Part shown: positions 1 through 64,000 of the stretch, one piece after another
Position numbering within the stretch: position 1 is the stretch's first letter
Layout: every line of letters starts with the position of its first letter
The notes under the pieces: generated by a model
Databases searched by the model: none
Seen by the model: the letters and a program-made list of their open reading frames with translations, nothing else
What the model was told of the DNA's origin: nothing
Translations under genes and position numbers: made by a program
Origin: Gemmatimonas sp.
Lineage (GTDB): Bacteria; Gemmatimonadota; Gemmatimonadetes; Gemmatimonadales; Gemmatimonadaceae
Reading direction: 5' to 3'
NCBI GenBank assembly: GCA_965279375.1
Contig: OZ257156.1
Location: 480,001-544,000 of the forward strand
Length of the DNA stretch: 64,000 nucleotides

Positions 1-376
1 GACGCTTCGTCTCGTCGATCTTGACGTTCGGGTAACCGACGCTTGCAATCTGCACGATGCGATTGCCTTCGATCACCACGTCAACAGGGCCACGCGGCGC
101 GCTGCCGTAGCCGTCGATCAGGTTCACACCGCGCACGATGAGCCGGTTGAACGGCCCTTCGCCTTCCTTGCGCTTGGGCGCCGGGTTGGGATCCTCGCGC
201 CGCTCCGACTGCAGAAACATGTTGCCGGCCGTGTCGAGACTGGCGGGCTTTGCTTGCGCGGGCGTGGCTGCCGCACGCTGCGCCGCGAGCGACAGCGGCG
301 TGAAGGCAGCAGCGGCCGCGAGTGCGAGTGTAGGCGCAACACTCGCTGCGGTGAACGAGGGACGACGCAGGACCAT
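1..376 (-). CDS. Exported amidohydrolase-family protein, N-terminal part (truncated by window edge)
   Basis: Not in the ORF track. ATG at 376 with GGAGA upstream reads MVLRRPSFTAASVAPTLALAAAAAF (signal-like), then EGEGPFNRLIVRGVNLIDGYGSAPRGPVDVVIEGNRIVQI, the typical amidohydrolase N-terminal beta-sandwich. Confidence 0.8.
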   Translation of the reverse strand, partial: MVLRRPSFTAASVAPTLALAAAAAFTPLSLAAQRAAATPAQAKPASLDTAGNMFLQSERREDPNPAPKRKEGEGPFNRLIVRGVNLIDGYGSAPRGPVDVVIEGNRIVQIASVGYPNVKIDETKR

Positions 377-481
377 GGCGGTATCTCCGGAGATCGGGGC
401 TCGAACATCAAGACGCTCCCCTGAGATACCGCCAACCGGGACGGTCCGCTACTTCGGACTACTTCATGCCAGGTAGTGCTG

Positions 482-3034
482 CTACTTGCGTGGCTCGAGG
501 CTTTCCGCTGCGCGATCAGCGATGTCGCTCCAGTGTGCGCGATCGGTCGCCGTGCGTGCAGCCACGGCCGCTGCGCGCGCTTCACGCTGAATCTCGCGCA
601 GCTGCGCACGCGCCATCGCCGGCAGATCGCTCTGCGCGAGGTTGGGCGCCGTCACGAACGGCACCACGCGCTGCGGTCCGCCGCCACCACCACCGCCGCC
701 GAAACCGCCAGCGCCACCGGCAGGTGCCGTTGGCGGATTGACCAGCGCATCGAGCCGAGCGACGTACACGCGCTGCAACTGCCGACGATTGCCATCGGGC
801 GACGCGCCGCCAAACACGCTGCGCTTGAGATCACCCAGGTACTCCGCCAACGGATACGCATTCACCGCGTCGTACTTCTCCGACTCGGCGAAGCGCCCCA
901 GACGGCCCGCGTTCAGCAGCGACGTGACCACGCCCGCCTGTCGCCCCGACAGTGTGGCGTTCGGACCGATACGCGACACGATCTCCTGCGGCTGCAACCA
1001 CGATGGCGTAGTGAAGACATTGTCGCTCAGGAACGCGAGCGCGGCCTTCTGACGCGCCTTGGGGAGCACACGATAGACCGCGCCCGCCTGATCGGCCGTC
1101 TTGAGGTCCACCTGCACACCGCCCAGCATCGTGGCGACGTGGCCCATGTAGCCGGCCCACCGACCGATCGACTCTTCGTACAGCTCCTGCAGGTCCGTGT
1201 AGTCTTCGCCGGCGGTCGTGGTCCACGCGACGAGCTGCGGAATCATCCGCTTGTAGTTCATCACGGCGTAAGTGGACGACTTCACCGGATCGTCGCCAAG
1301 ATCTTCCGTCTGATTGCGCGGGTCGCCGCTGCCCAAGCCCTGATTGACGAAGCGATACGGGAACGGGCCGCTCTGCTGCGTGAGCCAGCGATTGAGCGTC
1401 GGCTTCTCGGCGTCGGCCGAATTGCCCGCAATGACGCGATAGCCCCAGTTGATCGCAAAGTCGTCGAAGGGTCCAAGGCGACGAATGAAATCCTTCGTCT
1501 TGAGGCCATCACCCGGCTGCGCGATGTAGTTCTGGCGCGCGTAATCCATGATCGTCGCGCTGACGCCGTACTTGCTCGTGAACGTCGGGCTGCGCAGCGA
1601 ATCCGTCGGGAACGACGCCGACGCCATCATGTTGTGCTGCAGGCCGAGCGCGTGTCCGATTTCGTGCGTGATCACCTGCCGCATCGTCTCGCCCATCAGC
1701 TCTTCGGGGATGTCGAGCGAACGCGCCGCAGGATTGGACGCACCCGTCTCCATGATGAGCCAGTTGCGATACGAGCGCATGTGGTTGTGATACCACGTGA
1801 TCTCGGAGTTGATGATCTCGCCCGAGCGCGGATCGTGCGTGTGCGGTCCCGTTGCGTTGCGCACGAGGCTCGCGGCCCAGCGCACGACGGAGTAGCGCGC
1901 GTCGTCCATGTCGAAATCGGGATCCTGCGCCTTGGTTGGTGCTTCCTTGGCGAGGATCGCGTTCTTGAAGCCCGCCTTCTCGAAGACGGCCTGCCAGTTC
2001 TCGACGCCTTCTTTAACGTAGCGTTTCCAGCGAGTCGGCGTCGCCGGGTCGAGATAGTAGACGATGGGCTTGATCGGCTCGACGAGTTCGCCGCGTGCGT
2101 AGGCGGCGGGGTCCTTGGGTTCGAGACGCCAGCGCGTGATGAACTCCTGCGAGGCGGCCTTCTGCACGTCGAGACCGTAGTTGACGCGGTCGACGCTGAA
2201 GAAGCCCACGCGCGGATCGAAGTTGCGCGGCTTCATCGGCACCTTGGGCAGCAGCACGATCGACTGCCGCGTTTCCATAGTGAGCGTGGAGCCATTGCGG
2301 TCGCCCGGCGGCGTGGCCGCATCGAACGTCTGTACCTGACGCACTTCGATGTTGATCGGGAAGCTGCGCATGCCACTCACGTAGCTGCGCGCCGGATCGT
2401 AGCGACGCACGCCGTAGGTGCGACGCGCATCGGCACTGAGCCCTGAGGTCGCGGGATTGTCCGTGGCGAAGAAGTCGGTGACATCGACCACGTACGCCGC
2501 GCTGTCGCGCGAAAAGGCCGCGATGGGAAATGCAGCGAGGATCGGCGCGTAGTTGTTCTGCGCGACGCTCTTGGCGATGGGAAGCGTGTCGTCGGCGACG
2601 ACATCGGGGCTGATGCTCTTGAGCAGCACGCGATCAGTCGCGCGCTCCCAGCGCACCATCCGCTCGTTGAGCGAGCTGCCGGCGCTCTGGAATCCACCAG
2701 AACCAGCCGGCACGCCAGCGACACGGGTGACCATCAGGAAGTCGCGACCGATCAACGAATCGGGCACTTCGAAGAAGAAGCGCTCATCGACCTTGTGCAC
2801 GGTGATGCCGCCGCGCTCGGTCACCGCGCGTGCCGTGATCACCTGCGCGTACGGGCGTGGGCCGCGACGAGCTGCCGCAGCGGCTGCCGGATTCGCGCCG
2901 GCCTCACCAGCGGCAGCAGGCGCCGCTGGCGGTGCCGCTGGTGGGTTCTGCGCCTGCGCGGCGGTAGCGGCGAGGCTCAACGCCGCGCCAAGCCCGCCGA
3001 GCGAACGTCCGAATTGACGTCCTGAGTATGCCAT
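482..3034 (-). CDS. Exported zinc metalloprotease (DUF5118-DUF5117-DUF4953/EcxA-like Met-zincin)
   Basis: HEIGHALGLQH zinc motif, IMDY Met-turn, DPRSGEII and PIVYYLDP motifs, signal peptide. Start set at ATG 3034 (CTGGAG RBS). Confidence 0.9.
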   Translation of the reverse strand: MAYSGRQFGRSLGGLGAALSLAATAAQAQNPPAAPPAAPAAAGEAGANPAAAAAARRGPRPYAQVITARAVTERGGITVHKVDERFFFEVPDSLIGRDFLMVTRVAGVPAGSGGFQSAGSSLNERMVRWERATDRVLLKSISPDVVADDTLPIAKSVAQNNYAPILAAFPIAAFSRDSAAYVVDVTDFFATDNPATSGLSADARRTYGVRRYDPARSYVSGMRSFPINIEVRQVQTFDAATPPGDRNGSTLTMETRQSIVLLPKVPMKPRNFDPRVGFFSVDRVNYGLDVQKAASQEFITRWRLEPKDPAAYARGELVEPIKPIVYYLDPATPTRWKRYVKEGVENWQAVFEKAGFKNAILAKEAPTKAQDPDFDMDDARYSVVRWAASLVRNATGPHTHDPRSGEIINSEITWYHNHMRSYRNWLIMETGASNPAARSLDIPEELMGETMRQVITHEIGHALGLQHNMMASASFPTDSLRSPTFTSKYGVSATIMDYARQNYIAQPGDGLKTKDFIRRLGPFDDFAINWGYRVIAGNSADAEKPTLNRWLTQQSGPFPYRFVNQGLGSGDPRNQTEDLGDDPVKSSTYAVMNYKRMIPQLVAWTTTAGEDYTDLQELYEESIGRWAGYMGHVATMLGGVQVDLKTADQAGAVYRVLPKARQKAALAFLSDNVFTTPSWLQPQEIVSRIGPNATLSGRQAGVVTSLLNAGRLGRFAESEKYDAVNAYPLAEYLGDLKRSVFGGASPDGNRRQLQRVYVARLDALVNPPTAPAGGAGGFGGGGGGGGPQRVVPFVTAPNLAQSDLPAMARAQLREIQREARAAAVAARTATDRAHWSDIADRAAESLEPRK

Positions 3035-3209
3035 TGCAACTCCAGTGAGATCCGCGCGACGACGACGCGGGGGGAAGTCGGCAGCCGAACGCTGCCGCAG
3101 ACGTGATGCGAACGAGGCAAGTCTCGCGTGAGGAGGCAGCCCGAGCAAGGCGCGAGCTGCGCTACTCTGCGAACTCGCCAGCGTGACGATGGCGTGCTAC
3201 CCTTGGCGC

Positions 3210-4898
3210 ATGCACACCACACCTGCCGCACGCGTCCTGATCTTCACGCTCCTCTGCGGGTTCGCCGCCCCCCAGATCGCGTCCGCCCAATCGGATACAG
3301 ACGCACGCTTGCGTCGCGCCAAGGCAGCAGCCGAGCGCATTCGGTCCGAGGATATTCTGCGAGACGTGAGCTATCTCGCCTCCGACGCGAACATGGGTCG
3401 GCGTACCCCGTTCCCCGGGCTCGCCTCACCCGGATATGACTCGGCGGCCAAATACGTAGCGGACTTCCTGCGCACCGCAGGCGTCAAGCCGATGGGCGAC
3501 GGCGGCACCTACTTTCAGTACTACACCGTCACGCGCAGCACGCTGGATACCGTGAAGGTCAGTGGTGCGATTGGGGCCGAACCGCTCAAGTGGGGCGACG
3601 ACTTCATCGTGAACAGCTTTCTCGTGCCCGGCGTGCGCGACGCCAATGTGGTTTATGTCGGCAATGGCATTCGCCTGCTCAAGCGCGGCATCGATCCGTA
3701 CGCCGGTTTGGACATCAAGGGAAAGTGGCTGCTGGTCAGCGGCGCGCCGCCACAGACAGGACGCGGCGCCGTACGGGCCGGCATGCCCGCCGGCACGGTG
3801 GGTATCGACTACCTCACGATCACCGAAGTGGCGCGGTTTGGTGGCGCACTGGGCATCATCACCGTCGCCAGCGATTCCGTGCGAGCCAACTGGTCGCGAC
3901 GCGCCGTGATTGGGCAGGATCTCAACCCAGCGCTCGGTGTGGCGTACGCGCAGTATCAGGTGCCGAGTATTTCGATTTCAACTGCGGCATTGTCGAAACT
4001 GGTCGCTGGCACATCGTTGTCGTCGGAAATGGTGCTCTCGCGTGATTCCACCATTGCGCGACCGTCGCTTGACCTCGGCGCGGACCATCGGCTGCGCATC
4101 GACTTTGCGGCGACCACGTTGGACGCGCGTCCGTACAATGTCGTTGGCATGCTGGAAGGCTCAGACCCTGTGCTCAAGAACGAGTGGGTGTCGCTGGCGG
4201 CGCATCTCGACGGTGCCGTGCCCGCCAACGGGAGTGTACCGGGCAACGCACTACCCGATCAGTTCAACGCCGCCGATGACAATGCCAGCGGCAGCGCTGG
4301 CAACATGGCCGTGGTGCGCGCCCTGCTGGCTGCGCCGCGTCCGAAGCGGTCGATCCTGCTGATCTGGGACTCCGGTGAAGAAGTCGGACTGTGGGGGACG
4401 CGGGCGATCGCCTACGGACCGTGGTCCGAGAAGATCGTGCTGCACGTCAGCAACGACATGATCGGTCGCAGTCGACCCAACAACAGCCCCAAAGAGCTGA
4501 CCTTGTCCTCGACCGACTCGATTTATGTGACGGGACCGATGCTGCTTAGCACGCGCATCGAAGCGGCGCTCAAGCAAGCCGCGAAAGACTTTCCGTTCAT
4601 TGCGCTGGACCGTCGATACGAAGACGTGAGTGCCGCGTACTACTACCCGCGCACCGATGCCGGTCCGTATCTCGAGCGCGGGATTCCCATCATGCAGTTC
4701 TTCAATGGCGAGCACGTCGACTATCATCGGCCGACCGATGATGTGGCGAAGCTCGACATCCGGAAGATCACCAACGTTTCCAAGTTGTCATTCGGTGCGC
4801 TCTGGCTCGCCGCCGATGACGCGTCGCGTCTGCTCTGGGACGGGATCGTGCCCGAGACACTCTGGTGGGTGAAGCCGCGACGGGCCGCGACGCCGTAG
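3210..4898 (+). CDS. M28-family peptidase with PA insert, exported
   Basis: AHLD, ADDNASG, GEEVG, NDMIG and DYH zinc/catalytic motifs, signal peptide. Start set at ATG 3210. Confidence 0.88.
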   Translation: MHTTPAARVLIFTLLCGFAAPQIASAQSDTDARLRRAKAAAERIRSEDILRDVSYLASDANMGRRTPFPGLASPGYDSAAKYVADFLRTAGVKPMGDGGTYFQYYTVTRSTLDTVKVSGAIGAEPLKWGDDFIVNSFLVPGVRDANVVYVGNGIRLLKRGIDPYAGLDIKGKWLLVSGAPPQTGRGAVRAGMPAGTVGIDYLTITEVARFGGALGIITVASDSVRANWSRRAVIGQDLNPALGVAYAQYQVPSISISTAALSKLVAGTSLSSEMVLSRDSTIARPSLDLGADHRLRIDFAATTLDARPYNVVGMLEGSDPVLKNEWVSLAAHLDGAVPANGSVPGNALPDQFNAADDNASGSAGNMAVVRALLAAPRPKRSILLIWDSGEEVGLWGTRAIAYGPWSEKIVLHVSNDMIGRSRPNNSPKELTLSSTDSIYVTGPMLLSTRIEAALKQAAKDFPFIALDRRYEDVSAAYYYPRTDAGPYLERGIPIMQFFNGEHVDYHRPTDDVAKLDIRKITNVSKLSFGALWLAADDASRLLWDGIVPETLWWVKPRRAATP

Positions 4899-4935
4899 CG
4901 TCACGACGCCGTAACGTCACGACGCCGTAACGTCA
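4888..4935. repeat. Three tandem 16-bp repeats CGACGCCGTA(G/A)CGTCA between convergent genes
   Basis: Units at 4888-4903, 4904-4919 and 4920-4935, read directly from the sequence. Confidence 0.92.
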
Positions 4936-5937
4936 GGACGCGATGGACAGCGCTGCGATCCCTTTGCCCAGCGTGAAGCTCGACCCGACGGCACTCACCA
5001 CCGCGTTCTTTCGCGTCAATCCTGCTCGGGCTCGTATGCGATACACCGCCTCGATGCCCGTGCAGTGTCCGCCGAGCAGGTAAGTGAGGCCCGCCTCCTT
5101 GAGCTTGCCCGCGGTCCACTCAAGCTGTTCGTCGGTGGCGTTGAACAGATGGAACCCACCGATGGCGGCGTGCAGCGGTGCGTCTCGTACCACGCGCTTG
5201 GCGTAGGTCACGGTGTTGACGATGCCAGCATGCCCACAGCCTGACACAAGCACCAGGCCGTCTGCGGTATCGATCACCAGCGAGGCATCCTCGGGGACGT
5301 TGTCGTCGACGTCACCCGTGGGCGTCTTGAGCACTCGTGATCCGCTCCAGTTACGCTCGGGGAATGTGCGGGGCACCGGTCCCGTGAACCACACACCCGG
5401 CGCGAGCTCTTCCGCGCCGGCATGCTCCACAAATACGCCGCCCGTCGCTTCGTAGGCGGCGCGATCCTTCAGCAAGCCGTTGTCATCCGAGCCGTTGGGG
5501 TTCAAACGTGGCCAGAAGATGCCACGGGCAACATGCACGCGGCTCAGCGCCGCGGCGTTCTTCGCTCGCATCGCACGACGCAGCGTGAGCAGTCCGCCCG
5601 TGTGATCGTCGTGATTGTGCGTGATCACCACGTCGGTGATGCTGGAAAGATCGATACCCAGTTCCGCCGCGTTCTTCAGCACGGTCTCAGGGCGCGCACC
5701 GGTGTCGAACAACCAGCGTCGGCCGTCCACCTCGATCAGCGCAGCGTATCCCCACTCGCCTGTTCCGCGATCCGGGTTGCCGGCGAGCATGGTGGAGAGC
5801 ACCGTGACCTTCACTTCACGGGCGAGTGCATGCGCGGCGGGTCGCGGACGAGAAGCGGTGCTGGACGGCGTCAGGCCGGTTACGGGAAGCAGCAGAGACG
5901 CCGCGGCGGCGAGTGAAAGCAATCGCATGATGTGCAT
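4933..5937 (-). CDS. Exported MBL-fold metallo-hydrolase
   Basis: LFDTG, THNHDDHTGG, SGCGHAG, GGFHL and GHCTG motifs, signal peptide. Confidence 0.88.
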   Translation of the reverse strand: MHIMRLLSLAAAASLLLPVTGLTPSSTASRPRPAAHALAREVKVTVLSTMLAGNPDRGTGEWGYAALIEVDGRRWLFDTGARPETVLKNAAELGIDLSSITDVVITHNHDDHTGGLLTLRRAMRAKNAAALSRVHVARGIFWPRLNPNGSDDNGLLKDRAAYEATGGVFVEHAGAEELAPGVWFTGPVPRTFPERNWSGSRVLKTPTGDVDDNVPEDASLVIDTADGLVLVSGCGHAGIVNTVTYAKRVVRDAPLHAAIGGFHLFNATDEQLEWTAGKLKEAGLTYLLGGHCTGIEAVYRIRARAGLTRKNAVVSAVGSSFTLGKGIAALSIAS

Positions 5938-5958
5938 CAGGAAACGGGGGTGAGTGGA

Positions 5959-7413
5959 TCAGGGGCGCGGACGCCCCGGTGCACTGCTTCCGCGAGCGGA
6001 CAACCACGTCGCAATGATGTCGCGCACCTCCACGCCGGTGCTGTTGCGCACCACGCGCCCGAGCACGTCAGCGGTCACCGGCGTTGGCGAGTCAGCGCAC
6101 CACGACATCACGCCGCGCGCCACATCGCGAAAGGTACGCTTGCCCTTGGTGGCGCGGCGAATGCGCTGATCGATCGCTTCCGCCATCAGCCCGCCGCGCC
6201 CGAATACGGCCTGACTGATGCGAAAGTCGTCCGAATACTGATGCGACGCAACGGCGGACAGCGCGCCGGTCGTGCGGCCACCAAGCGGAGCGAGCGTGTC
6301 GAGCGCGGCCGCATCGAACCGGACGGCAGCGCGCGCACGCCGAAGCTGCTCCGCGTCCGCGCCCGTACCTGCGGCGATATCCGCCGCGATGTACTGCGCC
6401 CATCCCTCGGAGAACCAGATTCCTTCAATAGGCTCGGCGAAGTCCCACGTGAACGGATAGTAGCCCGCGGGTGCACACTGCTTGGGAAGCCAGCTGTGCA
6501 CGGTGTGATGCACGAGGTTGTAGTACGTGCGACTGCGACCGGCATCGCTCATGTCCACCTGGCCCAGTGCGAACCGGTAGGTGGCGCTCTCCAGATGCTC
6601 CATCGAGAAGCGATACTCGTGTGCGCTGGAGAGCGGCCGCAGTAGTTCGAACGATGTGGTGTAATGCGAAACCGGAATCGTCCCGAAGTAGTCCGCCGTG
6701 GCACGCAGCGCAGTCGCAGCGAGCTCCGCGAGGCTGTCGGCCGCGAACGGTTGCTCCGCGTACAGTGCCAGCGTGAACGGCACGGCACTCGACGCGTTGC
6801 TCAACACCAGATCGGGGCCAGCCATGATCTGCGCATCGGCAAGCGCGTAGAAGTTGCGGACATTCACACGAACGGAACCCGCCGATGCGCCGTGCACCAA
6901 CGTGGTCAGCACGCGCCATGACGACGGCACTTGCACGTCGAGCTGAATCGGCGCGTCGGTGAGTCCGTCCACGAAACCGAACACGGAGTATCCGAGCAAG
7001 CCGAGATATCCGGCGCGCACTCGACTGGCGTCGCCACCGTTGAGAATCTCGCGCTCCATGCGCGCGATGTTGACCTGGTATCGAATCGAGGCGAGGGAGT
7101 GCGCCGCGTCGGCGTCGATACGCCACCTCGGACCATCGAGATCGATGACCGTGAGCGCGTTCCCCGACGCATCACGCGCGTCCAAACCGCTGACGAATCG
7201 ATCGTACGGTTGCGTCCCGTATCCCATGGGGATCGCGCGCGGCATACCGAAATCGACACGGCGCCGGCGCGGCTGTGGCAGCGCGATCTCGATCGAGACC
7301 ATCGAGTCAGCCGCGGTGTCGTAGCGCACGCGATACGTGAGTACAGGAGGCTCCTGCACCGCGATCGTCACGGAAGCCAGCAGAGCAAGCAGCATGTGGT
7401 GTCCTCGAGACAT
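5959..7413 (-). CDS. M61 glycyl-aminopeptidase-like protein with altered zinc motif
   Basis: SMEHLES, LVHHTVHSW and IWFSEGWAQY line up with M61 LEH..S, HExxH.W and LW..EG.T.Y. No PDZ domain is apparent. Confidence 0.72.
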   Translation of the reverse strand: MSRGHHMLLALLASVTIAVQEPPVLTYRVRYDTAADSMVSIEIALPQPRRRRVDFGMPRAIPMGYGTQPYDRFVSGLDARDASGNALTVIDLDGPRWRIDADAAHSLASIRYQVNIARMEREILNGGDASRVRAGYLGLLGYSVFGFVDGLTDAPIQLDVQVPSSWRVLTTLVHGASAGSVRVNVRNFYALADAQIMAGPDLVLSNASSAVPFTLALYAEQPFAADSLAELAATALRATADYFGTIPVSHYTTSFELLRPLSSAHEYRFSMEHLESATYRFALGQVDMSDAGRSRTYYNLVHHTVHSWLPKQCAPAGYYPFTWDFAEPIEGIWFSEGWAQYIAADIAAGTGADAEQLRRARAAVRFDAAALDTLAPLGGRTTGALSAVASHQYSDDFRISQAVFGRGGLMAEAIDQRIRRATKGKRTFRDVARGVMSWCADSPTPVTADVLGRVVRNSTGVEVRDIIATWLSARGSSAPGRPRP

Positions 7414-7525
7414 GTCTTCGCGATGCGATGACCGTGCCTGCGTGATTCCGTTTGTCAGGCTGGCCGGACTCCATGGTACGCTGCGGCGTGATCCCTTGCC
7501 AACCGTTCTTCGCGCCGAGCACTAT

Positions 7526-8095
7526 ATGGCCATGCCCGCAACGCAATCGCATCGGTGGACAGCGGACGACGTCCGCGCGCTTCCCGACGAACCAGGAAAG
7601 CGCTTCGAGTGCGTTGACGGCGAGCTGCTGGTGAGTCCCGGACCGCGACTGCCGCATCAGTCCGCAGTATTTCTGTTGACGCGAGACCTGGACGGATACT
7701 GCCGGTCGCAGGGCGTCGGGTCGGTTTTCACTGGCCCAGGCGAACTGGAGCTCGACCGCTACACGCTCGTGCAGCCCGACGTCTTCGTGTTGCCGCTGGT
7801 CGATGGCAAGCGAGCCGTTACGCAGGAAGCGGCGGGACATCCTCTGCTGTTCGTCGAGGTGCTCTCACCTGGAACGGCGCGCTACGATCGGGTGGTCAAG
7901 CGCGGGCGCTATCAGCGCTACTGCGTCGAATACTGGATCGCCGACCTCGACGCGCGCGTCATCGAACGGTGGACGCCGTCCACCGACCGACCGGAGATCC
8001 TGACCGGCTCGATGACATGGCAGCCCGAGTCGTCGCTCGCGCCGCTCACGATCGATCTCGACGCGCTGTTCGGAGAGGCGCTGGGCGAGCGCTAA
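7526..8095 (+). CDS. Uma2-family (PD-(D/E)xK-like) putative endonuclease
   Basis: WTADD...RFECVDGEL.VSPGP...HQ, VQPDVFV, VEVLSPGTARYDRVVKR and EYWIAD motifs. Start at 7526 or 7532. Confidence 0.88.
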   Translation: MAMPATQSHRWTADDVRALPDEPGKRFECVDGELLVSPGPRLPHQSAVFLLTRDLDGYCRSQGVGSVFTGPGELELDRYTLVQPDVFVLPLVDGKRAVTQEAAGHPLLFVEVLSPGTARYDRVVKRGRYQRYCVEYWIADLDARVIERWTPSTDRPEILTGSMTWQPESSLAPLTIDLDALFGEALGER

Positions 8096-8099
8096 TCAG

Positions 8100-9287
8100 T
8101 CAGCGCTTTTCCCACGGATTCGCGAACGCCGGATTCCGCAGGAACGTCGAGTCGGTGAGCGTCTCGAGAAACGCCAGCAGATCCGCCTTGTCCGTGGCGG
8201 ACATCGCAAAGCCGTGCACACTCGGCGCCTTGTTGGGGTTGTTGCGCCCCACGCCGGCGTTGGGACCGCTGGCGATGGTGCGTCCGCCGGCGGCGTAGTG
8301 ATCGAGCACCTCGCCCAGCGTCGCGATGGATCCGTCGTGCATGTAGGGCGCGGTCACCGCGATGTTGCGCAGCGTCGGCACGCGGAACTTGCCTACGTCG
8401 GATTCGCGCCCGGTGATCGCATGCACGCCAGTATTGCTGGCTGGATAGGAGACAGGCCCCGGGATGTTGTAGAGTCCTGTGTTGAAGAAGGAGACCCGAG
8501 CATTGTCGTGGTCGGCATAGCGCACGTCGCCGTTGAAATTCCAGCCGCCGTGGCACTGGAAGCAGGCGCCGCGTTGCCCCGAGAAGAAAAAGATCTCGCC
8601 GCGCTTGGCCGCCGGTGAGATCGCATCGCGCTCGCCGCCGTAGCGATACCGATCGTACGGGGAGCGCAGCGAGATGAGCGTTCGTTCAAAGGCGGCGATA
8701 GCTCGCGTGATGTTCTCCAGCGAGACCTTCTCGTGCTCCGTCGGGAAGGCGCGCGCGAACAACCGTCGATACAGCCCGTCGTTTGAAATCGTGCGCATCA
8801 ACGCGTCCTGGCGACCGCCCAGCCCAAGCTCGATGGGGTGCGCTGCGAACATCGGCACGAGCGCCTGGCTTTCGAGCCACTGCATTGGGGGGTTAGCCCA
8901 AGTCAGCACCGGATTGTACCCGGCATTTGCCAGACTCATGCTGCCGCGCGGATGCTGCTCGCCCGTGGCACCTACTGCGCTCGCCTTGCCATCGGTGAAC
9001 GCGAGTTCCTGCCGATGGCAGCTCGCGCACGACTGCTTTCCGTTGCCCGACAGGCGTTGATCGTAGAACAACCGTCGTCCCAGTTCGACCTTGGCCGCAT
9101 TCATGGGATTGTCCGCAGGCACAAAGGGCGCAGGGAACGGCTTGGGCACATCGAAGACAAACGGCGCGTCCTGCGCGCGCACGCCACGCGTCGTGAAGGG
9201 TGCCGACCCCAATGGCGCCGTCGCATGCGGCACCAGCGAGAGCAGGATCAGCAGCGCGATCGCGCTCGGGATACTCATCCGCTTCAT
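8100..9287 (-). CDS. Di-haem cytochrome c peroxidase-family enzyme, MbnH/MauG-like
   Basis: Two CxxCH motifs (CASCH, CFQCH), PADNPM...KVELGRRLFYD, LTWANP, GKFRVPTLRNIAVTAPYMHDGS, signal peptide. Confidence 0.88.
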   Translation of the reverse strand: MKRMSIPSAIALLILLSLVPHATAPLGSAPFTTRGVRAQDAPFVFDVPKPFPAPFVPADNPMNAAKVELGRRLFYDQRLSGNGKQSCASCHRQELAFTDGKASAVGATGEQHPRGSMSLANAGYNPVLTWANPPMQWLESQALVPMFAAHPIELGLGGRQDALMRTISNDGLYRRLFARAFPTEHEKVSLENITRAIAAFERTLISLRSPYDRYRYGGERDAISPAAKRGEIFFFSGQRGACFQCHGGWNFNGDVRYADHDNARVSFFNTGLYNIPGPVSYPASNTGVHAITGRESDVGKFRVPTLRNIAVTAPYMHDGSIATLGEVLDHYAAGGRTIASGPNAGVGRNNPNKAPSVHGFAMSATDKADLLAFLETLTDSTFLRNPAFANPWEKR

Positions 9288-9296
9288 CGGTGATGC

Positions 9297-9851
9297 CTAC
9301 TTGCTCACCTGCACGACGGTGAGCGACGACAACAGTCGCACCGAGCGCGCGCCGCGCTTGTCCTTGGGCACGACAAGTCGGAACGCGCCCTGCTCGCCAA
9401 AGAGCGGCTGCCCGTTGGCGCTGTCGGCCAGCAGGTACTGCCCGTCCGTGAGATCGGGATCGAGCTCGCCCAGCGAGAACACCACCTGATAGCCATCGCT
9501 GGCTGCTGCGATCAGGTACCCGGCGAGGGCACGGCCGCGCATCCCTGCGCCAAAAGGGACGCCCGCGCGCTTGAGCACCTCGGAAATCAGCACGCCGCTG
9601 TACGTCGTAACGATCCCGTTGCTGGTGGTGCTCACGGTGACACGCGGCATGGCCGCGAGATCGCTCGCCGACAACGTGAGCGGCGTCGGGACGGCACCAG
9701 TGATCGAGACTGTCGGCGCGCTTGCTGTAGCCTGCTGCGCCCGTGCGCTGCTCGTGACGGGCGACGGCGCCGCGGCGACGACTGCCCAGAGGAGCGCGAG
9801 CCCGCGGAGCCGGTGCGACCACTCAGACGAATGTCGGGAAGCGAAACTCAT
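9297..9851 (-). CDS. Small exported molybdopterin-oxidoreductase-fold protein
   Basis: ITGAV..PLTLS..DL..MP, YSGVLISEVL, A.DGY.VVFSLGELD and GQPL..EQGAFRLVVP.DKR.ARSVR pattern. Start at 9851 or 9872. Confidence 0.72.
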   Translation of the reverse strand: MSFASRHSSEWSHRLRGLALLWAVVAAAPSPVTSSARAQQATASAPTVSITGAVPTPLTLSASDLAAMPRVTVSTTSNGIVTTYSGVLISEVLKRAGVPFGAGMRGRALAGYLIAAASDGYQVVFSLGELDPDLTDGQYLLADSANGQPLFGEQGAFRLVVPKDKRGARSVRLLSSLTVVQVSK

Positions 9852-9981
9852 CGCGTTGGCAGGCATTGGCATGGCGTTGGTCAGCGCGCAGAATGTGGCA
9901 GACTCTGAAACCCGTGCTCCGCCGAACATCGGGCCCGGCGCGCGCGTAGATCGAAAGTTACTTCCCCTCACCACTGTCTAC

Positions 9982-12435
9982 ATGCGACGCCTACTGACCG
10001 CTGTGTCCCTCGCCGTCCCGTCCCTGCTCGGCGCGCAGACCTTCGACTTCTCCATCAAGAATATGATGCGCGGCCCGGAGGTCTACGGGCGCGAGCCGGC
10101 CAACGTGCGCTGGAGCGCTGACGGCAAGTTCGTCTACTTCAACTGGCTGCCGGCCGGTTCGGATTGGCGAGACCAGCTCAAGCCGTATCGCGTGCGCGCG
10201 GTGCCGGGGGCGAAGCCGGAGCTGGTGACCGAGGCGCAGCTCGATTCGGTGGGGCCGCTGCTGGTGCAGGGCGTGCCGTCCCCCGATCGCACGCGTCGAC
10301 TCATCGAGTATCGCGGCGACGTGTACCTGATGGATGTGAAGAAGGGCACGCTGCGACATCTCACGGAAACGTTGGCGCAGGAGTCAAGCGCGCGCTGGTC
10401 GCCGGACGGGCAGCGCGTGTTGTTCGTGCGTGACGGGAATGGGTACTCCATCGAGCTCAGCACAGGACTCGAGAAGCAGCTGACGGACATCCGCACAGCA
10501 GACGCGGGCGCGGCGGCCGCCGCTGCTCCGGCGTTCGGTCGTGGCGGTGGTGGCGGCGCGCAGGGTGGCGGGCGTGGTGCAGCTGGCGCACCGCCGGTGG
10601 GCGGTCGCGGTGCGGCCGGCGGCGCGCAGGGTGGCCGAGGAGGCGACACGCAACGCAGTGCGCTCGAGCGCGATCAGCGGCAGCTGTTCGAGGTCATTCG
10701 TGACAACGCGCGCGCCGATTCCATCCGGCGTGCTGATGCAGCGGCACGCGCCGCTGCGCCGATCAAGAGCGCACTGCTTGGTGCAGGCGAACGACTGGGC
10801 CAGGTGTCGGTGAGTCCGGCCGGCAACGCCGTGATCTTCACGACGACCACTGCCGCTGCAGATGCGCGCGCGGGTATCGTCCCCAACTACGTCACGGCCA
10901 GCGGCTTCACCGAGGACATTCCCAATCGCACCAAGGTGGGCGATGCGCAGAACGTCTCGCGCATTGGCTATCAGTCGTTGCCCAAGGGCGACGTGAAGTG
11001 GCTGCGCACGATCGACTCCGATTCGCTGATCGCCAACTCCAACGTGGTGGCGTGGAACGACGCGGGCACGCAGGCGCTCGTCGTCGGCTCGAGCCGCAAC
11101 TTCAAGACGCGGCAGCTCTCCGCGCTGGATGCGGCCACCGGCACGCTGACGGCGCTCGAAGTGCTGAAGGACAGCGCGTGGGTGGGCGGCCCGTGCGGCT
11201 TCGGCTGCGCGGGCTTCTACGACGGCGACAAGCGCGTGTACTGGGTGAGCGAAGCGAGTGGCTACGCACAGCTCTGGTCGGCGGCAGCGGACGGCACCGA
11301 CAAGAAGCAGCTGACGTCCGGCAACTTCGAGATCTACGACCTCGCGCTCTCCAACGATCGGCAGTCGTTCCTGTTTCACTCGAGCGAAGTCTCGCCGTTC
11401 GATCGCGACCTGTGGAGCATGAAGATCACTGGCGGCGCGCGCACCAAGCTCACGCCGCAGGTTGGCGGCCATCAGGTGGCGCTCTCGCCCGACGAGCAGT
11501 GGATGGCCGACGTCTATTCTCGCACCAACCGCCCGCCTGAGCTCTATCTCGTCAAGCGTGGTGCGACTTCGATGCCTGAGCCCGTGACGACATCGCCCAC
11601 GGCCGAATTCCTCTCGTACAAGTGGCGCGATCCGGAGATCGTGCAGATCCCTGCATCTGACGGTGTGAAGGTGCCAGCGCACTTCTACAAGCCCGCCGAT
11701 TTCGGCGTGCCGTCCAATGGGGCCGCTGTCATCTTCGTGCACGGCGCTGGCTACATGCACAACATCCATCACTACTGGAAGAGTTCGTACCCGCGCGAGT
11801 ACATGTTCAACCACTATCTCGCGTCCAAGGGCTACACGGTCATCGACGTGGACTACCGCGGCAGCGCGGGCTACAGCCGCGATTGGCGCACGGCGATCTA
11901 CCGCTTCATGGGCGGTCGTGACCTGCAGGATCAGGTGGACGCCTCCAAGTACCTCACGGCCAACTTCGGCATCGCGCCGGAGCGCATCGGCATGTACGGA
12001 GGCAGCTACGGCGGCTTCATGACGCTGATGGCGCTCTTCACCGAGCCCAAGTACTTCGGCGCCGGCGCCGCGCTGCGTTCGGTCACCGACTGGGCGCACT
12101 ACAACCACGGCTACACGGGGCAGATTCTCAACCTGCCGCAGAACGACTCCATCGCGTACCACCGGTCCTCGCCGATTTTCCATGCGGAAGGGCTCGAGGA
12201 TCCGCTGCTGATGCTGCACGGCATGATCGACACGAACGTCAACTTCCAGGACATCGTGCGGCTAACGCAGCGTCTCATCGAGCTGGGGAAGACCGATTGG
12301 GACCTCGCCGTCTTCCCGGTCGAGGATCACTCCTTCACCCGTCCATCGTCGTGGGCTGACGAGTATCGCCGCATCTTCGAGTTCTTCGAGAAGACGGTCG
12401 GCCCCAAGGGATCGAAGGCGAAGTCCGCCCCGTAG
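9982..12435 (+). CDS. S9 prolyl oligopeptidase / dipeptidyl-peptidase IV-like, exported
   Basis: GGSYGG nucleophile, HGMIDTNV (Asp), EDH (His), DYRGSAGY, beta-propeller N-terminus. Start at ATG 9982. Confidence 0.92.
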   Translation: MRRLLTAVSLAVPSLLGAQTFDFSIKNMMRGPEVYGREPANVRWSADGKFVYFNWLPAGSDWRDQLKPYRVRAVPGAKPELVTEAQLDSVGPLLVQGVPSPDRTRRLIEYRGDVYLMDVKKGTLRHLTETLAQESSARWSPDGQRVLFVRDGNGYSIELSTGLEKQLTDIRTADAGAAAAAAPAFGRGGGGGAQGGGRGAAGAPPVGGRGAAGGAQGGRGGDTQRSALERDQRQLFEVIRDNARADSIRRADAAARAAAPIKSALLGAGERLGQVSVSPAGNAVIFTTTTAAADARAGIVPNYVTASGFTEDIPNRTKVGDAQNVSRIGYQSLPKGDVKWLRTIDSDSLIANSNVVAWNDAGTQALVVGSSRNFKTRQLSALDAATGTLTALEVLKDSAWVGGPCGFGCAGFYDGDKRVYWVSEASGYAQLWSAAADGTDKKQLTSGNFEIYDLALSNDRQSFLFHSSEVSPFDRDLWSMKITGGARTKLTPQVGGHQVALSPDEQWMADVYSRTNRPPELYLVKRGATSMPEPVTTSPTAEFLSYKWRDPEIVQIPASDGVKVPAHFYKPADFGVPSNGAAVIFVHGAGYMHNIHHYWKSSYPREYMFNHYLASKGYTVIDVDYRGSAGYSRDWRTAIYRFMGGRDLQDQVDASKYLTANFGIAPERIGMYGGSYGGFMTLMALFTEPKYFGAGAALRSVTDWAHYNHGYTGQILNLPQNDSIAYHRSSPIFHAEGLEDPLLMLHGMIDTNVNFQDIVRLTQRLIELGKTDWDLAVFPVEDHSFTRPSSWADEYRRIFEFFEKTVGPKGSKAKSAP

Positions 12436-13397
12436 CCGCTCTCGTCGAGAAGGCGCTGCGGATCCTTCGTGTTGAAGATCTCTCGTAACGCGGCGGTCTT
12501 GTCGGTCTGCTTGGCGTAGTACGCCTGCGCGACGCGGTAGCCCATGTAGTAGCCCAGATCCTTCGGGCGCGCGTTCACGTCCTTGCTCGAGAACCACCCC
12601 TCGAACGAGGACGTGAGCATCGCGCCGCGAAATTCCTCCCAGAGCTGCTGTTCGCGTCCGGGCTTGGCGTGCACCCACGCGTGCAGGTGAGCGTTGATGT
12701 TGTCCCCGGTGAGCAACTCGGCGACGAAGTCCGCGCCGCCCTCCCGCAGCGACTGCGCGAGCAGCGTGTTCTGGCCAATGTGCTGCTGGTAGTGAATGAG
12801 CTCGTGCGCCACGATGGCCGGGACCCGACTCACCGGCGCCAGCACCTGCTTGAGCCAATCCGACAGCCCGGCCAGCGCCGCGTCGCTCGTGCGTCCGTAC
12901 ATCTCGGCGCCGATCAGCAGTCCACTCGGCCCCGTGGTACCGCCCGACGACAGGCGGCCAATCACGAAGTACACGTCGGGGAAGACCGCGTCCGGATAGA
13001 GCTCGTGCAGCTTATCGAAGGCCGCACGGATTCTGGGCTCATCCTGCGCGATCTGTCGCGTGCTCTCGCGCGCCGATTCGTAGTAGCCCGGCACCTTGTC
13101 GATGGTCAGCGCGAAGGTTTTCGCATCGGTCAGCCGCAAGCGGATCCAGTCCTTGAGCCCCGGCGTCGCTGGTTTGAAGTACAGCGAGTCCATCGCGCGC
13201 GCGGTCCCCAGTTCGGCGCGCGCGTCGAACGCCTGCCAGAAACGATCGATGTCCTCGGTGATGAGCCGAGCGGCGAGGGGATCGCGACCGGTCTGCGCAG
13301 CGGCTGGCGTGGCGTCGAGGGACGCGATGATCCCAGCGAAAGAGAGCGCGACGAGGAGGCGAGCGGCTGAGCGACGTGCTGAGCACTGTGCAGTCAT
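12327..13397 (-). CDS. DUF2268-like putative Zn-dependent protease, exported
   Basis: AHELIHYQQ, EGGADF and DLGYYMGY motifs, signal peptide. Confidence 0.82.
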   Translation of the reverse strand: MTAQCSARRSAARLLVALSFAGIIASLDATPAAAQTGRDPLAARLITEDIDRFWQAFDARAELGTARAMDSLYFKPATPGLKDWIRLRLTDAKTFALTIDKVPGYYESARESTRQIAQDEPRIRAAFDKLHELYPDAVFPDVYFVIGRLSSGGTTGPSGLLIGAEMYGRTSDAALAGLSDWLKQVLAPVSRVPAIVAHELIHYQQHIGQNTLLAQSLREGGADFVAELLTGDNINAHLHAWVHAKPGREQQLWEEFRGAMLTSSFEGWFSSKDVNARPKDLGYYMGYRVAQAYYAKQTDKTAALREIFNTKDPQRLLDESGYGADFAFDPLGPTVFSKNSKMRRYSSAHDDGRVKE

Positions 13398-13574
13398 GAA
13401 CAGTTTGACTGGGGTGCGTTGTTAGAGGGTTTGAACTCGGCAGCGGGTCGCCGCTCCAACAGGTCGGAGTGCAGTTTCTGGTGGAGGCACATCCAGATGC
13501 CGGCAGCATCCGTAGCGAACGAGTAAGCTGCGCCAAAGAACCGGTCGTGTCACCATACCCCCACGAGACATTTC

Positions 13575-14393
13575 ATGAGTCGATTACCGATCGCTGTGCT
13601 CGCACTCTCGACGCTCGCGCTCGCCGCGCCGCTCGCTGCGCACGACATGTTTTGGCGCCTCACATCGTACTTCGTCGCGCCATCCGCACCCGCTGTCCTG
13701 CCGGTGCTCAACGGCACGTTCTCGCGCAGTGAGAACTCGATCGCGTGGTCACGGGTGTCGGACCTCAGCGTTCTATCGCCGGCGGGCAGAGCACCGATGG
13801 ATAGCGCGCACTGGAAGACAGCGGGCGACACCAGCCTGCTGGAGTACACCACCAGCGCCACTGGCACGTACGTCGTTGGTCTGTCCACGAAGCCAACAGA
13901 GTTCCAGCTCGATGCCAAGGCATTCAACAGCTACCTCGCGGACGACGGCATCCCCGACATTCTCGCGCAACGCCGGAAGGACGGGTCCTTGGGCAAGACG
14001 GCGCGCGAGCGCTACTCCAAGCACATCAAGGCGATCTTCCAGGTGGGCGCCACGCGAAGCGACGGTTGGAAGTCGGTCCTCGGCTACCCGGCCGAGCTGG
14101 TCCCGCTCGACAACCCGTACACTCTCGCCCCGGGCGCCACGCTGCGACTGCGCTGCCTGGTGGACGGGAAGCCGGTCGCCAATCAACTCGTCGTCATCGG
14201 CGGTCGCGCTGGTACGACCGGCGACACGCGCCTCCCATCGCGCGAAGTGCGCAGCGACGCCGACGGCATCGCTACCGTGCCGCTCGCCAAGGCAGGGCGC
14301 TGGTACGTCAAGTTCATTCACATGGTGCCGGTCGCTGACGGACGCGTCGACTACGAGTCCAAGTGGGCAACGATCACCTTCGAGGTACGCTGA
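13575..14393 (+). CDS. DUF4198-family periplasmic protein (putative Ni/Co-binding)
   Basis: Signal peptide followed by AHDMFW, then FNSYLADDG, ERYSKHIKA, ELVPLDNPY and YESKWATITF motifs. Confidence 0.82.
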   Translation: MSRLPIAVLALSTLALAAPLAAHDMFWRLTSYFVAPSAPAVLPVLNGTFSRSENSIAWSRVSDLSVLSPAGRAPMDSAHWKTAGDTSLLEYTTSATGTYVVGLSTKPTEFQLDAKAFNSYLADDGIPDILAQRRKDGSLGKTARERYSKHIKAIFQVGATRSDGWKSVLGYPAELVPLDNPYTLAPGATLRLRCLVDGKPVANQLVVIGGRAGTTGDTRLPSREVRSDADGIATVPLAKAGRWYVKFIHMVPVADGRVDYESKWATITFEVR

Positions 14394-14412
14394 AGGCGAC
14401 GTTGGAACTCCC

Positions 14413-14743
14413 TTGCAGCTCGACCTGCGAGCCAATCTCTGCCACGCGATTGGGTGGCAGCTGAAAAAGCTGCTGGCGGGGCGCGCATCATGACGGCGAG
14501 ATACTTGATGCGCACCACCAGCACGAGCGACCACAGAAACAGCGATACCACGCCAAGCGGCTTCGCCCTGTTCGGATCGATGCCGTAGCCACCGACAAAC
14601 GCGTCCTGCAGCGCGTGCAGCGGGCTCGTGCCAAGGTGTCCGAAGACCACGCCCATCGCGCCGAGTGCGAGCGCGATGGTGCCGGAGGTATGCGCGGCGG
14701 CGGCGGTAGCTCGCGGCGATTTGGAAGAGCGATTGACGGACAG
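14413..14743 (-). pseudogene. kup: kup (KUP/HAK/KT K+ transporter) remnant with large internal deletion
   Basis: N-terminal ALGAMGVVFGHLGTSPLHAL...LGVVSLFLWSLVLVVRIKYLAVMMRA is joined, in other frames, to the Kup C-terminus ARPASSFF / QLPPNRVAEIGSQVEL. Confidence 0.88.
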
Positions 14744-14777
14744 CTGCTGCGGGAGAGTCGTGAAGAGGGGGACCGTC

Positions 14778-16337
14778 CTACCGCTTCACGATCGCGGCGG
14801 CTCGGTCGAGTAGTGCATTCAGCTCCGCACGCGCGAGGTATCGACCGTTCAGCACCACCGCCGCGATGCGCTTGGTATTGGCGATGTCGTCCAGCGGATT
14901 GGCGTCCAGCAGGACCATGTCGGCCAGCTTGCCCACAGCGATGGTCCCCAACTCCGTTTCGCGCTTGAGGAACCGTGCGGGATTGATGGTCGCGGTTTGC
15001 AACGCGGCCAGCGGTGTGAGACCGCCTTTCACCAGCAGCGACAGCTCGTCGTGCAGGCTGAACCCGAAGAACAGAAACGGGAACGTGTTGTCCACGTCCG
15101 TACCGGCCAGCAGGAGCGCGCCACCCTTCTGCAGGTCCGCGGGCATGCGCAGCCGATTGGCCACCTCGCGATCGCGCTCGGCGAACACGGTGTCCGGACC
15201 GCGCGGTCCGTACGTGAACTGGCCTTGGAGCACACCCGCGTCCAACGTCATGTCGGTACGCCACTGCATGACTCTGGCGGGCGATACGTAGCGCAGGCGC
15301 GGATCCTTGAACCGATTCGCGAACTCATCGCTTCGCGGATAGTCCGGATTGAAGCGCGTTTCCATTTCGACGAGCGTCGGCACGAACCAGGTGCCATTCC
15401 GCGCAAACCGTTCGCCCAGTTGCCGACACTTCTCGGGACTGTACGTGTTCACGCCGAGCACGAACGCCGAGTCTTCGGTGGCGGCATAGCGTTGGTCTTC
15501 GCCTTGCGCACGGAGGGTGATGAGATCGCGCAGCTGTCGCCGCATCACATCTTCGGCGGTCGCGCACGACAGGCGATGCCGGTACGAGTGTTCGATGCTC
15601 CGCATGCCCGCGTCCGATGCTTCGGCCGCCGTGATCGCCAGCGGCACGTGCCCCGCGAGCGGTATGTCGAGCCGACGCGCTTCGTCCGCCGCGGCAAGAA
15701 AGACCTCGCGGGATAGGTTCGTGTAGACCTTGATGAAGTCGAGTCCCGCTTGCTTGCGTCGCTGCATCTCGGCGCGCATCGCCGCCGGACTGTCGATGGC
15801 CACGTATGTGCCGCGTGACTTGGGCGACCCGTCGATGATCCTTCCGCTGGCCACAAACCGCGGGCCCAAACTGTCGCCGCGCTCGACGGCGCGGCGCAGC
15901 GCGACAATTTCTTCGACTGGCTTCACGGCCGCCGGATCGCGCACGCCGGTCACCCCGTTGGCCACGTTGAGCAGCGACGACCACTCCCACCGGTCCAGCG
16001 AATGGCTGTGCATATCCCACAGCCCCGGGATCAGGACCTTGCCACGAGCGTCGATAGTGCGGGCGCCGTGTGGAACGCGCACGTTCGGCCCCACAGACGC
16101 GATCCGATTGCCCGACACCACGACCGTGTAGTCGCGGGAGAGCTGCCCCGTCTCGACATCCACAATCGACACATGCGTGAGGGCGAATGGCTGCACCGTT
16201 CTTGCGCGACGCGGCGACGCGTTTCGTGTCGAGCCCGGTGCGACCGGCTGCGCTTGCGCGTCGGCGACAATGCCGAGCATCAACACGCAACACACTGCAC
16301 CCTTCACCACACCGAAGAGAGCGTACGCAGTCTGCAT
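14778..16337 (-). CDS. Exported amidohydrolase
   Basis: PGLWDMHSH, DFIKVY, AGHVP, SIEH, AGTD, ATINPA and GKLADMVLLDANPL motifs. Start uncertain (16337 or 16376). Confidence 0.88.
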   Translation of the reverse strand: MQTAYALFGVVKGAVCCVLMLGIVADAQAQPVAPGSTRNASPRRARTVQPFALTHVSIVDVETGQLSRDYTVVVSGNRIASVGPNVRVPHGARTIDARGKVLIPGLWDMHSHSLDRWEWSSLLNVANGVTGVRDPAAVKPVEEIVALRRAVERGDSLGPRFVASGRIIDGSPKSRGTYVAIDSPAAMRAEMQRRKQAGLDFIKVYTNLSREVFLAAADEARRLDIPLAGHVPLAITAAEASDAGMRSIEHSYRHRLSCATAEDVMRRQLRDLITLRAQGEDQRYAATEDSAFVLGVNTYSPEKCRQLGERFARNGTWFVPTLVEMETRFNPDYPRSDEFANRFKDPRLRYVSPARVMQWRTDMTLDAGVLQGQFTYGPRGPDTVFAERDREVANRLRMPADLQKGGALLLAGTDVDNTFPFLFFGFSLHDELSLLVKGGLTPLAALQTATINPARFLKRETELGTIAVGKLADMVLLDANPLDDIANTKRIAAVVLNGRYLARAELNALLDRAAAIVKR

Positions 16338-16463
16338 GGGATCAAGTGTCGTGATCGTGCCGATGGATGCCGACACGTGCGGGCGAAGATTCGATCCGCC
16401 CCGGAGGGTCCCGCGAATCTACGCCGGAATTCTCGCGCCGCGGCGCGTCGGCCTTCGGCTCGT

Positions 16464-16480
16464 TTGACCAAATTCGTCAA
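16464..16480 (+). promoter_or_regulatory. Inverted repeat TTGAC-N7-GTCAA upstream of the TA operon, candidate autoregulatory operator
   Basis: TTGACCAAATTCGTCAA lies about 45 bp before the antitoxin ATG. Confidence 0.45.
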
Positions 16481-16526
16481 GCCGACGTTGTTTCGAGCGT
16501 CCTCCCCTCTCCCGACCGGAGCCGCC

Positions 16527-16784
16527 ATGCCGACACGCGTCGTTCGCGAAGCCGTCAGCCTCTACGAGGCGAAAACGCACCTCTCCGCGTTGGTCGATCG
16601 CGCCGCGGCGGGCGAGGAGAGCATCCTGATGAAGTCCGGTACGCCGATGGCGATGCTGGTGCCCCTCGACGACACCAAGCGCAAGCGCGTCGCAGGCCAA
16701 GGGCGCGGCCTGTGGCACGTCGCGCCAGACTTCGATGCCCCGTTGCCGGCGGACACCTTGGCCGAGTTCGACAGCGACCAGTGA
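16527..16784 (+). CDS. Phd/YefM-family antitoxin
   Basis: VSLYEAKTHLSALVDRAAAGEE...K.G.P.A.LVP and DFDAPLP motifs, GGAG RBS. Confidence 0.92.
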   Translation: MPTRVVREAVSLYEAKTHLSALVDRAAAGEESILMKSGTPMAMLVPLDDTKRKRVAGQGRGLWHVAPDFDAPLPADTLAEFDSDQ

Positions 16785-17152
16785 GAACGTTGCTGGACAC
16801 GCACGTGCTCATCTGGTGGGACTCGGGAGCGGAGCTGTCTGCGGAAGCCGCTGAAGCGATCCGGGCAGCCACCGACGTCTACGTGAGCGCGGCGTCCGCC
16901 TGGGAAGTCGCCATCAAGCGCACACTCGGCAAGCTGTCCGGTACGCGGACAGTGAGTGACGCGGCCATCGCGTCGGGCTTTACGGAGGTACCCGTACTCA
17001 TGCGACACGCCGAGGCGGTGGAACGCCTGCCATCGCATCACCGCGATCCGTTCGATCGGCTGCTGGTCGCTCAAGCGCTCGTCGAGCGGCTGGTCATCGT
17101 CACGCGGAACCCGGAGATCGTGCAATACAACGTGGACGTCGTGCTGGCCTAG
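16781..17152 (+). CDS. vapC: PIN-domain (VapC-family) toxin
   Basis: LLDTHVLIW, VSAASAWEVAIK and HRDPFDRLLVAQA motifs, GTGA overlap with the antitoxin stop. Confidence 0.92.
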   Translation: MRTLLDTHVLIWWDSGAELSAEAAEAIRAATDVYVSAASAWEVAIKRTLGKLSGTRTVSDAAIASGFTEVPVLMRHAEAVERLPSHHRDPFDRLLVAQALVERLVIVTRNPEIVQYNVDVVLA

Positions 17153-17300
17153 ACGACGCGCACGAGATTGCCCGGAGGCCGCCCCGGCCCCAACATAGAA
17201 CTGTCCACCCGCGTTTCCCTTTCGGTCCGGTGCGCGGTGCCGGCGACAGTCCCCCTCTATGATCGACGGCCGCGATCCGGCCGTCTCCCGGGAGCCCTTC

Positions 17301-20300
17301 GTGAGAGTGTTTCGTCGTCTCCTCCTCGGCCTGGCGGCGGTTGCCGCCGGCTCGCTCGAGGCCCAGCAGTCCTCCCGCACCGAGCCGATTGCCGGCCTGC
17401 GCGACAACTCGACGGGCTTCCATGCCCTGGTCGGCGCACGTGTCGTCACGGCCCCCGGGGTGGTCCTCACCAACGCCACGATCGTCGTCCGCAATGGACT
17501 GATCGCGGCCGTTGGCGCGGGACTCACCCCGCCCGCCGGTGCGCGCGTGTGGGACCTCAAGGGCCTCACCGTCTACCCCGGTTTCATCGACGCTTCTGCC
17601 GACCTCGGCGGAGACGCGCCGCCGCAGGGTGGCGATGTCGGACCCACGCACTGGAATCCGCAGGTGCGCGCCTGGTTCAGCACCACGTCCAACCTCAAGG
17701 ACGACTCCACGCGTCGCGCCGGGTTGCGCTCGCTGGGCTTCGGCACCGCCCTCGCCGTGCCGCGTCAGGGCATCTTCCGCGGCACCGCCTCCGTGCTGTC
17801 GCTCAGCGACGGCGGCGTGCGTGAGCGCGTGCTCCGCCCCGACCTCGCGCAGGCGATCGGCTTCCAGCGCTCCTTCGCGCTTGGCGGCATGTACCCCAAC
17901 TCCACCATGGGTACCGCCGCGCTGATGAAGCAGACGTTCATGGACGCGGAGTGGTACATCCGCGCCTGGAGCGCCTACGAAACCAGCGGCCGCTCCATCC
18001 TGCCGCCCGAGACCAGCGAAGCGCTGGCCGCGCTCGGCAAGTCGGTGAAGGGGACGCAGCCCGTCTTCTTCGAAACCACGAGTGAAGAGGAGTACCTGCG
18101 TGCGTACAAGCTCGCGCAGGACTACAAGCTCACGCCGTGGTTCCGCGGCAGCGGCCAGGAGTACCGCCTGATCGACGTGCTCAAGAGTCGCACGCAGCCG
18201 CTCGTGGTACCGCTCACCTTCCCCGACGCGCCCAACGTGTCGAGCCCGGAGGCGTCGGCCAACGTGACGCTCGCCGATCTCCGCCACTGGTACCTCGCGC
18301 CCACCAATCCGGCGCAGCTGGCTGCGGCTGGCGTTCCCTTCGCCATCACGGCGGACGGACTGTCGTCGCTGCAGCAGTTCCTCCCCAATCTCCGCACAGC
18401 GGTCGCGCGTGGCCTCTCGCCCGACAAGGCGCTCGCCGCGCTCACGACCGTTCCGGCCGCGTGGCTGGGCATCGACAAGACGCACGGCACGATCGCGGTG
18501 GGCAAGGCCGCGAATCTCGTCATCACCGAAGGCGATCTGTTTCTGGAAGAATCAGCGGTGCGCGACGTGTGGGTGCAGGGCAAGCAGTATGGCGTGACCC
18601 GTCCGCCGCAGATCGATCCGCGTGGCACGTGGACGATCGCGTCCGACGATCAGGGCACGTTCAAGAGCGCCACGCTCCGTCTCGACGGTCCGCTCAACCG
18701 CATCCGCGGCACCATCGAAATGGCCGGCAAGCGCCCGGTGAACCTGACCGGCGTGCGCGTCATCGCCGAAACGGGTCGTCTCGAAGCGTCGTTCGCCGGT
18801 GAGCCGCTCGGACAGGAAGGCGGCATGCTGCTCTCGGGCTCCGTCAGCGATTCCGCGTTCTTCGGCTGGCTCTCGCTCCCGAACGGCACGGATGCCAAGT
18901 ACCGCGGCACGCGCACCGAGGCCTATACCGGTCCCGCGCGCGGCGCCGTGGCCTCCAAGGTTCCCAAGATCGACCTGCCGTTCATCCGACCGGCCATGGA
19001 GTTCGGCCGGTCTGCGCCGCCGGCGATGCCTGCGGCCGTGATCGTGCGCAACGCGACCGTGTGGACGTCTGGCCCCCAGGGCCGCCTCGAGAACGCCGAC
19101 CTGCTGGTGCAGGCGGGCAAGGTGGTGAAGGTCGGACAGAAGCTCACCGCCCCCGCTGGCGCGGTGGAGATCGATGGCACGGGCAAGCACGTCACGCCGG
19201 GGCTTATCGATCCGCACTCGCACGCGGGCGTGAGTTCGGTGAATGAGTCGGGCTTCGCGATCGTCCCCGAAGTGCAGATGGGCGACGTGATCACGCACAA
19301 CAACATCTGGTTCTATCGCCAGCTCGCGGGTGGTCTCACCGCCTCGATGATCAAGCACGGCTCGGCCAATCCGATCGGCGGCGAGAACGTGTTCGTGAAG
19401 AATCGTTGGGGCGGCCTGCCGGATGACTACAAGATCGCGGGCGCGCCGCGCACGGTGAAGTTCGCACTGGGTGAGAATCCCAAGCGCAGCCCGAATCGCT
19501 ATCCGAACACGCGCGAGGGCGTGAACGAAATCATTCGCGACCATTTCAACGCCGCGCGTGACTACGAGAAGGAGTGGAAGGCGTGGGAGAAGACGAAGAT
19601 GGGTATTCCGCCGCGCAAGGATCTGCGCATGGAAGCCATCCTCGACATGCTCAACCAGAAGCTGCTCGTGTCGTCGCACGGCTACCGTGCGGACGAGTTC
19701 CTCGCGCTCGTGCGTCTCGCCGAGGAATTCGGCTTCCGCATTCAGACGCTGCAGCACGGCGTGGAAGCGTACAAGATCGCCAGTGAGCTCAAGAAGTCGG
19801 GCGTGGCGGCGGTGGTGTGGAGCGACTGGGGCGCGTTCAAGCTCGAGGCGTACGACGCCACGTCGTACAACGCGCGCTTGCTGATGGAAGCGGGCGTCGT
19901 AACGGCGCTGCATTCCGACGACGCTGAAATCTCGACGCGCATGAACTGGGAGGCGGGCAAGCTGCTGCGTTCCGGGGTTAACGAGATCGACGCGCTCTCG
20001 ACGGTGACGATCAACGCGGCCAAGGCCGTCGCGATCGACAGCAAGATCGGCTCGCTCGAAGCCGGCAAGGACGCCGACTTCGTGATCTGGAGCGGTAACC
20101 CGCTCTCGCAGTTCACCAAGGCGGAGCAGACGTGGGTTGACGGCCGGAAGTACTTCTCGCTGGCCGAAGACAAGGTGCTTCGCGAGGACATCGCCAAGCA
20201 GCGTGCGCAGCTCATTCAGGCCGTGATCGCGGCCGGACCGAGCGACGCACCGGCTGGTCCTGCGCGTGGTGGCCGTGGCGGCCCGGGAGCCGGCAAGTGA
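17301..20300 (+). CDS. Exported tandem two-domain amidohydrolase
   Basis: N-domain PGFIDASAD has no HxH. C-domain has PGLIDPHSH, KFALGENPK, SHGYR, QHGVE and HSDD. GTG start 17301 after GGAG. Confidence 0.88.
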   Translation: MRVFRRLLLGLAAVAAGSLEAQQSSRTEPIAGLRDNSTGFHALVGARVVTAPGVVLTNATIVVRNGLIAAVGAGLTPPAGARVWDLKGLTVYPGFIDASADLGGDAPPQGGDVGPTHWNPQVRAWFSTTSNLKDDSTRRAGLRSLGFGTALAVPRQGIFRGTASVLSLSDGGVRERVLRPDLAQAIGFQRSFALGGMYPNSTMGTAALMKQTFMDAEWYIRAWSAYETSGRSILPPETSEALAALGKSVKGTQPVFFETTSEEEYLRAYKLAQDYKLTPWFRGSGQEYRLIDVLKSRTQPLVVPLTFPDAPNVSSPEASANVTLADLRHWYLAPTNPAQLAAAGVPFAITADGLSSLQQFLPNLRTAVARGLSPDKALAALTTVPAAWLGIDKTHGTIAVGKAANLVITEGDLFLEESAVRDVWVQGKQYGVTRPPQIDPRGTWTIASDDQGTFKSATLRLDGPLNRIRGTIEMAGKRPVNLTGVRVIAETGRLEASFAGEPLGQEGGMLLSGSVSDSAFFGWLSLPNGTDAKYRGTRTEAYTGPARGAVASKVPKIDLPFIRPAMEFGRSAPPAMPAAVIVRNATVWTSGPQGRLENADLLVQAGKVVKVGQKLTAPAGAVEIDGTGKHVTPGLIDPHSHAGVSSVNESGFAIVPEVQMGDVITHNNIWFYRQLAGGLTASMIKHGSANPIGGENVFVKNRWGGLPDDYKIAGAPRTVKFALGENPKRSPNRYPNTREGVNEIIRDHFNAARDYEKEWKAWEKTKMGIPPRKDLRMEAILDMLNQKLLVSSHGYRADEFLALVRLAEEFGFRIQTLQHGVEAYKIASELKKSGVAAVVWSDWGAFKLEAYDATSYNARLLMEAGVVTALHSDDAEISTRMNWEAGKLLRSGVNEIDALSTVTINAAKAVAIDSKIGSLEAGKDADFVIWSGNPLSQFTKAEQTWVDGRKYFSLAEDKVLREDIAKQRAQLIQAVIAAGPSDAPAGPARGGRGGPGAGK

Positions 20301-20329
20301 TCCGCTCATCCATTCTCTCATTCGATTCC

Positions 20330-21715
20330 ATGCGAACCATGACCTCCGCCCGACGCGCGGCGCTGACCGCCGCGGCGATCCTTGCAGGCGTGATCGCGCC
20401 TGCCGCTGCTGAGGCGCAGGTGATGATGCCCGTGGCGCCGCAGGAGCAGCCGGTGGTGCTTCGCGGTGCGACGATTCACACCGTCACCAAGGGCACGATC
20501 GCCAACGGCACCATCGTCCTCGAACGCGGCAAGATCACCGCGATCGGCGGCGCTGATGTCGCCGTGCCGCGTGGCGCCAAGGTGGTGGATGTGAGCGGCA
20601 AGCACATCTACCCGGGCCTCATCGACGCGTACAGCACGGTGGGCCTCACCGAAATCGGCGCTGTCGATGTCTCCAACGACATCAGGGAAGCCGGTGACTT
20701 CAACCCGAACATCCGCGCCGAGATCGCGGTGAACGCGGAAAGCCGTCACATCGGCACGACGCGTTCGGCTGGTGTACTCGTCGCGTTCAGCACGCCGGAA
20801 GGCGGCGTGATCTCCGGCCTCTCCTCGGCGATGTCGCTCGAAGGGTGGACGTGGGAAGAGATGTCGATGAAGGGCGCGGCCGCGCTGAACGTGAAGTGGC
20901 CCGACCCGAACGCGCGTCCGGGTGGTCGCTTTGGCGGCGGCGGTGGCCCGCCGGGCGGCCCTGGTGGTCGCGGCGGCGCAGGTGCCCCGGCGCCCAAGAC
21001 GTACGCCGAACAGGTGCAGCAGATCAAGGATTGGTTCAGCGAAGCGCGTGCGTATCGCGATGCCGTGAAGTCAGGGCAAGGCCAGCGCACGGACATTCGC
21101 TACGCCGCGATGATTCCTGCACTCGACGGCAAGATCCCCGTAGTCGTCGCTGCAGACGGCGCGGCGCAGATCAACGACGCGATCACGTGGGGCAAGGCGG
21201 AAGGCATCAAGCTGGTCATCCGTGGCGGACGCGATGCGCTGTTCGTGGCGGACCGGCTCAAGGCGGAAAACGTGCCGGTGATTCTCACCGAAACCATGGC
21301 CGCGCCCGAACGGCAGTACGAAGGCTACGACAACGCCTACGCCAGCCCGGCGAAGCTGTACGCGGCGGGCGTGAAATTCGCGATCGCCGGTGGATCCGGC
21401 GGCTTGTACAGCTATCGCCTGCCGTGGGAAGCGGGTGTCGCTGTAGCGTTCGGTTTGCCCGAAGACGAAGCGCTCAAGTCGGTGACGATCAACGCCGCCG
21501 AGTTCATGGGCATCGCCGACAAGGTGGGTTCGCTGGAAGTCGGCAAGGAAGGCACCCTGCTCATCACGACGGGCACGCCGCTGGACATGACGAGCAACAT
21601 CATCCAGTCGTACATCCAGGGGCGCGAGATCAACATGATGGACATCCACAAGTTCTTCTTCGAGAAGTACATGGAGAAGATCAAGCAGCAGGCGCCGAAG
21701 AAGATCACGCCGTAG
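20330..21715 (+). CDS. Exported amidohydrolase-like partner protein
   Basis: VLRGATIHTV, YPGLIDAYST and VTINAAE..GI.DKVGSLEVGK motifs. Start uncertain (20297, 20330 or 20339). Confidence 0.85.
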   Translation: MRTMTSARRAALTAAAILAGVIAPAAAEAQVMMPVAPQEQPVVLRGATIHTVTKGTIANGTIVLERGKITAIGGADVAVPRGAKVVDVSGKHIYPGLIDAYSTVGLTEIGAVDVSNDIREAGDFNPNIRAEIAVNAESRHIGTTRSAGVLVAFSTPEGGVISGLSSAMSLEGWTWEEMSMKGAAALNVKWPDPNARPGGRFGGGGGPPGGPGGRGGAGAPAPKTYAEQVQQIKDWFSEARAYRDAVKSGQGQRTDIRYAAMIPALDGKIPVVVAADGAAQINDAITWGKAEGIKLVIRGGRDALFVADRLKAENVPVILTETMAAPERQYEGYDNAYASPAKLYAAGVKFAIAGGSGGLYSYRLPWEAGVAVAFGLPEDEALKSVTINAAEFMGIADKVGSLEVGKEGTLLITTGTPLDMTSNIIQSYIQGREINMMDIHKFFFEKYMEKIKQQAPKKITP

Positions 21716-21742
21716 CGGTACCGGCGTCGAGGCGAGTCAACG

Positions 21743-21779
21743 AGGGCCGCGTTCCAGTTCGGGAGCGCGGCCCTTTATT
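21743..21779 (+). terminator. Intrinsic terminator hairpin after the amidohydrolase pair
   Basis: AGGGCCGCGTTCC...GGAGCGCGGCCCT stem followed by TTATT, between convergent genes. Confidence 0.75.
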
Positions 21780-22143
21780 CGCGTTTAACCAGCGCCGCGA
21801 GCTTCTTCGGCGCGATCATCAGGTATCCATCGGTCAGCAGCTCGCGCAGCCCCGCCCAATCGGTGTGGGCATCGAGATACACCCCCACCCAACCGCTCGG
21901 GCCCACATAAGGCGGCACGAAGAATCGATCGGGGTTGTCGGCGACCATCAACTGCTGCAGGCCGGCGGGTGCCTTGCACCATAGCGACGTGCGCCCAGCA
22001 CCATGATGGTTGCTGGGCGACGCGAACATCGCGAACAGCTTGTTCTTCACGCGAAATGTCGGTTCACCCCACGCCTCCACCTCGTGCGCCTGAGGCAGTG
22101 CGAGGCACAACTTCCGAACGCGAGCGAGAGGAGACGGCGGCAT
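21775..22143 (-). CDS. MmcQ/YjbR-family protein
   Basis: CLALP.AHE...WGEPTFRV..KLFA, FFVPPYVGPSGWVG and Y.MIAPKKL motifs. Confidence 0.9.
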   Translation of the reverse strand: MPPSPLARVRKLCLALPQAHEVEAWGEPTFRVKNKLFAMFASPSNHHGAGRTSLWCKAPAGLQQLMVADNPDRFFVPPYVGPSGWVGVYLDAHTDWAGLRELLTDGYLMIAPKKLAALVKRE

Positions 22144-22244
22144 GCGTTACGCTACGCCGCGCGAGCGACGCTCGGAAGAAGCCCGTCTCTGGCGCGCGCC
22201 GCCCAACGCAGTACATTCGCCCGCTCCTCTCTCCGCGAGGCTGT

Positions 22245-22655
22245 GTGCACACTTGGCGATTGTGTGTGACCCTGCTGCTGGCCGTCGCGCTCGGATGCGC
22301 GTCGCGAAAGGTGAGCAGCAACGATCGACCCTCCTCGGGTGCGAACCGAGGCTCTGACGTGATCACCGCCGCAGAGCTGTCCGATCCATCGGTGGCTTCG
22401 GGTGACGCGCTCGAGGCCGTCCGTCGGCTGCGTCCGCGGTTCCTTGCGTTCCGCGGCACGCAGAGCATCCGCATGGCCGAGGCCGGGCAAGTACATCTGT
22501 CGATCGATGGCGGTCCGCTGCAGGCGATCAGCAACCTCAGTCGGATGCGCCCGACGGAGCTCAAGGAAATCCGCTATCTGAATTCAAGCGCGGCGGCCCA
22601 GCAGTTCGGGACGACGGCCGGCAGCGGCGGCGTGATTCTCGTGCGGAGCCGGTAG
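22245..22655 (+). CDS. Small lipoprotein consisting of a TonB-receptor plug-like domain
   Basis: GTG start after GAGG, lipobox VALGC, and C-terminal IDG...L..MRPTELKEIRYL....AAQQFG....GGVILVRSR. Confidence 0.72.
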   Translation: MHTWRLCVTLLLAVALGCASRKVSSNDRPSSGANRGSDVITAAELSDPSVASGDALEAVRRLRPRFLAFRGTQSIRMAEAGQVHLSIDGGPLQAISNLSRMRPTELKEIRYLNSSAAAQQFGTTAGSGGVILVRSR

Positions 22656-22670
22656 CAGCACACGCTGCTC

Positions 22671-22699
22671 TTGATGACCGTTCCGTCCCGCCGTACAAT
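22671..22699 (+). promoter_or_regulatory. Sigma70-type promoter for susCD
   Basis: TTGATG (22671-22676), 17-bp spacer, TACAAT (22694-22699). Confidence 0.68.
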
Positions 22700-23005
22700 G
22701 GACGCGCGCGGGACAAGATCGTATTGTCCCCCGCGAAATGCCTTTCGGAGGCTGTGAAAGCGGATCACCCCTGACAGCTTGCGCTTGCGGCTGCCGGTCC
22801 GGCGGTCCTGAAGTGCCCAGAAATCCACGTGAACCCGGTTCGTCCCGCCCTCCGGTCATTGTGTCGCGAGTTCATCCGCGCGACGCGGTTTCCCACTGGG
22901 TCGTTGCCTGTTTCGAGGCAGAAGTCAGCCTCGGTTACACCGCGTGATGCTGATGGCGTCCCGCGCGGCGGTGAGCACGGATCAACCTTTCTGGGGGGCG
23001 CACAC

Positions 23006-26000
23006 ATGGACGGCATCTGGAGATGGAGGCGCGGCGCGAGCCGTAGCCCCATCGTCGCGGCGTTCGCGACGATGTTATCGGCGGCAACGCTCGCCGCGCA
23101 GCCGGCAACCCTCACGGGACGCGTCACGACGTCGGCGGCGGCGCCTCTGGGCGATACCCGGGTCGTCATCGTCGGCACGACGCTCGGGGCGATGACCAAC
23201 GCGGACGGACGCTACACCATTCGCGGCGTGCCCGCCGGCACCGTGGACGTGCGCGTGACTCGACTCGGCTATCAGGAGGTCAAGCAGCCCGCCACGCTGA
23301 CGGCGGGTGGCACGACTACCCTGAACTTCACGATGACCGCGAGCGCCGTGCAGCTCAACGAAATGGTCGTCACCGCCACCGGCGTGCAGCGACGGGCCGA
23401 GATCGGTAATTCGGTGTCGATCATCTCGGTCGCCGACCGCGTCAAGGAAACGCCGATCCACAGCATGGGCGACCTGCTGACCGCCAAGGCGCCCGGCCTC
23501 TCGGTCCTGCAGGGCGGCATGAGCGGCACCGGCGCGCAGATTCGCATTCGCGGGCTCAATTCCGTGAGTCGATCCAATGCACCGATCTTCATCGTCGATG
23601 GCGTGCGCATGGACGGCGGCGCCGGCGGGTTCGGCGTCGGTGGCTCGAACTCGAGCCGGTTGAACGACCTCACGCCGGAGGAGATCGAAGACATCGCGGT
23701 CATCAAGGGGCCGTCGGCATCGACGCTCTACGGCACCGATGCCGCGAACGGCGTGATCATCATCAAGACCAAGGGCGGACGGCGCGGCACCACGCGCTTT
23801 GCCTACACCGCTGAAAAGGGTCGCATCACGGACCCCAACGCGTACTGGGACACCTACGCCATCTGGGGGCACACGCCGGCCAATCCCACCGTGCAGACGC
23901 GGTGCATCCTGACCACGATCGCGTCGGGTGCGTGCATCAAGGACAGCGTCACGACGGCGAACATCATGCGCAACAGCGAGCTGACGCCCATCGGCACGGG
24001 AGACCGCAGCCTCTACGGCATGCAGATCTCGGGCGGCAACGACGCCGTTCGCTTTTTCGTGAGCGGCAACTACGAAAACGAACTCGGCCCCGTGCGCATG
24101 CCCGACATCGACGCGGCCTATCTCGCCACAAACAAGGTGGCAGTGCGCGATGAGTGGCTGAATCCCGAGGCGCTGCGCCGCACCTCCGTGCGCGCCAACC
24201 TGAATGCGTCGCTCAACCCGAAGATGGATCTCACCGTCAGTTCGTCGTTCATCAAGTCGAATCAGCGGCTGCCGCAGGTCGACAACAACGTCAACAGCTT
24301 CTACTACAACGCCTACACCAATCCCGGCTTCACGAGACGGAACGTCTGCACGGCTCCCTGCGCGGGACTCGCGTACTCTGGCATCGGCAATCTCGGCCAG
24401 CCGCTCAACGGGTGGGCGCAGTACACGCCCGGCGACATCATGCAGTTCACCACGCTGGAAGACATCCAGCGCTTGCTCGGAAGCGTGACGACCAGCTGGC
24501 GTCCATTCAGCTGGATGGAGAACAACGCCACCACCGGCGTCGACGTGGCCGTGTTCGACAACTTCCGGCTCTGCCGCCTGAACGAGTGCCCTAACTTCGG
24601 AACGCAGCGGCAAGGCTCGATCTCGGACACGCACGGATCGCAGCGCATCTTCACCGGCAACGTGCGGAGCTCGGCCACGTGGAAGCCGCTCGACTGGCTC
24701 AGCGTGAAGGGCACGGTGGGGGCGGACTACATCAACAACCAGTCGGAGAACAGCGTCGCCAGCAGCACGCAGCTCTCTCCCGGTGGACAGACGGTCGGCT
24801 CCGGTGCGGTGAAGAACGCGTCGAATCAGTCGCCCACCGCCACCAAGACGCTGGGCTACTTCGCGCAGGCCCAGTTCAGCATCGACGATCGGCTCTTCAT
24901 CACCGGCGCGGTGCGTAGCGACCAGAACACGGCATTCGGCACGCAGTACAAGGGCGTCAGCTACCCGTCCGCCCAGGTCGCGTGGGCGATCTCGGAAGAG
25001 AGCTTCTTCCCGAAGTTCGACGTGCTCAAGGAGTTCCGTCTGCGTTCGGCGTACGGCTCCTCCGGCGTGCAACCGGGCGCCACCTCCGCCCTGCGCCAGT
25101 TTGCGGCATCGACCGTCAGCCTGGTGACCGACCAGACCGCACTCCTCGCGTCGGCCATCGGCAACCCGAAGCTCAAGCCGGAAACCACGACCGAGTTCGA
25201 AGCCGGCTTCGATTCGCGCTGGCTCGGCGATCGCGTGAACTTCGAGTACACGTACTATCGCAAGCAGTCCAAGGACGCGCTGATCAACCAGAACATCGCC
25301 ACGTCGTCGGGTGCCCCGGTGGGCAGCGTGCTGCGCAACCTCGGCGCCGTGCGCAACTCGGGTGTGGAAGTCTCGCTCAAGGCACAGCTGCTCGACCTGC
25401 AGCAGCTCGGCGAGCTCGGATGGGACGTCACCATCGGCGGGTCGCGCAACAAGAACAAGCTCGTCACGCTCGGACTTGATGACAACGGCAAGCCGATTCC
25501 CACGATTGGCACGGTGACGCGCCAGCAGCAGGGATACCCGCTCAACAGCTTCTTCCTGCAGAAGTACACGTACGCCGATGCGGACAAGAATGGTCTCATC
25601 TCGGTGAACGAAGTCACCCTTGGCGACACCGGCGTGTACGTGGGCTCCGCGCTGCCGTCCAATCTGTTCACGGTGCAGAGCGGCTTCGACTTCCTGAAGA
25701 AGAAGCTGCGCATCATTGCGTCGCTCGACTATCGCGGTGGCTTCACGCTCTTCAACAGCGGCGCCAATTTCCTCTGCGGCAATACGGACGCGTGCTATGC
25801 CAAGTCCAATCCGTCGGCCTCTCTCTTCGAGCAGGCACGGCAGGTGGCTGCGAACTTCACGAACCCCAAGACGCAGTACGGCTACTACGAGAAGGGAGAC
25901 GCGTGGCGATTGCGCGAAGTGTCTGCCGTGGTACGCCTGCCGCGCGGGTGGGCGTCGCGCCTGCGTGCTTCGGATGCAGACTTCCAGTTCGGTGCGCGCA

Positions 26001-26131
26001 ACCTGAAGGTGTGGACCAAGTACACCGGGCAGGATCCGGAAGCGAACTACAGTCAGGGCGATGTACAGACCGATTTCCTGACGACGGCCCCGCGCAAGTT
26101 CTACACGGCGCGCCTCAATCTCCGCTTCTGA
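23006..26131 (+). CDS. SusC/RagA-family TonB-dependent outer membrane transporter
   Basis: CarboxypepD_reg-like N-domain, LNEMVVTA TonB box, IRIRG, PIFIVDG, IEDIAVIKGPSASTLYG..AANGVIII.TK, GNPKLKPE, C-terminal Phe. Confidence 0.95.
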   Translation: MDGIWRWRRGASRSPIVAAFATMLSAATLAAQPATLTGRVTTSAAAPLGDTRVVIVGTTLGAMTNADGRYTIRGVPAGTVDVRVTRLGYQEVKQPATLTAGGTTTLNFTMTASAVQLNEMVVTATGVQRRAEIGNSVSIISVADRVKETPIHSMGDLLTAKAPGLSVLQGGMSGTGAQIRIRGLNSVSRSNAPIFIVDGVRMDGGAGGFGVGGSNSSRLNDLTPEEIEDIAVIKGPSASTLYGTDAANGVIIIKTKGGRRGTTRFAYTAEKGRITDPNAYWDTYAIWGHTPANPTVQTRCILTTIASGACIKDSVTTANIMRNSELTPIGTGDRSLYGMQISGGNDAVRFFVSGNYENELGPVRMPDIDAAYLATNKVAVRDEWLNPEALRRTSVRANLNASLNPKMDLTVSSSFIKSNQRLPQVDNNVNSFYYNAYTNPGFTRRNVCTAPCAGLAYSGIGNLGQPLNGWAQYTPGDIMQFTTLEDIQRLLGSVTTSWRPFSWMENNATTGVDVAVFDNFRLCRLNECPNFGTQRQGSISDTHGSQRIFTGNVRSSATWKPLDWLSVKGTVGADYINNQSENSVASSTQLSPGGQTVGSGAVKNASNQSPTATKTLGYFAQAQFSIDDRLFITGAVRSDQNTAFGTQYKGVSYPSAQVAWAISEESFFPKFDVLKEFRLRSAYGSSGVQPGATSALRQFAASTVSLVTDQTALLASAIGNPKLKPETTTEFEAGFDSRWLGDRVNFEYTYYRKQSKDALINQNIATSSGAPVGSVLRNLGAVRNSGVEVSLKAQLLDLQQLGELGWDVTIGGSRNKNKLVTLGLDDNGKPIPTIGTVTRQQQGYPLNSFFLQKYTYADADKNGLISVNEVTLGDTGVYVGSALPSNLFTVQSGFDFLKKKLRIIASLDYRGGFTLFNSGANFLCGNTDACYAKSNPSASLFEQARQVAANFTNPKTQYGYYEKGDAWRLREVSAVVRLPRGWASRLRASDADFQFGARNLKVWTKYTGQDPEANYSQGDVQTDFLTTAPRKFYTARLNLRF

Positions 26132-26149
26132 TCCCACGAGGACGATATC

Positions 26150-27526
26150 ATGACTGCATCACCGTATCGTATCCGCGTCGGATTGGCGCTCAGCGCACTG
26201 ACGCTTGCGGCCTCCTGTTCCAGCGTTCGCGACAGCTTGCTCGAGCCACAGCAACCTGGCGTTATCGGTCCGGAAGCCACCGAGTCACCCACCGCGGCCG
26301 ACGCCCTGCGCAAGGGAGCGCTGAGTCGCTTGCGCGCGGCCACCGTGGGTGGTGAAAGCATCTGGCTGCTCGCCGGGCTCCTGGCCGACGAATGGAAGTC
26401 CGGCGACACCTTCTCGCAGCGCAACGAGACGGATCAGCGCGTTGTGCAGACGAACAACGCCAATGTCTCGTCGATGTATGTGACGCAACACCGTGCCCGT
26501 GGCGCCGCCTACGACGCGCTCGCCGCACTGCGGAAATTCGCTCCGGACACCGTCTCCAAGCAGGCGCAGATGTACTGGGTCATGGGCGTCGCCGAGCTCG
26601 GATTGGCCGAGAACTTCTGCAGTGGCGTGCCCTATGGGTTCCTGGTGGATGGCATTCCCACCTACACCGATCCGCTCACCACGGCACAGGGATTCGCGCT
26701 GGCGCTCACGCACCTCGACTCCGCCCTCACGCTGGCCGCAGCCAGTGACACCTTCACCGTTGCCGTGCGCAACGCGATCCAGATTTCACGCGCACGCGCA
26801 CTGGTGAACATCGGTGGTGCCGCGAACTTCGCGCTCGCGGCCACTGCAGCCGCCAGCGTGCCTACCAGCTTCCAGTACCTGCAGACGTTCTCGCTGACCA
26901 CCACGGACAACGCCGTCTGGTCACTCAACAACAGCCAGAAGCGGTGGGTGGTGGGCGACAGCTTCGATACGGGTGGGCTCATCCAGAACGCGATTCCGTT
27001 CGCCTCCTCCAACGATCCGCGCGTGCCCAAGACGGGCACCACGCTCAACAGCACGTTGCTGCGTGCGTTCGACACGAGCACGTGGTTCGTGCAGCAGACT
27101 ATCTACGGCCGCACCGATCCCGTACCGCTGGCCACGGGCATCGATGCGCGCCTCATCGAAGCCGAAGCGCGTCTGCAGGCGCAGGACATTCCGGGCATGA
27201 TGACGATCCTGAATGCGTTGCGTACGACGTCACAGCGCATCGGCGCGTATCAGGTGCCGGTGATGGCCGCGCTTCCTGCGCCCACCTCGCAGGCGGCGGC
27301 AGTCGACCTGTATTTCCGCGAGAAGGCGTTCTGGTCGTTCAGCCGTGGACAGCGTCTGAGCGACATGCGTCGGCTCATTCGGCAGTACGGACGCACGCAA
27401 GCGCAGGTGTTCCCCTCGGGGCAGTTCTTCAAAGGAGGCACGTACGGGACCGACGTGAACTTCCCCGTCACGACCGACGAGACGCCCAATCCGAAGTGGA
27501 AGGGATGCATCGATCGTAACGCCTGA
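26150..27526 (+). CDS. SusD/RagB-like surface lipoprotein
   Basis: Lipobox AASC, LIEAEARL, E...W....GQRLSDMRR and FP...DE..NP motifs, directly after susC. Confidence 0.9.
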   Translation: MTASPYRIRVGLALSALTLAASCSSVRDSLLEPQQPGVIGPEATESPTAADALRKGALSRLRAATVGGESIWLLAGLLADEWKSGDTFSQRNETDQRVVQTNNANVSSMYVTQHRARGAAYDALAALRKFAPDTVSKQAQMYWVMGVAELGLAENFCSGVPYGFLVDGIPTYTDPLTTAQGFALALTHLDSALTLAAASDTFTVAVRNAIQISRARALVNIGGAANFALAATAAASVPTSFQYLQTFSLTTTDNAVWSLNNSQKRWVVGDSFDTGGLIQNAIPFASSNDPRVPKTGTTLNSTLLRAFDTSTWFVQQTIYGRTDPVPLATGIDARLIEAEARLQAQDIPGMMTILNALRTTSQRIGAYQVPVMAALPAPTSQAAAVDLYFREKAFWSFSRGQRLSDMRRLIRQYGRTQAQVFPSGQFFKGGTYGTDVNFPVTTDETPNPKWKGCIDRNA

Positions 27527-27535
27527 CCAGTTGTA

Positions 27536-27567
27536 TGCGGCGCGTCTCACTCCAGAGACGCGCCGCA
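27536..27567. terminator. 13-bp perfect hairpin between convergent genes
   Basis: TGCGGCGCGTCTC-ACTCCA-GAGACGCGCCGCA, with no strong U-tract. Confidence 0.65.
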
Positions 27568-27584
27568 GGTCGCGGTCCAGCCGA

Positions 27585-28241
27585 TCAGTTCTTCTCCGGC
27601 ACCGTGTCCAGGATCCGCTGTAGTTCGCCGATCTCGTCGTCGTTCACGAGATGCCCCATGCCCGCGTAGAGCGTGGCCGTCACCTGCGCACCCAGTCGCG
27701 TGAACACCGCCGCGCTGTCGGTCACGCGCTCCTTGGGAATGTGGCCGTCGATGTCGCTGCAACCAAAGAACATCGGCATCGTGCCATAGTCGCCGGTGAC
27801 GTCGTCCCACGTGGTGCCCGGCGGCCCGATCAAACCACCGCTGAAGATCACGACGCCGCCGTAGCGCCGCGGAAAGCGCAGGGCGAACTCGGAGGTCAGG
27901 CAGGCGCCCTGCGAGAATCCCAGCAATACGATGCGCTCGGCGGGAACACCCTGCGACATGAGCGAGGTGACGAGCGCTTCCAGCATGCGCAGCGCTGAAC
28001 TCAACGAGGGCTCGTTGCGCTCGCGCGGCTCCATGAAGCCGTAGGGATACCACGTGCCACCAGCGGCGGCCGGCATCACGACCGCGACATTCGGTCGGTC
28101 GAACCGCGGCATCAGCTCGACGATATTCTTGGGCGCGGCATTGCGGCCGTGGACCATGATCAACACTGCGGCAGCATCGGCGATTGGCGCACCGGCATAC
28201 ACGGGCGGTTGATCGGCGTGGGGATCGGGGGACGTGTGCAT
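27585..28241 (-). CDS. Phospholipase/carboxylesterase (alpha/beta hydrolase)
   Basis: VHGR, WYP, GFSQGA, D.HIP and GMGH motifs. Start 28241 or 28277. Confidence 0.9.
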   Translation of the reverse strand: MHTSPDPHADQPPVYAGAPIADAAAVLIMVHGRNAAPKNIVELMPRFDRPNVAVVMPAAAGGTWYPYGFMEPRERNEPSLSSALRMLEALVTSLMSQGVPAERIVLLGFSQGACLTSEFALRFPRRYGGVVIFSGGLIGPPGTTWDDVTGDYGTMPMFFGCSDIDGHIPKERVTDSAAVFTRLGAQVTATLYAGMGHLVNDDEIGELQRILDTVPEKN

Positions 28242-28338
28242 GCGTGGAATGTGCGTGTCGAGCGCGCGGTCGGCCATGCTCGCAGATTTCCATCGTCCGC
28301 CTCCAGTTCGTGTACGCGTTCCGCCACCGGAGTTGGCC

Positions 28339-29892
28339 CTGCAACCCATCGAACGATTCTACCGACGCGCCGACGCGCACCCGGAGCGCATCGCGCTCCT
28401 CAGTGCAGATGGCGCGCGCACGCTTGGCGAGGCGTCACCACTGGGCATCAGCTACGGCGCGCTGCGCCAGATGGTGGACGCGATCGCCTGCGGACTGCAG
28501 GCGCTCGACCCAACACCAGGCAGCCGCGTTGGGATCTGTGCGAAGAACTCTGCGGAGCACCTGATCGCGCTGCTTTCCACCTATGCCGCAGGCAAAGTGT
28601 GGGTGCCGCTCAGTCCGCGGAATGGGCGCGCCGAGCTGCATGCGATGCTCGCTGCCACGCGACCGGCCATCGTGATTTCAGATGTGGCGAGCATGCCGCT
28701 TGTGGCGTCGAGCGGTGCGATATGCGTAGTGGCGGACGCCGAGCCGGACACCGCCGCGACGCGTGAGTCGACGCCTTCGCTCATCGGCATGTGGCGACGC
28801 TTCGCCGGGGGCACACCGGCCGCTCATGCGCGCGGCGACGAGGATGCACAGATCATCAAGTTCAGCGGCGGCAGTACGGGCGCGCCCAAACCGGTGGTGC
28901 AGTCGGTGCGGTGCCTGCATGCGCAGGCCGATGGACTGCGCGACTTCTTCGAGTTTGCCGACGACGACGTGAACCTCATCGCCGCGCCGCTCACGCACGG
29001 TGCTTCGTGCTTCGTGCTGCCCATTCTCGAGCGCGGTGGAAGGCACGTGATGCTCGCCGAGCCCAAAGCGCCGATGGTGCTCGCGGCCATCGCCGCGCAT
29101 GGTGTGACCACGATGTACGCACCGCCCACACTGCTCTACGCCATCATGGAGCAGGAGGAGGCGCCGCGTGAGGCGCGCGCGTCGCTCCGGCATGTGATCT
29201 ACTCCGCTGCGCCGATGACGCCGGAGCGGATTCGCGAGTGCCAGCGTTTCTTCGGACCGGTTGTCGAAACCGCCTACGGCCAGGTGGAGGCGCCACAGAT
29301 CATCAGCGGCATGCGTGCCGCGGAGCTGCTGGACGACGCCAATCTGACGTCCGTCGGGCGCCCCTCGCCTGTGGTACAGGTGGGCATCATGTCACCTAAC
29401 GGTGAACTGCAGCCCGACGGCGAGGAGGGGGAGATCGTCGTGCGTGGGCCGCTGCTGATGAGCGGGTATCTCGATCGCGCCGACGAAACGGCGCGCGCGC
29501 TGGTGGACGGTTGGCTGCACACCGGCGACGTGGGGCTGCTTGACGCACGCGGCTACCTGTTCATTCGCGGGCGCTTGCGCGAGACGATCAACAGCGGGGG
29601 CTTCAAGATCTTTCCGGGCGACGTGGATGCGTCGCTGCAGCGACATCCGGCGGTGGCGGAGGCAGCGGCGTTTGGCATGGACGACGCCAAGTGGGGCGAG
29701 GCGGTGCACGCCGCCGTGGTGCTGGCGCCGGGCGCCGTGGCGACCGCGGAGGAACTCATCGCGCACGTGAAGCAGGAACTGGGTTCGGTGAAGGCGCCCA
29801 AGCGGATCTGGTGGCTGACTCAGTTGGAGCGCAACGCGGCCGGAAAGGTGAGTCGTGCCGGCGTGAAAGCAGCGGTGCTCAGGGACGCGTAG
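28339..29892 (+). CDS. AMP-dependent acyl-CoA synthetase
   Basis: FSGGSTGAPK, YGQVE, GWLHTGD, SGGFKIFP and GKV motifs. Start uncertain (28276, 28333 or 28339). Confidence 0.9.
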   Translation: MQPIERFYRRADAHPERIALLSADGARTLGEASPLGISYGALRQMVDAIACGLQALDPTPGSRVGICAKNSAEHLIALLSTYAAGKVWVPLSPRNGRAELHAMLAATRPAIVISDVASMPLVASSGAICVVADAEPDTAATRESTPSLIGMWRRFAGGTPAAHARGDEDAQIIKFSGGSTGAPKPVVQSVRCLHAQADGLRDFFEFADDDVNLIAAPLTHGASCFVLPILERGGRHVMLAEPKAPMVLAAIAAHGVTTMYAPPTLLYAIMEQEEAPREARASLRHVIYSAAPMTPERIRECQRFFGPVVETAYGQVEAPQIISGMRAAELLDDANLTSVGRPSPVVQVGIMSPNGELQPDGEEGEIVVRGPLLMSGYLDRADETARALVDGWLHTGDVGLLDARGYLFIRGRLRETINSGGFKIFPGDVDASLQRHPAVAEAAAFGMDDAKWGEAVHAAVVLAPGAVATAEELIAHVKQELGSVKAPKRIWWLTQLERNAAGKVSRAGVKAAVLRDA

Positions 29893-29946
29893 ATTCCTGA
29901 AGCCTGATAACCGTCGCGTGCCGATGAACGGCTCAGCGCGTCGAAC

Positions 29947-31395
29947 ATGACTTTGACTTCACGGACCACGCAGATGGCTGATCGCACGTTGACGACGGAC
30001 TATCTGATCATCGGCGCAGGCGCGGTATCGATGGCATTCGTCGACACGCTTCTGACGGAAAGTGATGCGGACGTCATCATGGTGGATCGGCGACACCGCT
30101 GCGGAGGCCACTGGAACGATGCGTATCCATTCGTGCGGCTGCATCAGCCGTCGGCGTACTATGGCGTCGCGTCGCGCGATCTGAGCAGCTGGACGATGGA
30201 GTCGACTGGTCCGAACGCGGGGATGTATTCGCTCGCGTCGGGCGCCGAGGTCTTGGCGCACTTCGACAACGTCATGCACGAACGGTTTCTGGCGTCGGGG
30301 CGCGTGCGGTTTCTGTCGATGAGCGAGTACTCCGAAGGCCCGGACGGTGCCCATGTCGCGCGCTCACTCACAAGCGGCGAGACGACGACCATCAGCGTGC
30401 GGAAGAAAGTTGTCGATGGCCGGTTGATGAACACGCAGATTCCGTCCACACATCCGCCGAAGTATCGAGTCGCTGACGACGTTCTGTGCATCCCGCCCAA
30501 CGGGCTGACCAATCTGCGGCGACCGTACGCCAACTACACAGTGGTTGGCGCCGGCAAGACCGCCATCGATGCGTGCCTGTGGCTGCTGACGAACGACGTG
30601 GCGCCTTCGCGGATTCGCTGGATCATGCCACGCGACCCGTGGTTACTCGATCGCGCCAACTTCCAACCCGGCATCGAACGATTCGAAGCGACGGGCGGGG
30701 CCCTCGCCGGCCAGTTCGAGTCGATCGCCGAGTCGGCCTCCATCGATGACCTGCTCGCACGGCTCGAGACCCGCGGCTTACTCATGCGCGTCGACTCTGC
30801 TGTCACGCCAACGATGTACCACTGCGCGGTCGTGTCCCGCGGCGAAATGGCGCTACTCCGCGGCATCACCGATGTCGTCCGCATGGGGCGCGTGCAGTCG
30901 ATCGAGCCATCACGCCTGGTGCTCGACGGGGGTTCGCTCGATGCGGACCCGGATTCGCTCTACATCGACTGCAGCGCGAGCGCGATCCCCTCAGGAAGTC
31001 GCGAGCGGCACATCACCTTTGCCGGTAATCGGATCAACTTGGTGATGATCCGACTCTGCCAGCCGTGCTTCAGCGCAGCGGCCATCGCGTGGGTCGAATG
31101 TCACGTCGACGATCCGTCAGCGCAGAATGCGCTCTGCGCACAGGTACCGGCACCAGATGTACCGGCCGACTGGTTGCGCATGTGGGCCGCCACCCTACAG
31201 AACATGCGCGCTTGGCGTCAGCATCCTGAATTCGACGCGTGGTTGGGTGCGCTTCGCCTCAACAGCGCCGTCACGATGTTACGCGGCGGCACCCGCGAGG
31301 ATCCGGCGGTACAAGCGCGGCTCGGCGCCATCGGGGCCTCGTCGCAGGCGGCTGCGGCCGCGCTCCCACGCCTGCTCGCCACGCTGCAGGGGTAG
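29947..31395 (+). CDS. NAD(P)/FAD-dependent oxidoreductase
   Basis: DYLIIGAGA, GGHWNDAYPFVRLHQPS and VVGAGKTAID motifs. Start 29947 or 29974. Confidence 0.85.
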   Translation: MTLTSRTTQMADRTLTTDYLIIGAGAVSMAFVDTLLTESDADVIMVDRRHRCGGHWNDAYPFVRLHQPSAYYGVASRDLSSWTMESTGPNAGMYSLASGAEVLAHFDNVMHERFLASGRVRFLSMSEYSEGPDGAHVARSLTSGETTTISVRKKVVDGRLMNTQIPSTHPPKYRVADDVLCIPPNGLTNLRRPYANYTVVGAGKTAIDACLWLLTNDVAPSRIRWIMPRDPWLLDRANFQPGIERFEATGGALAGQFESIAESASIDDLLARLETRGLLMRVDSAVTPTMYHCAVVSRGEMALLRGITDVVRMGRVQSIEPSRLVLDGGSLDADPDSLYIDCSASAIPSGSRERHITFAGNRINLVMIRLCQPCFSAAAIAWVECHVDDPSAQNALCAQVPAPDVPADWLRMWAATLQNMRAWRQHPEFDAWLGALRLNSAVTMLRGGTREDPAVQARLGAIGASSQAAAAALPRLLATLQG

Positions 31396-31418
31396 CGTCC
31401 GCGCGCGGTCTGCCCGCC

Positions 31419-31889
31419 TCAGACCCCGAACTGCCGCAAGTGATGATCGAGGTGCTTGGACATCAGCGCGTTCCACTCCGACGACGTGAGCGGACCGAAC
31501 GACAGTGACTCGCGCCCCTCGAACCGGGTGCGACCCTCGGCGGCGACACGCTGCAGATACGCAATCAGCCGGTCGCGTTCTGCCGCGAACTCGCGCTCAT
31601 CGGTGATGCGAAAGGCCGGCGCGGTGGGAGTGCCCTGCGAGTACGGTACCGGGCCGATCACGCGGTCCTTCACCAACGTGCGCAGCACCCAGCGCATGAC
31701 GGGATTCGGACGTGGATGCTTGTCGGTGTAGACCATCTCGTACGTCACGCAGCAGTGCGCCAACATCTGCGCAACGGTCATTTTCCCCCAGACGGGCCGC
31801 GAGTCCGGCGTGAGCGCGTTGATGCGCGCGATCGCGTGGTCCAGCGTCTGGGCATCGAACAGGTCGGGAAACGTTCCGATAGTCGGCAC
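31419..31889 (-). CDS. DUF1569 (DinB-like) protein
   Basis: WGKMTVAQMLAH, FGPLT..EW and KHLDHHLRQFG motifs. Confidence 0.9.
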   Translation of the reverse strand: MPTIGTFPDLFDAQTLDHAIARINALTPDSRPVWGKMTVAQMLAHCCVTYEMVYTDKHPRPNPVMRWVLRTLVKDRVIGPVPYSQGTPTAPAFRITDEREFAAERDRLIAYLQRVAAEGRTRFEGRESLSFGPLTSSEWNALMSKHLDHHLRQFGV

Positions 31890-32074
31890 GGCGGCTCCTT
31901 GGCGTTCGGGGAATGTCGTTGGCGCTTGGCGCGCGACGAGAACAACTTATCGCGCCTGCGATCGACTCGGGAGCAACGGCAGCGATCGAGTTAGACGATC
32001 GATACAGGCGGCTACTCACTGCGGCAGGAGCAAGTTGCGCCTGCACGTGCCACTCTGCGGAGGCAAGCATCGTG

Positions 32075-33160
32075 ATGACGATTCATCGACTGCTGGTTGC
32101 TGGCGTGCTCTCTGGCGTCGCTGTCGCGCCACTCGCCGCGCAAGCCGCGACAGAGATCAAGTTCGACGCAAATGCCTCACCACTGACGCTGCCCCCATCG
32201 CTGCACTTCGGCGAAGTCACCGGCATCGACATCGATCAGCGACGCCATGTGTACGTCTTCACACGCACCGGCGCGCGCAGCAGCGTGCACGATGGCGCGG
32301 CCTCGCAGCTGTTCGAGTTTGGCCCGGACGGCAGATACATCCGAGAGATTGGAAAGGATCTGTACGGATTCTCCTTTGCGCACACCGTCCGCGTCGACCC
32401 GCAAGGCAACATCTGGACGAGCGACGAAGGCACGAACATGATCGTGAAGTTCAGTAACGCAGGCCGAGTCCTGATGACGCTGGGCAGACGCGATGAGGCC
32501 GTTGAAGAGCCCGCGCCGCACGTACCCGGTGCACCCGAGCCGCCACCGCGCTGGGGCGGATTCAATCGCCCAACCGATGTCGCGTGGGACAACGATGGCA
32601 ACGTCTTTGTCGCCGACGGCTACAACAACTCGCGCGTCGTGAAGATCGACAAGCATGGCCGCTGGCTCAAGACGTGGGGCGAACGCGGCAAAGAGCCGGG
32701 GCAGTTCAACATTCTGCACACCATCGCCAGCGATGCGAAGGGCAACATCTACGTCGGTGATCGCACGAATCGCCGCATCCAGGTGTTCGACCCCAACGGC
32801 ACCTTGCTGCGCGTCATGACCATCGATGTGCCGTACACCAAGGAAGTGAACGTCATGCTCGGCGCTCAGCCGCGCCCGGGAACGAGCGCACTCGGTGCAT
32901 CGGGAGCACCGTGGGCCATCTGCATCACGAAAGGCCCGACGCAGTATCTCTACAGCTCCGACGCGGTCCCCGGTCGCATCTACAAGCTCACGCTCGATGG
33001 CAAGGTGCTTGGCGTGATGGGAGACGCGGGCAAGCGCGTGGGCGAGTTCGGCTGGATCCACCAGATCGCCTGCCCATCGGAGAATGAGCTATGGATCGGC
33101 GAGATCCTCAACTGGCGGGTGCAGAAGCTGACGCTGCATCCGACCAAGGAGCAGCGGTAA
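32075..33160 (+). CDS. Exported NHL-repeat protein, PAL-like (peptidyl-alpha-hydroxyglycine amidating lyase family)
   Basis: AHTVRVD, FNRPTDVAWD..GNVFVADGY.NSRVVK, GQFNILH and DR.NRRIQVF motifs, GGAGG RBS. Confidence 0.85.
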   Translation: MTIHRLLVAGVLSGVAVAPLAAQAATEIKFDANASPLTLPPSLHFGEVTGIDIDQRRHVYVFTRTGARSSVHDGAASQLFEFGPDGRYIREIGKDLYGFSFAHTVRVDPQGNIWTSDEGTNMIVKFSNAGRVLMTLGRRDEAVEEPAPHVPGAPEPPPRWGGFNRPTDVAWDNDGNVFVADGYNNSRVVKIDKHGRWLKTWGERGKEPGQFNILHTIASDAKGNIYVGDRTNRRIQVFDPNGTLLRVMTIDVPYTKEVNVMLGAQPRPGTSALGASGAPWAICITKGPTQYLYSSDAVPGRIYKLTLDGKVLGVMGDAGKRVGEFGWIHQIACPSENELWIGEILNWRVQKLTLHPTKEQR

Positions 33161-33168
33161 CGCCCGGA

Positions 33169-33987
33169 CTATCGAGACGGTGTAGACGCGAGCATCGCGC
33201 TGACCAACTCCTTCACGATCTTCGCGGCCACCATCGCCGTCAGCCCGCTCGCATCGCGCTGCGGATTGAATTCCACCACGTCCGCGCCAACAATGTGGCC
33301 CGCGCACTGCTGAATCATCGTCAGCACTTCGCGGGTGGAGAGTCCGCCCGGCTCCCAATGCGAGACACCGGGCGCAAACGCTGGGTCGAGCCCGTCCATG
33401 TCCATGGAGATGTAGACGGGCTCCGCGATCACGGGGCGCACGCCCGCGGTCCAGGCACGCATGTCGATGACTTCCACGCCAAACCGATCTGCCTGCGCCC
33501 GTTGGTGCGGCGTCAGCGTGCGGATGCCTACCTGAACCAGCCGCGACGCGAGACCTTCTTCCATGATGCGTGCGAAGGGGCACGCATGTGAGTAGCGGTC
33601 TCCCTCGAACTCGTCGTACAGATCGGCGTGCGCATCGATGTGCAGAATCGTCGGGCGCGGATACACCGCATTCACCGCGCGCAGCACGGGATACGTCACG
33701 GAGTGGTCGCCGCCGAGTGCGAGCGATCGCGCACCGGTAGCGAGTACCGCAGCAATGCCTCGCTCGATCTCGGCGCGAGCGCTGGCGTCAGGCTCGAGCA
33801 CCAGGTCACCGGCGTCGCGGAATGCCTGCGCATCCGAAAGATCCTGAAGCGACTCGGTCCAGCTATTCCCGGACGGCGAACGTAGCGCGGCGCGGATGTG
33901 CTGCGGTGCCTCGGCCGCGCCGCGCATGAATGAGGAGCTGGCGTCGTACGGAAGCCCAATCAGCGCGACTGGTGTGGCTGGCATCAT
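33169..33987 (-). CDS. speB: Agmatinase (ureohydrolase family)
   Basis: GGDHS, HIDAHAD, SHA.PF, DMDGLDP..APG and DVVEFNP motifs. Confidence 0.85.
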   Translation of the reverse strand: MMPATPVALIGLPYDASSSFMRGAAEAPQHIRAALRSPSGNSWTESLQDLSDAQAFRDAGDLVLEPDASARAEIERGIAAVLATGARSLALGGDHSVTYPVLRAVNAVYPRPTILHIDAHADLYDEFEGDRYSHACPFARIMEEGLASRLVQVGIRTLTPHQRAQADRFGVEVIDMRAWTAGVRPVIAEPVYISMDMDGLDPAFAPGVSHWEPGGLSTREVLTMIQQCAGHIVGADVVEFNPQRDASGLTAMVAAKIVKELVSAMLASTPSR

Positions 33988-33997
33988 GAGCGGAGCC

Positions 33998-35593
33998 TTA
34001 GAGCGACATCATCGGCGCGACGAAGCGCCGCGACGAACGTTCGTACGCGTGTGCGAGTGCCAGCAGGCGCGCGTCGCTCCCAGGCAGCCCCACGAACGAG
34101 ATGTTGCCCGCGGGCATGCCGTCCGCGCCCATTCCGCTGGGCACGGAGACCTCCGGCAACCCTAACCAATTGCCGTAGCCAAGCGTCGTGCGCACATCCG
34201 GCCATTTGTCCACGGCCCGCGGCGCAGGAAACGGCATCGTGGGATAGACCATCGCTTCGATGCGTTGCGCCTTGAACGACGCCGCGAGCTGCGCCAGCAC
34301 GGTCTCGCGCGATCGCGCGAACGAGACACCAGCTGCATCACGCTCGTACGGCTGATCGATGAGTGCAGCCATCGCCTTCCACTCTTTCGGCAGCACATCG
34401 TAGTACGCCTGATACGCGGCTAGTCCGCGTTCAACGTTGCGGCGCGCTTCGAGGCCATGCCGCTGGAAGTAACGAAGCAGCGCGTTGGCCGTGGCCGCGG
34501 GAGCGTTGGCATCGGGTGCGACGTCACCGCGCGCACGTGCCGCCGCCGCGAACTGATCGCGCACGTCGACGCGCGTGACCGAGGGCACGAACGACTCCAC
34601 GCTCGCTCCGGCCTCACGCAAATCGGTCACCGCTCGATCGAACACCGACAGCGACTCGGCGGACATCTGCGCGCGTGGCACATGAATCTCCACGAGGCCA
34701 AGCCGCGCACCCGCGAGTGCATCGTCACGCAACCTCGACAGAAGACCAGTACGCCACGGCGTACGCAGCGCCAATCCGTCCGAGGCATCGGGTCCCGCAA
34801 TCGCATCGAGCAGCAGTGCCGCATCCGCCACCGAGCGGGCCAAGGGACCGTGCGTGTCGAGGTACGGCCATGTGGGGATGACTCCGGTGCGCGGCACGAG
34901 ACCAAACGTCGGCTTCATGCCAACTACGCCGCAGAACTGGGCGGGAATACGATTCGATCCACCGTCATCGGTGCCAAGCGCGGCGAAGGCCATTCCGCAG
35001 GCAACCGCCACCGCGGATCCCGCACTCGAACCGCCGGGCGTCTTGATGCCGGCGGGATCGTACGGGTTGCGCACTTGTCCCGTCAGCGTACTGGTGCCGT
35101 TTCCGCGGTATGCGAAGTCGTCGGCAGCAGTCTTGCCGAGCACGAGTGCGCCGGCCGCACGCAGGCGCGCCACCTCGAGCGCGTTGCGCAGCAGCGGCGC
35201 GGGAAAGAGATGTGCCCACTCCGCGCTTGAGGCCGTCGTCGGCATGCCAACCATGTCATAGATCGACTTGGCGAAGACCGGTACACCATCCAGCGGGCCA
35301 CGCAGCGCGCGACGTCGGGCCCGCGCGTCGGATGCGCGCGCCTCGTTGAGCGCAGTCTCTGACAATCGATCGATCGCGTGCAGCGCAGTCCCCCAGGAGC
35401 TGCACCGCTCGAGCGCGCGCTTCGTCACCTCGACGGCGCTCCACGCGCCACGCAGGCGTCCCGCCTGATACTCGACGATGCTCCCGCCGAGCGGATCGAG
35501 GACAGGCTCGGCCATCCCCAACGGCCAGTCGATGAGCGGCAGGGCGAACAGCGCGCTGAGTTGCGCCAGCGCGTCGCGTCGAGTGGGAGACAT
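33998..35593 (-). CDS. Amidase-signature enzyme with Tat-like signal
   Basis: N-terminal TRRDAL, then GPLDGVPVFAK, GGSSAGS and GTDDGGSNRIPA (Lys-Ser-Ser triad). Confidence 0.9.
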   Translation of the reverse strand: MSPTRRDALAQLSALFALPLIDWPLGMAEPVLDPLGGSIVEYQAGRLRGAWSAVEVTKRALERCSSWGTALHAIDRLSETALNEARASDARARRRALRGPLDGVPVFAKSIYDMVGMPTTASSAEWAHLFPAPLLRNALEVARLRAAGALVLGKTAADDFAYRGNGTSTLTGQVRNPYDPAGIKTPGGSSAGSAVAVACGMAFAALGTDDGGSNRIPAQFCGVVGMKPTFGLVPRTGVIPTWPYLDTHGPLARSVADAALLLDAIAGPDASDGLALRTPWRTGLLSRLRDDALAGARLGLVEIHVPRAQMSAESLSVFDRAVTDLREAGASVESFVPSVTRVDVRDQFAAAARARGDVAPDANAPAATANALLRYFQRHGLEARRNVERGLAAYQAYYDVLPKEWKAMAALIDQPYERDAAGVSFARSRETVLAQLAASFKAQRIEAMVYPTMPFPAPRAVDKWPDVRTTLGYGNWLGLPEVSVPSGMGADGMPAGNISFVGLPGSDARLLALAHAYERSSRRFVAPMMSL

Positions 35594-35693
35594 GGCTGAG
35601 CGTGAAAGGGTGCGACGGCGCGTACTCGTCCGAGGAAATTGCCCGCTTGCGTGGTCGCTCGGAAGAAGCGCTCACGTCCGCACCGCATTTGGC

Positions 35694-35709
35694 TGGCTCA
35701 CAACGTGCA
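35694..35709 (+). promoter_or_regulatory. Candidate sigma54 -24/-12 promoter
   Basis: TGGCTCACAACGTGCA has GG-N10-GC spacing, about 55 bp upstream of the PEP-CTERM gene. Confidence 0.5.
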
Positions 35710-35764
35710 GTGCGGGGTGGAGCCCGAGAACGTCTGAGGTTCGACCATCGCCACCCTCCGTCCG

Positions 35765-36637
35765 ATGAAGACCATGCGCAGCGCCTCTCGCCCGAACTCC
35801 CGCACGCTGCTGGTGATCTTGCTGGCCTCCGCATCCGCGGCAGTGCACGCCATGAGCCCGAGCGCGCTTGCGGCACAGCAACCTCTGCGCTATGCGCAGA
35901 CTTTCGCGGTACTCGGCGCGTCAACCGTCACGAACACGGGAGCGACAACACTGCTTGGCGATCTTGGTGTTTCCCCGGGTCAGAGCATCACGGGTCTCGG
36001 TACCATGTCGATCATCGGGACGGTGCACCAAGCCGACGGCGTCGCGGCACAGGCGCAGGCGGACGGCGGCGGCGGCGCGTTCAACCTGTTCGGCGGCCTC
36101 ACCAGTACAGCGAACCTCTCCGGGCAGGACCTTGGCGGACTCGTGCTCACCCCCGGCGTCTACACGTTCAACAGCAGCGCACAACTCACCGGTCAGCTCG
36201 TCCTCGACTTTCTTGGCGCGCCCGACGCGCGCTTCGTCTTTCAGATCGGCAGCGCGCTAACGACCGCGAGTAGCTCAGCGGTGACTGTGCGCAATGTCGG
36301 CGACGGAGGCGGCGTATACTGGCGGGTCGGAAGCTCTGCAACGCTCGGCAGTGGAAGCTTGTTTGTCGGCAACGTGATCGCGGACCAGAGCGTCACCGTC
36401 AGCACGAACACCACCGTCTGTGGACGTGTCATCGCGTTGCGCGGCGCGGTGACGCTCGACGCCGATCGCATATTCAACAGCTGCCACGCACAGTCCCTGT
36501 CCGGCATCGACGACGGCCGGAGCCTTGGCTTCTCCGGAGCTCGCGTTGCTGTCGTACCGGAGCCGTCAACGTATGCACTGATGACCGCAGGTCTGGTGGC
36601 GCTGGCTATCGCTGCGCGTCGCCGCTCGCCGCGCTAG
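35765..36637 (+). CDS. DUF3494 ice-binding-like protein with PEP-CTERM sorting signal
   Basis: [44 protein letters not shown] and [11 protein letters not shown] motifs. C-terminus [24 protein letters not shown]. Confidence 0.92.
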
Positions 36638-38265
36638 TACCGCCAGCTCTTGAGATCCGCGCCCGCCGGTGCATTGGCTTCCATCGTCTTCACCATCTTG
36701 GGCATCAGCTCTGGCATCCCTGGCCCCCAGCAGTGCGGTGCCATCGGCTGAAACACCGTCTCGCCCGTCCATTTGGGCGTCGTCGTCTTCTTGAGGAAGT
36801 CGTCCATCAGATGGACGCCCATGTTCAGGAAGTACGAGTCGGCGTCGCCCACGTAGATGTTCAGCTTGTTGGCCAGCTTGGGGCCGAGCGTGGCCCACTT
36901 GCTCTCGAGCAGGTAGCGGAGGTCGTAGTGCTCCTTCCAGTACTGCGCGACCTGATGATCGATGACACCCGTCTGCTTATTCCAGATCGGCATCGGGTAA
37001 CCATCGGTTGCGACGGGACCGTAGGTCGCTTCCCAGATGTCCCACTGCCCACCGCCGCGCGTGTGGTCGCCGGAGACGAGCTCGTACCAGTTCTCGTCCT
37101 TCATCGTCGCGAGAATGTTGCCGTCGGGCTGACGACGTGTGGGTCGGTCGATCTTCATCCACCCGCGATTCAGAAAGTACGCGTTCGTGTCGGCGTAGAC
37201 GTTGACGATCTGGTGGTAGCGGAAGTCCACGCCATCCGGGCAGAGCGACCAGACGCCCCCGTAGAAGTCGGGATAGAAGACCTGGTGCGCGAGTGAGATC
37301 CATCCGCCCGTTGAGCCGCCGGTGAGCAGGCGCGCCCACGGCTGTCCGATCGCGCGGAACTTCGATTCTACGGCAGGAATGAGCTCCTGCATGATTGCAT
37401 CGCCGTACGGTCCGTTGTTCTCGGAGTTCACGCCGTACGAATCGTCGTAGTAGGGCGACGGATGCTGCAGCGTCGCGACGATCATGCGCGGCGTGCCATC
37501 AGCGTTCCAGTACGGATCGCTCCCCACACGCGGCGCGCGCAGTGAGAAGTGCCCGTGATCGTAGACGATCGGGTACTTCGCGTCGGGATGTTTGTCGTAG
37601 TCCCTGGGGAGTAGCACCGTGGCACCGAGATACATCGGCTGTCCCCACCATTTGGTGAGAATTGTGCTCTGAATCTTGATGCGCTTGACGTTCTCCGTTT
37701 CGGGCGGAATCACGACCGGTGGAATCACCTTGTCCGCCACGAGCGTGATCGGCTTCGGCGATTTGGGATCGAAGGTGATCTTGACCGGTTCGCCGTAGAT
37801 GTTGCCCGGCGACCGCTTCCAGTTCTGTCCTTCCCACTGATCGTTGTGGAGCCACACCGTGTGCCCATCGGCGCGCGCGAACTTGGTGTACACGTTCACG
37901 AACGGCTGGACCCAGTACTCACCAGCGGGAATGTCGCGCAACGACTGCACCGGGTGTCCGAACGTGCCCGCATCGATGATCGCGGACTTGCCGGCCGCGA
38001 GCTGCTCGATGTTCACACCAAAGAGCGGCACACCCGTTTCACCCGACTGGGAAATGGGTGTGCGCTGTGCATCGCTGGTGCGGCTGATGGCGACGTAGAC
38101 GCGCCCGGTGATCGGCGCAGCGTGCGCCGACGCCGCAAAGGCGATTTCGAAGCGAGGCCCTGACTTCGCGCCCGCCGTGCCCTGCGCCACTACCTCTCGC
38201 GCACCCAGCGACGACTGCCAACCGATCAGGGCGACGATCGCCGCTGAACGCGCGAGACTCCTCAT
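36634..38265 (-). CDS. Exported alpha/beta-hydrolase (Fes/enterochelin-esterase-like)
   Basis: [18 protein letters not shown]...ELIP and IYVGDAD motifs, signal peptide. Its ATG overlaps the icd stop. Confidence 0.8.
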
Positions 38266-39479
38266 GCCATCTTCGCCTGCAACCGACGATCGATCGCGTC
38301 GAGGAAATCTTCCGTCGACAACCACGGCGCCGTGCGGCTGATGAGCAGCGCGAGATCCTTCGTCATCTCGCCCGCTTCAACTGCCTCGATGCACACCGCT
38401 TCGAGCTTGTTGGCAAAATCCACCAACTCGGGCGTGCCATCCAGCTTGCCGCGATGCGCCAAGCCACGCGTCCACGCAAAGATCGACGCGATCGGGTTGG
38501 TGCTCGTCTTGTTGCCCTTCTGATGCTCGCGGTAGTGACGCGTGACCGTGCCGTGCGCCGCTTCCGCTTCCATCGTTTTGCCATCGGGCGTGAGCAGCAC
38601 GCTGGTCATGAGGCCGAGCGAACCAAAGCCCTGCGCGACGATATCGGACTGCACGTCGCCATCGTAGTTCTTGCACGCCCACACGTAGCCGCCTTCCCAC
38701 TTGAGTGCGGCCGCGACCATGTCGTCGATCAGGCGATGTTCGTAGGTGATGCCCTTGGCATCGAACTCGGCCTTGAACTCGTCGTTGAAGACCTGCTCGA
38801 AGATGTCCTTGAACTGGCCGTCGTAGGCCTTGAGGATCGTGTTCTTGGTGCTCAGGTACACGGGATAGTTGCGCTGCAGGCCGTAGGTGAGGCTGGCGCG
38901 CGCAAAATCGCGGATGGAATCGTTGAAGTTGTACATGCCCATCGCCACGCCGCCATCGTCACCAAACTTGGCGACCTGCATCTCCATCGGCGCGCTGCCA
39001 TCGGCGGGCGTGTACGTGATGGTGACCGTGCCGGCGCCCGGTACCTTGAAGTCGGTCGCCTTGTACTGGTCGGCGTGCGCATGACGGCCAATGACGATCG
39101 GCTTGGTCCATCCCGGCACGAGACGCGGGATGTTCGACATGATGATCGGCTCGCGGAAAATCACGCCGCCAAGAATGTTGCGAATCGTCCCGTTGGGGCT
39201 CTTCCACATCTTCTTGAGGTTGAACTCCTTCACGCGTGCTTCGTCCGGCGTGATCGTCGCACACTTCACCGCGACGCCATGCTTCTTCGTCGCTTCGGCC
39301 GAATCGATCGTGACCTGATCGTTCGTCGCGTCGCGATGCTCGATACCAAGGTCGTAGTAGTCCAGTTGGATATCGAGATACGGCAGGATCAACTTGTCCT
39401 TGATGAACTGCCAGATGATGCGCGTCATCTCGTCGCCGTCCATCTCGACGACCGGGTTCACTACCTTGATTTTGGCCAT
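38262..39479 (-). CDS. icd: NADP-dependent isocitrate dehydrogenase (type II homodimeric)
   Basis: [39 protein letters not shown] and [10 protein letters not shown] motifs. Confidence 0.97.
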
Positions 39480-39642
39480 GGCTTCGGTGGGTGCGTTGTC
39501 GCGCGAGGCCGTTGAGGAGGGCGCCGCGCGGGTGAGGTGGGAGTCCGTACACGTTAGCCGCTGGGCGCGGTGCGTCCAGTCGATGTACCCATCCCGGTCA
39601 GTCGATCAAAACTGCCGATTTTATACTAGAGCTCGTTTCGCT

Positions 39643-42333
39643 TCAGCGCACCCCGAACCAAAAGCTGACCTTCGCCACCAGAATGTTGTCGCCGGCGGCA
39701 TGCGTGGCATCAAGCAGGTCGCGCGGAGAAATCAGCAGCCCCGTGCCTGTCGCATCCTGGCGGCTCTGCTGCCAGACGAGAAAGGCAGTGCTCCCTGGCA
39801 GCCACTCCCAGCGCAGCACGAGGTTGGAGCGGAATGACAGACGGTTGAAGTCGAGCGCGGGGATATTGAACCGGTCCGCACCGTCGGTCACGGCCGTGAC
39901 ACCGTTGGCCTGCTGTTGCGCGGTGGTTCCGGTTCCAGGGGCGCCGAACACCCGCAGTACCTTGCTACGAGGCGCCGACAGCTCGCCAAACTGGTAGAAA
40001 TTCCCGCTGGCGGCGAACGGCTCTGCGTACCCCTCGACCGTGAAATTCGGAGTGAACGCATAGTTCAGTCGAAAGCGCGCCGACAACGTGCTGCGCTCGA
40101 TGAACGAAAAGACGTAGCGCTGCTTGAACGTCGCCGCGCTTCCTCCACCGCGCGTGAGCACGTACTGCCGCGGGTCCACCGCACGCGAATACGTCGGATC
40201 GACGGACGCCTGCCAGCGCGACGCGGGACGCACGGTCAACCCAGTCGTCGCGCTCCAGTTCCATCCGCCAAAGTCGTCGCGATAGTACGTGAACCGCGAG
40301 GACCACGTCGTCGGCACATTCGCTCGGCTCGTCAGACCGGCCGTGAACTGCTGCCCACTCGGCGTCGCAATCAGCGGTCCGCCACGTGTGAGATCATCGC
40401 TCTGCGATCCGACGTAGCGCGTCGCGCCAGCACTCACGCGCCAGAAGTTGTGTAGCGTCGCCGAAAAATTCTCCGAGAAGCGCAGGTACTGGCGAATGCC
40501 GCCGAAATTCCACCCCGCCTGCGTGGATGTGCCGAAGTTGAAGAAGCGCACATACTTGTTGGGCTTCGTATCGCGCAACTGCACGTCGGCGTTGAAATCG
40601 ATGTCGTCGGCGCTGCGCATCTGCCCAGCGTCGTTGATCTCGAAGCCCGGCGAGCGCGTCGAGAGCTGGATGCCGCCAAGCGAAAACCGTCCAGCGTTCT
40701 TGTCGAGCCGCAGCGACGTACTCATGCCGCGCAGCGTCGTGCGCAGTGAGTCGAAGCGAATGTGCGTCTGATCGGGGCGCTGGAAGAAGTGCGCACTGTT
40801 GCGCTGCAGGCGCGCGATGGCCGCCGGATCCCCCTCCACCGAGCTTCCGCCCAGCCAGCCGGTGATCTCGTACATCCCCTGCTTGTAGCGCAGCTTCCAA
40901 TCCACCCCACCGGCCACCGCGCTGGACGGCAGCAGCTGCTGCAATGCACCACGTGCGTCGAGCGAGTGCTGCACGCCGGTCAGCGAGAGCCCCACGTTGG
41001 ACTGCTGCTTGCCGAACTCCTGCTGCAAGCGCAGAACGGCGAACTGATTGGGAGGCTCGACAGCGGAACGTCCGACGGAGTCCGAGGCCAGCGTGTAGGT
41101 ACGCGCAAACTCGCGTGGCGTGATGGCAGCGAGCGCACCGATCGAGAGCCCGCGCGAAAACCGTCCCGTGACCTTGGCCGCTGTGGTGATAGTGGTGTTG
41201 GTAGGCGCATCCACGAAGTCGCCACGCGCCGAGCCATGCGGTGAGGCGCCAATGCGACGACTGTAGAACCAGGTGGGACGCCCGATGAAGCTCTGGCCGC
41301 GCCCCGTCAGCAGCTCGTTCCCCTCGATGAAGAACGGTCGCCGCTCCTCGAAGACATTCTCGAATGCGGTGAGGTTGACGACGGCAGGATCGGCTTCGAC
41401 TTGCCCGAAGTCTGGATTGATCGTGGCGTCGAGCGTGAGGTTTGGCCCTAACCCAACCTTGAGATCGCCACCGATGCGGCCGTGATAGCGATCGCTGAAC
41501 GGGTTGGCAGGATTCACATTCGCGCGCTGCGTCACGTCCGTCGCCAGGTACGGGAGCAGCTCCATGCGACGCGCCGGTGGAATCCCTTCGATGCCGTCGA
41601 GTCGGCCGAACCTCGACGAGAATCCTGCGGCCGACACGGGAATCATTGCCCACTGCAAGCGTTCGGCGATGTCCGCCACGTTGCGCGTGAGCTGCATCCC
41701 CCACGTATGCATCGGCGCCGCATTGAAGCGCAGCTGTGAGAATGGAATGCGCATCTCTGCGGTCCATCCTTCCGCGTCCACGCGCGCGCGCGCGCTCCAC
41801 ACGGGATCGAACTGCAGTTCCCGGCCACTGTCTTCGCTGTCCTGCGAGTGATACGCGTCGCCGCGCACACCGCCTGAGGACACCGTGAAGCTGTACGCCG
41901 TCCGTCGGTCGAGATACGTGTCGAGCGAGATGGTGATCGTCTCCGCGTCGCTGTCGCCGTCGCGACGAGTCACCGATGTGCGAATGGCGCTCGGATCGGG
42001 GCGATACATGCGCGCCCCCACATACACCGCGTCGTCATCGTACAGGATGCGGACCGAAGTACGCACACTCGGCGTGGCGCCTTCGATCGGGATCTTCTGC
42101 ACGAAGTCTTCGATCGGCGTGGCCTTGGACCACGCCGCGTCATCAAGCACGCCGTCGATGCGCGGCGCACTGTTCGTGATGTGCGCGGCGCGTGCATGCT
42201 TTCCCGGAGCCTGCGCGGTCACGACGCGCGTCGTCGCGACCGAGAGCGCGGCCAGCAGTACAGCGGCGAGGTGTCCGGGCGGAGTCGACCGGAGCCGCGA
42301 CTTGGGCGCGAACGGAAGCCTGAGCGAGAGCAT
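39643..42333 (-). CDS. CBM9-like plus DUF5916 outer-membrane protein
   Basis: PRIDGVLDDAAW, WTAEMRIPFSQLRF, TINPDFGQVEAD, E.RPFF.EG and FYSRRIG motifs. Start ATG 42333. Confidence 0.88.
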   Translation of the reverse strand: MLSLRLPFAPKSRLRSTPPGHLAAVLLAALSVATTRVVTAQAPGKHARAAHITNSAPRIDGVLDDAAWSKATPIEDFVQKIPIEGATPSVRTSVRILYDDDAVYVGARMYRPDPSAIRTSVTRRDGDSDAETITISLDTYLDRRTAYSFTVSSGGVRGDAYHSQDSEDSGRELQFDPVWSARARVDAEGWTAEMRIPFSQLRFNAAPMHTWGMQLTRNVADIAERLQWAMIPVSAAGFSSRFGRLDGIEGIPPARRMELLPYLATDVTQRANVNPANPFSDRYHGRIGGDLKVGLGPNLTLDATINPDFGQVEADPAVVNLTAFENVFEERRPFFIEGNELLTGRGQSFIGRPTWFYSRRIGASPHGSARGDFVDAPTNTTITTAAKVTGRFSRGLSIGALAAITPREFARTYTLASDSVGRSAVEPPNQFAVLRLQQEFGKQQSNVGLSLTGVQHSLDARGALQQLLPSSAVAGGVDWKLRYKQGMYEITGWLGGSSVEGDPAAIARLQRNSAHFFQRPDQTHIRFDSLRTTLRGMSTSLRLDKNAGRFSLGGIQLSTRSPGFEINDAGQMRSADDIDFNADVQLRDTKPNKYVRFFNFGTSTQAGWNFGGIRQYLRFSENFSATLHNFWRVSAGATRYVGSQSDDLTRGGPLIATPSGQQFTAGLTSRANVPTTWSSRFTYYRDDFGGWNWSATTGLTVRPASRWQASVDPTYSRAVDPRQYVLTRGGGSAATFKQRYVFSFIERSTLSARFRLNYAFTPNFTVEGYAEPFAASGNFYQFGELSAPRSKVLRVFGAPGTGTTAQQQANGVTAVTDGADRFNIPALDFNRLSFRSNLVLRWEWLPGSTAFLVWQQSRQDATGTGLLISPRDLLDATHAAGDNILVAKVSFWFGVR

Positions 42334-42377
42334 GCGACAATCTAGCGCTACCCGTCGCGCCCGCTCGTTCACCGCGG

Positions 42378-43808
42378 CTAGAGCTGCCCGGTGGAGCCCC
42401 AATTGGCGAGCTGTCGCTGGTACGCGGGATCGTCGTAGCGCGCGAGCGCGAACGCTGGCGCATACGAGGGCAACACACCACCTGTGATCTGCGCAGCCAG
42501 CAGTTCGGCGGCAGCGGGTGCGGCCATCAGCCCAAAGCCGGAGAACGCTGCGCACACATACGCACCCTGCACGGAGAGTGGTCCGACGAGCGGACGATTC
42601 TCGATGGTCTTCGTGTAGTAGCCGCCATCCACGTAGCTGTGCGGCAGTGCGTCGAGATAGTGCGCGAGACCGGGCGCCAGCTGCACCAGGCCGCGCAGCG
42701 CCAGCTCGGGATAGAGCGGGTCATCCGGCAATGGCAGCACGGCCGCATCGTAGCGGTGCGTGCTGTGATAGTCCCAGAGCATCAGCACGGTCTTGCTGCC
42801 GTGGTAACCCTCGGGGCGCATGTGAATGCCCGCCGGAAATGGCTCGGTGAGCCAGCGGGTGGCGTCGTCGGCGGCCAGCTCGTCACGGACATCATCCGGC
42901 CACTGGAGTGTCTGTGCGTCGTCGAGAATGACCAACCCTGTGTTGCGGTCCACGACCCCGTGCACGTCCTCGAACGCGACCTTGAGATGCAGCTCCGAGA
43001 AGAGCGGCAGCTCGACGCCCACGAGCGCGGCCACCTCGCGGGCGAATGGACCCGCCGCGTTCACGAATGTCTGCGTGCCCATCAGCTCACGCGTGCCATT
43101 GGCGTGCTCGATCTCCACCGCACGCACTTCGTTCGCGACGACCTGTACCTGCGACACGCGCCCCGAAACGAATCGTACGCCGGCCGCTTTCGCCTGCTCC
43201 AACAGCATCATGCCGAACTGCTGACCACTGAACCAGCCGCACCGTCGTGCGTGCAACACGGCCACAATATTGTCGGCGAGGAACGGAAAGTGCTCCTGGA
43301 TCGCCTCCTGATCGAGAAACAGGTCGGCACCTTCCGGATGATCTGTGTAGCCGGTGTGCGCGCTTGGGCGATACGCCCGCGCCTCGCTGCGCGAGCGATA
43401 CACGCGCACGCTCCCGGTGCCCTGCGACTCGGCCAGCACCGCATCCGCGGCGAACTGCGCGGCCTTGGCGGGATCGCTCGTCGTGTAGAGGTAGCCGCGT
43501 CGATTGAGCAGAAACCGATTGTCGTTGGCCGCGGCCAGCGCTTCGATCTTGTCGATGCTCCGGTTCATGAACCGCACCATCGCATCGTCCGGCCCGGGCC
43601 ACCAATTGCGGTACGCTTCGGTGGACTTGTCGCTGGTGAGCGACATCGGCTCTCGCTCGTCCACCAGTACAACGTTGCGAACGCCATGCGTGACCGCGAG
43701 TTCATGCGCGACGGCAATTCCCGCGATCCCTGCGCCGCAAATCACCACCTCCGCGCGTGCCGCTGCATTGTCCGCCAGCTCCACGCCGATCGTCCCGTGC
43801 GAAGTCAT
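42378..43808 (-). CDS. FAD-dependent oxidoreductase (DAO / sarcosine oxidase beta-like)
   Basis: VVICGAGIAG, VNAAGP, GGYY....RPLVG and SGFGLM motifs. Confidence 0.88.
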   Translation of the reverse strand: MTSHGTIGVELADNAAARAEVVICGAGIAGIAVAHELAVTHGVRNVVLVDEREPMSLTSDKSTEAYRNWWPGPDDAMVRFMNRSIDKIEALAAANDNRFLLNRRGYLYTTSDPAKAAQFAADAVLAESQGTGSVRVYRSRSEARAYRPSAHTGYTDHPEGADLFLDQEAIQEHFPFLADNIVAVLHARRCGWFSGQQFGMMLLEQAKAAGVRFVSGRVSQVQVVANEVRAVEIEHANGTRELMGTQTFVNAAGPFAREVAALVGVELPLFSELHLKVAFEDVHGVVDRNTGLVILDDAQTLQWPDDVRDELAADDATRWLTEPFPAGIHMRPEGYHGSKTVLMLWDYHSTHRYDAAVLPLPDDPLYPELALRGLVQLAPGLAHYLDALPHSYVDGGYYTKTIENRPLVGPLSVQGAYVCAAFSGFGLMAAPAAAELLAAQITGGVLPSYAPAFALARYDDPAYQRQLANWGSTGQL

Positions 43809-43818
43809 ATCAGGTTCG

Positions 43819-45246
43819 CTACGCCTTTGCGCTGATGTCCACGGCGATGCCTCGCCACTTGCCCTGATTGAACCGCATCACGCTCAGCGCGCAACGCGCC
43901 ACATGCCCGGAGAGAATCGCGAGCCAGATGTGGATCGGCTGCAACGTAGCCGTCGAGCGAATGAAGAAGCAGATGCCGAGTGGAATCGCGACCTGCGAGA
44001 TCAACGAGATGTAGAGCGGACTCTTGGTGTCGCCCGAGCCTTGCAGGCCGCCGGTGAACGTGATCCCCACCGAGATGAACAGTCCGGAAACACTGAGGAC
44101 GCGCAACAGCTGCGTGCCGATCTCCACGACCGCCGGCTCGTTGAGCCCGAAGACCGCGAGTAGCTGTCGCGGCAGGAAGAAGTAGAAGACACCAAGTACC
44201 GATGCACCAGCGAGTCCGATGCGCGCTGCGACCCAGACAGCATCGCGCGCACGATCCGGCTGCCCAGCGCCGATGTTCTGCCCCACTACCGTTGCCGCTG
44301 CGCCAAGCAGGCCGACCGATGTCCAGGTGACGAAGGAGAAGAGCTGTCCGTATGACACGGCAAACGCCGCCTGCGCCGCCGCGCCCTGGGCGAGCGACCC
44401 GATGAACGACAGCATCAGCACGCCGCCCACGTTCATGGCGATGCCCTGGATGCCGGTCGGCAGCCCGAAGCGGAAGAGCGACGCGATGATCGTCCAGTCC
44501 GGGCGAAGCGATTCGCCACGCGGGAAGGAGACCACCCAGCCTCCGCGAATGAGCTTGCTGAGCGCGTAGATCGCGACGATGCCTGACGCCATCGTGGTTC
44601 CCATCGCGGCTCCCTTGGTGCCGAACGCGGGAATGGGTCCGAGTCCACGAATGAGCACGACATTGAGCGCGATGTTGAGCAATGTCATGCTGATGCCCAA
44701 TCGCATCGGCGTCTTCGCATCACCGGCGGAACGCAATGCGCCGCCCAGCATGAAGAAGACAAGCATCCCGCTGCTGAAGAGGAACATGATGCGCAGAAAC
44801 GGCAGCGCTTCCGCCTTCACCAACGGCTTCGCATTCACGAGATCGAGCAGGTACGGCGCCAACACGTACCCGATGGGCGCCAGCACGAATATCGACAGGC
44901 CGATCGCGGTGAGAAATGCCTGATAGACGGTGCGATCGACTTTGGCTTCCTCACCCGCGCCGGCAAAGCGTGCAACCAGCACGCTCATGCCGGTGAACAG
45001 CGACGAGATGAACACGATGACGACGAGGAAGATCTGCCACGCGACACCGATCGCGGCGTTTCCGTTGAAGCCAACGAAGTGCCCGACCATCACATGGTCC
45101 ACGATCCCCTGCAGCCCGCCGATGATATTGGTGAGCATCGTCGGAAACGCGATCTTCCACACCGCGGCCGGCAGTGGCCCTTCGATGATCGAGCGATCGT
45201 AGCGACGCTGCGCCGCAGTGTTGGTGCTCGTGCTTGCAGAGGCCAG
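43819..45246 (-). CDS. MATE-family efflux transporter
   Basis: D..MVG, LRSAGDAKTPM, N..L..G.GP.P..G..GAA and LQGSGDTK motifs, many hydrophobic segments. Start uncertain. Confidence 0.9.
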   Translation of the reverse strand: MASASTSTNTAAQRRYDRSIIEGPLPAAVWKIAFPTMLTNIIGGLQGIVDHVMVGHFVGFNGNAAIGVAWQIFLVVIVFISSLFTGMSVLVARFAGAGEEAKVDRTVYQAFLTAIGLSIFVLAPIGYVLAPYLLDLVNAKPLVKAEALPFLRIMFLFSSGMLVFFMLGGALRSAGDAKTPMRLGISMTLLNIALNVVLIRGLGPIPAFGTKGAAMGTTMASGIVAIYALSKLIRGGWVVSFPRGESLRPDWTIIASLFRFGLPTGIQGIAMNVGGVLMLSFIGSLAQGAAAQAAFAVSYGQLFSFVTWTSVGLLGAAATVVGQNIGAGQPDRARDAVWVAARIGLAGASVLGVFYFFLPRQLLAVFGLNEPAVVEIGTQLLRVLSVSGLFISVGITFTGGLQGSGDTKSPLYISLISQVAIPLGICFFIRSTATLQPIHIWLAILSGHVARCALSVMRFNQGKWRGIAVDISAKA

Positions 45247-45247
45247 C

Positions 45248-45775
45248 TTACTTCTCCGAAACGGTCTTGAGCGCGGCGAGTCCCTTCTCGAAGTCACCGC
45301 CGATGAGTGAGTCCATGCTGATGAAGACACACATGATCTTGGAGACGAAGGGCATCGGTCCCGTCATGGTCCACGTCACATTCGTCATGTCGCCACTGGG
45401 CACCATGTCGAAAGTCGTCGTGTTGTGCCCCTCGATGGGCGTGATGAAGTCCAACTTGATCGTCACCTTGGACGGTGCCGCCGCCTCGGTGATTCCCATG
45501 CGTCCCGAGCCGACGTCGGAGTTGCCGGTCCATTCGTAGACGGCGCCCGGACCGCTCGCCGGTCCGCTGTAGGTCGTCTTCATCGCCGGATCGAGTTTGG
45601 CCCACGGCGACCATGCCTCCCAACCGTGGAAGTCGTTGATCTGGGCGAAGACCTTGTCCGGCGTGGCCTTGATGGACGTCGTTCGAACGACGGAGAACGT
45701 ATCCGGCTGCCGCGTGGCAAGTCCCAGCACCACCGCAATAAGCAGGACGATTCCGATCGCGATCTTCTTGAGCAT
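45248..45775 (-). CDS. SRPBCC / polyketide cyclase-family protein
   Basis: F.V.R...I.A, WSPW..LDP, GA.YEW.GN..VG.G and IG.DFEKGL motifs. Confidence 0.9.
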   Translation of the reverse strand: MLKKIAIGIVLLIAVVLGLATRQPDTFSVVRTTSIKATPDKVFAQINDFHGWEAWSPWAKLDPAMKTTYSGPASGPGAVYEWTGNSDVGSGRMGITEAAAPSKVTIKLDFITPIEGHNTTTFDMVPSGDMTNVTWTMTGPMPFVSKIMCVFISMDSLIGGDFEKGLAALKTVSEK

Positions 45776-45828
45776 CTGTACTCCGCGGCGGGAGGGAGGA
45801 GTGGGTGGAAGCGCGTGGTTGTTGCGTG

Positions 45829-47085
45829 CTACTTCGGCCAGCCCGTCTGTGGCAGCGACGGCGTGAGTCGCAGCGCGTTCTGGAAATACACCTTCTTGAG
45901 GACGGCATCCGGCAGGTCAATGCCGTAGAGCTTCCAAAAGGCGTGGTAGCCGCGGTAGTAGTCGAAGTAGTCGTCGCGCGTCTCGAAGACGCGCCAGTAG
46001 TACGGATACTCCTCGGGCTGGAAGGAGTCCTTGCCGAAGAGAATGCGATCCTGGAACTGAATGAAGAAGTCGCGCATCGCACGCGGCTGACGGCCGATGT
46101 CGTACAGCACCGCACCGATCTCCGTGTACACGTTCGGCATCTCGGTCATCATCTTGCCGAGGCGCGGCAGGTCGTTCGCGTGCCATCCCATGTGCGCGGC
46201 AACGAACGTCGTCTTCTTGTGCTTGCGGAAAAGATTGTCCCGTTCGGTCATCAGCTGATCGAAGGTCGGGAACCGGTCGGGCGGATAGCGACGCTCAGCG
46301 AAGAGTGCCATCTCCAGCCAACGCTCGTTGTTGTTGTCGAGTGGCTTGAAGAACTCCTGCGGATCGGCGGTGTGAATGAACACGGGCAGCTTGAGCCGCG
46401 CGCACGCTTCCCAGATCGGATCGAGATCGGGATCGTCGATCTTGAGACGAGAGCCGTCGGCCTTCTTGATGTTGAGTCCAAGGCTCTTGGGAATTTCGCC
46501 GACGCCGACAGCGCCTGCTGCCACATCCGCTTCGAGCTGCGCAATCGCCTTCTCCGCCCACCCCGGGCCGACGCCCGAGAAGTTGATGCCCGCCAGCACG
46601 CGCACCCGATCCTTCATGGTCGGCGACGCGCGAATCACCGCCATCGCGCGCGTGAGTCGTTCACCGGAGGCATTATCGGCCACGACCATCATGCGCACGT
46701 TGAGACTATCGAGCGACGCCTGCAGTGAGGCGATCCCTTCGGCGCTGCCGAGCAGTCCCTGCGGATGTCCGTGATAGTCGATCGCGGGGAACTTGGCCGT
46801 CTTCACCATGTGCGGCGTGTTCACCAGCGTGGACTTGGGGCGGTAGTCCACGATGCTCGGCGCTGGCAGCTCAGGCGCCATGCAGCTACGCGGCCGGATC
46901 TCCGTCATGCCCGGCGGACACTGCTCGCCGGGCTGAATGGTGGTCGTCCCGCGAAACCCGCCGCGACCGCCGGCCGGCTGCTGCGCCGCCAGCGAATGGC
47001 CGTGCAGCAGCAGGGCGCTCGTGAACACACTCGCGAGCGCCTTGTGAAGGATCGTGAGATTGGACCAACGCGTACCGTGGCGCAT
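45829..47085 (-). CDS. Exported amidohydrolase_2-family protein
   Basis: IDYHGH, VGE, PVFIHTADP, AAHMG and DRILFGKD motifs. Confidence 0.88.
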   Translation of the reverse strand: MRHGTRWSNLTILHKALASVFTSALLLHGHSLAAQQPAGGRGGFRGTTTIQPGEQCPPGMTEIRPRSCMAPELPAPSIVDYRPKSTLVNTPHMVKTAKFPAIDYHGHPQGLLGSAEGIASLQASLDSLNVRMMVVADNASGERLTRAMAVIRASPTMKDRVRVLAGINFSGVGPGWAEKAIAQLEADVAAGAVGVGEIPKSLGLNIKKADGSRLKIDDPDLDPIWEACARLKLPVFIHTADPQEFFKPLDNNNERWLEMALFAERRYPPDRFPTFDQLMTERDNLFRKHKKTTFVAAHMGWHANDLPRLGKMMTEMPNVYTEIGAVLYDIGRQPRAMRDFFIQFQDRILFGKDSFQPEEYPYYWRVFETRDDYFDYYRGYHAFWKLYGIDLPDAVLKKVYFQNALRLTPSLPQTGWPK

Positions 47086-47118
47086 GCGCTCTCCTGAGAG
47101 CCGAAAGGATCAGAGAAA

Positions 47119-47625
47119 CTAGTTGATGCGCTCGTACGTGGCGAAGGTGACGCCAGTCGTCTTCCCGGCGCCGTCGTCGCGCATGTAGATGACTGCGATG
47201 GTCCGTCCATCCAGCGAGAGCACGTTGGTCAGCCGCTGCGTGACGCGACCGTCCTTCTTGTTGGTGATCTCATTGATGTACGGACTTACGGATTTCACCG
47301 CTGCGTGTGTCTGGCCCGCATTGCCCGTGACCGGCATGTCCTTGCCGTCGAACTCGGTCGTGTACCACCAGCGCGTGGTGTCGCCTTTGGCGTTCACCGA
47401 CTGAATCGTGACCTTCATGCCGGTCGCGCCGAGTGCTTCGTAGGTCATGATGTTGCTGGTGGGCGGCGGAGCGTCCGACTTGAGCTGCCAGCGACCAAAG
47501 CGCGGGTTGGCAGCCTGCGCCTCCAGCGCGCCGCCACGAGGCGCCGCCAGCGGTGCAGCGAAGCAGAGAAATGCGATACGGACCGCAACGTGGAGCGGCG
47601 TACGCGTGGCCACGGGCTGGCTCAT
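47119..47625 (-). CDS. Exported hypothetical protein (small beta-rich)
   Basis: GAGG RBS, signal peptide, G.W.L start, FDGKD.PVTG and LS.DGRT motifs. Confidence 0.7.
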   Translation of the reverse strand: MSQPVATRTPLHVAVRIAFLCFAAPLAAPRGGALEAQAANPRFGRWQLKSDAPPPTSNIMTYEALGATGMKVTIQSVNAKGDTTRWWYTTEFDGKDMPVTGNAGQTHAAVKSVSPYINEITNKKDGRVTQRLTNVLSLDGRTIAVIYMRDDGAGKTTGVTFATYERIN

Positions 47626-47769
47626 CAGGATCCTCGGGGAGGGTGGGAGCCGGAACATGCGGGTGCATCCGCCGTCACGCCACTGGCTGTGATCTTCCAC
47701 CAATCGCCGTGGTGACAGTCCCACTGCATGGGCACATATTCGACGAATGCACCCTGAAGCCCGCCATCC

Positions 47770-50079
47770 GTGACGATCGACCTTCGCGACGACCTCTCCC
47801 GCGCGCTGGGGAATCAGTACGCGATCCATCGCGAGATGGGCGGAAGTCCGCGAACGCGAGTGTTTTTGGCGCGCGACCTGTCGCTCTATCGTGACGTCGC
47901 CGTCAAACTACTCTCTCCCGAGCTGGCCGATGGGCTGTCGGTCGAGCGATTCACGACGGAGATGCGGCGCACGAGCGCGGTCAAGCATGCACTGATCGTC
48001 TCGCCGCTGCTGGTCGGCGTGACGCCGGCGGGGTTGCCCTACTTTACGATGCCGTATCCCAGCGGCGTGACGCTGCGCGATCGTCTCCGCGAAGGCCGAC
48101 TGCCGCTGGCCGACGCCGTGGCGATTCTGCGGGACATGGCGACGGCGCTCGCGCAGGCACATCGGCAACAGCTCCCGCACGGCGATCTTCGACCGGAGCG
48201 GGTGCTGCTGGCCGCACGCGACGCATTGATCGCAGGGTTTGGCATGGCGCACGCGTTGGAGGTTGCGCGCGAGCGTCCGTCACAACTCGCCGTCAGCGAC
48301 GGCGATCCGCCACAACGCTACGGTCCTCCGGAGCAGGGCGTCGATGGACCGTTCACCACGCGCGCCGACGTCTACGCGTGGGGCGCGATCGCGTACGAAC
48401 TGCTCACGGGAACGCATCCGTCCCTGGCGACGCGCGATGGCACACTGCCGTCTCCGCGCGCACTCGTGCCCGAGCTGTCTCCCGCCATTGCCTCGCTCGT
48501 GATGGCGTGCCTCGCGACCGATCCAGCGCAGCGGCCTGAGCAGGCGAGTGCGCTCGTTGACGCCCTGCGCGGCACACCGGCGAGCGTACAGGTGGTGGCG
48601 CCGAGGAAGAGCCGTGCACCGCTGATCATCGCGAGCGTTGTTGCGATCGCGGCAGTTGGCGCGGCCCTGTTCTTCAATCGCACGCCGCGGAGCGTAGGCG
48701 ACGGCGCAGCGGGGCTCGCCGGTCGGCATACGTTGGCGGTGTTGCCGGTGTCCGATGCACTCACCGATAGCAGCACACGGTACTTCATGGAGGGCGTCAC
48801 CGACGAGCTGACGACTGCGCTGCATCTGGTCACCTCGCTCGGTGTCGCCAGTCGCAACGCGGTGCATGCGATGCCGCCGCTCGATGCCAGTGACCCGCTC
48901 GATCTTGGGCGCCGGCTCGGTGTGGAGATGGTGCTCGAGGGAAGACTGCGGCGCGACAGTACACGACTCGAACTCACCGTCGTTGTGACGCATGTGGCGG
49001 ACGGCTCCACGCAGCTGCGCCAGACATTCCAGCGTCCTGAAGCAGAACTGCACCAACTGGAGCAAGACGTCGTGCGCGCCGTCGGTGCGTCCCTCTCGCT
49101 TGCCGTGGACTCGACCGCTACTTCGGGGCGCATCGCGACCGGTGCGACGGGTCGGAAGACGGCGCACGATCTTCTACTGCGCGCGCGCTACGCCGGTGCG
49201 CGCAACGACGAAGCGTCACTGCGCGAAGCAGTCGAACTCTACCAACGCGCAGCGAACCTCGAGCCGGACAACGTCGCGGCGTGGCGCGGTGTGTCGGAGA
49301 TGTGGCACAGACTGGCGGACGACTTCGTGCCGGCGCGCGAGGCGCTTGCCGCGGCAAAGACGGCGACCGCACGGGCGTGGGCGCTCGACTCCACGAGCAG
49401 CGTGGCACTCGCCGAACGCGCCAGCGATGAGTTCCTGTACGAGCGCAACTTCAGCGCCGCCGATCGCGATTTCGCTCGTGCGCTGCGTCTCGATTCCGCT
49501 TCGGCGCACGCCCCGCTCTACGCGCACCTGCTGCTGCTCTCCGGCAAGCGGGACTCCGCGATCGCGGTGATGGAGCGCGCCGCGCGCCTCGATCCGCTGT
49601 CACCCATCGTAGCCCGCCTTGGCCCCCCGCTGCTGACAGGCGCCGAGCAGTTCGATCCGCTGCGCGCGGTCTGCAGCAATGCGGTGCAGATCGACTCGGC
49701 GACCTACACATTCGACTGTCTTCGTCTGCAACTCCGCGTGTCCGGTCGGTGGCGCGACTATCTCTCGAGCTGCGATTCACTGGAGCACGCCTGCCAGGGT
49801 CTGTCGCTGCATCGGCTCGGGCGCGTGGAGGAGGCCAAGCGCAAGTCAGCCTTGCTTGAAGCGGAGCTGCGTACGCGCACCGGCGCGTACCTCGATCCGG
49901 GTTTGGTGGCGACATGGTACGCACAGACGGGCGACGCCGATCGCGCCCTGCCGCAACTGGAGCGCGCGTTGGCTGTGCAGTCGCGCTACATCGCCTACCT
50001 GCGCGATCCCTACTTCTTCTCCGAGCTCAAGGGCGAACCGCGGTTCGAGGCCTTCGTGCGGCGGGCTGGCCTGCAGTGA
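47770..50079 (+). CDS. Ser/Thr kinase-like protein with TM helix, TolB-like and TPR regions (degenerate catalytic motifs)
   Basis: RDVAVK, HGDLRPERV, IAGFG, ADVYAWG..YELLTG, TM helix, LAVLP...YF.EG.TDEL, TPR-like helices. Confidence 0.88.
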   Translation: MTIDLRDDLSRALGNQYAIHREMGGSPRTRVFLARDLSLYRDVAVKLLSPELADGLSVERFTTEMRRTSAVKHALIVSPLLVGVTPAGLPYFTMPYPSGVTLRDRLREGRLPLADAVAILRDMATALAQAHRQQLPHGDLRPERVLLAARDALIAGFGMAHALEVARERPSQLAVSDGDPPQRYGPPEQGVDGPFTTRADVYAWGAIAYELLTGTHPSLATRDGTLPSPRALVPELSPAIASLVMACLATDPAQRPEQASALVDALRGTPASVQVVAPRKSRAPLIIASVVAIAAVGAALFFNRTPRSVGDGAAGLAGRHTLAVLPVSDALTDSSTRYFMEGVTDELTTALHLVTSLGVASRNAVHAMPPLDASDPLDLGRRLGVEMVLEGRLRRDSTRLELTVVVTHVADGSTQLRQTFQRPEAELHQLEQDVVRAVGASLSLAVDSTATSGRIATGATGRKTAHDLLLRARYAGARNDEASLREAVELYQRAANLEPDNVAAWRGVSEMWHRLADDFVPAREALAAAKTATARAWALDSTSSVALAERASDEFLYERNFSAADRDFARALRLDSASAHAPLYAHLLLLSGKRDSAIAVMERAARLDPLSPIVARLGPPLLTGAEQFDPLRAVCSNAVQIDSATYTFDCLRLQLRVSGRWRDYLSSCDSLEHACQGLSLHRLGRVEEAKRKSALLEAELRTRTGAYLDPGLVATWYAQTGDADRALPQLERALAVQSRYIAYLRDPYFFSELKGEPRFEAFVRRAGLQ

Positions 50080-50651
50080 AGGCGCGCCTCGACGCGGTCT
50101 GTGCCGATGGCTGGGCGCTTTGGGAGAAGTTCGAGGCAGCGGCACGCGACGACACGTTTCACCCGTTCATTCCGGCGGACTACGACGTGGTCCGCCACGC
50201 CCTCGAACGACACGCCGCGCCAACGCAGCGTTTTCTCGAGTGGGGATCGGCCACGGGCGTCATCACCGTGATGGCATCGGTTCTCGGCTTCGAGGCCTAC
50301 GGCATCGAGCTGGACGCGTCGCTCGTGCGGATGGCGCGCGCGTTGGCCGAACGGCATCAGACGGGCGCGCAGTTCGTGGCGGGCAGCTATGTCCCTACTG
50401 GCTACCGCTGGCGCGGCGGGACCGGCGACATTCCCGACACCACGGGCGAAGGCCCCTCCGGCTATCTGCAGTTAGGGCGCGCGCTCGATGACTTCGATGT
50501 GGTCTTCGGGTATCCGTGGAACGGAGAATCCGAGATGATGATGGACCTGATGCAACGCTACGGTCGGCCGGGCGCCCTGCTCCTGCTCAACGACACCAAT
50601 GCTGGCGTCCGCGCCTATCGCGACGGCCGACTCGTAGTCGAAGGCCCATGA
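50076..50651 (+). CDS. Class I SAM-dependent methyltransferase-like protein
   Basis: FLEWGSATG motif I, YGIELD, FDVVFGYPW. GTGA overlap with the upstream gene. Confidence 0.72.
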   Translation: MKARLDAVCADGWALWEKFEAAARDDTFHPFIPADYDVVRHALERHAAPTQRFLEWGSATGVITVMASVLGFEAYGIELDASLVRMARALAERHQTGAQFVAGSYVPTGYRWRGGTGDIPDTTGEGPSGYLQLGRALDDFDVVFGYPWNGESEMMMDLMQRYGRPGALLLLNDTNAGVRAYRDGRLVVEGP

Positions 50652-50652
50652 C

Positions 50653-51057
50653 CTAGTGCTTGGCCACGGCCGCCTTGAAGCGCGCCCGGATCTCGAGCAA
50701 CTCGGTGCTGTGATCGATGTTCTTCTTGATGATGTCCTCGAGAAGCTTCATGATCGCGATGTTGTCCTCGACGCTGACCGGCTCGCCGCTCAGGTGCACG
50801 CCAAAGCCGAAATGCTCACCCGGCACCAGCACGAGTTCGTTCTGCAGCACCACGTCGCTCGTGTCGTCGGCCACGCGCACCGCGACGAACTTCTTGCCCG
50901 ACTTCTCCATGAAGCTGATGCGCAAACCGTTCGCCGTCGCGGGCCATGCCGGATAGCTGTGGGCGTTGCCGTCGCTGCCGGTGAAGCTCGTGCTGGTATT
51001 GGTCAGGCTCTTGAAGTTGCGCTCGAAGCTGCCGACGTACATCAGGGCGTGTCGCAT
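50653..51057 (-). CDS. Hypothetical protein
   Basis: Clean ORF with strong GC3 codon bias. No family recognised. Confidence 0.7.
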   Translation of the reverse strand: MRHALMYVGSFERNFKSLTNTSTSFTGSDGNAHSYPAWPATANGLRISFMEKSGKKFVAVRVADDTSDVVLQNELVLVPGEHFGFGVHLSGEPVSVEDNIAIMKLLEDIIKKNIDHSTELLEIRARFKAAVAKH

Positions 51058-51188
51058 GGGAACCATTCAGGTGGAGGATCTGGCACGGCCGGCCGGGCGA
51101 CCGGGCATCCCCAAGACTACGGCGCCGAACGGCCCGACGGAATGACTGAACCTCGACGGAGTGACCGGCGCGCCGTACGTTCTGGCCC

Positions 51189-53600
51189 ATGAAGGCAGAT
51201 TCACCGGACCCAGCAGAGACGTCCCGACAGCAGGGGCAGCGCGCATTCCTGAAGGGGCTTTTCGCCCAACGCGAAGGGAGGGCGTCTCCCGACGTGCTCG
51301 CCGAGCTGACGGGGCACAGCACCGAACTCGCCAGGATTGGCGGTTGGCAGCTCGACCTGCGCACACTGGAGTATGTCTGGTCGCACCAGTCCTACCGTAT
51401 CCTCGACGTCGACCCGCCCAACGCGCCGTCACCGCTCGACACCATCAACCTGTACCACCCCGAAGCGCGCGAGATCGTCAAGGCGGCGGGGATCGCCGCG
51501 GCGACGCACGGTACGCCGTGGGATCTCGAGCTGCCGGCGCGCACCGCCAAGGGACGTGAGATCTGGGTGCACACGCAGGGCACCGCCGTCGTCGAGGACG
51601 GAAAGGTGGTCAAGCTGCTGGGCACCTTTCAGGACATCACCAATCGACGCGTCACCGAGCATGCCCTCATCGAGAGTGAAAGCCGGACGCAGCGCCTGCT
51701 CCGGGCGGCGAGCGTCGGCCTGTGGGACTGGGATTTCGCGACCGGCAGGGTCTACTTCTCGCCGGAGTGGCTGAAGCAACTGGGATACGAGGTCGGCGGC
51801 CTACCCGAACACTACGACTCCTGGGTGTCCCACCTGCACCCGGATGATCGCGAGGCTGCGATAGCCCACGCGATCGCGTTTCGTGATGGGCGCATCGCGA
51901 CCTACGATACCGAATTCCGTATGCGGCACCGCGACGGTTCGTATCGCTGGATTCTCGCACGCGCCGACATCGCCCGCGATGCCGATGGGAAGCCGCTCCG
52001 CATGATGGGCAGCCACTTCGACATTTCCGAACGCAAGGAAGTCGAAGCGGCGCTTCGCGTGAGTGAGGAACAGTTGAAGCATGCGCTCGAGGCCACGCGC
52101 GATGGGCTCTGGGATTGGTCGATCGCCACAGGTGACGTCTACTTCAGTCCGCAGTGGGCGCGCCTCCTCGGCTACGAACCGGGCGAAGTGCCGCGCAGCA
52201 CCGACTTCTTCTTCAGCTGCGTCCATCCCGACGATCTGGATCGGATCAAGCAGCGGGTGGCCGATCATCTCGCCGGATTGACACCGACCAAGCAGGACGA
52301 GGTGCGGCTTCGTATGCGCTGCGGCACCTATCGCTGGTTCCTCGATCGCGGCAAGGTGGTGGAGCGCGACGCAAACGGCACGCCGCTTCGCATGGTCGGC
52401 ACCATCACGGATATCGCCGAGCGCAAGCGCGCGGAGGATGATCGCGCGCGGCTCGAATCGCAGCTGCGACAGGCGCACAAGATGGAGTCGGTCGGACGTC
52501 TGGCCGGCGGTGTCGCGCACGACTTCAACAACATGCTTGGCGTCATACTCGGCCACACCGAGAGCGCACTCGCCGAAGTGCCGGGCGATGCGCCGCTGCA
52601 CGATGACCTCGTGGGCATTCGCGAAGCGGCGACGCGATCGGCCGATATCACTCGACAGTTACTCGCGTTCGCCCGGCAACAGAATGTGGTTCCGGAGATC
52701 ATCGATCTGAACGATCGCGTGGCTGGCATGCTCAAGCTGCTGCCGCGGCTGTTGGGGGAGGATATTCGACTCACGAGCGTTTCCGACGCGAATCTCTGGC
52801 CCATCCGCATCGATCCGTCGCAGGTCGATCAGATCCTGACGAACCTGTGCGTAAACGCCCGCAAGGCGATCGCCAACGTAGGTCTCATCGAGATCACGAC
52901 CGCGAACCGTGTGCTCGACACGGAATTCTGCGACGCACATCTCGGCGCGATTCCCGGCGAATATGTCTGCCTGACCGTTCGCGATACGGGATGTGGAATC
53001 AGCGAGGACGTGCTGCCACACATCTTCGAGCCGTTCTACACGACGGGCGAGACCGGCGAGAGTGTTGGGCTCGGCCTGGCCACCGTGTTCGGCGCGGTGT
53101 CGCAGAACAACGGCTTTGTCGATGTCACGTCGTCACCCGGTGCGGGCGCCACTTTCGCCGTCTATCTGCCGCGCTACACCGGCCAGACTGCTGCGCCGGA
53201 TTCGGCCGCCACGACGCGCACCGTGGGTGGCACCGAAACGATTCTCCTCGTGGAGGATGAACCGGCGCTGTTGCGCATCACATCAAAGATGCTCGAGTCA
53301 CGCGGCTTCACCGTGCTGCGTGCGAATGGTCCCGAGGAAGCGATGCGCATCGCCGAGTCGCATGTGGGGCCGATCGATCTTCTGCTGACCGACGTCATCA
53401 TGCCCGGGATGAACGGACGTGATCTCGTGCGACGTGTGCAACGGGTGCGACCGTCGTTGCGCTACCTGTACATGTCCGGGTATCCGGCAGACGTGATTGC
53501 GACGCACGGGGTGATGGAGCCAGGCGTGCACTTCATTCAGAAGCCGTTTCTCATCGCGCAGCTTTCGGCACGCGTGCGCGCGGCGATGGATCAGAACTGA
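51189..53600 (+). CDS. Cytoplasmic PAS/PAC hybrid histidine kinase with receiver domain
   Basis: Three PAS/PAC units, [14 protein letters not shown]-box, NLCVNA, DTGCG, GLGL, and receiver VEDE...LLTDVIMP...KPF. Confidence 0.93.
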   Translation: MKADSPDPAETSRQQGQRAFLKGLFAQREGRASPDVLAELTGHSTELARIGGWQLDLRTLEYVWSHQSYRILDVDPPNAPSPLDTINLYHPEAREIVKAAGIAAATHGTPWDLELPARTAKGREIWVHTQGTAVVEDGKVVKLLGTFQDITNRRVTEHALIESESRTQRLLRAASVGLWDWDFATGRVYFSPEWLKQLGYEVGGLPEHYDSWVSHLHPDDREAAIAHAIAFRDGRIATYDTEFRMRHRDGSYRWILARADIARDADGKPLRMMGSHFDISERKEVEAALRVSEEQLKHALEATRDGLWDWSIATGDVYFSPQWARLLGYEPGEVPRSTDFFFSCVHPDDLDRIKQRVADHLAGLTPTKQDEVRLRMRCGTYRWFLDRGKVVERDANGTPLRMVGTITDIAERKRAEDDRARLESQLRQAHKMESVGRLAGGVAHDFNNMLGVILGHTESALAEVPGDAPLHDDLVGIREAATRSADITRQLLAFARQQNVVPEIIDLNDRVAGMLKLLPRLLGEDIRLTSVSDANLWPIRIDPSQVDQILTNLCVNARKAIANVGLIEITTANRVLDTEFCDAHLGAIPGEYVCLTVRDTGCGISEDVLPHIFEPFYTTGETGESVGLGLATVFGAVSQNNGFVDVTSSPGAGATFAVYLPRYTGQTAAPDSAATTRTVGGTETILLVEDEPALLRITSKMLESRGFTVLRANGPEEAMRIAESHVGPIDLLLTDVIMPGMNGRDLVRRVQRVRPSLRYLYMSGYPADVIATHGVMEPGVHFIQKPFLIAQLSARVRAAMDQN

Positions 53601-55609
53601 CCAGCCACAGTCGGCGTTGACCCGTCGGCCTCCATCGCGGTCGCCTCCTCCCCTTCGTCGAGCTCCACGTCCAGGGCGCTGCCATGCGCCATCTGTCGCT
53701 GCACCATGCGCGCGTAGCGTCCGTTGTCGCGCATGAGCGACGCATGCGTGCCGCGTTCGACCACACGCCCGTCGTGCAGCAGCAGGATCAGATCGGCCTT
53801 GGCGATGGTGGAGAGCCGATGTGCGATCATGAAGGTGGTGCGTCCCGCGACGAGATCGTTGAGTGAAGCCTGAATGAGCTGCTCGCTCTCGGTGTCGAGA
53901 TTGCTGGTGGCCTCATCGAGAATGAGAATCTGCGGATCGGCCAGCATGGCGCGCGCGATGGCGAGCCGCTGCTTCTGTCCGCCGGAGAGCTTCACGCCGC
54001 GCTCACCCACGACGGTATCGTAGCCGTCCGTGAGCCGCTCGATGAACTCGTGTGCGTTGGCGCGCCGCGCGGCGACCTCCACGGCCTCGGGCGTCGCGTC
54101 GAGGCGACCGTATGCGATGTTCTCGCGGACCGATCCGTCGAACAGAAACACTTCCTGCTGCACCAGCGCGAGCAACGCGCGATAGCTGGTGAGGCGGAAC
54201 TGCCGGATGTCGGTACCGTTGACGAGAATGCGTCCGGCCGTCGGGTCGTGAAAGCGCGCGACGAGGTCGGTTACGGTGGTCTTGCCTGCACCGCTGCGAC
54301 CCACAAGCGCCACCACGGTGCCGGCCGGCACGACGACGTCGAAGTCGTGCAGCACGGTCGTACCGGCGTTGTAGCCGAAGTCCACCTGTTCGAACGCGAT
54401 CGTCTCCACGACGGCCGGAGCAGCAATCGCGTCGGGCGCGTCCGGCTTGTCGGGCGGCATCGCGAGGATATCGAACACACGCTCCATCGAGGCGAGGGCG
54501 CGCTGCATCTCACTGAACGAGTTCACGATGTTCCAGACGGGATTCATGAGCAGGAACGTGTACCACTGGAACGCCATGATGTCGCCCACCGATGCACGTC
54601 CCTGCACGTTGAGCCAGCCGCCGTACCAGATGATGACGACGTTCACGCCCGCCGTCAGCAAACCCCACGACGTCCACAGCAGCAGCTCACGACGATGCGC
54701 GAATAGCTCCTTGCGGAGCACCGTGTGTCGTCCCTGCAGATACGCGAGCAGTTCGCGCTTCTCCTGACGGAACGCACGCACCACGCGCACACCGGAGAAC
54801 GCCTCGCCAACGCGGCCGTCGATCTGCTCGGCGTCGTTGCGCACCACGCGATAGATGGGGCGAATGCGACGTGCGAAGATGAAGCTCATGATCATCGCGC
54901 CCGGAATCACCGACAGCGCCGTGAGCGCCAACCGCCAGTTGAGCGAGAAGAGCACACCAATCGCGATGATCAGGCGAATCACCGAGATCGCCGGCGAGAT
55001 GATCGCCATCTGCAGCAGCCCCGTCGTCGTCTCGACGTCGCCCGACAGCCGCGAGAGAATGCCGCCGGTTTTCATGTCCCACAGACGCGGCAGCGGCAGA
55101 TGCAGCAGGCGATCGAACAGCGCTCGCCGCAGCGCAAGAATGACACGGAAGTTGAGCGCCTTCTGCGTGTAGTCCTTGAGCACGCTGATCGCCGACGACA
55201 GGACCACGAAGCCGAGGAAGAGCGCACCCGCCACGTTCAGCAGGAAGAGCCGTCGCTCGCGTGCCAGCCCCGTCACGAGCAACACTTGATCGACGATGTA
55301 GCGCAGGAACAGCGGCTGAATCATCTCGACGCCTGCGGTGCACAACGCCAGCAAGCAGACGGCAATCAGGCGCCCACGATGTGGCGCGAGCCAGCGGAGA
55401 TAGCTGCGCAGATGCGCCTTGCGGTCGCCGCCGAGCAACCGGTCGCGCCAAGAGCGTTTCCCCCCAGGTTCGCTGGGCTCCGAGGGCTCCCCGGTCGTCC
55501 GCTTGGGCTCGTTCAGCGTGCCGCGATGATACGCCTCGACGAACTCCCGATACCTCGCGCGCGACGAGCCGGCAGACGGAACTGTACGAGGAACCGAGTG
55601 ATCGGGCAT
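53591..55609 (-). CDS. ABC exporter, fused permease and ATPase (MsbA-like family)
   Basis: [23 protein letters not shown] and IAHRL motifs, N-terminal TM domain. Start ATG 55609. Confidence 0.93.
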
Positions 55610-55775
55610 ACGGTTGGCTTTGGGGCGGACTGACCGGCGACGGTCCCAATCATACCACCTCCCACCCCGCGATGTTTGGGCCCGTCCCAACCGGTATGAA
55701 GATTTCGCGAAATGGGTGGCGAGACGGTGGACTCGACATCATCATCCCGCCTTCGCGACCTTCACCCCCCACGCC

Positions 55776-57363
55776 ATGTCGAACGTCCAAACGCTGCCCT
55801 CCCCAGCGAATGGCATAGCCACGCTCTCGGACGACGCTCGAGCGGGCCTTGTCGTCTTTCTCGTTGCGCTTCCGCTTTGCCTCGGCATCGCGCTCGCGTC
55901 GGGCGCACCGCTCTTCTCCGGTGTCATCTCCGGTATCATCGGAGGGCTCGTCGTCTCGCTGCTCTCCACGTCGGCGGTGAGCGTCAGCGGACCGGCCGCT
56001 GGTCTGGCAGTCATCGTGGCCACGGCCATTCAGACGCTCGGTTCGTTCCAGGCGTTCTTGATGGCGGTCATGGTAGCCGGTCTCGCGCAGATTGCCTTCG
56101 GTGTCGCGCGCGCCGGACGTATTGCGGACTACGTGCCGAATGCGGTCATCAAGGGCATGCTCGCGGCGATCGGTGTCGTGATCATCCTCAAGCAGACGCC
56201 ACACGCGCTCGGTCGCGACAAGAGCTACGAGGGCGACTTCGACTTCTTCCGCTCGGCGGACGGTGGCTCCACGACGCTGTCGGACATCGCCGATGCCGTC
56301 GCCTCGGCCAGTGGCGAGGCGATCATCATCACTGTGGTCTCGCTCGCGATTCTCTTGCTGTGGGAATCGCGCTGGGTGAAGTCCAACAAGGTGTTATCGC
56401 TGGTGCCCGGCGCGCTGATCGTGGTGTTTGCCGGCATCGCGCTCAACGAATTGTTCCGCACGTTCTTCGAGAACTTCTACCTGCGCGCAGAGAATGGGCA
56501 TCTGGTGACGTTGCCCGCTGGAGATCTGCGCTCGGTGCTGGGTCAGGTTTCGTCGCCCGACTGGTCGCGCTGGACGGATCGACGCATCTACACCACCGGA
56601 CTCACACTCGCCGTGGTGGCGAGCATCGAATCGCTCCTGTCGCTCGAGGCATCGGACAAACTCGACCCGCAGCGCCGCATCTCCAACCCGGATCGTGAAC
56701 TGCTTGCGCAAGGCGTGGGGAACGTCGCCGCCGGGCTGTTGGGCGGCCTACCCGTGACCGCAGTGATCGTGCGCAGCTCAGCCAACGTCTACGCAGGCGC
56801 AAAGTCGCGCTGGTCGGCGTTCATTCACGGCGTGTTGTTGCTTGTGTGCGTGCTCCTGATCCCGGGGCTGCTCAACCGCATTCCGCTGGCGAGCCTCGCC
56901 GCCGTGCTGCTGATGGTCGGCTACAAGCTGACCAAGCCCAAGCTGTACGTCGATTCGTGGAAGGCCGGACTCGATCAGTTCCTGCCGTTCATCGTGACCG
57001 TGCTGGCGATCGTGTTCACCGACCTGTTGCTCGGCGTGCTGATCGGCGTGGTCTTTGGTGTGGTCTTCGTGATTCGCACCAATCATCACTCGGCCTTCAC
57101 GCTCGTGCACCAGGACTCGATGTATCTGCTGCGCTTCAACAAGGACGCGTCGTTCGTGAACAAGTCGGAACTCAAGGCGAAGCTCTCTTCGCTGCCGTCC
57201 AACTCGAGTGTGATCATCGACGGACGCAAGGCGACGTTCATCGACAACGACCTCTACGACGTGCTCAAGGACTTCAAGGAGTCTGCGGTCCACAAGAAGA
57301 TCGACATCGAATTCAAGCAGTTCTACGACAAGTCTCAGAGCTACCGTAAGCGGAGGCCATCGC

Positions 57364-57377
<14 letters not shown>
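55776..57377 (+). CDS. SulP-family anion (probably bicarbonate) transporter
   Basis: [37 protein letters not shown] and [12 protein letters not shown] motifs. Start ATG 55776. Confidence 0.93.
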
Positions 57378-58014
<637 letters not shown>

Positions 58015-58029
58015 TCGACCGCGTCGGGT

Positions 58030-60369
58030 TCACCCGCTGGTGCCGAACTGGCGGGTGAACTTGACGAACAGCGTCCGCTGCTGCGGGCGCACCCAATCGA
58101 AGAACCCGCGCGCCTCGCGCCCGTCGTTGAGCACCACGAACAGCCCCGTGCCGGCGGTGTTGAGCCAGCCGAAGCGCACGTTCGCCGACCAGATGCTCGC
58201 CTGATTGTTGTACTGCGTCAGCGTCTGGACGAACACCCGCGGCGAGAAGAAGTAGTTGAGCCGCACTGCCTGCAACGAGCTCCGGAAATTCCCCTGCGGG
58301 AGCCGCACGTCGTTGTAGTCAGCGGTGAACGATCCGGAGAACGTCGCGCCACGACGCAGTGTGATCGTGCCACTGCCACCGCTGCGATTTCCCGTCCAGA
58401 ACTGACCGAAGTCGAAGCGACCAGTCGCCGACAGCGCTTCGCTCGGATCGGTGGTGTAGTCGAAGCCGAACGTACCCCAGTCGTACGAACCAACCGGAAT
58501 CACGACGCCCGGTGCGATCGTGAACGGCTGCTGCAGTCCTTCGTGCGAGATGTTGTACTCGGGACCGAACTTGGTGCTGTTGGCGAGTTCGATTTCCGTG
58601 AGGTCGAGGTGCCAGTAGCCGGTCTGATAGAAGTTGTCCTTCAGGCCCTCAAAACGGCGATAGCTGATGTGCGGATTCCATTGGCGAAACCACGCCCACT
58701 CCGGCTTTCGCACGAGGCGCATCACGGTGGCATCGTACGCGCGGTAGCCACCCGGCCGGCTCATGAAGCCAACTTCGGGATTGAAGTCGTCGCCGACCTG
58801 CGCGATGCGCGCGTTGTGGTTCCACACGTTCGTCTGATAGGCTACGCGTGCACTCATCGCATTGTCGTCGCCCTCACGTCCGGGCGTCGTCGTGCGCGCC
58901 GCCCAGAGATCGCTGGTCCATCGCTGACCAAATCCGAGGCGGCTGTCGATGGCGAAGGTGCGGTTGACATCGCCAGCGTCCTTGGTGGACATGCGCTGCA
59001 CGACCATCGCGCCCAGCCGTGAACGCGCGCCCAGCTCACGCGTGACACGTCCCACGCTGAACGACTGGCCTTCGGAGTTCTCGTCCGGGGCATCGGTGAC
59101 CATCTGCAGCAAGCCAACAGTGGTTCCGCCGACGCGCCCACTGAGTCGTCCGCCACCGAGAATCGGCTGTGCCGTGCCGTTGCTGGCGATGCCGATGCGT
59201 CGCGTGAAGAAGAGGTCCACGGCCTGCGGCGTTCCAGCGGAGAAGGTGCCCGCGTTTTCCAGAAAGAACGGGCGCTTCTCCGGAAAGAAGACCGGGAAGC
59301 GCGTCAGGTTCACGCGTTGATCGTCGACTTCCACCTGCGCGAAGTCGGTGTTGTACGTGAGGTCGAGCGTGAGCGCTGGCGTCACGCCGTACTTGATCTC
59401 GCCACCCACTTCGGTGGGGTACGTGGACTTGGCGATCTTGTTGGGCCACGTGCGCTGCGCCGACGTGAGCACATAGGGCGTGACCGTCTGGATACGACGC
59501 GTGGGGACGTTCAGTCCGGCGAGCTGTCCGGCCAGCGAGAGACGATAAAGGTTGAACTGTCGCGGAATGAACGCCCAATACAGCTCTTCGTTCTTTCGGC
59601 GAATCAAGCGCGTGACGTTGAGCCCCCACGTCTGCTCGGTGCCGCCCGCCTGATAGCGAAGCGTGGAGTAGGGAATGCGGAACTCTGCCGTCCAGCCCAG
59701 TGAATCGATGTGCGTCGCGACTTTCCAGCTCGCATCCCAATTCACGTTGAAGCCGCCCATCGCTCCGGCCTGCATGCGATTCTGTCCCGCAACGGAAGCG
59801 CCACCACCTTCGCCTTCACGGATCACCTGCCCATCGTACTCCACGCCGGCGGGTGTGGTCGCAAAAACGAATCCATTCTGTCGATCATGATACGTGTCGA
59901 AGATGAGCGCGATGTGATCGCTGTTTGCCAGCTGCACGTCGCGAATCTGCTCGCCCGGCACGATGAGCTGCGGCTCGCGGTCGAACATGCGCGCGCCGAT
60001 GTACAGATAGAGTCCGTCGGTGGCAAGGCGAACCTCCGTGCGCTCCGACGCGGGCACGCCTTCGTTCATCTCGCGCTGCACGAAGTCCGTGATGGGCGTG
60101 CCGGTGCGCCACAGCTCCTCGTCGAGTCGACCGTCGATTGTGGGCGTCGTGGTGATCTTGATCGCCCGGGCGATGGGCATCGGCTTGGCGCGCGCGGCGC
60201 GAGCGAACGAATCGGCCGCCGCGGCATCGAGGCGCGTCGGAGAGGCCACTCGGGCTGGCTGCGCCGACAGATGCGCCGGAGCAAGCACGACCCCTGCGAA
60301 CAGCATCAGCGTGCACCCGGTCACTGTGCGCACCATGGCACGAGCTGCAGTACGAAACACGGTCATCAT
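58030..60369 (-). CDS. CBM9-like plus DUF5916 outer-membrane protein (second paralog)
   Basis: PTIDGRLDE..W, WTAEFRIP, TYNTDFAQVEVD, FPEKRPFFLEN and FFTRRIG motifs. Confidence 0.88.
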   Translation of the reverse strand: MMTVFRTAARAMVRTVTGCTLMLFAGVVLAPAHLSAQPARVASPTRLDAAAADSFARAARAKPMPIARAIKITTTPTIDGRLDEELWRTGTPITDFVQREMNEGVPASERTEVRLATDGLYLYIGARMFDREPQLIVPGEQIRDVQLANSDHIALIFDTYHDRQNGFVFATTPAGVEYDGQVIREGEGGGASVAGQNRMQAGAMGGFNVNWDASWKVATHIDSLGWTAEFRIPYSTLRYQAGGTEQTWGLNVTRLIRRKNEELYWAFIPRQFNLYRLSLAGQLAGLNVPTRRIQTVTPYVLTSAQRTWPNKIAKSTYPTEVGGEIKYGVTPALTLDLTYNTDFAQVEVDDQRVNLTRFPVFFPEKRPFFLENAGTFSAGTPQAVDLFFTRRIGIASNGTAQPILGGGRLSGRVGGTTVGLLQMVTDAPDENSEGQSFSVGRVTRELGARSRLGAMVVQRMSTKDAGDVNRTFAIDSRLGFGQRWTSDLWAARTTTPGREGDDNAMSARVAYQTNVWNHNARIAQVGDDFNPEVGFMSRPGGYRAYDATVMRLVRKPEWAWFRQWNPHISYRRFEGLKDNFYQTGYWHLDLTEIELANSTKFGPEYNISHEGLQQPFTIAPGVVIPVGSYDWGTFGFDYTTDPSEALSATGRFDFGQFWTGNRSGGSGTITLRRGATFSGSFTADYNDVRLPQGNFRSSLQAVRLNYFFSPRVFVQTLTQYNNQASIWSANVRFGWLNTAGTGLFVVLNDGREARGFFDWVRPQQRTLFVKFTRQFGTSG

Positions 60370-60397
60370 GAAGGATCTATAGAGAGATTCGCGAGAA

Positions 60398-62050
60398 TCA
60401 GTGGAGGAACGTGTTGGCCATCAACATGCGTGCGACATCATCGGGAAGCTCACCCGTCAATTCCCACCGCAGCAGCGACGCCGGGATGAGTCCTGCGCGC
60501 TCGACATCGCGCATGAACAGATCCATGCGGAACGTTTCGCCCTGCTGCTGCTTGCGGCGTTGCAGCGTGCGCTCGAGATCCATCTTGCCAATCAGGTAGC
60601 TGATCCCGTAGCCCGGCTGCTGCAAGTACAGGTGCTGCTCGAACCACACCAAACCACCGCCGGCACGCAACCAGCCACGCGGCGTGTTGGCTACTGCGAA
60701 CTCCGCGGCCTGCGTGACCGGCCGCTGCTGCCCATGCATCAAGAGTTCTCCGAGCGCACGCGCGGCGCGTTGCGCGACGAGCACGTAGATCAACTCACGA
60801 CTGCGCGGACTCGCATCGAATAGCCCTGCCTGCAGCATCATCTCTTCCCACGCGGTCGCGAGTCCTTCGGTGCGCGTGTTGAAGATGTTGTAGAGCAGGA
60901 TGGACGACCGCACAGGACTGGCGTTCGGCTCGCGCACGATACGCTCCATATCGATCCAGTGGTAGCCGTGCGTGCGCATCACGACCGGATCACGATAGTC
61001 CACTTCGGTGAAGAACTCGCGCGGCCCCGGCGAAAAGCCGCCGACGCGTGCGCGCAGGGCTGGCGCCATCCAGTCTCGCACCTCGAGGATCTGGTGGCTG
61101 CGCAACCACGCTACGTACGCATCCACCGCTGCGGGGAAGCGTGCCGCATGCTCGGCGGCGCTTGCCACGGGCACGAGCGGCGGGAGAGCGGCGTTGCGCT
61201 GCTCTTCGAGCGCGAGGAATGCGTGGGCGCGCCCCAACTCGCGCTCGAGCAGCGTGCGCGTCTCGCGATAGGTGAGCGGCACCAACTGCACGTTGCGCAG
61301 ATACCAGTCGTAGTTCGCTTCACCGATCCCGGACGGTCCACGCTTGCCGGCCGACTGCGCGGCCACCCACGCAGCGAAATCACGGGTCGCGTTGCGCGCG
61401 TTACGGGCTGCAACGGCCAGCGCACTTGTCGTGTCGCCGGTGCGCGCTATCACACTCGCCAGCGCGGCGTCCTGCTCCTTGAATGCGTTCGAGGCGTACT
61501 CCCACAAGTCATGCCGGTTGCCGACGAGATTGCGGCGCGCCTGTGCGAGCAACGGCGCGACACGCGTGAGCCCCGCAGTGATCGTCGCAGCGTCCGCCGC
61601 CGAGAGCGGCTGCGCGTACTTCCAGAGCTCCAGCGATCCCTCCGCCTGCGGCCCTTCGCGGCGCGGCTGGTCACTCTGATCGGCAAAGACGGTCACGTAG
61701 AACGCGGGGTTCTCGGCCCACGGGCGCAGCACCCGGTGATCGAACTCCAGCCCGTTCATCTCTGCGCGCACCAACTGCCAGTCGATCTGCTGCGCAATCG
61801 ACCATCCGGTGGTGTCGATCGCGCGCAGGCGTGCCTGCATCCGCGGCAGCGCGGCACGCTGCGCGGCCATCGCGCCGGCCGTGTAGTCGGGTACGCCCTG
61901 CACGAGTCGTGGCTGCTGAAATTTGCGCCAGTCGCGAAAGAGTGTCGCCAGCGACTCCGCTGGGAGCGCCAACGCCGGTGCACTGGCCATCAACGAGAGC
62001 AGGATGCTCAGCGTGACCGGATGTCTGAACGGTCGCAAGATCGAACGCAT
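60398..62050 (-). CDS. DUF885-like exported protein
   Basis: W..NP.FY, GIG...Y, EG.A..WE, QRAAR and YLQQPGYG.SYLIGK motifs. Start ATG 62050. Confidence 0.75.
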   Translation of the reverse strand: MRSILRPFRHPVTLSILLSLMASAPALALPAESLATLFRDWRKFQQPRLVQGVPDYTAGAMAAQRAALPRMQARLRAIDTTGWSIAQQIDWQLVRAEMNGLEFDHRVLRPWAENPAFYVTVFADQSDQPRREGPQAEGSLELWKYAQPLSAADAATITAGLTRVAPLLAQARRNLVGNRHDLWEYASNAFKEQDAALASVIARTGDTTSALAVAARNARNATRDFAAWVAAQSAGKRGPSGIGEANYDWYLRNVQLVPLTYRETRTLLERELGRAHAFLALEEQRNAALPPLVPVASAAEHAARFPAAVDAYVAWLRSHQILEVRDWMAPALRARVGGFSPGPREFFTEVDYRDPVVMRTHGYHWIDMERIVREPNASPVRSSILLYNIFNTRTEGLATAWEEMMLQAGLFDASPRSRELIYVLVAQRAARALGELLMHGQQRPVTQAAEFAVANTPRGWLRAGGGLVWFEQHLYLQQPGYGISYLIGKMDLERTLQRRKQQQGETFRMDLFMRDVERAGLIPASLLRWELTGELPDDVARMLMANTFLH

Positions 62051-62185
62051 GTCTGGGCGCATCACGGGGCGAGGACTGCCGGCGCGGCCGAGTGGTCGCA
62101 CGGCGACAAAACAGGACGATTTGTCGTCGCCAAATGGAGCGTCCATCGAGGCTACAGGGAAGAGTCTCCCCCGCACCGCCACCAA

Positions 62186-64000
62186 CTACGCCCGGTCGAG
62201 CACCTGACGCACCTTACGCAGCAGCGACGAGGGCGTGTACGGCTTCTGCAGGAACGCCACTTCAGCCTGCAGGATGCCGTGGCGCACCACCGTGTCGTCG
62301 GTGTAGCCGCTCATGAAGAGCGTGTGCATGCTCGGGTGCAGCACACGCAGATGCTCGGCGAGCTGTCGCCCGTTCATTCCCGGCATCACGACGTCGGTCA
62401 GCAGCATGTCGACCGGCCCGTGATGCTTGTCGAGGATTCGTAACGCGTCCGCGCCATCTTCGGCAGCAATGACGGTGTACCCCTGCGATTCGAGGGCGAG
62501 CAGCGCGATGGCGCGTACGCCCGCTTCGTCTTCCACGAGAAGAATCGTCTCCGTGCCACGTGCCGTGACGCTCGGCGTGCCGACACGGGGCGTCGCGACG
62601 TTCGACGGCGAGTCGGCCTCCGGCAGGTAGATCTTGATCGTGGTCCCGATGCCGGGTTCCGAGTATGCACCGATCTGTCCGTTGCTCTGTCTGATGATGC
62701 CGTGCACCACCGAGAGACCGAGACCCGTGCCACGCCCCACGCCCTTGGTCGTGAAGAAGGGCTCGAAGATCTTTGCGCGCACATCCGGCGACATGCCGGT
62801 GCCGTTGTCGGTGACGGCGATGAGGACGTGACGGCCCGCGCAGACTTCCACGTGCGTGTTGACGTAGGCCTCGTCGAGTTCGATGGAACGCGTCTCGATC
62901 GTGAGTCGACCACCGTCGGGCAGCGCGTCGCGCGCATTGACCGCGAGGTTCATAAGAATCTGCCCCAGTTGATGCGGATCGACGCGCACCGGACTCACCT
63001 CAGGATCGAGCACTGTCGTGAGCAGCACGTCCTCGCCGATCACGCGTCGCAGCATGAGCTCCGTGTCGCGCACGACGTCGTTCACATTGAGAACGCGCGG
63101 TTCGAGGACCGCTTGGCGGCTGAAGGACAGCAACTGCCGAGTGAGTCCCGCCGCGCGCTCACCTGCGTCGCTGATGGCCACCACCGACGGCCGTAGCGTG
63201 TCGTCCGCCGTCATGGACGACAGCAACAGTTCGCTGTAGCCGGAAATGACGGTGAGCAGGTTGTTGAAGTCGTGGGCGACACCGCCAGCGAGCTGGCCGA
63301 CTGCCTCCATCTTTTGCGACTGGTGCAGCTGCTCTTGCAGTCTCCGCTGCTCCGTGATGTCGATCATCACTCCGACCCATTCGAGGAGCCGACCATCGGA
63401 GTCCTGCAGCGGATACCCTCGCATCGTCACGTGGCGATACTGGCCATCGGCGCGTTGCACGCGGAAGGAATCGACGAACGGCGTCTGGCGATCGAGTGCC
63501 TCGAGAAATGCCGAGCGCACGAGCTGCCGCGCCTCGGGATGGATGCGCTGCGTCCACTCCAGTCCCGAAGCGAGTTCACCGAGATCGCCTGTGTACATGG
63601 ACCAGGCGGGCGTCGAACGGAAATTGGCCCCGGTTGGCGCGCAGCTCCACACCACCGCAGACATCGCATCCACAATCGTGCGATAGCGCACTTCGCTGAG
63701 CTGCGCTTGGCGACTCACGCGCTGCAGTTCGGCGGTGCGCTCTTCGACCCGCTGCTCGAGCACGATGTGACTTTCGCGCAACGCATCTTCCGTGCGCTTC
63801 CGTTCAGTCAGGTCACGCGTAACCTTGGCGAATCCGGTCAATTCACCGTCCGCACTCTTCACGGCGGTGATGACCACGCTGGCCCAGAGCGGGGTGCCAT
63901 CCTTCCGTACGCGCCACCCTTCCTCTTCGTAGCGACCCACTGTCGCGGCGATGTGCAATGCTCTCGCCGGCTTGTTGATCGCGCGGTCTGCTTCGGTATA
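62186..64000 (-). CDS. PAS hybrid histidine kinase with receiver domain (5' end beyond window)
   Basis: [12 protein letters not shown] motif, [35 protein letters not shown], receiver domain. Confidence 0.93.

Follow-up and report, generated by a model that had tools for sequence, protein, structure and literature searches.

An intact lipoprotein gene upstream of susC and susD

In TonB-dependent transport, the extent to which the plug moves out of its barrel, and what keeps the membrane closed meanwhile, is a long-standing question. The locus analyzed here approaches it from another side: what is a plug for when it has no barrel of its own? In a stretch of 64,000 nucleotides from Gemmatimonas sp. 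(contig OZ257156.1; hereafter the window), a gene at 22245-22655(+) with a GTG start and a TAG stop encodes a protein of 136 aa that we call the mini-plug. An initial annotation had described a lipoprotein of ~136 aa with a VALGC motif, and the reading frame was indeed intact, with VALG-C18 ending a lipoprotein signal peptide (22245-22298(+)). The signal peptide is followed by a flexible linker of residues 19-36 (22299-22352(+); pLDDT <50, few acidic residues) and a trimmed plug domain of residues 37-136 (22353-22652(+)), delimited by the structure model, fold searches, and profile alignment. A GAGG motif resembling a ribosome-binding site is read from the sequence 4 nt before the GTG (22237-22240(+)). 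The stop codon is crossed by a contig from another study, which covers 22556-22790, showing 8 differences plus a single gap outside the gene; a sequencing run that spans the entire window may itself be where this DNA came from. Close homologues are many and aligned over 96-100% at about equal length.

Downstream lies susC (23006-26131(+)), encoding a complete SusC/RagA-type transporter with its own plug; the product scored 390 bits on TIGR04056 (cut-off, 368) and matched Pfam CarboxypepD_reg, Plug, and barrel families. The next gene (26150-27526(+)) encodes a lipoprotein that we label SusD-like from its lipobox and its position behind susC; Pfam SusD was not matched at E ≤ 0.1. The placement "directly upstream of susCD" held for position, the mini-plug stop and susC being 350 bp apart, but the two genes are separated by a sigma70-like site, TTGATG-17-TACAAT (22671-22699(+)). 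One such site was found in the gap, compared with 0.1 ± 0.4 in shuffled sequences, and visual inspection showed a similar site ahead of the orthologous susC at locus L014; susCD therefore probably has its own promoter. On the other side, a divergent YjbR-family gene (21775-22143(-); PF04237, E = 2e-15) was absent from the recurrent neighbor families of mini-plugs and showed no sign of belonging to the system. Elsewhere in the window, a small gene pair (16527-17152(+)) resembles what we take to be a Phd-type antitoxin with a PIN-domain toxin.

A trimmed plug fold without barrel or TonB box

The window mini-plug had no match in Pfam or, at E ≤ 0.1, in NCBIfam. Pfam Plug (PF07715) was matched by 3 of 61 members of the mini-plug family (best E, 5e-5), and one paralogue, G000:378969, reached the Pfam gathering score; the suggested check against the Plug profile gave no match for the window protein and weak matches for few members of its family. 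By BLASTP, the mini-plug and the neighboring SusC shared 29% identity over 41 residues (E = 4e-4), and all motifs that the initial annotation had quoted as shared were present in both. Profile-profile comparison of the family with the 24 SusC plugs of the genome gave a probability of 96.8% (global) and 97.2% (local), with only 17% identity to the neighboring SusC plug in the global profile alignment. These comparisons place the likeness to the SusC plug above chance yet remote.

The AlphaFold2 model of the mini-plug had a pLDDT of 79, mostly 85-96 over residues 41-136. TonB-dependent transporters made up all 50 of the Foldseek matches listed, none at E ≤ 0.001, and 26 of 34 matches listed by VIA-align, of which the best was FyuA (Z 6.5, rmsd 3.3 Å, 92 aligned). 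FyuA was also the best hit of a sequence search of the PDB (E = 0.11), and a viral fold library gave no match at E ≤ 0.001. The fold and profile scores are individually middling and mutually consistent, and the proposal that the body of the protein parallels the SusC plug is borne out by the ~97% profile-profile probability together with the plug fold found in the predicted model.

In the profile alignment, 13 SusC residues are missing between P64 and R65, in the stretch that leads from the second helix to the IRG motif, a deletion that may explain the Pfam miss. We take the deleted residues to be the beta2-beta3 hairpin, in the N-terminal half of the plug. In BtuB, the N-terminal plug half (residues 23-73) is described as unfolding first under TonB force (PMC5413942). 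The lipobox and linker of the mini-plug stand where SusC has its N-terminal extension and TonB box.

Conservation was assessed in 216 relatives of 120-165 aa, filtered from 241 fetched proteins. The lipobox pattern occurred in 185 of them and C18 was 97% conserved; with a signal peptide and a lipobox Cys, the mini-plug is classed as a lipoprotein, its lipidation being predicted. No TonB-box-like motif was found in the linker of any of the 185 lipobox-bearing members. The C-terminus lay ≤4 residues from the last strand in 198 of the 216 relatives, so the clean stop where a barrel would begin, already remarked on in the initial annotation, is an end common to the family. Conserved residues of the plug domain were E44, R63-P64, R70-G71, D88-G89, E108, R110, A117, G122, and G128, and the near-invariant positions included C18, E44, R63, P64, R70, G71, L98, E108, R110, A117, and G122. 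R70-G71 (22452-22457(+); 93% and 92% conserved) aligned to R182-G183 of the SusC IRG motif. On our assumed mapping of mini-plug positions onto FhuA numbering, R70 and SusC R182 presumably occupy the position of the FhuA barrel-lock arginine R93. On this mapping the first barrel-lock arginine would be kept as R70, and the second position would be E108 (92%), where SusC itself varies. In FhuA, the barrel-lock arginines are R93 and R133, and R93 forms salt bridges with barrel glutamates (PMC11658791). Taken together, sequence and model indicate that 22245-22655(+) encodes an intact lipoprotein with the plug fold of TonB-dependent transporters, lacking both barrel and TonB box.

A short-protein family under purifying selection

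At E ≤ 0.001, 1,056 protein clusters (50% identity) matched the mini-plug. Among the best 150, 146 were ≤200 aa, and the 4 longer proteins each contained two domain copies and no barrel. A search among longer proteins gave, as weak evidence, 1 match of 8,000 scored candidates, an amidohydrolase-fused, non-barrel protein. dN/dS was 0.13-0.16 in two close pairs and 0.29-0.59 between the window gene and nine relatives, below 1 in all comparisons made, which points to a gene under purifying selection. The mini-plug adjoins susC and is homologous to the susC plug, as a recent truncation or pseudogene fragment of that gene would be. Its 17% identity to the neighboring plug, its own lipobox, the shortness of homologues throughout the 1,056 clusters rather than full-length receptors, and the dN/dS values refute that origin.

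The family was found in at least 73 of 151 Gemmatimonadota genomes, and matching records with a named phylum were from Gemmatimonadota. Named database entries for the homologues read "hypothetical protein," and the cluster names of 10 distant relatives were uninformative. A tree of 26 close relatives was mostly unresolved; the window protein grouped with P0003/P0004, and a sister relation to the L014 protein was not supported.

This genome (G000) carries six mini-plug copies, one of them fused to GH115. A mini-plug paralogue at G000:C1:1583069-1583506(-) has an ordinary signal peptide and no lipobox Cys and lies two genes behind a DUF5916 gene. Mini-plug domains are often paired, as two genes or within one chain, at 9 of 39 loci (L015, L022, L023, L026, L028, L032, L033, L043, and L045) and at 9 of 60 further loci.

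The mini-plug family is probably tied to SusC-type transporters in general

Among the 151 genomes of the phylum, SusC was present in 73 of 73 mini-plug-positive genomes, and the mini-plug family was found in none of the 32 SusC-less genomes, counts that include related, hence non-independent, genomes and were made with a profile favoring close relatives. Within a single family of genomes, mini-plugs occurred in 33 of 61 SusC-positive vs 0 of 13 SusC-negative members; a control family, also exported and from Gemmatimonadota, turned up in 8 of the same 13. No mini-plug match was obtained for 46 of 119 SusC-positive genomes, with 27 candidates scored per genome.

Gene positions gave a similar picture. 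In one set of 60 loci and another of 39, 13 and 9 loci, respectively, had a mini-plug ≤2 kb from susC or susD (22 of 99 in total, the two sets overlapping by at least one locus and the SusD profile being made from genes behind the susC genes of this genome); at a few of these loci the nearest match was a longer stand-alone plug, with a mini-plug also within 2 kb. The baseline in this genome was 92 of 4,187 genes (2.2%), or 13 of 260 lipobox-like genes (5%). SusC and SusD were the top two neighbor families of mini-plugs, at 16 and 15 of 90 loci. Of the 22 linked loci, 12 have the mini-plug behind susD in the same orientation and 4 have it upstream and co-directional; a further 5 are convergent and 1 is divergent. 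Recurrence at unrelated loci in four orientations suggests repeated recruitment. Co-occurrence and linkage support a functional tie of the family to SusC-type transporters.

A dedicated role for the adjacent susCD pair was not supported. Nine of the 10 closest relatives (50-61% identity) are at a housekeeping locus, behind an ABC peptide permease and usually MazG; at the ABC-permease/MazG locus of this genome, the gap is only 50 bp. EF-G and ferredoxin-like genes were other recurring neighbors. One relative, at L014, has the same gene arrangement, a mini-plug followed by susC and susD, with SusC 80% and SusD 84% identical, but none of 29 loci of more distant relatives of this susC had a mini-plug within 1.5 kb. 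Neither the mini-plug nor susC was found, under strict thresholds, in four same-genus genomes, a tally that is the only one to count the unpublished genome G257. We infer that the mini-plug serves the SusC-type transporters of the cell in general rather than the adjacent one specifically; the suggested SusC-related role stands in that broader form, whereas dedication to the adjacent susCD does not.

A candidate stopper for SusC barrels

The initial annotation had proposed modeling the protein with SusC. When the mini-plug was modeled with the neighboring SusC barrel from which the plug had been deleted, the score was 0.79, compared with 0.00 for the best of three controls; 116 of 157 solved complexes reached the mark applied, as did 2 of 215 mismatched pairs, figures that hold only roughly for our own alignments. 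Contacts agreed at ≥92% between runs, partner pLDDT was ≥79, and contacting residues were found all round the barrel. The interface included R70/G71 and SusC E726, E730, and E732 (glutamates invariant in 28 of 28) as well as six conserved polar residues; a pairing of R70 with a glutamate was absent from the 25 listed contacts. Interface positions were not more conserved than the rest of the protein, which includes the core (mean top-residue frequency, 0.53 vs 0.60), and the interface named none of E44, R63, E108, and R110, the charged residues with the highest conservation. The mini-plug thus fits the lumen of the plug-deleted barrel in the model, but solved transporters look like this complex, and the score, which may echo such structures memorized by the predictor, shows likeness and not binding.

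In Bacteroidota, acidic residues after the lipoprotein Cys act as an export signal. Two or more acidic residues in the ten after the Cys were present in 14 of 202 mini-plugs vs 14 of 22 SusD-like proteins of this genome. If the Bacteroidota rule applies in this phylum, the low acidic content suggests that the lipid anchor of the mini-plug lies in the inner leaflet of the outer membrane and that the protein faces the periplasm.

Our best guess, which we hold with considerable doubt, is that the mini-plug is a passive, periplasm-facing stopper, not pullable by TonB, for SusC barrels whose own plug is out. The lipid-anchored protein, on a tether of ~20 residues, would enter the lumen of a SusC barrel lacking a plug in place, either during assembly or after TonB had pulled out the native plug, and would dock through its retained wall-contact motifs. 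Lacking a TonB box, it could not be pulled and would seal the membrane as a placeholder until the native plug returned. Entry into the SusC lumen is the least certain step. The fuller version, in which a pool of lipid-anchored spare plugs enters SusC barrels in trans and seals them at assembly or over-extraction, or switches them off, is a rather unlikely one. Complete plug unfolding has been described to let bacitracin in (PMC5413942), the barrel LptD folds around the lipoprotein LptE (PMC13067283), and FhuA has been studied with its cork and barrel made as separate chains (Braun et al. 2003, cited in PMC2615193).

The fold, the trimming, the co-occurrence with SusC, the linkage, the complex model, and the low acidic content count for a stopper. 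Against it, every TonB-dependent barrel found in this genome has its own plug, so that a lumen would be free only transiently; the modeled interface is not extra conserved and leaves out E44, R63, E108, and R110; most loci (77 of 99) lie away from susCD, and no match was obtained in 46 of the 119 genomes with SusC; tandem double domains in one chain cannot share one barrel; and ~20 further barrel-less plug genes here show the fold reused without a barrel. If the stopper proposal is true, a free plug with wall-contact motifs and no TonB handle makes the question of plug exit directly testable, SusCD systems outside Bacteroidota have an undescribed component, and TonB-dependent transporters have a natural plug-exchange or quality-control step.

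Other roles for a barrel-less plug

A stable partner for the mini-plug would be a barrel with no plug. PF00593 had 52 matches in this genome; two had no Pfam plug match, and both showed plug-like segments by eye, so that no plug-less TonB-dependent barrel was found among them. A permanent plug in trans thus lacks a partner among these matches. A heuristic screen for other plug-less barrels was too crude to exclude any. The initial annotation had also pointed to two DUF5916 proteins, encoded at 39643-42333(-) and 58030-60336(-), 17 and 35 kb from the mini-plug. The model of the latter combined a CBM9-like domain with ~24 long strands and no TonB-type plug, its top matches being LptD, and the uncharacterized DUF5916 family occurred in 141 of 151 genomes of the phylum, with ~12 homologues in this one; a permanent trans plug for such large barrels, in the manner of LptE in LptD, would suit these features. 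However, only 2 of 98 loci had DUF5916 near a mini-plug, mini-plugs occurred in 3 of 10 genomes without DUF5916, and of the 32 genomes with neither SusC nor mini-plug, 28 had DUF5916. A conserved internal segment of ~60 residues may, judging from the model, already fill the DUF5916 lumen. DUF5916 was rejected as a partner on linkage and co-occurrence, and a permanent plug for any plug-less large barrel appears very improbable.

A better case can be made for an independent periplasmic module, in which a plug fold split off from susC in the distant past and came to serve as a scaffold or binding domain without a barrel, its closeness to susCD reflecting origin and genome history. The ABC-permease/MazG setting of 9 of 10 closest relatives, the EF-G and ferredoxin-like neighbors, the tandem and fused forms, the conservation of E44/R63/E108/R110 outside the modeled interface, and 19 genes in this genome that encode an N-terminal extension (NTE) plus plug without a barrel all fit this account. 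We nevertheless consider it unlikely in view of the absence of the mini-plug from all 32 SusC-negative genomes, the susCD linkage at unrelated loci in four orientations, and the retention of R70 at 93%. Somewhat less likely still is an accessory acting outside the lumen, a chaperone or regulator directed at the periplasmic face of SusC, its N-terminal extension, an extruded plug segment, or the barrel-less NTE-plug proteins. The co-occurrence and linkage data apply equally to such an accessory, no empty barrel is needed, and mini-plugs are fused to CarboxypepD_reg-containing proteins in one genus; the fit of its surface to the barrel wall, if real, would be left unexplained.

A surface-exposed, substrate-binding lipoprotein in the role of SusE/F would agree with the predicted lipidation, with the commonest position, immediately after susD and co-directional with it (12 of the 22 linked loci), and with the one copy fused to GH115 in a xylan-type locus. 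Yet the mini-plugs lack the acidic post-Cys stretch of the SusD-like proteins of this genome, the apical segments of the SusC plug are shortened or missing, and the GH115 fusion was found in this genome only. SusE/F proteins would also be expected to show constant co-location with susCD and a surface-export signal; co-location was seen at 22 of 99 loci and acidic residues were few, by a rule taken from Bacteroidota that may not be that of this phylum. Such a role is hard to credit, and we give slightly less weight again to a decoy titrating TonB. The mini-plug is plug-derived and probably periplasmic, as a decoy would be, but a TonB-box-like motif was found in 0 of 185 members, which speaks against a decoy in the usual sense as first suggested, and none of the six copies is near the six TonB_C genes of the genome.

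Other barrel-less plug genes of the genome

Even under a rival reading, a soil-common phylum encodes many barrel-less plug proteins. This genome has about 28 barrel-less plug genes, called hypothetical in databases. Nineteen of them (e.g., G000 C1:198030-199658, 1290747-1291523, and 4131620-4132417) encode secreted proteins with a C-terminal plug and no barrel, mostly with CarboxypepD_reg-like domains, the plug bearing a conserved Cys-Gly and Trp. The gene at 4131620 sits between a susCD pair and a TonB_C gene. The 258-aa gene at G000:C1:1290747-1291523 has an apparently identical copy 25 kb away at 1315762-1316538, and a third, closely similar one lies at 1282675; recent duplication or an assembly repeat would account for them.

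Fused forms were also seen. At G000:C1:1567600-1571037(+) (L051:12601-16037), a lipoprotein mini-plug is joined in frame to GH115 by a Pro/Ala/Ser linker, in a susCD locus with GH3, two GH10, and GH43 genes. Among 944 candidates, only this protein had the fusion; it was set aside as a conserved architecture, being known from a single genome, and may be a recent read-through. A pectinesterase with a C-terminal full SusC-type plug is encoded directly upstream of a susC at G000:C1:1826617-1828122(+) (L053:2618-4123). In one genus, CarboxypepD_reg and an unfamiliar domain are fused to one or two mini-plugs (L076, L079, L082, L098, L115, and P0177); the unfamiliar domain is DUF5686-like by a weak Atlas score of 0.87, a lead only. 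This NTE-X-mini-plug fusion was confined to the one genus, with a mini-plug in 1 of 12 plus-strand genes read from 30 NTE-X loci. The unfused CarboxypepD_reg/DUF5686-like protein family occurred in 145 of 251 genomes.

Comparison with known systems

In a literature search covering few subscription journals, stand-alone plug lipoproteins were not the subject of any paper; a preprint mentions operons in which YfiM-Griddle genes accompany Plug domains (bioRxiv 10.1101/2025.01.14.632903). BamP of Flavobacterium johnsoniae is an accessory protein of the periplasm with a loop that enters a barrel, but it ends in a three-helix domain and is described as restricted to Flavobacteriaceae (PMC12611786), so it was rejected as a plug-like precedent. 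Gemmatimonadota also have longer stand-alone plug lipoproteins (L030, L040, L041, and L043), which are likewise barrel-less and often lie beside susCD and mini-plugs. Unlike the mini-plug, these proteins of 150-186 aa pass the Pfam Plug cut-off; they are likewise uncharacterized.

With the plugs of SusC/RagA proteins (PF07715; TIGR04056; PDB 8aa4, 6sml, and 5fq8) and FyuA (4epa), the mini-plug shares a common fold over ~90 residues, and it keeps the RG, IDG, and A-x-x-x-F/Y-G motifs of the SusC plug and its last strand. It differs in being a separate lipoprotein without barrel, TonB box, or N-terminal extension, in the 13-residue deletion before the RG motif, and in falling below Pfam detection. 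At positions 108/110, the mini-plug has E and R, whereas SusC has mostly a small polar residue or R, then E. On these features, with no 22-stranded barrel, TonB box, or TIGR04056-level score, it is not a TonB-dependent transporter. New here are the shortened plug architecture, the confinement of the family to SusC-positive genomes among those searched, and the findings that speak against dedication to the neighbor; the family is probably an undescribed helper of SusC-type importers.

Split FhuA also has its plug as a separate chain (Braun et al. 2003, cited in PMC2615193); it was engineered, with a plug-less barrel supplied, whereas no natural plug-less partner was found for the mini-plug. LptE, a small lipoprotein of the outer membrane that a large barrel folds around (PMC13067283), provides a working analogy. 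Unlike SusC, LptD lacks a plug of its own, the mini-plug family is multi-copy and patchy, and no LptE chain was among the fold matches listed for the mini-plug model. Membership in the LptE family is not implied; should the stopper proposal hold, however, LptE is the protein that the mini-plug would most resemble in how it works.
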